Sequence record: PV223880.1
Reading direction: 5' to 3' (one strand)
Length of the DNA stretch: 36,016 bases
Source of the DNA: Escherichia phage T7
Shown here: piece after piece, positions 1-36,016 of the stretch
Numbering within the stretch: position 1 is the first letter of the stretch
Layout: each line of letters begins with the position of its first letter
The notes under the pieces: model-generated
Told to the model about the DNA's origin: nothing
What the model saw: only the letters and a program-made list of their open reading frames with translations
The model's database searches: none
Translations under genes and position numbers: made by a program

Positions 1-8103: not shown

Positions 8104-8533
8104 AGGAATCCGAAAGGTTGGAGCGTTTCGCTCTGGCCTAGAGGACAAGGTTTCAAAGCAGTTGGAATCAAAAGGTATTAAATTCGAGTATGAAGAGTGG
8201 AAAGTGCCTTATGTAATTCCGGCGAGCAATCACACTTACACTCCAGACTTCTTACTTCCAAACGGTATATTCGTTGAGACAAAGGGTCTGTGGGAAAGCG
8301 ATGATAGAAAGAAGCACTTATTAATTAGGGAGCAGCACCCCGAGCTAGACATCCGTATTGTCTTCTCAAGCTCACGTACTAAGTTATACAAAGGTTCTCC
8401 AACGTCTTATGGAGAGTTCTGCGAAAAGCATGGTATTAAGTTCGCTGATAAACTGATACCTGCTGAGTGGATAAAGGAACCCAAGAAGGAGGTCCCCTTT
8501 GATAGATTAAAAAGGAAAGGAGGAAAGAAATAA
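8084..8533 (+). CDS. 3: Endonuclease I, Holliday junction resolvase (gene 3), 149 aa
   Basis: MAGYGAKGIRKVGAFRSGLEDKVSKQLESKGIKFEYEEWKVPYVIP... Confidence 0.95.
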   Translation: MAGYGAKGIRKVGAFRSGLEDKVSKQLESKGIKFEYEEWKVPYVIPASNHTYTPDFLLPNGIFVETKGLWESDDRKKHLLIREQHPELDIRIVFSSSRTKLYKGSPTSYGEFCEKHGIKFADKLIPAEWIKEPKKEVPFDRLKRKGGKK

Positions 8534-8988
8534 TGGCTCGTGTACAGTTTAAACAACGTGAATCTACTGACGCAATCTTTGTTCACTGCTCGGCTACCAA
8601 GCCAAGTCAGAATGTTGGTGTCCGTGAGATTCGCCAGTGGCACAAAGAGCAGGGTTGGCTCGATGTGGGATACCACTTTATCATCAAGCGAGACGGTACT
8701 GTGGAGGCAGGACGAGATGAGATGGCTGTAGGCTCTCACGCTAAGGGTTACAACCACAACTCTATCGGCGTCTGCCTTGTTGGTGGTATCGACGATAAAG
8801 GTAAGTTCGACGCTAACTTTACGCCAGCCCAAATGCAATCCCTTCGCTCACTGCTTGTCACACTGCTGGCTAAGTACGAAGGCGCTGTGCTTCGCGCCCA
8901 TCATGAGGTGGCGCCGAAGGCTTGCCCTTCGTTCGACCTTAAGCGTTGGTGGGAGAAGAACGAACTGGTCACTTCTGACCGTGGATAA
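8533..8988 (+). CDS. 3.5: Lysozyme / N-acetylmuramoyl-L-alanine amidase, T7 RNAP inhibitor (gene 3.5), 151 aa
   Basis: MARVQFKQRESTDAIFVHCSATKPSQNVGVREIRQWHKEQGWLDVGYHFIIKRDG... Confidence 0.97.
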   Translation: MARVQFKQRESTDAIFVHCSATKPSQNVGVREIRQWHKEQGWLDVGYHFIIKRDGTVEAGRDEMAVGSHAKGYNHNSIGVCLVGGIDDKGKFDANFTPAQMQSLRSLLVTLLAKYEGAVLRAHHEVAPKACPSFDLKRWWEKNELVTSDRG

Positions 8989-8989
8989 T

Positions 8990-9012
8990 TAATTGAACTC
9001 ACTAAAGGGAGA
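8990..9012 (+). promoter_or_regulatory. phi3.8: T7 RNAP promoter phi3.8
   Basis: taattgaactcactaaagggaga. Confidence 0.85.
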
Positions 9013-9051
9013 CCACAGCGGTTTCCCTTTGTTCGCATTGGAGGTCAAATA

Positions 9052-10829
<1,778 letters not shown>

Positions 10830-10869
10830 AGAGATTGTTAAGTCACGATAATCAATAGGAGAAATCAAT

Positions 10870-12984
10870 ATGATCGTTTCTGACATCGAAGCTAACGCCC
10901 TCTTAGAGAGCGTCACTAAGTTCCACTGCGGGGTTATCTACGACTACTCCACCGCTGAGTACGTAAGCTACCGTCCGAGTGACTTCGGTGCGTATCTGGA
11001 TGCGCTGGAAGCCGAGGTTGCACGAGGCGGTCTTATTGTGTTCCACAACGGTCACAAGTATGACGTTCCTGCATTGACCAAACTGGCAAAGTTGCAATTG
11101 AACCGAGAGTTCCACCTTCCTCGTGAGAACTGTATTGACACCCTTGTGTTGTCACGTTTGATTCATTCCAACCTCAAGGACACCGATATGGGTCTTCTGC
11201 GTTCCGGCAAGTTGCCCGGAAAACGCTTTGGGTCTCACGCTTTGGAGGCGTGGGGTTATCGCTTAGGCGAGATGAAGGGTGAATACAAAGACGACTTTAA
11301 GCGTATGCTTGAAGAGCAGGGTGAAGAATACGTTGACGGAATGGAGTGGTGGAACTTCAACGAAGAGATGATGGACTATAACGTTCAGGACGTTGTGGTA
11401 ACTAAAGCTCTCCTTGAGAAGCTACTCTCTGACAAACATTACTTCCCTCCTGAGATTAACTTTACGGACGTAGGATACACTACGTTCTGGTCAGAATCCC
11501 TTGAGGCCGTTGACATTGAACATCGTGCTGCATGGCTGCTCGCTAAACAAGAGCGCAACGGGTTCCCGTTTGACACAAAAGCAATCGAAGAGTTGTACGT
11601 AGAGTTAGCTGCTCGCCGCTCTGAGTTGCTCCGTAAATTGACCGAAACGTTCGGCTCGTGGTATCAGCCTAAAGGTGGCACTGAGATGTTCTGCCATCCG
11701 CGAACAGGTAAGCCACTACCTAAATACCCTCGCATTAAGACACCTAAAGTTGGTGGTATCTTTAAGAAGCCTAAGAACAAGGCACAGCGAGAAGGCCGTG
11801 AGCCTTGCGAACTTGATACCCGCGAGTACGTTGCTGGTGCTCCTTACACCCCAGTTGAACATGTTGTGTTTAACCCTTCGTCTCGTGACCACATTCAGAA
11901 GAAACTCCAAGAGGCTGGGTGGGTCCCGACCAAGTACACCGATAAGGGTGCTCCTGTGGTGGACGATGAGGTACTCGAAGGAGTACGTGTAGATGACCCT
12001 GAGAAGCAAGCCGCTATCGACCTCATTAAAGAGTACTTGATGATTCAGAAGCGAATCGGACAGTCTGCTGAGGGAGACAAAGCATGGCTTCGTTATGTTG
12101 CTGAGGATGGTAAGATTCATGGTTCTGTTAACCCTAATGGAGCAGTTACGGGTCGTGCGACCCATGCGTTCCCAAACCTTGCGCAAATTCCGGGTGTACG
12201 TTCTCCTTATGGAGAGCAGTGTCGCGCTGCTTTTGGCGCTGAGCACCATTTGGATGGGATAACTGGTAAGCCTTGGGTTCAGGCTGGCATCGACGCATCC
12301 GGTCTTGAGCTACGCTGCTTGGCTCACTTCATGGCTCGCTTTGATAACGGCGAGTACGCTCACGAGATTCTTAACGGCGACATCCACACTAAGAACCAGA
12401 TAGCTGCTGAACTACCTACCCGAGATAACGCTAAGACGTTCATCTATGGGTTCCTCTATGGTGCTGGTGATGAGAAGATTGGACAGATTGTTGGTGCTGG
12501 TAAAGAGCGCGGTAAGGAACTCAAGAAGAAATTCCTTGAGAACACCCCCGCGATTGCAGCACTCCGCGAGTCTATCCAACAGACACTTGTCGAGTCCTCT
12601 CAATGGGTAGCTGGTGAGCAACAAGTCAAGTGGAAACGCCGCTGGATTAAAGGTCTGGATGGTCGTAAGGTACACGTTCGTAGTCCTCACGCTGCCTTGA
12701 ATACCCTACTGCAATCTGCTGGTGCTCTCATCTGCAAACTGTGGATTATCAAGACCGAAGAGATGCTCGTAGAGAAAGGCTTGAAGCATGGCTGGGATGG
12801 GGACTTTGCGTACATGGCATGGGTACATGATGAAATCCAAGTAGGCTGCCGTACCGAAGAGATTGCTCAGGTGGTCATTGAGACCGCACAAGAAGCGATG
12901 CGCTGGGTTGGAGACCACTGGAACTTCCGGTGTCTTCTGGATACCGAAGGTAAGATGGGTCCTAATTGGGCGATTTGCCACTGA
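10870..12984 (+). CDS. 5: DNA polymerase (gene 5), 704 aa, family A with 3'-5' exonuclease
   Basis: [27 protein letters not shown]... full-length 704-aa ORF. Confidence 0.98.
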
Positions 12985-13029
12985 TACAGGAGGCTACTCA
13001 AAAGGCATAAAACTATAGGAGAAATTATT

Positions 13030-13329
13030 ATGGCTATGACAAAGAAATTTAAAGTGTCCTTCGACGTTACCGCAAAGATGTCGTCTGACGTTCAGGCAAT
13101 CTTAGAGAAAGATATGCTGCATCTATGTAAGCAGGTCGGCTCAGGTGCGATTGTCCCCAATGGTAAACAGAAGGAAATGATTGTCCAGTTCCTGACACAC
13201 GGTATGGAAGGATTGATGACATTCGTAGTACGTACATCATTTCGTGAGGCCATTAAGGACATGCACGAAGAGTATGCAGATAAGGACTCTTTCAAACAAT
13301 CTCCTGCAACAGTACGGGAGGTGTTCTGA
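13030..13329 (+). CDS. 5.5: gene 5.5 protein (99 aa), H-NS binding
   Basis: MAMTKKFKVSFDVTAKMSSDVQAILEKDMLHLCKQVG... Confidence 0.9.
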   Translation: MAMTKKFKVSFDVTAKMSSDVQAILEKDMLHLCKQVGSGAIVPNGKQKEMIVQFLTHGMEGLMTFVVRTSFREAIKDMHEEYADKDSFKQSPATVREVF

Positions 13330-13538
13330 TGTCTGACTACCTGAAAGTGCTGCAAGCAATCAAAAGTTGCCCTAAGACTTTCCAGTCCAACTATGTACGG
13401 AACAATGCGAGCCTCGTAGCGGAGGCCGCTTCCCGTGGTCACATCTCGTGCCTGACTACTAGTGGACGTAACGGTGGCGCTTGGGAAATCACTGCTTCCG
13501 GTACTCGCTTTCTGAAACGAATGGGAGGATGTGTCTAA
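13329..13538 (+). CDS. 5.7: gene 5.7 protein (69 aa)
   Basis: MSDYLKVLQAIKSCPKTFQSNYVRNNASLVAEAASRGHISCLTT... Confidence 0.9.
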   Translation: MSDYLKVLQAIKSCPKTFQSNYVRNNASLVAEAASRGHISCLTTSGRNGGAWEITASGTRFLKRMGGCV

Positions 13539-13696
13539 TGTCTCGTGACCTTGTGACTATTCCACGCGATGTGTGGAACGATATACAGGGCTACATCGAC
13601 TCTCTGGAACGTGAGAACGATAGCCTTAAGAATCAACTAATGGAAGCTGACGAATACGTAGCGGAACTAGAGGAGAAACTTAATGGCACTTCTTGA
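13538..13696 (+). CDS. 5.9: gene 5.9 protein (52 aa), RecBCD inhibitor
   Basis: MSRDLVTIPRDVWNDIQGYIDSLERENDSLKNQLMEADEYVAELEEKLNGTS. Confidence 0.85.
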   Translation: MSRDLVTIPRDVWNDIQGYIDSLERENDSLKNQLMEADEYVAELEEKLNGTS

Positions 13697-14585
13697 CCTT
13701 AAACAATTCTATGAGTTACGTGAAGGCTGCGACGACAAGGGTATCCTTGTGATGGACGGCGACTGGCTGGTCTTCCAAGCTATGAGTGCTGCTGAGTTTG
13801 ATGCCTCTTGGGAGGAAGAGATTTGGCACCGATGCTGTGACCACGCTAAGGCCCGTCAGATTCTTGAGGATTCCATTAAGTCCTACGAGACCCGTAAGAA
13901 GGCTTGGGCAGGTGCTCCAATTGTCCTTGCGTTCACCGATAGTGTTAACTGGCGTAAAGAACTGGTTGACCCGAACTATAAGGCTAACCGTAAGGCCGTG
14001 AAGAAACCTGTAGGGTACTTTGAGTTCCTTGATGCTCTCTTTGAGCGCGAAGAGTTCTATTGCATCCGTGAGCCTATGCTTGAGGGTGATGACGTTATGG
14101 GAGTTATTGCTTCCAATCCGTCTGCCTTCGGTGCTCGTAAGGCTGTAATCATCTCTTGCGATAAGGACTTTAAGACCATCCCTAACTGTGACTTCCTGTG
14201 GTGTACCACTGGTAACATCCTGACTCAGACCGAAGAGTCCGCTGACTGGTGGCACCTCTTCCAGACCATCAAGGGTGACATCACTGATGGTTACTCAGGG
14301 ATTGCTGGATGGGGTGATACCGCCGAGGACTTCTTGAATAACCCGTTCATAACCGAGCCTAAAACGTCTGTGCTTAAGTCCGGTAAGAACAAAGGCCAAG
14401 AGGTTACTAAATGGGTTAAACGCGACCCTGAGCCTCATGAGACGCTTTGGGACTGCATTAAGTCCATTGGCGCGAAGGCTGGTATGACCGAAGAGGATAT
14501 TATCAAGCAGGGCCAAATGGCTCGAATCCTACGGTTCAACGAGTACAACTTTATTGACAAGGAGATTTACCTGTGGAGACCGTAG
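13683..14585 (+). CDS. 6: 5'-3' exonuclease (gene 6), 300 aa
   Basis: MALLDLKQFYELREGCDDKGILVMDGDWLVFQAMSAAEFD... Confidence 0.97.
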   Translation: MALLDLKQFYELREGCDDKGILVMDGDWLVFQAMSAAEFDASWEEEIWHRCCDHAKARQILEDSIKSYETRKKAWAGAPIVLAFTDSVNWRKELVDPNYKANRKAVKKPVGYFEFLDALFEREEFYCIREPMLEGDDVMGVIASNPSAFGARKAVIISCDKDFKTIPNCDFLWCTTGNILTQTEESADWWHLFQTIKGDITDGYSGIAGWGDTAEDFLNNPFITEPKTSVLKSGKNKGQEVTKWVKRDPEPHETLWDCIKSIGAKAGMTEEDIIKQGQMARILRFNEYNFIDKEIYLWRP

Positions 14586-14686
14586 CGTATATTGGTCTGG
14601 GTCTTTGTGTTCTCGGAGTGTGCCTCATTTCGTGGGGCCTTTGGGACTTAGCCAGAATAATCAAGTCGTTACACGACACTAAGTGA
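14573..14686 (+). CDS. 6.3: gene 6.3 protein (37 aa, GTG start), small hydrophobic
   Basis: GTG 14573 overlapping gene 6 end; ...GLGLCVLGVCLISWGLWDLARIIKSLHDTK*. Confidence 0.6.
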   Translation: METVAYIGLGLCVLGVCLISWGLWDLARIIKSLHDTK

Positions 14687-14755
14687 TAAACTCAAGGTCC
14701 CTAAATTAATACGACTCACTATAGGGAGATAGGGGCCTTTACGATTATTACTTTA
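14686..14755 (+). promoter_or_regulatory. R6.5: RNase III site R6.5 enclosing phi6.5
   Basis: aactcaaggtccc ... ggggcctttacgat flanking the promoter. Confidence 0.5.
14707..14729 (+). promoter_or_regulatory. phi6.5: T7 RNAP class III promoter phi6.5
   Basis: taatacgactcactatagggaga exact consensus. Confidence 0.95.
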
Positions 14756-14783
14756 AGATTTAACTCTAAGAGGAATCTTTATT

Positions 14784-15038
14784 ATGTTAACACCTATTAA
14801 CCAATTACTTAAGAACCCTAACGATATTCCAGATGTACCTCGTGCAACCGCTGAGTATCTACAGGTTCGATTCAACTATGCGTACCTCGAAGCGTCTGGT
14901 CATATAGGACTTATGCGTGCTAATGGTTGTAGTGAGGCCCACATCTTGGGTTTCATTCAGGGCCTACAGTATGCCTCTAACGTCATTGACGAGATTGAGT
15001 TACGCAAGGAACAACTAAGAGATGATGGGGAGGATTGA
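14784..15038 (+). CDS. 6.5: gene 6.5 protein (84 aa)
   Basis: [40 protein letters not shown]... Confidence 0.9.
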
Positions 15039-15042
15039 CACT

Positions 15043-15309
15043 ATGTGTTTCTCACCGAAAATTAAAACTCCGAAGATGGATACCAATCAGATTCGAGCCG
15101 TTGAGCCAGCGCCTCTGACCCAAGAAGTGTCAAGCGTGGAGTTCGGTGGGTCTTCTGATGAGACGGATACCGAGGGCACCGAAGTGTCTGGACGCAAAGG
15201 CCTCAAGGTCGAACGTGATGATTCCGTAGCGAAGTCTAAAGCCAGCGGCAATGGCTCCGCTCGTATGAAATCTTCCATCCGTAAGTCCGCATTTGGAGGT
15301 AAGAAGTGA
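15043..15309 (+). CDS. 6.7: gene 6.7 virion protein (88 aa)
   Basis: MCFSPKIKTPKMDTNQIRAVEPAPLTQEVSSVEFGG... Confidence 0.85.
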   Translation: MCFSPKIKTPKMDTNQIRAVEPAPLTQEVSSVEFGGSSDETDTEGTEVSGRKGLKVERDDSVAKSKASGNGSARMKSSIRKSAFGGKK

Positions 15310-15710
15310 TGTCTGAGTTCACATGTGTGGAGGCTAAGAGTCGCTTCCGTGCAATCCGGTGGACTGTGGAACACCTTGGGTTGCCTAAAGGATTCGAAGG
15401 ACACTTTGTGGGCTACAGCCTCTACGTAGACGAAGTGATGGACATGTCTGGTTGCCGTGAAGAGTACATTCTGGACTCTACCGGAAAACATGTAGCGTAC
15501 TTCGCGTGGTGCGTAAGCTGTGACATTCACCACAAAGGAGACATTCTGGATGTAACGTCCGTTGTCATTAATCCTGAGGCAGACTCTAAGGGCTTACAGC
15601 GATTCCTAGCGAAACGCTTTAAGTACCTTGCGGAACTCCACGATTGCGATTGGGTGTCTCGTTGTAAGCATGAAGGCGAGACAATGCGTGTATACTTTAA
15701 GGAGGTATAA
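15309..15710 (+). CDS. 7: gene 7 protein (133 aa), host-range / virion protein
   Basis: MSEFTCVEAKSRFRAIRWTVEHLGLPKGFEGHFVGYSLYVDEV... Confidence 0.9.
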   Translation: MSEFTCVEAKSRFRAIRWTVEHLGLPKGFEGHFVGYSLYVDEVMDMSGCREEYILDSTGKHVAYFAWCVSCDIHHKGDILDVTSVVINPEADSKGLQRFLAKRFKYLAELHDCDWVSRCKHEGETMRVYFKEV

Positions 15711-15713
15711 GTT

Positions 15714-16013
15714 ATGGGTAAGAAAGTTAAGAAGGCCGTGAAGAAAGTCACCAAGTCCGTTAAGAAAGTCGTTAAGGAAGGGGCTCGTCCGGTTAAACAG
15801 GTTGCTGGCGGTCTAGCTGGTCTGGCTGGTGGTACTGGTGAAGCACAGATGGTGGAAGCACCACAAGCTGCCGCACAGATTGTTGACGTACCTGAGAAAG
15901 AGGTTTCCACTGAGGACGAAGCACAGACAGAAAGCGGACGCAAGAAAGCTCGTGCTGGCGGTAAGAAATCCTTGAGTGTAGCCCGTAGCTCCGGTGGCGG
16001 TATCAACATTTAA
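15714..16013 (+). CDS. 7.3: gene 7.3 tail-associated protein (99 aa)
   Basis: MGKKVKKAVKKVTKSVKKVVKEGARPVKQVAGGLAGLAGG... Confidence 0.9.
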   Translation: MGKKVKKAVKKVTKSVKKVVKEGARPVKQVAGGLAGLAGGTGEAQMVEAPQAAAQIVDVPEKEVSTEDEAQTESGRKKARAGGKKSLSVARSSGGGINI

Positions 16014-16026
16014 TCAGGAGGTTATC

Positions 16027-16326
16027 GTGGAAGACTGCATTGAATGGACCGGAGGTGTCAACTCTAAGGGTTATGGTCGTAAGTGGGTTAATGGTAAACT
16101 TGTGACTCCACATAGGCACATCTATGAGGAGACATATGGTCCAGTTCCAACAGGAATTGTGGTGATGCATATCTGCGATAACCCTAGGTGCTATAACATA
16201 AAGCACCTTACGCTTGGAACTCCAAAGGATAATTCCGAGGACATGGTTACCAAAGGTAGACAGGCTAAAGGAGAGGAACTAAGCAAGTACTACAGCGTAA
16301 GACATGGAGACACATTTAATGGCTGA
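16027..16326 (+). pseudogene. 7.7: Gene 7.7 (HNH endonuclease-like) with internal frameshifting deletion; 99 codons instead of about 130
   Basis: GTG start; EDCIEWTGGVNSKGYGRKWVNGKLVTPHRHIYEE...HICDNPRCYNIKHL...GEELSK then out-of-frame tail YYSVRHGDTFNG*, ending 7 nt past the gene 8 ATG. Confidence 0.75.
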
Positions 16327-17929
16327 GAAACGAACAGGACTTGCGGAGGATGGCGCAAAGTCTGTCTATGAGCGTTTAAAGAACGACCGTGCTCCCTATG
16401 AGACACGCGCTCAGAATTGCGCTCAATATACCATCCCATCATTGTTCCCTAAGGACTCCGATAACGCCTCTACAGATTATCAAACTCCGTGGCAAGCCGT
16501 GGGCGCTCGTGGTCTGAACAATCTAGCCTCTAAGCTCATGCTGGCTCTATTCCCTATGCAGACTTGGATGCGACTTACTATATCTGAATATGAAGCAAAG
16601 CAGTTACTGAGCGACCCCGATGGACTCGCTAAGGTCGATGAGGGCCTCTCGATGGTAGAGCGTATCATCATGAACTACATTGAGTCTAACAGTTACCGCG
16701 TGACTCTCTTTGAGGCTCTCAAACAGTTAGTCGTAGCTGGTAACGTCCTGCTGTACCTACCGGAACCGGAAGGGTCAAACTATAATCCCATGAAGCTGTA
16801 CCGATTGTCTTCTTATGTGGTCCAACGAGACGCATTCGGCAACGTTCTGCAAATGGTGACTCGTGACCAGATAGCTTTTGGTGCTCTCCCTGAGGACATC
16901 CGTAAGGCTGTAGAAGGTCAAGGTGGTGAGAAGAAAGCTGATGAGACAATCGACGTGTACACTCACATCTATCTGGATGAGGACTCAGGTGAATACCTCC
17001 GATACGAAGAGGTCGAGGGTATGGAAGTCCAAGGCTCCGATGGGACTTATCCTAAAGAGGCTTGCCCATACATCCCGATTCGGATGGTCAGACTAGATGG
17101 TGAATCCTACGGTCGTTCGTACATTGAGGAATACTTAGGTGACTTACGGTCCCTTGAAAATCTCCAAGAGGCTATCGTCAAGATGTCCATGATTAGCTCT
17201 AAGGTTATCGGCTTAGTGAATCCTGCTGGTATCACCCAGCCACGCCGACTGACCAAAGCTCAGACTGGTGACTTCGTTACTGGTCGTCCAGAAGACATCT
17301 CGTTCCTCCAACTGGAGAAGCAAGCAGACTTTACTGTAGCTAAAGCCGTAAGTGACGCTATCGAGGCTCGCCTTTCGTTTGCCTTTATGTTGAACTCTGC
17401 GGTTCAGCGTACAGGTGAACGTGTGACCGCCGAAGAGATTCGGTATGTAGCTTCTGAACTTGAAGATACTTTAGGTGGTGTCTACTCTATCCTTTCTCAA
17501 GAATTACAATTGCCTCTGGTACGAGTGCTCTTGAAGCAACTACAAGCCACGCAACAGATTCCTGAGTTACCTAAGGAAGCCGTAGAGCCAACCATTAGTA
17601 CAGGTCTGGAAGCAATTGGTCGAGGACAAGACCTTGATAAGCTGGAGCGGTGTGTCACTGCGTGGGCTGCACTGGCACCTATGCGGGACGACCCTGATAT
17701 TAACCTTGCGATGATTAAGTTACGTATTGCCAACGCTATCGGTATTGACACTTCTGGTATTCTACTCACCGAAGAACAGAAGCAACAGAAGATGGCCCAA
17801 CAGTCTATGCAAATGGGTATGGATAATGGTGCTGCTGCGCTGGCTCAAGGTATGGCTGCACAAGCTACAGCTTCACCTGAGGCTATGGCTGCTGCCGCTG
17901 ATTCCGTAGGTTTACAGCCGGGAATTTAA
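16319..17929 (+). CDS. 8: Portal (head-tail connector) protein (gene 8), 536 aa
   Basis: MAEKRTGLAEDGAKSVYERLKNDRAPYETRAQ... to ...SVGLQPGI. Confidence 0.98.
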   Translation: MAEKRTGLAEDGAKSVYERLKNDRAPYETRAQNCAQYTIPSLFPKDSDNASTDYQTPWQAVGARGLNNLASKLMLALFPMQTWMRLTISEYEAKQLLSDPDGLAKVDEGLSMVERIIMNYIESNSYRVTLFEALKQLVVAGNVLLYLPEPEGSNYNPMKLYRLSSYVVQRDAFGNVLQMVTRDQIAFGALPEDIRKAVEGQGGEKKADETIDVYTHIYLDEDSGEYLRYEEVEGMEVQGSDGTYPKEACPYIPIRMVRLDGESYGRSYIEEYLGDLRSLENLQEAIVKMSMISSKVIGLVNPAGITQPRRLTKAQTGDFVTGRPEDISFLQLEKQADFTVAKAVSDAIEARLSFAFMLNSAVQRTGERVTAEEIRYVASELEDTLGGVYSILSQELQLPLVRVLLKQLQATQQIPELPKEAVEPTISTGLEAIGRGQDLDKLERCVTAWAALAPMRDDPDINLAMIKLRIANAIGIDTSGILLTEEQKQQKMAQQSMQMGMDNGAAALAQGMAAQATASPEAMAAAADSVGLQPGI

Positions 17930-17949
17930 TACGACTCACTATAGGGAGA
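17927..17949 (+). promoter_or_regulatory. phi9: T7 RNAP class III promoter phi9
   Basis: taatacgactcactatagggaga; overlaps gene 8 stop. Confidence 0.95.
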
Positions 17950-18028
17950 CCTCATCTTTGAAATGAGCGATGACAAGAGGTTGGAGTCCTCGGTCTTCCT
18001 GTAGTTCAACTTTAAGGAGACAATAATA

Positions 18029-18952
18029 ATGGCTGAATCTAATGCAGACGTATATGCATCTTTTGGCGTGAACTCCGCTGTGATGTCTGGTGGTTCCGTT
18101 GAGGAACATGAGCAGAACATGCTGGCTCTTGATGTTGCTGCCCGTGATGGCGATGATGCAATCGAGTTAGCGTCAGACGAAGTGGAAACAGAACGTGACC
18201 TGTATGACAACTCTGACCCGTTCGGTCAAGAGGATGACGAAGGCCGCATTCAGGTTCGTATCGGTGATGGCTCTGAGCCGACCGATGTGGACACTGGAGA
18301 AGAAGGCGTTGAGGGCACCGAAGGTTCCGAAGAGTTTACCCCACTGGGCGAGACTCCAGAAGAACTGGTAGCTGCCTCTGAGCAACTTGGTGAGCACGAA
18401 GAGGGCTTCCAAGAGATGATTAACATTGCTGCTGAGCGTGGCATGAGTGTCGAGACCATTGAGGCTATCCAGCGTGAGTACGAGGAGAACGAAGAGTTGT
18501 CCGCCGAGTCCTACGCTAAGCTGGCTGAAATTGGCTACACGAAGGCTTTCATTGACTCGTATATCCGTGGTCAAGAAGCTCTGGTGGAGCAGTACGTAAA
18601 CAGTGTCATTGAGTACGCTGGTGGTCGTGAACGTTTTGATGCACTGTATAACCACCTTGAGACGCACAACCCTGAGGCTGCACAGTCGCTGGATAATGCG
18701 TTGACCAATCGTGACTTAGCGACCGTTAAGGCTATCATCAACTTGGCTGGTGAGTCTCGCGCTAAGGCGTTCGGTCGTAAGCCAACTCGTAGTGTGACTA
18801 ATCGTGCTATTCCGGCTAAACCTCAGGCTACCAAGCGTGAAGGCTTTGCGGACAGTAGCGAGATGATTAAAGCTATGAGTGACCCTCGGTATCGCACAGA
18901 TGCCAACTATCGTCGTCAAGTCGAACAGAAAGTAATCGATTCGAACTTCTGA
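18029..18952 (+). CDS. 9: Scaffolding protein (gene 9), 307 aa, acidic
   Basis: MAESNADVYASFGVNSAVMSGGSVEEHEQNMLALD... Confidence 0.97.
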   Translation: MAESNADVYASFGVNSAVMSGGSVEEHEQNMLALDVAARDGDDAIELASDEVETERDLYDNSDPFGQEDDEGRIQVRIGDGSEPTDVDTGEEGVEGTEGSEEFTPLGETPEELVAASEQLGEHEEGFQEMINIAAERGMSVETIEAIQREYEENEELSAESYAKLAEIGYTKAFIDSYIRGQEALVEQYVNSVIEYAGGRERFDALYNHLETHNPEAAQSLDNALTNRDLATVKAIINLAGESRAKAFGRKPTRSVTNRAIPAKPQATKREGFADSSEMIKAMSDPRYRTDANYRRQVEQKVIDSNF

Positions 18953-18965
18953 TAGACTTCGAAAT

Positions 18966-18988
18966 TAATACGACTCACTATAGGGAGA
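18966..18988 (+). promoter_or_regulatory. phi10: T7 RNAP class III promoter phi10
   Basis: taatacgactcactatagggaga. Confidence 0.97.
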
Positions 18989-19045
18989 CCACAACGGTTT
19001 CCCTCTAGAAATAATTTTGTTTAACTTTAAGAAGGAGATATACAT
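18983..19045 (+). promoter_or_regulatory. Gene 10 5' leader with strong ribosome-binding site
   Basis: gggagaccacaacggtttccctctagaaataattttgtttaactttaagaaggagatatacat upstream of ATG 19046. Confidence 0.9.
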
Positions 19046-20083
19046 ATGGCTAGCATGACTGGTGGACAGCAAATGGGTACTAACCAAGGTAAAGGTGTAG
19101 TTGCTGCTGGAGATAAACTGGCGTTGTTCTTGAAGGTATTTGGCGGTGAAGTCCTGACTGCGTTCGCTCGTACCTCCGTGACCACTTCTCGCCACATGGT
19201 ACGTTCCATCTCCAGCGGTAAATCCGCTCAGTTCCCTGTTCTGGGTCGCACTCAGGCAGCGTATCTGGCTCCGGGCGAGAACCTCGACGATAAACGTAAG
19301 GACATCAAACACACCGAGAAGGTAATCACCATTGACGGTCTCCTGACGGCTGACGTTCTGATTTATGATATTGAGGACGCGATGAACCACTACGACGTTC
19401 GCTCTGAGTATACCTCTCAGTTGGGTGAATCTCTGGCGATGGCTGCGGATGGTGCGGTTCTGGCTGAGATTGCCGGTCTGTGTAACGTGGAAAGCAAATA
19501 TAATGAGAACATCGAGGGCTTAGGTACTGCTACCGTAATTGAGACCACTCAGAACAAGGCCGCACTTACCGACCAAGTTGCGCTGGGTAAGGAGATTATT
19601 GCGGCTCTGACTAAGGCTCGTGCGGCTCTGACCAAGAACTATGTTCCGGCTGCTGACCGTGTGTTCTACTGTGACCCAGATAGCTACTCTGCGATTCTGG
19701 CAGCACTGATGCCGAACGCAGCAAACTACGCTGCTCTGATTGACCCTGAGAAGGGTTCTATCCGCAACGTTATGGGCTTTGAGGTTGTAGAAGTTCCGCA
19801 CCTCACCGCTGGTGGTGCTGGTACCGCTCGTGAGGGCACTACTGGTCAGAAGCACGTCTTCCCTGCCAATAAAGGTGAGGGTAATGTCAAGGTTGCTAAG
19901 GACAACGTTATCGGCCTGTTCATGCACCGCTCTGCGGTAGGTACTGTTAAGCTGCGTGACTTGGCTCTGGAGCGCGCTCGCCGTGCTAACTTCCAAGCGG
20001 ACCAGATTATCGCTAAGTACGCAATGGGCCACGGTGGTCTTCGCCCAGAAGCTGCTGGTGCAGTGGTTTTCAAAGTGGAGTAA
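19046..20083 (+). CDS. 10A: Major capsid protein 10A, 345 aa
   Basis: MASMTGGQQMGTNQGKGVVAAGDKLALFLKVFGGEV... ends KVE*. Confidence 0.98.
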   Translation: MASMTGGQQMGTNQGKGVVAAGDKLALFLKVFGGEVLTAFARTSVTTSRHMVRSISSGKSAQFPVLGRTQAAYLAPGENLDDKRKDIKHTEKVITIDGLLTADVLIYDIEDAMNHYDVRSEYTSQLGESLAMAADGAVLAEIAGLCNVESKYNENIEGLGTATVIETTQNKAALTDQVALGKEIIAALTKARAALTKNYVPAADRVFYCDPDSYSAILAALMPNAANYAALIDPEKGSIRNVMGFEVVEVPHLTAGGAGTAREGTTGQKHVFPANKGEGNVKVAKDNVIGLFMHRSAVGTVKLRDLALERARRANFQADQIIAKYAMGHGGLRPEAAGAVVFKVE

Positions 20084-20241
20084 TGCTGGGGGTGGCCTCA
20101 ACGGTCGCTGCTAGTCCCGAAGAGGCGAGTGTTACTTCAACAGAAGAAACCTTAACGCCAGCACAGAAGGCCGCACGCACCCGCGCTGCTAACAAAGCCC
20201 GAAAGGAAGCTGAGTTGACTGCTGCCACCGCTGAGCAATAA
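19046..20241 (+). CDS. 10B: Minor capsid protein 10B, made by -1 ribosomal frameshift near the 3' end of 10A
   Basis: Slippery ggttttc at 20065-20071; -1 frame continues ...QSGVMLGVASTVAASPEEASVTSTEETLTPAQKAARTRAANKARKEAELTAATAEQ* to stop at 20239-20241. Confidence 0.85.
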
Positions 20242-20244
20242 CTA

Positions 20245-20290
20245 GCATAACCCCTTGGGGCCTCTAAACGGGTCTTGAGGGGTTTTTTGC
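20245..20290 (+). terminator. Tphi: T7 RNAP terminator Tphi
   Basis: ccccttggggcctctaaacgggtcttgaggggttttttg hairpin plus U-run. Confidence 0.95.
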
Positions 20291-20306
20291 TGAAAGGAGG
20301 AACTAT

Positions 20307-20897
20307 ATGCGCTCATGCGATATGAACGTTGAGACTGCCGCTGAGTTATCAGCTGTGAACGACATTCTGGCGTCTATCGGTGAACCTCCGGTATCAACGC
20401 TGGAAGGTGACGCTAACGCAGATGTAGCGAACGCTCGGCGTATTCTCAACAAGATTAACCGACAGATTCAATCTCGTGGATGGACGTTCAACATTGAGGA
20501 AGGCATAACGCTACTACCTGATGTTTACTCCAACCTGATTGTATACAGTGACGACTATTTATCCCTAATGTCTACTTCCGGTCAATCCATCTACGTTAAC
20601 CGAGGTGGCTATGTGTATGACCGAACGAGTCAATCAGACCGCTTTGACTCTGGTATTACTGTGAACATTATTCGTCTCCGCGACTACGATGAGATGCCTG
20701 AGTGCTTCCGTTACTGGATTGTCACCAAGGCTTCCCGTCAGTTCAACAACCGATTCTTTGGGGCACCGGAAGTAGAGGGTGTACTCCAAGAAGAGGAAGA
20801 TGAGGCTAGACGTCTCTGCATGGAGTATGAGATGGACTACGGTGGGTACAATATGCTGGATGGAGATGCGTTCACTTCTGGTCTACTGACTCGCTAA
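20307..20897 (+). CDS. 11: Tail tubular protein A (gene 11), 196 aa
   Basis: [35 protein letters not shown]... Confidence 0.95.
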
Positions 20898-20920
20898 CAT
20901 TAATAAATAAGGAGGCTCTA

Positions 20921-23305
20921 ATGGCACTCATTAGCCAATCAATCAAGAACTTGAAGGGTGGTATCAGCCAACAGCCTGACATCCTTCGTTATCCAGACCA
21001 AGGGTCACGCCAAGTTAACGGTTGGTCTTCGGAGACCGAGGGCCTCCAAAAGCGTCCACCTCTTGTTTTCTTAAATACACTTGGAGACAACGGTGCGTTA
21101 GGTCAAGCTCCGTACATCCACCTGATTAACCGAGATGAGCACGAACAGTATTACGCTGTGTTCACTGGTAGCGGAATCCGAGTGTTCGACCTTTCTGGTA
21201 ACGAGAAGCAAGTTAGGTATCCTAACGGTTCCAACTACATCAAGACCGCTAATCCACGTAACGACCTGCGAATGGTTACTGTAGCAGACTATACGTTCAT
21301 CGTTAACCGTAACGTTGTTGCACAGAAGAACACAAAGTCTGTCAACTTACCGAATTACAACCCTAATCAAGACGGATTGATTAACGTTCGTGGTGGTCAG
21401 TATGGTAGGGAACTAATTGTACACATTAACGGTAAAGACGTTGCGAAGTATAAGATACCAGATGGTAGTCAACCTGAACACGTAAACAATACGGATGCCC
21501 AATGGTTAGCTGAAGAGTTAGCCAAGCAGATGCGCACTAACTTGTCTGATTGGACTGTAAATGTAGGGCAAGGGTTCATCCATGTGACCGCACCTAGTGG
21601 TCAACAGATTGACTCCTTCACGACTAAAGATGGCTACGCAGACCAGTTGATTAACCCTGTGACCCACTACGCTCAGTCGTTCTCTAAGCTGCCACCTAAT
21701 GCTCCTAACGGCTACATGGTGAAAATCGTAGGGGACGCCTCTAAGTCTGCCGACCAGTATTACGTTCGGTATGACGCTGAGCGGAAAGTTTGGACTGAGA
21801 CTTTAGGTTGGAACACTGAGGACCAAGTTCTATGGGAAACCATGCCACACGCTCTTGTGCGAGCCGCTGACGGTAATTTCGACTTCAAGTGGCTTGAGTG
21901 GTCTCCTAAGTCTTGTGGTGACGTTGACACCAACCCTTGGCCTTCTTTTGTTGGTTCAAGTATTAACGATGTGTTCTTCTTCCGTAACCGCTTAGGATTC
22001 CTTAGTGGGGAGAACATCATATTGAGTCGTACAGCCAAATACTTCAACTTCTACCCTGCGTCCATTGCGAACCTTAGTGATGACGACCCTATAGACGTAG
22101 CTGTGAGTACCAACCGAATAGCAATCCTTAAGTACGCCGTTCCGTTCTCAGAAGAGTTACTCATCTGGTCCGATGAAGCACAATTCGTCCTGACTGCCTC
22201 GGGTACTCTCACATCTAAGTCGGTTGAGTTGAACCTAACGACCCAGTTTGACGTACAGGACCGAGCGAGACCTTTTGGGATTGGGCGTAATGTCTACTTT
22301 GCTAGTCCGAGGTCCAGCTTCACGTCCATCCACAGGTACTACGCTGTGCAGGATGTCAGTTCCGTTAAGAATGCTGAGGACATTACATCACACGTTCCTA
22401 ACTACATCCCTAATGGTGTGTTCAGTATTTGCGGAAGTGGTACGGAAAACTTCTGTTCGGTACTATCTCACGGGGACCCTAGTAAAATCTTCATGTACAA
22501 ATTCCTGTACCTGAACGAAGAGTTAAGGCAACAGTCGTGGTCTCATTGGGACTTTGGGGAAAACGTACAGGTTCTAGCTTGTCAGAGTATCAGCTCAGAT
22601 ATGTATGTGATTCTTCGCAATGAGTTCAATACGTTCCTAGCTAGAATCTCTTTCACTAAGAACGCCATTGACTTACAGGGAGAACCCTATCGTGCCTTTA
22701 TGGACATGAAGATTCGATACACGATTCCTAGTGGAACATACAACGATGACACATTCACTACCTCTATTCATATTCCAACAATTTATGGTGCAAACTTCGG
22801 GAGGGGCAAAATCACTGTATTGGAGCCTGATGGTAAGATAACCGTGTTTGAGCAACCTACGGCTGGGTGGAATAGCGACCCTTGGCTGAGACTCAGCGGT
22901 AACTTGGAGGGACGCATGGTGTACATTGGGTTCAACATTAACTTCGTATATGAGTTCTCTAAGTTCCTCATCAAGCAGACTGCCGACGACGGGTCTACCT
23001 CCACGGAAGACATTGGGCGCTTACAGTTACGCCGAGCGTGGGTTAACTACGAGAACTCTGGTACGTTTGACATTTATGTTGAGAACCAATCGTCTAACTG
23101 GAAGTACACAATGACTGGTGCCCGATTAGGCTCTAACACTCTGAGGGCTGGGAGACTGAACTTAGGGACCGGACAATATCGATTCCCTGTGGTTGGTAAC
23201 GCCAAGTTCAACACTGTATACATCTTGTCAGATGAGACTACCCCTCTGAACATCATTGGGTGTGGCTGGGAAGGTAACTACTTACGGAGAAGTTCCGGTA
23301 TTTAA
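20921..23305 (+). CDS. 12: Tail tubular protein B (gene 12), 794 aa
   Basis: MALISQSIKNLKGGISQQPDILRYPDQGSRQVNGW... Confidence 0.97.
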   Translation: MALISQSIKNLKGGISQQPDILRYPDQGSRQVNGWSSETEGLQKRPPLVFLNTLGDNGALGQAPYIHLINRDEHEQYYAVFTGSGIRVFDLSGNEKQVRYPNGSNYIKTANPRNDLRMVTVADYTFIVNRNVVAQKNTKSVNLPNYNPNQDGLINVRGGQYGRELIVHINGKDVAKYKIPDGSQPEHVNNTDAQWLAEELAKQMRTNLSDWTVNVGQGFIHVTAPSGQQIDSFTTKDGYADQLINPVTHYAQSFSKLPPNAPNGYMVKIVGDASKSADQYYVRYDAERKVWTETLGWNTEDQVLWETMPHALVRAADGNFDFKWLEWSPKSCGDVDTNPWPSFVGSSINDVFFFRNRLGFLSGENIILSRTAKYFNFYPASIANLSDDDPIDVAVSTNRIAILKYAVPFSEELLIWSDEAQFVLTASGTLTSKSVELNLTTQFDVQDRARPFGIGRNVYFASPRSSFTSIHRYYAVQDVSSVKNAEDITSHVPNYIPNGVFSICGSGTENFCSVLSHGDPSKIFMYKFLYLNEELRQQSWSHWDFGENVQVLACQSISSDMYVILRNEFNTFLARISFTKNAIDLQGEPYRAFMDMKIRYTIPSGTYNDDTFTTSIHIPTIYGANFGRGKITVLEPDGKITVFEQPTAGWNSDPWLRLSGNLEGRMVYIGFNINFVYEFSKFLIKQTADDGSTSTEDIGRLQLRRAWVNYENSGTFDIYVENQSSNWKYTMTGARLGSNTLRAGRLNLGTGQYRFPVVGNAKFNTVYILSDETTPLNIIGCGWEGNYLRRSSGI

Positions 23306-23335
23306 TTAAATATTCTCCCTGTGGTGGCTCGAAAT

Positions 23336-23358
23336 TAATACGACTCACTATAGGGAGA
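23336..23358 (+). promoter_or_regulatory. phi13: T7 RNAP class III promoter phi13
   Basis: taatacgactcactatagggaga. Confidence 0.95.
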
Positions 23359-23385
23359 ACAATACGACTACGGGAGGGTTTTCTT

Positions 23386-23802
23386 ATGATGACTATAAGA
23401 CCTACTAAAAGTACAGACTTTGAGGTATTCACTCCGGCTCACCATGACATTCTTGAAGCTAAGGCTGCTGGTATTGAGCCGAGTTTCCCTGATGCTTCCG
23501 AGTGTGTCACGTTGAGCCTCTATGGGTTCCCTCTAGCTATCGGTGGTAACTGCGGGGACCAGTGCTGGTTCGTTACGAGCGACCAAGTGTGGCGACTTAG
23601 TGGAAAGGCTAAGCGAAAGTTCCGTAAGTTAATCATGGAGTATCGCGATAAGATGCTTGAGAAGTATGATACTCTTTGGAATTACGTATGGGTAGGCAAT
23701 ACGTCCCACATTCGTTTCCTCAAGACTATCGGTGCGGTATTCCATGAAGAGTACACACGAGATGGTCAATTTCAGTTATTTACAATCACGAAAGGAGGAT
23801 AA
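23386..23802 (+). CDS. 13: Internal virion protein A (gene 13), 138 aa
   Basis: MMTIRPTKSTDFEVFTPAHHDILEAKAAGIEPSF... Confidence 0.93.
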   Translation: MMTIRPTKSTDFEVFTPAHHDILEAKAAGIEPSFPDASECVTLSLYGFPLAIGGNCGDQCWFVTSDQVWRLSGKAKRKFRKLIMEYRDKMLEKYDTLWNYVWVGNTSHIRFLKTIGAVFHEEYTRDGQFQLFTITKGG

Positions 23803-23806
23803 CCAT

Positions 23807-24397
23807 ATGTGTTGGGCAGCCGCAATACCTATCGCTATATCTGGCGCTCAGGCTATCAGTGATCAGAACGCTCAGGCCAAAATGATTGCCGCTCAGACCG
23901 CTGCTGGTCGTCGTCAAGCTATGGAAATCATGAGGCAGACGAACATCCAGAATGCTGACCTATCGTTGTCAGCTCGAAGTAAACTTGAGGAAGCGTCCGC
24001 CGAGTTGACCTCACAGAACATGCAGAAGGTCCAAGCTATTGGGTCTATCCGAGCGGCTATCGGAGAGAGTATGCTTGAAGGTTCCTCAATGGACCGCATT
24101 AAGCGAGTCACAGAAGGACAGTTCATTCGGGAAGCCAATATGGTAACTGAGAACTATCGCCGTGACTACCAAGCAATCTTCGCACAGCAACTTGGTGGTA
24201 CTCAAAGTGCTGCAAGTCAGATTGACGAAATCTATAAGAGCGAACAGAAACAGAAGAGTAAGCTACAGATGGTTCTGGACCCACTGGCTATCATGGGGTC
24301 TTCCGCTGCGAGTGCTTACGCATCCGGTGCGTTCGACTCTAAGTCCACAACTAAGGCACCTATTGTTGCCGCTAAAGGAACCAAGACGGGGAGGTAA
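23807..24397 (+). CDS. 14: Internal core protein B (gene 14), 196 aa
   Basis: ATG at 23807 after aaaggagga RBS; MCWAAAIPIAISGAQAISDQNAQAKMIAAQTAAGRRQ... Confidence 0.93.
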   Translation: MCWAAAIPIAISGAQAISDQNAQAKMIAAQTAAGRRQAMEIMRQTNIQNADLSLSARSKLEEASAELTSQNMQKVQAIGSIRAAIGESMLEGSSMDRIKRVTEGQFIREANMVTENYRRDYQAIFAQQLGGTQSAASQIDEIYKSEQKQKSKLQMVLDPLAIMGSSAASAYASGAFDSKSTTKAPIVAAKGTKTGR

Positions 24398-24403
24398 TGA
24401 GCT

Positions 24404-26647
24404 ATGAGTAAAATTGAATCTGCCCTTCAAGCGGCACAACCGGGACTCTCTCGGTTACGTGGTGGTGCTGGAGGTATGGGCTATCGTGCAGCAACCACTC
24501 AGGCCGAACAGCCAAGGTCAAGCCTATTGGACACCATTGGTCGGTTCGCTAAGGCTGGTGCCGATATGTATACCGCTAAGGAACAACGAGCACGAGACCT
24601 AGCTGATGAACGCTCTAACGAGATTATCCGTAAGCTGACCCCTGAGCAACGTCGAGAAGCTCTCAACAACGGGACCCTTCTGTATCAGGATGACCCATAC
24701 GCTATGGAAGCACTCCGAGTCAAGACTGGTCGTAACGCTGCGTATCTTGTGGACGATGACGTTATGCAGAAGATAAAAGAGGGTGTCTTCCGTACTCGCG
24801 AAGAGATGGAAGAGTATCGCCATAGTCGCCTTCAAGAGGGCGCTAAGGTATACGCTGAGCAGTTCGGCATCGACCCTGAGGACGTTGATTATCAGCGTGG
24901 TTTCAACGGGGACATTACCGAGCGTAACATCTCGCTGTATGGTGCGCATGATAACTTCTTGAGCCAGCAAGCTCAGAAGGGCGCTATCATGAACAGCCGA
25001 GTGGAACTCAACGGTGTCCTTCAAGACCCTGATATGCTGCGTCGTCCAGACTCTGCTGACTTCTTTGAGAAGTATATCGACAACGGTCTGGTTACTGGCG
25101 CAATCCCATCTGATGCTCAAGCCACACAGCTTATAAGCCAAGCGTTCAGTGACGCTTCTAGCCGTGCTGGTGGTGCTGACTTCCTGATGCGAGTCGGTGA
25201 CAAGAAGGTAACACTTAACGGAGCCACTACGACTTACCGAGAGTTGATTGGTGAGGAACAGTGGAACGCTCTCATGGTCACAGCACAACGTTCTCAGTTT
25301 GAGACTGACGCGAAGCTGAACGAGCAGTATCGCTTGGAGATTAACTCTGCGCTGAACCAAGAGGACCCAAGGACAGCTTGGGAGATGCTTCAAGGTATCA
25401 AGGCTGAACTAGATAAGGTCCAACCTGATGAGCAGATGACACCACAACGTGAGTGGCTAATCTCCGCACAGGAACAAGTTCAGAATCAGATGAACGCATG
25501 GACGAAAGCTCAGGCCAAGGCTCTGGACGATTCCATGAAGTCAATGAACAAACTTGACGTAATCGACAAGCAATTCCAGAAGCGAATCAACGGTGAGTGG
25601 GTCTCAACGGATTTTAAGGATATGCCAGTCAACGAGAACACTGGTGAGTTCAAGCATAGCGATATGGTTAACTACGCCAATAAGAAGCTCGCTGAGATTG
25701 ACAGTATGGACATTCCAGACGGTGCCAAGGATGCTATGAAGTTGAAGTACCTTCAAGCGGACTCTAAGGACGGAGCATTCCGTACAGCCATCGGAACCAT
25801 GGTCACTGACGCTGGTCAAGAGTGGTCTGCCGCTGTGATTAACGGTAAGTTACCAGAACGAACCCCAGCTATGGATGCTCTGCGCAGAATCCGCAATGCT
25901 GACCCTCAGTTGATTGCTGCGCTATACCCAGACCAAGCTGAGCTATTCCTGACGATGGACATGATGGACAAGCAGGGTATTGACCCTCAGGTTATTCTTG
26001 ATGCCGACCGACTGACTGTTAAGCGGTCCAAAGAGCAACGCTTTGAGGATGATAAAGCATTCGAGTCTGCACTGAATGCATCTAAGGCTCCTGAGATTGC
26101 CCGTATGCCAGCGTCACTGCGCGAATCTGCACGTAAGATTTATGACTCCGTTAAGTATCGCTCGGGGAACGAAAGCATGGCTATGGAGCAGATGACCAAG
26201 TTCCTTAAGGAATCTACCTACACGTTCACTGGTGATGATGTTGACGGTGATACCGTTGGTGTGATTCCTAAGAATATGATGCAGGTTAACTCTGACCCGA
26301 AATCATGGGAGCAAGGTCGGGATATTCTGGAGGAAGCACGTAAGGGAATCATTGCGAGCAACCCTTGGATAACCAATAAGCAACTGACCATGTATTCTCA
26401 AGGTGACTCCATTTACCTTATGGACACCACAGGTCAAGTCAGAGTCCGATACGACAAAGAGTTACTCTCGAAGGTCTGGAGTGAGAACCAGAAGAAACTC
26501 GAAGAGAAAGCTCGTGAGAAGGCTCTGGCTGATGTGAACAAGCGAGCACCTATAGTTGCCGCTACGAAGGCCCGTGAAGCTGCTGCTAAACGAGTCCGAG
26601 AGAAACGTAAACAGACTCCTAAGTTCATCTACGGACGTAAGGAGTAA
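24404..26647 (+). CDS. 15: Internal core protein C (gene 15), 747 aa
   Basis: MSKIESALQAAQPGLSRLRGGAGGMGYRAATTQAEQ... Confidence 0.97.
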   Translation: MSKIESALQAAQPGLSRLRGGAGGMGYRAATTQAEQPRSSLLDTIGRFAKAGADMYTAKEQRARDLADERSNEIIRKLTPEQRREALNNGTLLYQDDPYAMEALRVKTGRNAAYLVDDDVMQKIKEGVFRTREEMEEYRHSRLQEGAKVYAEQFGIDPEDVDYQRGFNGDITERNISLYGAHDNFLSQQAQKGAIMNSRVELNGVLQDPDMLRRPDSADFFEKYIDNGLVTGAIPSDAQATQLISQAFSDASSRAGGADFLMRVGDKKVTLNGATTTYRELIGEEQWNALMVTAQRSQFETDAKLNEQYRLEINSALNQEDPRTAWEMLQGIKAELDKVQPDEQMTPQREWLISAQEQVQNQMNAWTKAQAKALDDSMKSMNKLDVIDKQFQKRINGEWVSTDFKDMPVNENTGEFKHSDMVNYANKKLAEIDSMDIPDGAKDAMKLKYLQADSKDGAFRTAIGTMVTDAGQEWSAAVINGKLPERTPAMDALRRIRNADPQLIAALYPDQAELFLTMDMMDKQGIDPQVILDADRLTVKRSKEQRFEDDKAFESALNASKAPEIARMPASLRESARKIYDSVKYRSGNESMAMEQMTKFLKESTYTFTGDDVDGDTVGVIPKNMMQVNSDPKSWEQGRDILEEARKGIIASNPWITNKQLTMYSQGDSIYLMDTTGQVRVRYDKELLSKVWSENQKKLEEKAREKALADVNKRAPIVAATKAREAAAKRVREKRKQTPKFIYGRKE

Positions 26648-26673
26648 CTAAAGGCTACATAAGGAGGCCCTAA

Positions 26674-29600
26674 ATGGATAAGTACGATAAGAACGTACCA
26701 AGTGATTATGATGGTCTGTTCCAAAAGGCTGCTGATGCCAACGGGGTCTCTTATGACCTTTTACGTAAAGTCGCTTGGACAGAATCACGATTTGTGCCTA
26801 CAGCAAAATCTAAGACTGGACCATTAGGCATGATGCAATTTACCAAGGCAACCGCTAAGGCCCTCGGTCTGCGAGTTACCGATGGTCCAGACGACGACCG
26901 ACTGAACCCTGAGTTAGCTATTAATGCTGCCGCTAAGCAACTTGCAGGTCTGGTAGGGAAGTTTGATGGCGATGAACTCAAAGCTGCCCTTGCGTACAAC
27001 CAAGGCGAGGGACGCTTGGGTAATCCACAACTTGAGGCGTACTCTAAGGGAGACTTCGCATCAATCTCTGAGGAGGGACGTAACTACATGCGTAACCTTC
27101 TGGATGTTGCTAAGTCACCTATGGCTGGACAGTTGGAAACTTTTGGTGGCATAACCCCAAAGGGTAAAGGCATTCCGGCTGAGGTAGGATTGGCTGGAAT
27201 TGGTCACAAGCAGAAAGTAACACAGGAACTTCCTGAGTCCACAAGTTTTGACGTTAAGGGTATCGAACAGGAGGCTACGGCGAAACCATTCGCCAAGGAC
27301 TTTTGGGAGACCCACGGAGAAACACTTGACGAGTACAACAGTCGTTCAACCTTCTTCGGATTCAAAAATGCTGCCGAAGCTGAACTCTCCAACTCAGTCG
27401 CTGGGATGGCTTTCCGTGCTGGTCGTCTCGATAATGGTTTTGATGTGTTTAAAGACACCATTACGCCGACTCGCTGGAACTCTCACATCTGGACTCCAGA
27501 GGAGTTAGAGAAGATTCGAACAGAGGTTAAGAACCCTGCGTACATCAACGTTGTAACTGGTGGTTCCCCTGAGAACCTCGATGACCTCATTAAATTGGCT
27601 AACGAGAACTTTGAGAATGACTCCCGCGCTGCCGAGGCTGGCCTAGGTGCCAAACTGAGTGCTGGTATTATTGGTGCTGGTGTGGACCCGCTTAGCTATG
27701 TTCCTATGGTCGGTGTCACTGGTAAGGGCTTTAAGTTAATCAATAAGGCTCTTGTAGTTGGTGCCGAAAGTGCTGCTCTGAACGTTGCATCCGAAGGTCT
27801 CCGTACCTCCGTAGCTGGTGGTGACGCAGACTATGCGGGTGCTGCCTTAGGTGGCTTTGTGTTTGGCGCTGGCATGTCTGCAATCAGTGACGCTGTAGCT
27901 GCTGGACTGAAACGCAGTAAACCAGAAGCTGAGTTCGACAATGAGTTCATCGGTCCTATGATGCGATTGGAAGCCCGTGAGACAGCACGAAACGCCAACT
28001 CTGCGGACCTCTCTCGGATGAACACTGAGAACATGAAGTTTGAAGGTGAACATAATGGTGTCCCTTATGAGGACTTACCAACAGAGAGAGGTGCCGTGGT
28101 GTTACATGATGGCTCCGTTCTAAGTGCAAGCAACCCAATCAACCCTAAGACTCTAAAAGAGTTCTCCGAGGTTGACCCTGAGAAGGCTGCGCGAGGAATC
28201 AAACTGGCTGGGTTCACCGAGATTGGCTTGAAGACCTTGGGGTCTGACGATGCTGACATCCGTAGAGTGGCTATCGACCTCGTTCGCTCTCCTACTGGTA
28301 TGCAGTCTGGTGCCTCAGGTAAGTTCGGTGCAACAGCTTCTGACATCCATGAGAGACTTCATGGTACTGACCAGCGTACTTATAATGACTTGTACAAAGC
28401 AATGTCTGACGCTATGAAAGACCCTGAGTTCTCTACTGGCGGCGCTAAGATGTCCCGTGAAGAAACTCGATACACTATCTACCGTAGAGCGGCACTAGCT
28501 ATTGAGCGTCCAGAACTACAGAAGGCACTCACTCCGTCTGAGAGAATCGTTATGGACATCATTAAGCGTCACTTTGACACCAAGCGTGAACTTATGGAAA
28601 ACCCAGCAATATTCGGTAACACAAAGGCTGTGAGTATCTTCCCTGAGAGTCGCCACAAAGGTACTTACGTTCCTCACGTATATGACCGTCATGCCAAGGC
28701 GCTGATGATTCAACGCTACGGTGCCGAAGGTTTGCAGGAAGGGATTGCCCGCTCATGGATGAACAGCTACGTCTCCAGACCTGAGGTCAAGGCCAGAGTC
28801 GATGAGATGCTTAAGGAATTACACGGGGTGAAGGAAGTAACACCAGAGATGGTAGAGAAGTACGCTATGGATAAGGCTTATGGTATCTCCCACTCAGACC
28901 AGTTCACCAACAGTTCCATAATAGAAGAGAACATTGAGGGCTTAGTAGGTATCGAGAATAACTCATTCCTTGAGGCACGTAACTTGTTTGATTCGGACCT
29001 ATCCATCACTATGCCAGACGGACAGCAATTCTCAGTGAATGACCTAAGGGACTTCGATATGTTCCGCATCATGCCAGCGTATGACCGCCGTGTCAATGGT
29101 GACATCGCCATCATGGGGTCTACTGGTAAAACCACTAAGGAACTTAAGGATGAGATTTTGGCTCTCAAAGCGAAAGCTGAGGGAGACGGTAAGAAGACTG
29201 GCGAGGTACATGCTTTAATGGATACCGTTAAGATTCTTACTGGTCGTGCTAGACGCAATCAGGACACTGTGTGGGAAACCTCACTGCGTGCCATCAATGA
29301 CCTAGGGTTCTTCGCTAAGAACGCCTACATGGGTGCTCAGAACATTACGGAGATTGCTGGGATGATTGTCACTGGTAACGTTCGTGCTCTAGGGCATGGT
29401 ATCCCAATTCTGCGTGATACACTCTACAAGTCTAAACCAGTTTCAGCTAAGGAACTCAAGGAACTCCATGCGTCTCTGTTCGGGAAGGAGGTGGACCAGT
29501 TGATTCGGCCTAAACGTGCTGACATTGTGCAGCGCCTAAGGGAAGCAACTGATACCGGACCTGCCGTGGCGAACATCGTAGGGACCTTGAAGTATTCAAC

Positions 29601-30630
29601 ACAGGAACTGGCTGCTCGCTCTCCGTGGACTAAGCTACTGAACGGAACCACTAACTACCTTCTGGATGCTGCGCGTCAAGGTATGCTTGGGGATGTTATT
29701 AGTGCCACCCTAACAGGTAAGACTACCCGCTGGGAGAAAGAAGGCTTCCTTCGTGGTGCCTCCGTAACTCCTGAGCAGATGGCTGGCATCAAGTCTCTCA
29801 TCAAGGAACATATGGTACGCGGTGAGGACGGGAAGTTTACCGTTAAGGACAAGCAAGCGTTCTCTATGGACCCACGGGCTATGGACTTATGGAGACTGGC
29901 TGACAAGGTAGCTGATGAGGCAATGCTGCGTCCACATAAGGTGTCCTTACAGGATTCCCATGCGTTCGGAGCACTAGGTAAGATGGTTATGCAGTTTAAG
30001 TCTTTCACTATCAAGTCCCTTAACTCTAAGTTCCTGCGAACCTTCTATGATGGATACAAGAACAACCGAGCGATTGACGCTGCGCTGAGCATCATCACCT
30101 CTATGGGTCTCGCTGGTGGTTTCTATGCTATGGCTGCACACGTCAAAGCATACGCTCTGCCTAAGGAGAAACGTAAGGAGTACTTGGAGCGTGCACTGGA
30201 CCCAACCATGATTGCCCACGCTGCGTTATCTCGTAGTTCTCAATTGGGTGCTCCTTTGGCTATGGTTGACCTAGTTGGTGGTGTTTTAGGGTTCGAGTCC
30301 TCCAAGATGGCTCGCTCTACGATTCTACCTAAGGACACCGTGAAGGAACGTGACCCAAACAAACCGTACACCTCTAGAGAGGTAATGGGCGCTATGGGTT
30401 CAAACCTTCTGGAACAGATGCCTTCGGCTGGCTTTGTGGCTAACGTAGGGGCTACCTTAATGAATGCTGCTGGCGTGGTCAACTCACCTAATAAAGCAAC
30501 CGAGCAGGACTTCATGACTGGTCTTATGAACTCCACAAAAGAGTTAGTACCGAACGACCCATTGACTCAACAGCTTGTGTTGAAGATTTATGAGGCGAAC
30601 GGTGTTAACTTGAGGGAGCGTAGGAAATAA
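26674..30630 (+). CDS. 16: Internal core protein D with N-terminal lytic transglycosylase domain (gene 16), 1318 aa
   Basis: N-terminus ...VSYDLLRKVAWTESRFVPTAKSKTGPLGMMQF... (transglycosylase-type motif). Confidence 0.97.
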   Translation: MDKYDKNVPSDYDGLFQKAADANGVSYDLLRKVAWTESRFVPTAKSKTGPLGMMQFTKATAKALGLRVTDGPDDDRLNPELAINAAAKQLAGLVGKFDGDELKAALAYNQGEGRLGNPQLEAYSKGDFASISEEGRNYMRNLLDVAKSPMAGQLETFGGITPKGKGIPAEVGLAGIGHKQKVTQELPESTSFDVKGIEQEATAKPFAKDFWETHGETLDEYNSRSTFFGFKNAAEAELSNSVAGMAFRAGRLDNGFDVFKDTITPTRWNSHIWTPEELEKIRTEVKNPAYINVVTGGSPENLDDLIKLANENFENDSRAAEAGLGAKLSAGIIGAGVDPLSYVPMVGVTGKGFKLINKALVVGAESAALNVASEGLRTSVAGGDADYAGAALGGFVFGAGMSAISDAVAAGLKRSKPEAEFDNEFIGPMMRLEARETARNANSADLSRMNTENMKFEGEHNGVPYEDLPTERGAVVLHDGSVLSASNPINPKTLKEFSEVDPEKAARGIKLAGFTEIGLKTLGSDDADIRRVAIDLVRSPTGMQSGASGKFGATASDIHERLHGTDQRTYNDLYKAMSDAMKDPEFSTGGAKMSREETRYTIYRRAALAIERPELQKALTPSERIVMDIIKRHFDTKRELMENPAIFGNTKAVSIFPESRHKGTYVPHVYDRHAKALMIQRYGAEGLQEGIARSWMNSYVSRPEVKARVDEMLKELHGVKEVTPEMVEKYAMDKAYGISHSDQFTNSSIIEENIEGLVGIENNSFLEARNLFDSDLSITMPDGQQFSVNDLRDFDMFRIMPAYDRRVNGDIAIMGSTGKTTKELKDEILALKAKAEGDGKKTGEVHALMDTVKILTGRARRNQDTVWETSLRAINDLGFFAKNAYMGAQNITEIAGMIVTGNVRALGHGIPILRDTLYKSKPVSAKELKELHASLFGKEVDQLIRPKRADIVQRLREATDTGPAVANIVGTLKYSTQELAARSPWTKLLNGTTNYLLDAARQGMLGDVISATLTGKTTRWEKEGFLRGASVTPEQMAGIKSLIKEHMVRGEDGKFTVKDKQAFSMDPRAMDLWRLADKVADEAMLRPHKVSLQDSHAFGALGKMVMQFKSFTIKSLNSKFLRTFYDGYKNNRAIDAALSIITSMGLAGGFYAMAAHVKAYALPKEKRKEYLERALDPTMIAHAALSRSSQLGAPLAMVDLVGGVLGFESSKMARSTILPKDTVKERDPNKPYTSREVMGAMGSNLLEQMPSAGFVANVGATLMNAAGVVNSPNKATEQDFMTGLMNSTKELVPNDPLTQQLVLKIYEANGVNLRERRK

Positions 30631-30650
30631 TACGACTCACTATAGGGAGA
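30628..30650 (+). promoter_or_regulatory. phi17: T7 RNAP class III promoter phi17
   Basis: taatacgactcactatagggaga overlapping gene 16 stop. Confidence 0.95.
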
Positions 30651-30702
30651 GGCGAAATAATCTTCTCCCTGTAGTCTCTTAGATTTACTTTAAGGAGGTC
30701 AA

Positions 30703-32364
30703 ATGGCTAACGTAATTAAAACCGTTTTGACTTACCAGTTAGATGGCTCCAATCGTGATTTTAATATCCCGTTTGAGTATCTAGCCCGTAAGTTCGTAGT
30801 GGTAACTCTTATTGGTGTAGACCGAAAGGTCCTTACGATTAATACAGACTATCGCTTTGCTACACGTACTACTATCTCTCTGACAAAGGCTTGGGGTCCA
30901 GCCGATGGCTACACGACCATCGAGTTACGTCGAGTAACCTCCACTACCGACCGATTGGTTGACTTTACGGATGGTTCAATCCTCCGCGCGTATGACCTTA
31001 ACGTCGCTCAGATTCAAACGATGCACGTAGCGGAAGAGGCCCGTGACCTCACTGCGGATACTATCGGTGTCAATAACGATGGTCACTTGGATGCTCGTGG
31101 TCGTCGAATTGTGAACCTAGCGAACGCCGTGGATGACCGCGATGCTGTTCCGTTTGGTCAACTAAAGACCATGAACCAGAACTCATGGCAAGCACGTAAT
31201 GAAGCCTTACAGTTCCGTAATGAGGCTGAGACTTTCAGAAACCAAGCGGAGGGCTTTAAGAACGAGTCCAGTACCAACGCTACGAACACAAAGCAGTGGC
31301 GCGATGAGACCAAGGGTTTCCGAGACGAAGCCGAGCAGTTCAAGAATACGGCTGGTCAATACGCTACATCTGCTGGGAACTCTGCTTCCGCTGCGCATCA
31401 ATCTGAGGTAAACGCTGAGAACTCTGCCACAGCATCCGCTAACTCTGCTCATTTGGCAGAACAGCAAGCAGACCGTGCGGAACGTGAGGCAGACAAGCTG
31501 GAAAATTACAATGGATTGGCTGGTGCAATTGATAAGGTAGATGGAACCAATGTGTACTGGAAAGGAAATATTCACGCTAACGGGCGCCTTTACATGACCA
31601 CAAACGGTTTTGACTGTGGCCAGTATCAACAGTTCTTTGGTGGTGTCACTAATCGTTACTCTGTCATGGAGTGGGGAGATGAGAACGGATGGCTGATGTA
31701 TGTTCAACGTAGAGAGTGGACAACAGCGATAGGCGGTAACATCCAGTTAGTAGTAAACGGACAGATCATCACCCAAGGTGGAGCCATGACCGGTCAGCTA
31801 AAATTGCAGAATGGGCATGTTCTTCAATTAGAGTCCGCATCCGACAAGGCGCACTATATTCTATCTAAAGATGGTAACAGGAATAACTGGTACATTGGTA
31901 GAGGGTCAGATAACAACAATGACTGTACCTTCCACTCCTATGTACATGGTACGACCTTAACACTCAAGCAGGACTATGCAGTAGTTAACAAACACTTCCA
32001 CGTAGGTCAGGCCGTTGTGGCCACTGATGGTAATATTCAAGGTACTAAGTGGGGAGGTAAATGGCTGGATGCTTACCTACGTGACAGCTTCGTTGCGAAG
32101 TCCAAGGCGTGGACTCAGGTGTGGTCTGGTAGTGCTGGCGGTGGGGTAAGTGTGACTGTTTCACAGGATCTCCGCTTCCGCAATATCTGGATTAAGTGTG
32201 CCAACAACTCTTGGAACTTCTTCCGTACTGGCCCCGATGGAATCTACTTCATAGCCTCTGATGGTGGATGGTTACGATTCCAAATACACTCCAACGGTCT
32301 CGGATTCAAGAATATTGCAGACAGTCGTTCAGTACCTAATGCAATCATGGTGGAGAACGAGTAA
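30703..32364 (+). CDS. 17: Tail fibre protein (gene 17), 553 aa
   Basis: MANVIKTVLTYQLDGSNRDFNIPFEYLARKFVVVTLIG...; coiled-coil middle, C-terminal receptor-binding region. Confidence 0.97.
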   Translation: MANVIKTVLTYQLDGSNRDFNIPFEYLARKFVVVTLIGVDRKVLTINTDYRFATRTTISLTKAWGPADGYTTIELRRVTSTTDRLVDFTDGSILRAYDLNVAQIQTMHVAEEARDLTADTIGVNNDGHLDARGRRIVNLANAVDDRDAVPFGQLKTMNQNSWQARNEALQFRNEAETFRNQAEGFKNESSTNATNTKQWRDETKGFRDEAEQFKNTAGQYATSAGNSASAAHQSEVNAENSATASANSAHLAEQQADRAEREADKLENYNGLAGAIDKVDGTNVYWKGNIHANGRLYMTTNGFDCGQYQQFFGGVTNRYSVMEWGDENGWLMYVQRREWTTAIGGNIQLVVNGQIITQGGAMTGQLKLQNGHVLQLESASDKAHYILSKDGNRNNWYIGRGSDNNNDCTFHSYVHGTTLTLKQDYAVVNKHFHVGQAVVATDGNIQGTKWGGKWLDAYLRDSFVAKSKAWTQVWSGSAGGGVSVTVSQDLRFRNIWIKCANNSWNFFRTGPDGIYFIASDGGWLRFQIHSNGLGFKNIADSRSVPNAIMVENE

Positions 32365-32422
32365 TTGGTAAATCACAAGGAAAGACGTGTAGTCCACGGA
32401 TGGACTCTCAAGGAGGTACAAG

Positions 32423-32626
32423 GTGCTATCATTAGACTTTAACAACGAATTGATTAAGGCTGCTCCAATTGTTGGGACGGGTGTAGCAGATGTTAGTGCT
32501 CGACTGTTCTTTGGGTTAAGCCTTAACGAATGGTTCTACGTTGCTGCTATCGCCTACACAGTGGTTCAGATTGGTGCCAAGGTAGTCGATAAGATGATTG
32601 ACTGGAAGAAAGCCAATAAGGAGTGA
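32423..32626 (+). CDS. 17.5: Holin (gene 17.5), 67 aa
   Basis: MLSLDFNNELIKAAPIVGTGVADVSARLFFGLSLNEWFYVAAIAYTVVQIGAKVVDKMIDWKKANKE, one hydrophobic segment. Confidence 0.9.
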   Translation: MLSLDFNNELIKAAPIVGTGVADVSARLFFGLSLNEWFYVAAIAYTVVQIGAKVVDKMIDWKKANKE

Positions 32627-32631
32627 TATGT

Positions 32632-32901
32632 ATGGAAAAGGATAAGAGCCTTATTACATTCTTAGAGATGTTGGACACTGCGATGGCTCAGCGTATGCTT
32701 GCGGACCTTTCGGACCATGAGCGTCGCTCTCCGCAACTCTATAATGCTATTAACAAACTGTTAGACCGCCACAAGTTCCAGATTGGTAAGTTGCAGCCGG
32801 ATGTTCACATCTTAGGTGGCCTTGCTGGTGCTCTTGAAGAGTACAAAGAGAAAGTCGGTGATAACGGTCTTACGGATGATGATATTTACACATTACAGTG
32901 A
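32632..32901 (+). CDS. 18: Terminase small subunit (gene 18), 89 aa
   Basis: MEKDKSLITFLEMLDTAMAQRMLADLSDHERRSPQLYNAINKLLDRHKFQ... Confidence 0.9.
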   Translation: MEKDKSLITFLEMLDTAMAQRMLADLSDHERRSPQLYNAINKLLDRHKFQIGKLQPDVHILGGLAGALEEYKEKVGDNGLTDDDIYTLQ

Positions 32902-32955
32902 TATACTCAAGGCCACTACAGATAGTGGTCTTTATGGATGTCATTGTCTATACGA
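32900..32955 (+). promoter_or_regulatory. R18.5: RNase III site R18.5
   Basis: atatactcaaggccactacagatagtggtctttatggatg hairpin with the shared motif. Confidence 0.5.
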
Positions 32956-32995
32956 GATGCTCCTACGTGAAATCTGAAAGTTAACGGGAGGCATT

Positions 32996-33427
32996 ATGCT
33001 AGAATTTTTACGTAAGCTAATCCCTTGGGTTCTCGCTGGGATGCTATTCGGGTTAGGATGGCATCTAGGGTCAGACTCAATGGACGCTAAATGGAAACAG
33101 GAGGTACACAATGAGTACGTTAAGAGAGTTGAGGCTGCGAAGAGCACTCAAAGAGCAATCGATGCGGTATCTGCTAAGTATCAAGAAGACCTTGCCGCGC
33201 TGGAAGGGAGCACTGATAGGATTATTTCTGATTTGCGTAGCGACAATAAGCGGTTGCGCGTCAGAGTCAAAACTACCGGAACCTCCGATGGTCAGTGTGG
33301 ATTCGAGCCTGATGGTCGAGCCGAACTTGACGACCGAGATGCTAAACGTATTCTCGCAGTGACCCAGAAGGGTGACGCATGGATTCGTGCGTTACAGGAT
33401 ACTATTCGTGAACTGCAACGTAAGTAG
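32996..33427 (+). CDS. 18.5: Rz-like i-spanin (gene 18.5), 143 aa
   Basis: N-terminal transmembrane segment LIPWVLAGMLFGLGWHL then coiled-coil. Confidence 0.9.
   Translation: MLEFLRKLIPWVLAGMLFGLGWHLGSDSMDAKWKQEVHNEYVKRVEAAKSTQRAIDAVSAKYQEDLAALEGSTDRIISDLRSDNKRLRVRVKTTGTSDGQCGFEPDGRAELDDRDAKRILAVTQKGDAWIRALQDTIRELQRK
33111..33362 (+). CDS. 18.7: Rz1-like o-spanin lipoprotein (gene 18.7), nested in +1 frame inside 18.5
   Basis: 83-aa embedded ORF with lipobox-like ...ATISGCASES and proline-rich region. Confidence 0.8.
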   Translation: MSTLRELRLRRALKEQSMRYLLSIKKTLPRWKGALIGLFLICVATISGCASESKLPEPPMVSVDSSLMVEPNLTTEMLNVFSQ

Positions 33428-33448
33428 GAAATCAAGTAAGGAGGCAAT

Positions 33449-35209
33449 GTGTCTACTCAATCCAATCGTAATGCGCTCGTAGTGGCGAAACTGAAAGGAG
33501 ACTTCGTGGCGTTCCTATTCGTCTTATGGAAGGCGCTAAACCTACCGGTGCCCACTAAGTGTCAGATTGACATGGCTAAGGTGCTGGCGAATGGAGACAA
33601 CAAGAAGTTCATCTTACAGGCTTTCCGTGGTATCGGTAAGTCGTTCATCACATGTGCGTTCGTTGTGTGGTCCTTATGGAGAGACCCTCAGTTGAAGATA
33701 CTTATCGTATCAGCCTCTAAGGAGCGTGCAGACGCTAACTCCATCTTTATTAAGAACATCATTGACCTGCTGCCATTCCTATCTGAGTTAAAGCCAAGAC
33801 CCGGACAGCGTGACTCGGTAATCAGCTTTGATGTAGGCCCAGCCAATCCTGACCACTCTCCTAGTGTGAAATCAGTAGGTATCACTGGTCAGTTAACTGG
33901 TAGCCGTGCTGACATTATCATTGCGGATGACGTTGAGATTCCGTCTAACAGCGCAACTATGGGTGCCCGTGAGAAGCTATGGACTCTGGTTCAGGAGTTC
34001 GCTGCGTTACTTAAACCGCTGCCTTCCTCTCGCGTTATCTACCTTGGTACACCTCAGACAGAGATGACTCTCTATAAGGAACTTGAGGATAACCGTGGGT
34101 ACACAACCATTATCTGGCCTGCTCTGTACCCAAGGACACGTGAAGAGAACCTCTATTACTCACAGCGTCTTGCTCCTATGTTACGCGCTGAGTACGATGA
34201 GAACCCTGAGGCACTTGCTGGGACTCCAACAGACCCAGTGCGCTTTGACCGTGATGACCTGCGCGAGCGTGAGTTGGAATACGGTAAGGCTGGCTTTACG
34301 CTACAGTTCATGCTTAACCCTAACCTTAGTGATGCCGAGAAGTACCCGCTGAGGCTTCGTGACGCTATCGTAGCGGCCTTAGACTTAGAGAAGGCCCCAA
34401 TGCATTACCAGTGGCTTCCGAACCGTCAGAACATCATTGAGGACCTTCCTAACGTTGGCCTTAAGGGTGATGACCTGCATACGTACCACGATTGTTCCAA
34501 CAACTCAGGTCAGTACCAACAGAAGATTCTGGTCATTGACCCTAGTGGTCGCGGTAAGGACGAAACAGGTTACGCTGTGCTGTACACACTGAACGGTTAC
34601 ATCTACCTTATGGAAGCTGGAGGTTTCCGTGATGGCTACTCCGATAAGACCCTTGAGTTACTCGCTAAGAAGGCAAAGCAATGGGGAGTCCAGACGGTTG
34701 TCTACGAGAGTAACTTCGGTGACGGTATGTTCGGTAAGGTATTCAGTCCTATCCTTCTTAAACACCACAACTGTGCGATGGAAGAGATTCGTGCCCGTGG
34801 TATGAAAGAGATGCGTATTTGCGATACCCTTGAGCCAGTCATGCAGACTCACCGCCTTGTAATTCGTGATGAGGTCATTAGGGCCGACTACCAGTCCGCT
34901 CGTGACGTAGACGGTAAGCATGACGTTAAGTACTCGTTGTTCTACCAGATGACCCGTATCACTCGTGAGAAAGGCGCTCTGGCTCATGATGACCGATTGG
35001 ATGCCCTTGCGTTAGGCATTGAGTATCTCCGTGAGTCCATGCAGTTGGATTCCGTTAAGGTCGAGGGTGAAGTACTTGCTGACTTCCTTGAGGAACACAT
35101 GATGCGTCCTACGGTTGCTGCTACGCATATCATTGAGATGTCTGTGGGAGGAGTTGATGTGTACTCTGAGGACGATGAGGGTTACGGTACGTCTTTCATT
35201 GAGTGGTGA
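33449..35209 (+). CDS. 19: Terminase large subunit (gene 19), 586 aa
   Basis: GTG start; Walker A-like FRGIGKSF; full length. Confidence 0.97.
34095..34352 (+). CDS. 19.2: gene 19.2 (ORF nested in gene 19, alternate frame, GTG start)
   Basis: ORF ending 34352 in the six-frame track; start and end agree with recalled T7 annotation after offset. Confidence 0.45.
34632..34805 (+). CDS. 19.3: gene 19.3 (57-aa ORF nested in gene 19, alternate frame)
   Basis: ATG at 34632, TGA at 34803-34805; position agrees with recalled T7 annotation after offset. Confidence 0.4.
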
Positions 35210-35290
35210 TTTATGCATTAGGACTGCATAGGGATGCACTATAGACCACGGATGGTCAGTTCTTTAAGTTACTGAAAAGACACGATAAAT

Positions 35291-35313
35291 TAATACGACT
35301 CACTATAGGGAGA
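35291..35313 (+). promoter_or_regulatory. phiOR: T7 RNAP promoter phiOR
   Basis: taatacgactcactatagggaga. Confidence 0.95.
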
Positions 35314-35467
35314 GGAGGGACGAAAGGTTACTATATAGATACTGAATGAATACTTATAGAGTGCATAAAGTATGCATAATGGTGTACCTAGAGTGACCTC
35401 TAAGAATGGTGATTATATTGTATTAGTATCACCTTAACTTAAGGACCAACATAAAGGGAGGAGACTC

Positions 35468-35617
35468 ATGTTCCGCTTATTGTTGAACCTACTGCGGCAT
35501 AGAGTCACCTACCGATTTCTTGTGGTACTTTGTGCTGCCCTTGGGTACGCATCTCTTACTGGAGACCTCAGTTCACTGGAGTCTGTCGTTTGCTCTATAC
35601 TCACTTGTAGCGATTAG
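35468..35617 (+). CDS. 19.5: gene 19.5 protein (49 aa), hydrophobic
   Basis: MFRLLLNLLRHRVTYRFLVVLCAALGYASLTGDLSSLESVVCSILTCSD*. Confidence 0.8.
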   Translation: MFRLLLNLLRHRVTYRFLVVLCAALGYASLTGDLSSLESVVCSILTCSD

Positions 35618-35619
35618 GG

Positions 35620-35856
35620 TCTTCCTGACCGACTGATGGCTCACCGAGGGATTCAGCGGTATGATTGCATCACACCACTTCATCCCTATAGAGTCAAGTC
35701 CTAAGGTATACCCATAAAGAGCCTCTAATGGTCTATCCTAAGGTCTATACCTAAAGATAGGCCATCCTATCAGTGTCACCTAAAGAGGGTCTTAGAGAGG
35801 GCCTATGGAGTTCCTATAGGGTCCTTTAAAATATACCATAAAAATCTGAGTGACTA
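35620..35856. repeat. Right-end array of short degenerate repeats (cctaaag / cctatag-type units)
   Basis: Repeated ...cctaaggt..., ...acctaaaga..., ...cacctaaagag... before the terminal repeat. Confidence 0.6.
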
Positions 35857-36016
35857 TCTCACAGTGTACGGACCTAAAGTTCCCCCATAGGGGGTACCTA
35901 AAGCCCAGCCAATCACCTAAAGTCAACCTTCGGTTGACCTTGAGGGTTCCCTAAGGGTTGGGGATGACCCTTGGGTTTGTCTTTGGGTGTTACCTTGAGT
36001 GTCTCTCTGTGTCCCT
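35857..36016 (+). repeat. Right direct terminal repeat (160 bp)
   Basis: Identical to bases 1-160. Confidence 0.95.

Follow-up and report, generated by a model that had tools for sequence, protein, structure and literature searches.

The short gene 4 to gene 5 spacer of phage T7 record PV223880 as the very probable scar-free product of a designed gp4.3-4.7 deletion in reduced-genome T7-B

In the SMART method, the phage T7 genome was divided into ten BAC-cloned segments (Zhang et al., mBio 2025, PMC12153263). Genes gp1.4, gp1.7, gp3.8, gp4.3-gp4.7, gp5.3, gp7.7, and gp19.5 were deleted via Red/ccdB recombineering with 80-nt oligos, the gp0.4-0.7 segment was left out, and phages were then assembled and rebooted (PMC12153263). 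One product, T7-B, in which gp19.5 was kept, has a genome of 36.0 kb with 3.9 kb removed and was picked as chassis; its deletions were confirmed by PCR and whole-genome sequencing (PMC12153263). T7-B is given as PV223880 in Table S1 of that paper, and in Table S2 its gp4.3-4.7 deletion is placed at 13,279-14,297 (1,019 bp), with citation of an earlier list of non-essential genes. Loss of a "large fragment" covering gp4.3-4.7 in T7, which the authors "did not design", was also reported in the CiPGr work (Yuan et al., NAR 2022, PMC9825161). The earlier study cited in Table S2 is presumably this CiPGr work, going by sequence and record names.

The window analyzed here is the whole of record PV223880.1 (36,016 bp), and wild-type coordinates refer to V01146. 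Genes 4 and 5 are separated by 1,087 nt in wild-type T7 (V01146/NC_001604), an interval holding the end of gene 4.2, phi4.3, 4.3, 4.5, R4.7, phi4.7, and 4.7, vs 68 nt in the window. Gene 4, promoter phi4c, the gene 5 ribosome-binding site, and gene 5 itself (apart from one substitution, D197N) are the same in both. The features at the junction are as follows.

9101-10801, + strand: gene 4A primase/helicase, with the 4B start at 9290 (from the open reading frame list; same coordinates annotated in PV223881).
10802-10869, + strand: gene 4 to gene 5 spacer, 68 nt, without promoter, terminator, or unusual fold.
10814-10815, no strand: deletion junction, wild-type 13278 joined to wild-type 14298 (Table S2 of PMC12153263 gives 13,279-14,297).
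10815-10851, + strand: gene 4.7 remnant, the last 37 nt, with stop codon TAA at 10849-10851 and without a start codon of its own.
10870-12984, + strand: gene 5 DNA polymerase, 704 aa, with one substitution (D197N) relative to V01146.

The gene 4A protein of the window was identical to wild-type gp4A. Its stop codon TGA lies at 10799-10801 and the gene 5 ATG at 10870-10872, so that the spacer spans 10802-10869. A gap of only 68 bp, with about 1019 bp missing by offset, had been claimed in the first-pass annotation of this DNA, and both values were borne out: the coordinates agree (the spacer string quoted there has 69 nt, as it counts the final A of the TGA), and base-by-base match extension against V01146 put the loss at exactly 1,019 bp (wild-type 13279-14297). 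The absence of genes 4.3, 4.5, and 4.7 and of promoters phi4.3 and phi4.7 was likewise found as claimed, with the exception of the retained last 37 nt of gene 4.7, a remnant located by coordinate mapping and by tblastn of gp4.7 residues 120-135. Neither the deleted DNA nor gp4.3, gp4.5, or gp4.7 was found in the interval or moved elsewhere in the window, where only promoter cores matching other T7 promoters were returned.

The 68-nt spacer is best read as the scar-free result of a designed deletion in reduced-genome T7-B, with gene 5 fed by read-through from upstream promoters (probability roughly 0.96). Under this reading, T7 13279-14297 would have been deleted on a BAC-cloned segment by Red/ccdB recombineering with oligo HA-gp4.3, followed by assembly and reboot. 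The identification as T7-B rests on the tables of the paper, the oligo match, and the sister records PV223881-3. By blastn of the whole 36,016-bp window against V01146, seven internal deletions were found, with a total of 3,921 bp that is also reached by adding up the T7-B deletion sizes in Table S2 (PMC12153263). The other six T7-B deletions (0.4-0.7, 1.4, 1.7, 3.8, 5.3, and 7.7) were all in the window. Gene 19.5 was retained: the right end is collinear with wild type through 19.5, and 241 nt of window sequence separate the HA-gp19.5 arms, therefore this gene was not deleted. At the junction itself, the designed oligo was located directly.

10775-10854, + strand: footprint of oligo HA-gp4.3, two 40-nt homology arms (Table S7 of PMC12153263).

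All 80 of its 80 nt matched the window at a single exact site, with the junction at the 40/40 midpoint. Oligo HA-gp7.7 also matched exactly, and HA-gp1.7, HA-gp3.8, and HA-gp5.3, which run to 78-79 nt in the text form of Table S7, had no exact match in the window. HA-gp1.4 appears in that text form as one 40-mer printed twice. These mismatches of the Table S7 oligos are probably typographical or PDF-conversion errors. In a database search, an identical junction was found in PV223881, PV223882, and PV223883. PV223881 is recombinant T7-B-G, and the window equals PV223881 minus the LysGH15 insert; the one mismatch reported falls at the edge of the insert and is an artefact of the alignment end. 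Coordinates, junction, the six other deletions, length, and a private gene 5 SNP are thus alike between T7-B and the window, and no difference between them was found. This construct has already been published with its coordinates and phenotype, and the deletion is real but ordinary; the locus has little discovery value and is useful as annotation.

The deleted segment is flanked in wild-type T7 by an imperfect direct repeat, the left copy of which is present in the window.

10796-10813, + strand: left copy of the imperfect direct repeat (wild-type 13260-13277 vs 14279-14296; repeat search and alignment).

The wild-type copies, TTCTGACAGGATTCTTGA at 13260-13277 and TTCACACAGGTTTCTTGA at 14279-14296, are identical at 15/18 positions. 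Their spacing is exactly 1019, equal to the loss, as would be expected if the segment had been shed by a spontaneous, microhomology-mediated deletion between repeats at the gene 4 end and the gene 4.7 end, in the manner of CiPGr. The same 1,019 bp were in fact absent from 25 CiPGr-series records (MZ375xxx and OL964741), which were taken to be from the CiPGr work, going by names and sequences. In these mutants (MZ375246-MZ375290, OL964741), as in the window, gene 5 follows gene 4 after 68 nt; the loss arose undesigned during Cas9-driven passaging, and the sets of other deletions differ from those of the window. The junctions also differ. The sampled CiPGr-series junctions lie inside shared bases and take two forms, ...CAGGATTCTTGAC (MZ375274) and ...CAGGTTTCTTGAC (MZ375246 and OL964741), with the other 22 records falling into the same two identity classes. 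The window junction, ...CAGGATTCTTGAT/AGTTG, has a complete left copy and zero shared base at the join, i.e., it reads …TTCTTGAT AGTTG and not the shared-base form …TTCTTGAC AGTTG. With a 61-nt junction probe, every CiPGr-series record (25/25) differed from the window by 1-2 bases, and in the three aligned records the differences were confined to the repeat, whose last position has C where the window has T and whose fifth position, in some clones, has T where the window has A. A spontaneous origin was rejected on these grounds, the junction base being unlike those of the sampled CiPGr junctions and equal to synthetic oligo HA-gp4.3, and it is considered very improbable. The window form of the junction was restricted to three SMART-derived records and lacks the shared base, therefore it is best taken as a designed copy of a deletion that was first seen spontaneously.

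Among the CiPGr mutants, two crossover points were observed in the same repeat (relative to V01146 13260-13277 and 14279-14296), which points to two or more independent events or to subsequent gene conversion. Rather unlikely, in our judgment, is a broader role for this locus, in which the repeat would be a candidate preferred recombination point where T7-like phages shed or swap the accessory (anti-defence) 4.3-4.7 cassette, and, separately, the loss of R4.7 and two promoters may measurably alter how stable and how abundant gene 5 mRNA is.

The 4.3-4.7 module varies among natural relatives, as would suit a natural T7-like phage in which it was never present or was lost in nature. In EcoDS1 (Studiervirinae), gp4.3 stands alone in an interval of 239 bp, which shows that 4.5 and 4.7 are dispensable accessory content, and the inserts of T7M and phiA1122 are shorter than that of T7. 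Studiervirinae with a reduced 4.x module, e.g., EcoDS1, nevertheless retain gp4.3 or more and an interval of 239 bp, and their DNA is only ~75% identical. No natural genome with a 68-nt gene 4 to gene 5 spacer was found among the matches listed (a spread of 60), in which natural inserts were at least 239 bp and the 68-nt spacer was seen only in laboratory-mutant records. Given flanks identical to laboratory T7 and six other deletions that fit the published design, a natural variant was rejected and has a negligible probability. Equally negligible is an assembly or sequencing artefact by collapse of the imperfect repeat: short repeats do flank the lost segment, but an 18-nt repeat with 83% identity is too weak for a 1-kb assembly collapse, three derivative genomes, deposited independently, share the junction, and the deletions were borne out in the authors' PCR and whole-genome sequencing.

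The designed deletion in T7-B removes, per the reference annotation, the last 48 nt of gene 4.2, phi4.3 (start 13341), genes 4.3 and 4.5, phi4.7 (start 13915), and gene 4.7 minus its final 37 nt; the R4.7 RNase III hairpin is lost as well. The effect on gene 4.2 is a changed reading frame end.

10524-10829, + strand: gene 4.2 open reading frame with altered C-terminus, 101 aa vs 112 aa in wild type.

The first 97 aa are those of wild type, and the last 15 aa of wild type, DFPDDYEKFRWRVPF, are replaced by SCFI. The open reading frame list and the protein comparison thus agree with the earlier statement that the nested gene 4.2 frame ends at 10829 with a changed C-terminus. The truncated frame still matches Pfam DUF5480 over residues 22-92. 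Among the lost proteins, gp4.5 was assigned to Pfam PF17574 TA_inhibitor ("Inhibitor of toxin/antitoxin system (Gp4.5)") and gp4.3 to DUF5471, and no Pfam family was matched by gp4.7.

Loss of R4.7, which is listed as an RNase cleavage site (PMC6938266), was a point absent from the first-pass annotation. A strong hairpin at wild-type 13854-13903, within the deleted DNA, was predicted at -23.1 kcal/mol (z -4.1) and lies directly ahead of phi4.7, at the place given for R4.7. A homologous feature is annotated in the T7M record as "RNase III recognition site R4.7"; an R4.7 feature annotation was also sought in AY264774 and PP384404, neither of which lists one.

In order to locate the promoters available to gene 5, the window was scanned with the 23-nt T7 consensus TAATACGACTCACTATAGGGAGA; known promoters were recovered, and true class II promoters had 2-7 mismatches. 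Two promoters upstream of the junction and the translation start of gene 5 bear on its expression.

8990-9012, + strand: class II promoter phi3.8, start 9007, retained; TAATTGAACTCACTAAAGGGAGA, equal to wild-type 11163-11185 and annotated in V01146.
10190-10212, + strand: class II promoter phi4c in gene 4, start 10207; CAATCCGACTCACTAAAGAGAGA, equal to wild-type 12654-12676.
10857-10861, + strand: gene 5 Shine-Dalgarno AGGAG, same as in wild type.

Of the T7 promoters ahead of gene 5, phi4c is the closest, 663 nt before the ATG. No T7 promoter was found in 10761-10900, where the best match had 11/23 mismatches, which leaves the interval free of the consensus as the first-pass annotation had held. 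From phi3.8 to the gene 5 start, searches for sigma-70-like sites and for + strand terminator-like sites found none, and at the junction there was neither an unusual RNA fold (z-score +0.25) nor an Rfam family. Terminators are absent from this part of the T7 class II region, and RNase cleavage sites are R3.8, R4.7, and R6.5 (PMC6938266). Dependence of gene 5 on upstream promoters such as phi4c and phi3.8, as previously proposed, fits the sequence, with both promoters intact and no terminator-like site between. Read-through from phi4c, phi3.8, and earlier class II promoters is the most likely source of gene 5 transcripts: T7 RNA polymerase would start at these promoters and read through into gene 5, placing gene 5 and gene 4 on one uncut R3.8-to-R6.5 RNA. 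RNA processing around gene 5 would presumably be altered by the loss of R4.7. The AGGAG site is unchanged because window 10815-10872 is identical to wild-type 14298-14355, and gene 5 would be translated from this ribosome-binding site of its own.

T7-B is a viable phage whose plaques resemble those of wild type and whose burst is 197±9 vs 224±9, values that apply to all seven deletions together (PMC12153263). The polymerase supply is evidently sufficient for near-normal growth on the laboratory host, because plaques and burst are near those of wild type. T7 DNA polymerase can thus still be expressed when both of its nearest promoters and the processing site R4.7 are gone.

The main consequence of the deletion is probably that 4.3 and 4.5 are lost, accessory genes for which roles against host defences have been reported (PMC11482910). 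In a genome-wide T7 knockout study, 4.2, 4.3, 4.5, and 4.7 were grouped as low-essentiality genes, 4.5 was more important on UTI strains with CcdAB, and deletion of 4.3 or 4.5 reduced plating on a RADAR system by ~70% (PMC11482910). Given these effects on CcdAB strains and RADAR, the cost of the deletion is expected to be host-dependent. The loss would be costly under host defence, gp4.5 being a reported inhibitor of Lon and of toxin-antitoxin systems and gp4.3 and gp4.5 being reported to act against RADAR. This therapeutic or expression chassis lacks gp4.5 and gp4.3, which are dispensable on laboratory strains, and it may infect a narrower range of clinical strains.

A single substitution was observed in gene 5, where G-to-A at position 11458 gives D197N in T7 DNA polymerase relative to V01146. 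Among 172 phage records matching a 61-nt stretch, the change was found only in three SMART-derived genomes and is therefore private to the T7-B construct lineage. It may have arisen while a toxic segment was being cloned in a BAC.

Three other deletion edges in the window alter neighboring elements. The gene 1.4 deletion (wild-type 7609-7764) cuts promoter phi1.5 (window 6124-6146, junction 6127/6128); positions -16 to -14 are altered, TAAT to TTTA, and consensus mismatches rise from 4 to 7. Promoter phi1.5 may be weakened by this change, which was passed over without comment in PMC12153263. The gene 3.8 deletion (wild-type 11268-11558; window 9052-9100) stops 6 nt before the gene 4A ATG, so that the native upstream …CTAGGAGGGAATTGC ATG becomes the 3.8-derived …CCGAGGAGGCAATTGC ATG, with GGAGG kept at similar spacing. 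A 3.8 remnant open reading frame of 24 codons reads into gene 4. At the gene 0.3 (ocr) edge, only gp0.4-0.7A is listed as deleted in PMC12153263. The 0.4-0.7 deletion nevertheless takes the final 6 codons of gene 0.3 in the window (925-1320); the gene instead runs on for 20 unrelated codons (131 aa vs 117 aa).

Follow-up and report, generated by a model that had tools for sequence, protein, structure and literature searches.

The 45-bp spacer between genes 5 and 5.5 of a genome-reduced T7 phage is almost certainly the scar of a designed gene 5.3 deletion

Introduction

In the DNA analysed here, a stretch of 36,016 nucleotides that we call the window, only 45 bp separate the T7 DNA polymerase gene (gene 5) from gene 5.5, and gene 5.3, which lies between them in wild-type T7, is missing. 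A preliminary description of this locus, made from the sequence without database searches, had reported the deletion of an "HNH-like" gene 5.3 on the strength of an offset of about 338 bp. The question is whether such a spacer records a natural absence of the gene, a deletion arising on passage, an error of assembly or a deliberate edit, and what kind of protein was lost with it. We compared the window with wild-type T7 (NC_001604) both by script alignment and by a base-level analysis of the junction, two approaches that agree, and then with a collection of 50,697 phage records and with the published tables of an engineered T7. The spacer is almost certainly the scar left when gene 5.3 was deleted seamlessly, and by design, in the laboratory, and the window is, with the same near-certainty, the T7-B chassis of Zhang et al. 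2025 (mBio 16:e03582-24, PMC12153263). All window features described below lie on the + strand.

Results

The spacer retains both edges of gene 5.3

Gene 5 is intact at positions 10870 to 12984 (704 aa, TGA stop at 12982-12984), and so is gene 5.5, encoding the H-NS-interacting protein, at 13030 to 13329 (99 aa, ATG at 13030); the list of open reading frames (ORFs) and the matching GenBank annotation support both. Between them, positions 12985 to 13029 read tacaggaggctactcaaaaggcataaaactataggagaaattatt, 45 bp exactly as first quoted. The Shine-Dalgarno sequence AGGAGG, which in wild type stands 6 nt upstream of the gene 5.3 ATG (T7 16483), is still present at 12988-12993, and ATG, GTG and TTG are all absent from 12985-13029, so that none follows it. 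The observation that a ribosome-binding site had been left behind with no start codon thus holds. The window's ORF list contains no ORF of the length of 5.3, and just one entry runs into the spacer, a mechanical ORF (12863-13018) whose TTG start lies within gene 5 in another frame.

To the left of the junction, the gene 5 stop, the ribosome-binding site of 5.3 and the A of its ATG are all retained. The junction itself lies at 13000/13001, where 13000 is that A (T7 16483) and 13001 corresponds to T7 16822. To the right, the 29 nt upstream of gene 5.5 consist of the final 18 nt of gene 5.3 (13001-13018; codons ...KGIKL and the TAG stop at 13016-13018), identified by comparison of the junction with NC_001604, and of the native 11-nt spacer. 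This 18-nt remnant was kept because it overlaps the ribosome-binding site of gene 5.5, whose AGGAG (13017-13021), 8 nt before the ATG, stands in its native context and is identical to T7 16838-16842. We infer that translation of gene 5.5 is essentially normal in T7-B and that the orphaned site of 5.3, which lies 36 nt before the 5.5 ATG, has no function; it could nevertheless slightly change gene 5.5 translation. We know of no RNase III site in the T7 16468-16850 region. The annotation of NC_001604 over the same interval (16468-16850) contains no T7 promoter and no terminator.

Exactly 338 bp are missing relative to wild-type T7

Alignment to NC_001604 is colinear up to window 13000 (T7 16483) and continues from window 13001 at T7 16822, with no mismatch at either side. 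The missing segment, T7 16484-16821, amounts to exactly 338 bp of the 357-nt gene 5.3 (16483-16839), in agreement with the size first estimated from the offset, and the reference alignment across the spacer upholds the deletion. The junction is blunt, with 0 bp of microhomology: the outermost deleted bases, T at T7 16484 and C at T7 16821, each differ from the neighbouring base that was retained. Moreover, a megablast search with positions 12400-13600 against the phage collection matched T7 at 100% identity in two pieces. Since the window is otherwise nearly identical to NC_001604, with 19 substitutions in 36 kb, the deletion is a deterministic difference to which chance is irrelevant.

These 19 point differences lie at window positions 4830, 7781, 11458, 15859, 18854, 20167, 20218, 20317, 20425, 23114, 23862, 23969-70, 25337, 27870, 31054, 31333, 31337 and 33488. 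Seventeen are in coding sequence and all but one of these change an amino acid, the exception being 27870 in gp16; the changes include gp5 D197N, gp14 Q55S and, in the tail fibre protein gp17, T118A, K211E and R212Q. They probably originated as laboratory stock variation or through host adaptation.

The junction coincides with a published recombineering oligonucleotide

Zhang et al. divided the T7 genome into ten BAC-cloned segments, omitted segment F2 (gp0.4-0.7) and removed gp5.3 seamlessly from segment F7 by Red-ccdB recombineering, in which an amp-ccdB cassette was first inserted at gene 5.3 and, in a second round, exchanged for an 80-nt single-stranded oligonucleotide consisting of a pair of 40-nt homology arms; reassembly of the segments and rebooting of the phage followed (PMC12153263). 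Their Table S2 gives the gp5.3 deletion as 16,484-16,821 (338 bp) and the other six deleted regions exactly as mapped here, and the deletions were confirmed by PCR and whole-genome sequencing (PMC12153263). The list of nonessential regions was itself drawn from the CiPGr study of Yuan et al. 2022 (PMC12153263).

The footprint of the gp5.3 oligonucleotide (HA-gp5.3, Table S7) in the window is 12961-13040, with the two 40-nt arms meeting at 13000/13001, and the 80-mer expected there is CCTAATTGGGCGATTTGCCACTGATACAGGAGGCTACTCA followed directly by AAAGGCATAAAACTATAGGAGAAATTATTATGGCTATGAC. The machine-read text of Table S7, which gives 78 letters where the paper states 80 nt, aligns with this interval from end to end, the sole differences being two single letters missing in homopolymer runs (TTT and AAAA). 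With both gaps lying in such runs, extraction from the PDF is our explanation for the shorter text. The HA-gp4.3 and HA-gp7.7 80-mers match the window exactly. The two HA-gp19.5 arms lie about 250 bp apart, and gp19.5 is thus intact, as expected for T7-B and not for T7-A. In the machine-read entry for HA-gp1.4, the 40-nt left arm is printed twice instead of a left and a right arm (PMC12153263); this is probably an error of the table, since the sequence to the right of the 1.4 junction is as expected in the window.

Mechanistically, the synthetic oligonucleotide templated the removal of T7 16484-16821 by Red recombineering on segment F7, and the absence of microhomology is the expected outcome of an oligo-templated edit. 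The aim of removing gene 5.3 was to free packaging capacity for payload genes. The odd left boundary of the deletion, at the start of the gene +1, recurs for gp1.4 (7609-7764 against a gene at 7608-7763) and is probably accounted for by the CiPGr design, which probably also explains the 100-bp size of the 7.7 deletion.

The window corresponds to the complete T7-B genome

A 146-bp query across the junction gave a single contiguous match only in PV223881-3 among the phage collection, at the same coordinates as in the window (12935-13080), and all wild-type T7 records matched it in two pieces. The three records, with BL21(DE3) as host, are titled 'Mutant Escherichia phage T7 clone recombinant T7-B-G / -GJ / -J'. 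Compared with PV223883 (T7-B-J), the window is 100% identical on both sides of an 828-bp insert that PV223883 carries after window position 20084 and that encodes a Streptococcus phage lysin. Given this match minus the insert, together with 160-bp terminal repeats at both ends, the window (1-36016) is the complete, payload-free genome of the engineered T7-B lineage.

T7-B is listed in Table S1 as PV223880 and is described as a phage of 36.0 kb, reduced by 9.8%, that retains gp19.5 and forms wild-type-like plaques (PMC12153263). Its burst size is 197 +/- 9 vs 224 +/- 9 for the wild type, a modest drop ascribed to the deletions collectively, and T7-B is viable (PMC12153263). The tie between the window and PV223880 is made through the sibling records and the tables of that paper.

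Seven designed deletions and their side effects

Relative to NC_001604, seven deletions total 3921 bp, the difference between 39937 and 36016. Besides 5.3 (T7 16484-16821), they remove 0.4-0.7 (T7 1257-2737), 1.4 (T7 7609-7764), 1.7 (T7 8198-8733), 3.8 (T7 11268-11558) and 4.3-4.7 (T7 13279-14297) and affect 7.7 (T7 20109-20208). The six further deletions all stand at the Table S2 coordinates, in a 36,016-bp genome with intact gp19.5. When the blocks were realigned with the published coordinates, no mismatch was found around any of the seven junctions. Imperfect repeats occur near junctions 1, 5 and 7 of the set.

Several deletions also touch neighbouring sequences. The 0.4-0.7 deletion begins within gene 0.3 (ocr, T7 925-1278), so that the ocr ORF (window 925-1320), crossed by the junction near 1256/1257, lacks its final few codons after ...EEVEE and continues for 20 codons from the 0.7 region; PV223883 has no CDS annotated at this fused ORF. 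In wild-type T7, a 13-bp direct repeat, AGGAAGTCGAGGA, stands at both edges of the 1257-2737 interval. The gp1.4 deletion (7609-7764, gene coordinates +1) strips positions -17 to -14 from promoter phi1.5, whose +1 is T7 7778, and changes TAATACGACTCACTAAAGGAG into TTTAACGACTCACTAAAGGAG (window ~6124-6131). At gene 3.8, the sequence GAGGAGGCAATTGC from inside the gene now precedes the ATG of gene 4A (primase/helicase), replacing the native TAGGAGGGAATTGC (window 9085-9103), and gene 4A thus has a hybrid ribosome-binding site. Gene 7.7 has lost only 100 bp: its residual ORF (window 16027-16326) retains a complete HNH_3 domain (residues 29-70), lacks the C-terminal helix-turn-helix region and ends in a frameshifted tail that overlaps the start of gene 8. 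The sibling records leave this ORF unannotated.

Other origins of the junction are improbable

A deletion that arose spontaneously or was selected by CRISPR during serial passage, as in the CiPGr lines, instead of by oligo recombineering, has some points in its favour. The nonessential regions of the chassis come from the CiPGr study, short direct repeats edge some other junctions of the window, and mutants disrupted in gp5.3 rose to dominance on serial transfer (Yuan et al. 2022, NAR). However, the 5.3 junction is devoid of microhomology, the window matches a record of the T7-B family base for base, and, of the CiPGr genomes in the phage collection, OL964748 retains 5.3 and OL964749/50 are about 100 bp shorter than wild type across the gene. 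In the CiPGr study, moreover, the homology templates were made to design, with "cassette-gene" templates to remove a gene entirely and "cassette-100" templates to disrupt one over 100 bp (Yuan et al. 2022, NAR), so that even such a deletion would be an engineered one. We consider this origin very unlikely.

Natural absence would mean that the window came from a wild relative of T7 that, like many T7-like phages, had lost or never acquired 5.3 as a mobile nuclease gene. The gene is indeed patchy among relatives: by tblastn, gp5.3 homologues were found in just 100 phage records, over half of which are T7 itself, and the flanking gene 5/5.5 DNA occurs in 729 records of the collection. Yet the flanking sequences match T7 at 100% identity, the junction has the sequence of a published synthetic oligonucleotide and is common only to records labelled as recombinant clones, and six other designed deletions are present at published coordinates, which together make a natural origin extremely improbable. 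The chance that gene 5.3 is present in the phage and was merely collapsed out of the assembly is negligible, as we found no evidence for it, no repeats flank the junction to cause a collapse, three independently deposited sibling genomes have the same junction, and PCR and whole-genome sequencing confirmed the deletion in PMC12153263.

The deleted gp5.3 belongs to a PD-(D/E)XK family

In a Pfam scan, gp5.3 matched PF11645, a PD-(D/E)XK endonuclease family, over residues 5-96 (E 1.1e-10; 42.1 bits vs a cut-off of 26.1), and no HNH family matched it at E<=1; the same scan found HNH_3 in gp3.8 (E 3e-15) and gp7.7 (E 2.6e-13). The label "HNH-like" thus has to be replaced. The closest solved structure, PDB 2OST ('putative endonuclease'), is a weak match over residues 5-97 (E 0.013), and in this weak alignment 'DLV ... 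VQVK' of gp5.3 falls on 'DLV ... VQVK' of 2OST, a candidate D...QVK nuclease motif. We take 2OST to be the intron-encoded homing endonuclease I-Ssp6803I. The PHROGs entry for the gp5.3 family reads unknown function.

The deleted gp5.3 is a small, dispensable, nuclease-like protein of predicted PD-(D/E)XK type and not an HNH protein. Its patchy distribution fits a putative free-standing mobile nuclease gene. The literature searched holds no report of nuclease or homing activity for gp5.3: a bioRxiv paper on phage homing endonucleases and GAPS4 treats T7 gp3.8 only and not 5.3, and the main text of the PhageMaP preprint on T7 essentiality makes no mention of 5.3. Another T7 engineering paper (PMC12664982) mentions neither T7-B nor gp5.3.

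Discussion

Overall, the deletion of gene 5.3 in the preliminary description stood, the protein family it named did not, and the man-made origin of the locus had gone unrecognised. The loss of gene 5.3 is already known: it is a published engineering scar, real but ordinary. Its value here is mainly as a filter, in that neither natural gene loss nor homing-endonuclease turnover should be read from the scar. A second gain is the correction of annotation, which places T7 gp5.3 in the PD-(D/E)XK nuclease family and leaves gp3.8 and gp7.7 as the HNH proteins of T7. Users of the chassis may also care about its unannotated side effects, namely the clipped ocr, the trimmed phi1.5 promoter and the residual HNH-bearing 7.7 ORF.

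One may speculate, with low confidence, that gp5.3 is an active free-standing homing nuclease of PD-(D/E)XK type directed at the polymerase region in those T7 relatives that have no 5.3. If so, T7-B, in which 5.3 and 3.8 are deleted and 7.7 is truncated, would be deprived of an advantage in marker exclusion or in competition during mixed infection; alternatively, it would lose an interaction with host defences that sense DNA breaks, as recently reported for T7 gp3.8. Neither this reading nor an effect on gene 5.5 translation changes the identity of the spacer.

Comparison with known systems

For the deleted protein the nearest known system is the PF11645 family with 2OST: gp5.3 scores above the Pfam gathering threshold, and its weak alignment to 2OST takes in the candidate D...QVK motif. 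Like a gene of this kind, gp5.3 is small, free-standing, patchily distributed and adjacent to the DNA polymerase gene. The CiPGr T7 mutants (OL964748-50) are like the window in that gp5.3 was treated as dispensable and removed for genome shrinkage. They differ from it in the allele: OL964748 has kept gene 5.3, and in OL964749/50 the junction query spans 384 bp vs 484 bp in wild type, about 100 bp having gone from within gene 5.3. The 338-bp junction is not present in OL964748-50, and the ~100 bp missing from OL964749.1 and OL964750.1 fits a 'cassette-100' disruption, so that theirs is a delta-5.3 allele distinct from that of the window.

With wild-type T7 (NC_001604), the window shares gene 5 (bar one substitution, D197N), the ribosome-binding site of 5.3, the last 18 nt of 5.3 and gene 5.5, and it differs in lacking 16484-16821, which is 338 of the 357 nt of gene 5.3. 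Its closest counterparts are T7-B and the derivatives T7-B-G, T7-B-GJ and T7-B-J (PV223881-3), which have the same seven deletions at the same coordinates and the same 5.3 junction. T7-B itself agrees further in its 36.0-kb length and intact gp19.5, and no difference between it and the window was detected by way of the sibling records and the published tables.

Follow-up and report, generated by a model that had tools for sequence, protein, structure and literature searches.

INTRODUCTION

In wild-type bacteriophage T7 (NC_001604), gene 7.7 occupies 19848-20240 and gene 8, the portal gene, 20240-21850, so that the stop codon of the first and the start codon of the second share one base in the sequence TAATG. 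The gene 7.7 product (NP_041994, 130 aa), which ends in ...KKLTESDVLAIRSSTLSHRSLGELYGVSQSTITRILQRKTWRHI, is classed from its sequence as an HNH_3 endonuclease-like protein with a predicted activity. Yuan et al. 2022 (Nucleic Acids Res, PMC9825161) place gp7.7 among the removable genes of T7, and describe a "cassette-100" design in which a 100-bp fragment is deleted, so that a gene is disrupted with little loss of genome.

A reduced-genome T7, T7-B, was described in 'Programming virulent bacteriophages by developing a multiplex genome engineering method' (mBio 2025, PMC12153263), with accession PV223880 in Table S1, a genome of 36.0 kb and a reduction of 9.8%. In that study gp0.4-0.7, 1.4, 1.7, 3.8, 4.3-4.7, 5.3 and 7.7 were removed "seamlessly" from BAC-cloned segments by Red-ccdB recombineering with single-stranded oligos carrying two 40-nt homology arms each, and gp7.7 was deleted on segment F8. 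Table S2 gives the gp7.7 deletion as 20,109-20,208 (100 bp) and, for the nonessential regions and deletion coordinates, refers to Yuan et al. 2022. Table S7 is the source of the sequence of oligo HA-gp7.7, and in Figure S8 the deletions of the reduced-genome phages are analysed by PCR. The phage with all seven deletions formed plaques comparable to those of wild type, and its burst size was 197±9 against 224±9. Moreover, a 3-kb cargo at the 7.7 locus was stably maintained, with infection about as good as that of T7-B (PMC12153263).

Here we analysed a stretch of 36,016 nucleotides of T7 DNA (the window), with emphasis on gene 7.7 and its border with gene 8.

RESULTS

A clean 100-bp deletion shifts the frame of gene 7.7

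An initial annotation of the window, made from the sequence alone, had read gene 7.7 as carrying a frameshifting deletion of roughly 100 bp, and had proposed a reference alignment. Aligned with NC_001604, the window lacks exactly 100 of the 393 bp of the gene, corresponding to T7 nt 20109-20208, and the junction lies at 16287/16288. When the window was aligned jointly with NC_001604 and PV223883, its positions 16000-16360 showed a single clean 100-column gap and were otherwise identical. The placement of this gap is unambiguous, as it cannot be shifted by one base, and no microhomology was seen in the alignment at the gene 7.7 breakpoints (left ...GCAAG/AAACT..., right ...GCGAA/TACTA...). The junction AAG/TAC is flanked by ...CTAAGCAAG on its left and TACTACAGCG... 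on its right. The features of the locus are as follows.

16016-16021, plus strand: ribosome-binding site of gene 7.7, AGGAGG, intact (sequence)
16027-16326, plus strand: disrupted gene 7.7 ORF, 99 aa, GTG start at 16027 (ORF list and sequence)
16027-16287, plus strand: retained wild-type gene 7.7 codons 1-87 (T7 nt 19848-20108), including the HNH_3 domain (alignment, Pfam)
16248-16327, plus strand: footprint of the 80-nt oligo HA-gp7.7 with its two 40-nt homology arms (exact match)
16287/16288, no strand: deletion junction AAG/TAC (alignment), also the cargo-insertion point in T7-B-G and T7-B-GJ
16288-16318, plus strand: retained 3′ stub of gene 7.7 (T7 nt 20209-20239), 31 nt (sequence, alignment)
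16306-16309, plus strand: putative Shine–Dalgarno sequence of gene 8, GGAG, nine bases before the ATG (role suggested by sequence and spacing)
16319-17929, plus strand: gene 8 (portal, head-tail connector), unchanged (ORF list, NC_001604)
16324-16326, plus strand: new in-frame TGA of the frameshifted gene 7.7 ORF (sequence, ORF list)

Because 100 bp is not a multiple of three, the reading frame shifts after codon 87. The resulting product of 99 aa consists of wild-type residues 1-87 (through GEELSK) and 12 frameshifted residues, YYSVRHGDTFNG; the C-terminal 43 residues of gp7.7 are lost, and the 12 that stand in their place are unrelated to them. A wild-type gp7.7 that itself had 99 aa and this C-terminus would have overturned the reading of a deletion, but the wild-type protein is longer by the whole missing tail and ends differently. 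The stop codon moves 7 nt downstream, from TAA at 16317-16319 to TGA at 16324-16326. The new stop begins 5 nt beyond the start of gene 8 (ATG, 16319), and the frame derived from gene 7.7 overlaps gene 8 by 8 nt (ATGGCTGA) in place of the wild-type 1-nt overlap. The wild-type TAATG persists at 16317-16321, out of the gene 7.7 frame. Thus the initial annotation, which had described the retained HNH-like N-terminal part, the switched tail, the stop beyond the portal ATG and the TAATG arrangement both in wild type and out of frame here, is supported in all elements of its frameshifting-deletion reading. The disrupted frame is contained in a longer listed ORF, 15994-16326; in the sister records of the window, the depositors annotate no CDS at the disrupted 7.7 ORF.

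In comparison with wild-type gene 7.7, the start codon, the ribosome-binding site, the first 87 residues and the HNH_3 domain are all identical, and the window differs in the C-terminal part and the position of the stop codon. Pfam places HNH_3 (PF13392) at residues 29-70 in both proteins, with scores of 49.8 bits for wild type and 51.1 bits for the 99-aa product, both above the gathering cutoff of 24.8 bits. Matches of the deleted C-terminal third to helix-turn-helix families are weak and sub-threshold (E = 0.014-0.28). The 99-aa HNH remnant is probably still translated. For users of T7-B, the 7.7 "deletion" leaves an expressible HNH-domain ORF that reaches 8 nt into the portal gene.

The window corresponds to the engineered phage T7-B

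Removing from NC_001604 in silico the seven Table S2 intervals other than gp19.5 gave exactly 36,016 bp, and an ungapped position-by-position comparison of this reconstruction with the window gave 19 single-base differences; gp19.5, though in Table S2, is intact in the window. BLAST against NC_001604 shows the window to be a T7 genome, complete from one terminal repeat to the other, with seven internal deletions, the segment offsets of which agree with the reconstruction. Both ends carry the 160-bp terminal repeat of T7 (1-160 and 35857-36016), hence the window is a linear genome in full, not a piece of one. In the sister records these repeat ends are named 'cohesive-end site'. Oligo HA-gp7.7 has one exact match in the window, where none would be expected by chance, and the boundary between its arms falls at the junction.

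The sister constructs lead to the same identification. Outside an insert of 829 bp the window is the same as T7-B-J (PV223883), and outside an insert of 1587 bp the same as T7-B-G (PV223881); the prefix and suffix that it shares with each of the two jointly cover the entire window, and T7-B-GJ (PV223882) has a common backbone with it. The insert of T7-B-G, a PT7-His-lysGH15 cassette that begins TAATACGACTCACTATAGG, sits exactly at the AAG/TAC junction, between ...CTAAGCAAG and TACTACAGCG..., which means that the junction serves both as a knockout and as a designed landing site. In the cargo-bearing derivatives the 7.7 ORF ends at a TAA of the inserted T7 promoter. With the T7-B chassis as published (PV223880, mBio 2025, PMC12153263), the window has in common the length of 36,016 bp, the seven deletion intervals, the HA-gp7.7 oligo and, outside the inserts, identity with the sister constructs T7-B-J, T7-B-G and T7-B-GJ; these comparisons revealed no difference from the chassis. 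On the reconstruction and the sister records, we consider it almost certain that the window is the entire genome of T7-B, a synthetic phage with a reduced genome, and that its 7.7 deletion is a deliberate knockout.

For this phage, construct identity, coordinates, oligo and the use of the junction for insertion are established, and so is its viability, with plaques close to those of wild type. Its construction was by two-round Red-ccdB recombineering on the BAC-cloned T7 segment F8: an amp-ccdB cassette at the 7.7 site was swapped for the single-stranded oligo of 80 nt, in which two 40-nt arms join T7 nt 20108 to 20209, after which the segments were assembled and the phage rebooted. The junction was afterwards the landing site of inserted cargo, namely firefly luciferase, inserts of 3 kb and PT7-His-lysGH15. 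The exact coordinates 20109-20208 probably derive from a cassette-100 design, as suggested by the size of 100 bp and by the citation of Yuan et al. 2022 in Table S2. The CiPGr cassette-100 of that paper is likewise a designed 100-bp deletion within a gene, made in vivo by CRISPR-Cas9 with 50-bp homology arms, whereas T7-B was made by Red-ccdB with 40-nt arms on a BAC clone (PMC9825161).

The junction is found in engineered phages

When the gene 7.7 region was compared by megablast with 50,697 phage records, about 100 T7 records carried the extra 100 bp and only PV223883, "Mutant Escherichia phage T7 clone recombinant T7-B-J", matched in one piece. A 32-nt junction probe had 0 matches in IMG/VR, and in the same 50,697 records the contiguous junction occurs in the engineered PV223883 alone; a natural origin of the 7.7 junction was rejected on these results.

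Passage easily costs T7 some of its nonessential genes, and other deletions are found in many T7 records (lengths of 35.8-39.1 kb), so it could be supposed that a spontaneous deletion made 7.7 a pseudogene in a natural or lab-passaged lineage. However, the endpoints are exactly the published design coordinates and those of the 80-nt oligo, six more designed deletions lie in the same genome at published coordinates, the junction has no microhomology, and neither IMG/VR nor any non-engineered phage record contains it. Because of this match to the design, the companion deletions, the lack of microhomology and the absence outside engineered records, spontaneous deletion is excluded, with a residual probability that we regard as negligible. 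The supposition that the gap is a sequencing or assembly artefact, and that the real phage has an intact 7.7, has nothing specific in its favour. The same junction is present in T7-B-J, it is the exact insertion point in the separately deposited T7-B-G and T7-B-GJ, the total length agrees with the design to the base, and the deletions were analysed by PCR in Figure S8 of PMC12153263. As the junction is found in independent sister genomes and was used for insertion, an artefact is also excluded, and we give it next to no chance.

Thus the lesion is deliberate, as its coordinates and oligonucleotide are the same as those of the published gp7.7 knockout; this origin is a point beyond the earlier sequence-only reading, and the 7.7 deletion is a real but already known, published engineering scar. 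Since the genome is a synthetic construct, its deletions and frameshifts should not be taken for natural phage evolution, and the importance of the identification is mainly one of bookkeeping.

Context of the gene 8 start

Retention of the 31 nt upstream of gene 8 means that the portal gene keeps its own Shine–Dalgarno sequence, as the position and spacing of GGAG at 16306-16309 suggest that it is the portal gene's own ribosome-binding site. The last 31 nt ahead of gene 8 would have been left in place by design, and we infer that this stub was kept on purpose, sparing gene 8 translation. The TGA 5 nt inside gene 8 is a chance by-product of the shifted frame.

RNA folding of the region from -60 to +30 of the gene 8 start gave no significant structure in either the wild-type or the T7-B context; predicted folding is weak and alike in the two contexts (-13.2 versus -13.7 kcal/mol, z-scores 0.07 and -1.42). 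A regulatory hairpin made or removed by the deletion was therefore dropped as a candidate.

Might the lesion matter beyond the loss of 7.7, through a shift of upstream termination from TAATG to the TGA within gene 8 that alters translational coupling and portal level, or through an active 99-aa HNH remnant, and lower the burst? The intact ribosome-binding site and start of 7.7 and the fully kept HNH_3 domain would allow this, and the T7-B burst is ∼12% under that of wild type (PMC12153263). On the other hand, gene 8 still has its own GGAG, the weak folding predicted at its start differs little between the two contexts, the plaques resemble those of wild type, and six other deletions confound the difference in burst. 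Moreover, large cassettes at the junction wholly uncouple 7.7 from gene 8 and the phages are still viable. Such side effects are in our view improbable. An incomplete knockout, in which a stable HNH-only protein of 99 aa has residual, untargeted nuclease or DNA-binding activity, or a separate, measurable alteration of portal translation by the new 8-nt overlap with gene 8, is similarly doubtful; if the remnant were active or portal translation altered, the site preferred for cargo in the T7-B chassis would carry an activity that was not intended. Nothing points to a serious disturbance of portal expression, because T7-B plaques and burst are near wild type and 3-kb cargo is stable, these phenotypes being known for all seven deletions combined.

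Other differences from wild-type T7

The further engineered deletions have the following junctions in the window, the last five with coordinates from Table S2 of PMC12153263.

1256/1257: gp0.4-0.7 deletion, which reaches into gene 0.3 (ocr, 925-1278), its first missing base being T7 nt 1257
6127/6128: gene 1.4, 156 bp
6560/6561: gene 1.7, 536 bp
9094/9095: gene 3.8, 291 bp
10814/10815: genes 4.3-4.7, 1019 bp
13000/13001: gene 5.3, 338 bp

Truncated or fused ORFs at the 1.4, 1.7, 3.8, 4.3-4.7 and 5.3 sites are engineering scars too. The ocr ORF (925-1320 in the window) has 131 aa compared with 117; its last 7 codons are lost, and in their place the ORF runs, in a shifted frame, into what remains of gene 0.7. 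Depositors of the sister records annotate no gp0.3 CDS.

The substitutions relative to NC_001604 lie at 4830, 7781, 11458, 15859, 18854, 20167, 20218, 20317, 20425, 23114, 23862, 23969-23970, 25337, 27870, 31054, 31333, 31337 and 33488. An amino acid is changed by 16 of the 17 substitutions in tabulated genes, and the remaining one is silent (gene 16 A399A). Examples are Y59H in 1.2, D197N in 5, V49A in 7.3, R276S in 9, Y4C and A40V in 11, T118A, K211E and R212Q in 17, and Q14K in 19. The adjacent pair at 23969-23970 jointly turns codon 55 of gene 14 from Gln to Ser, and the substitutions at 20167 and 20218 lie within the gene 10B extension.
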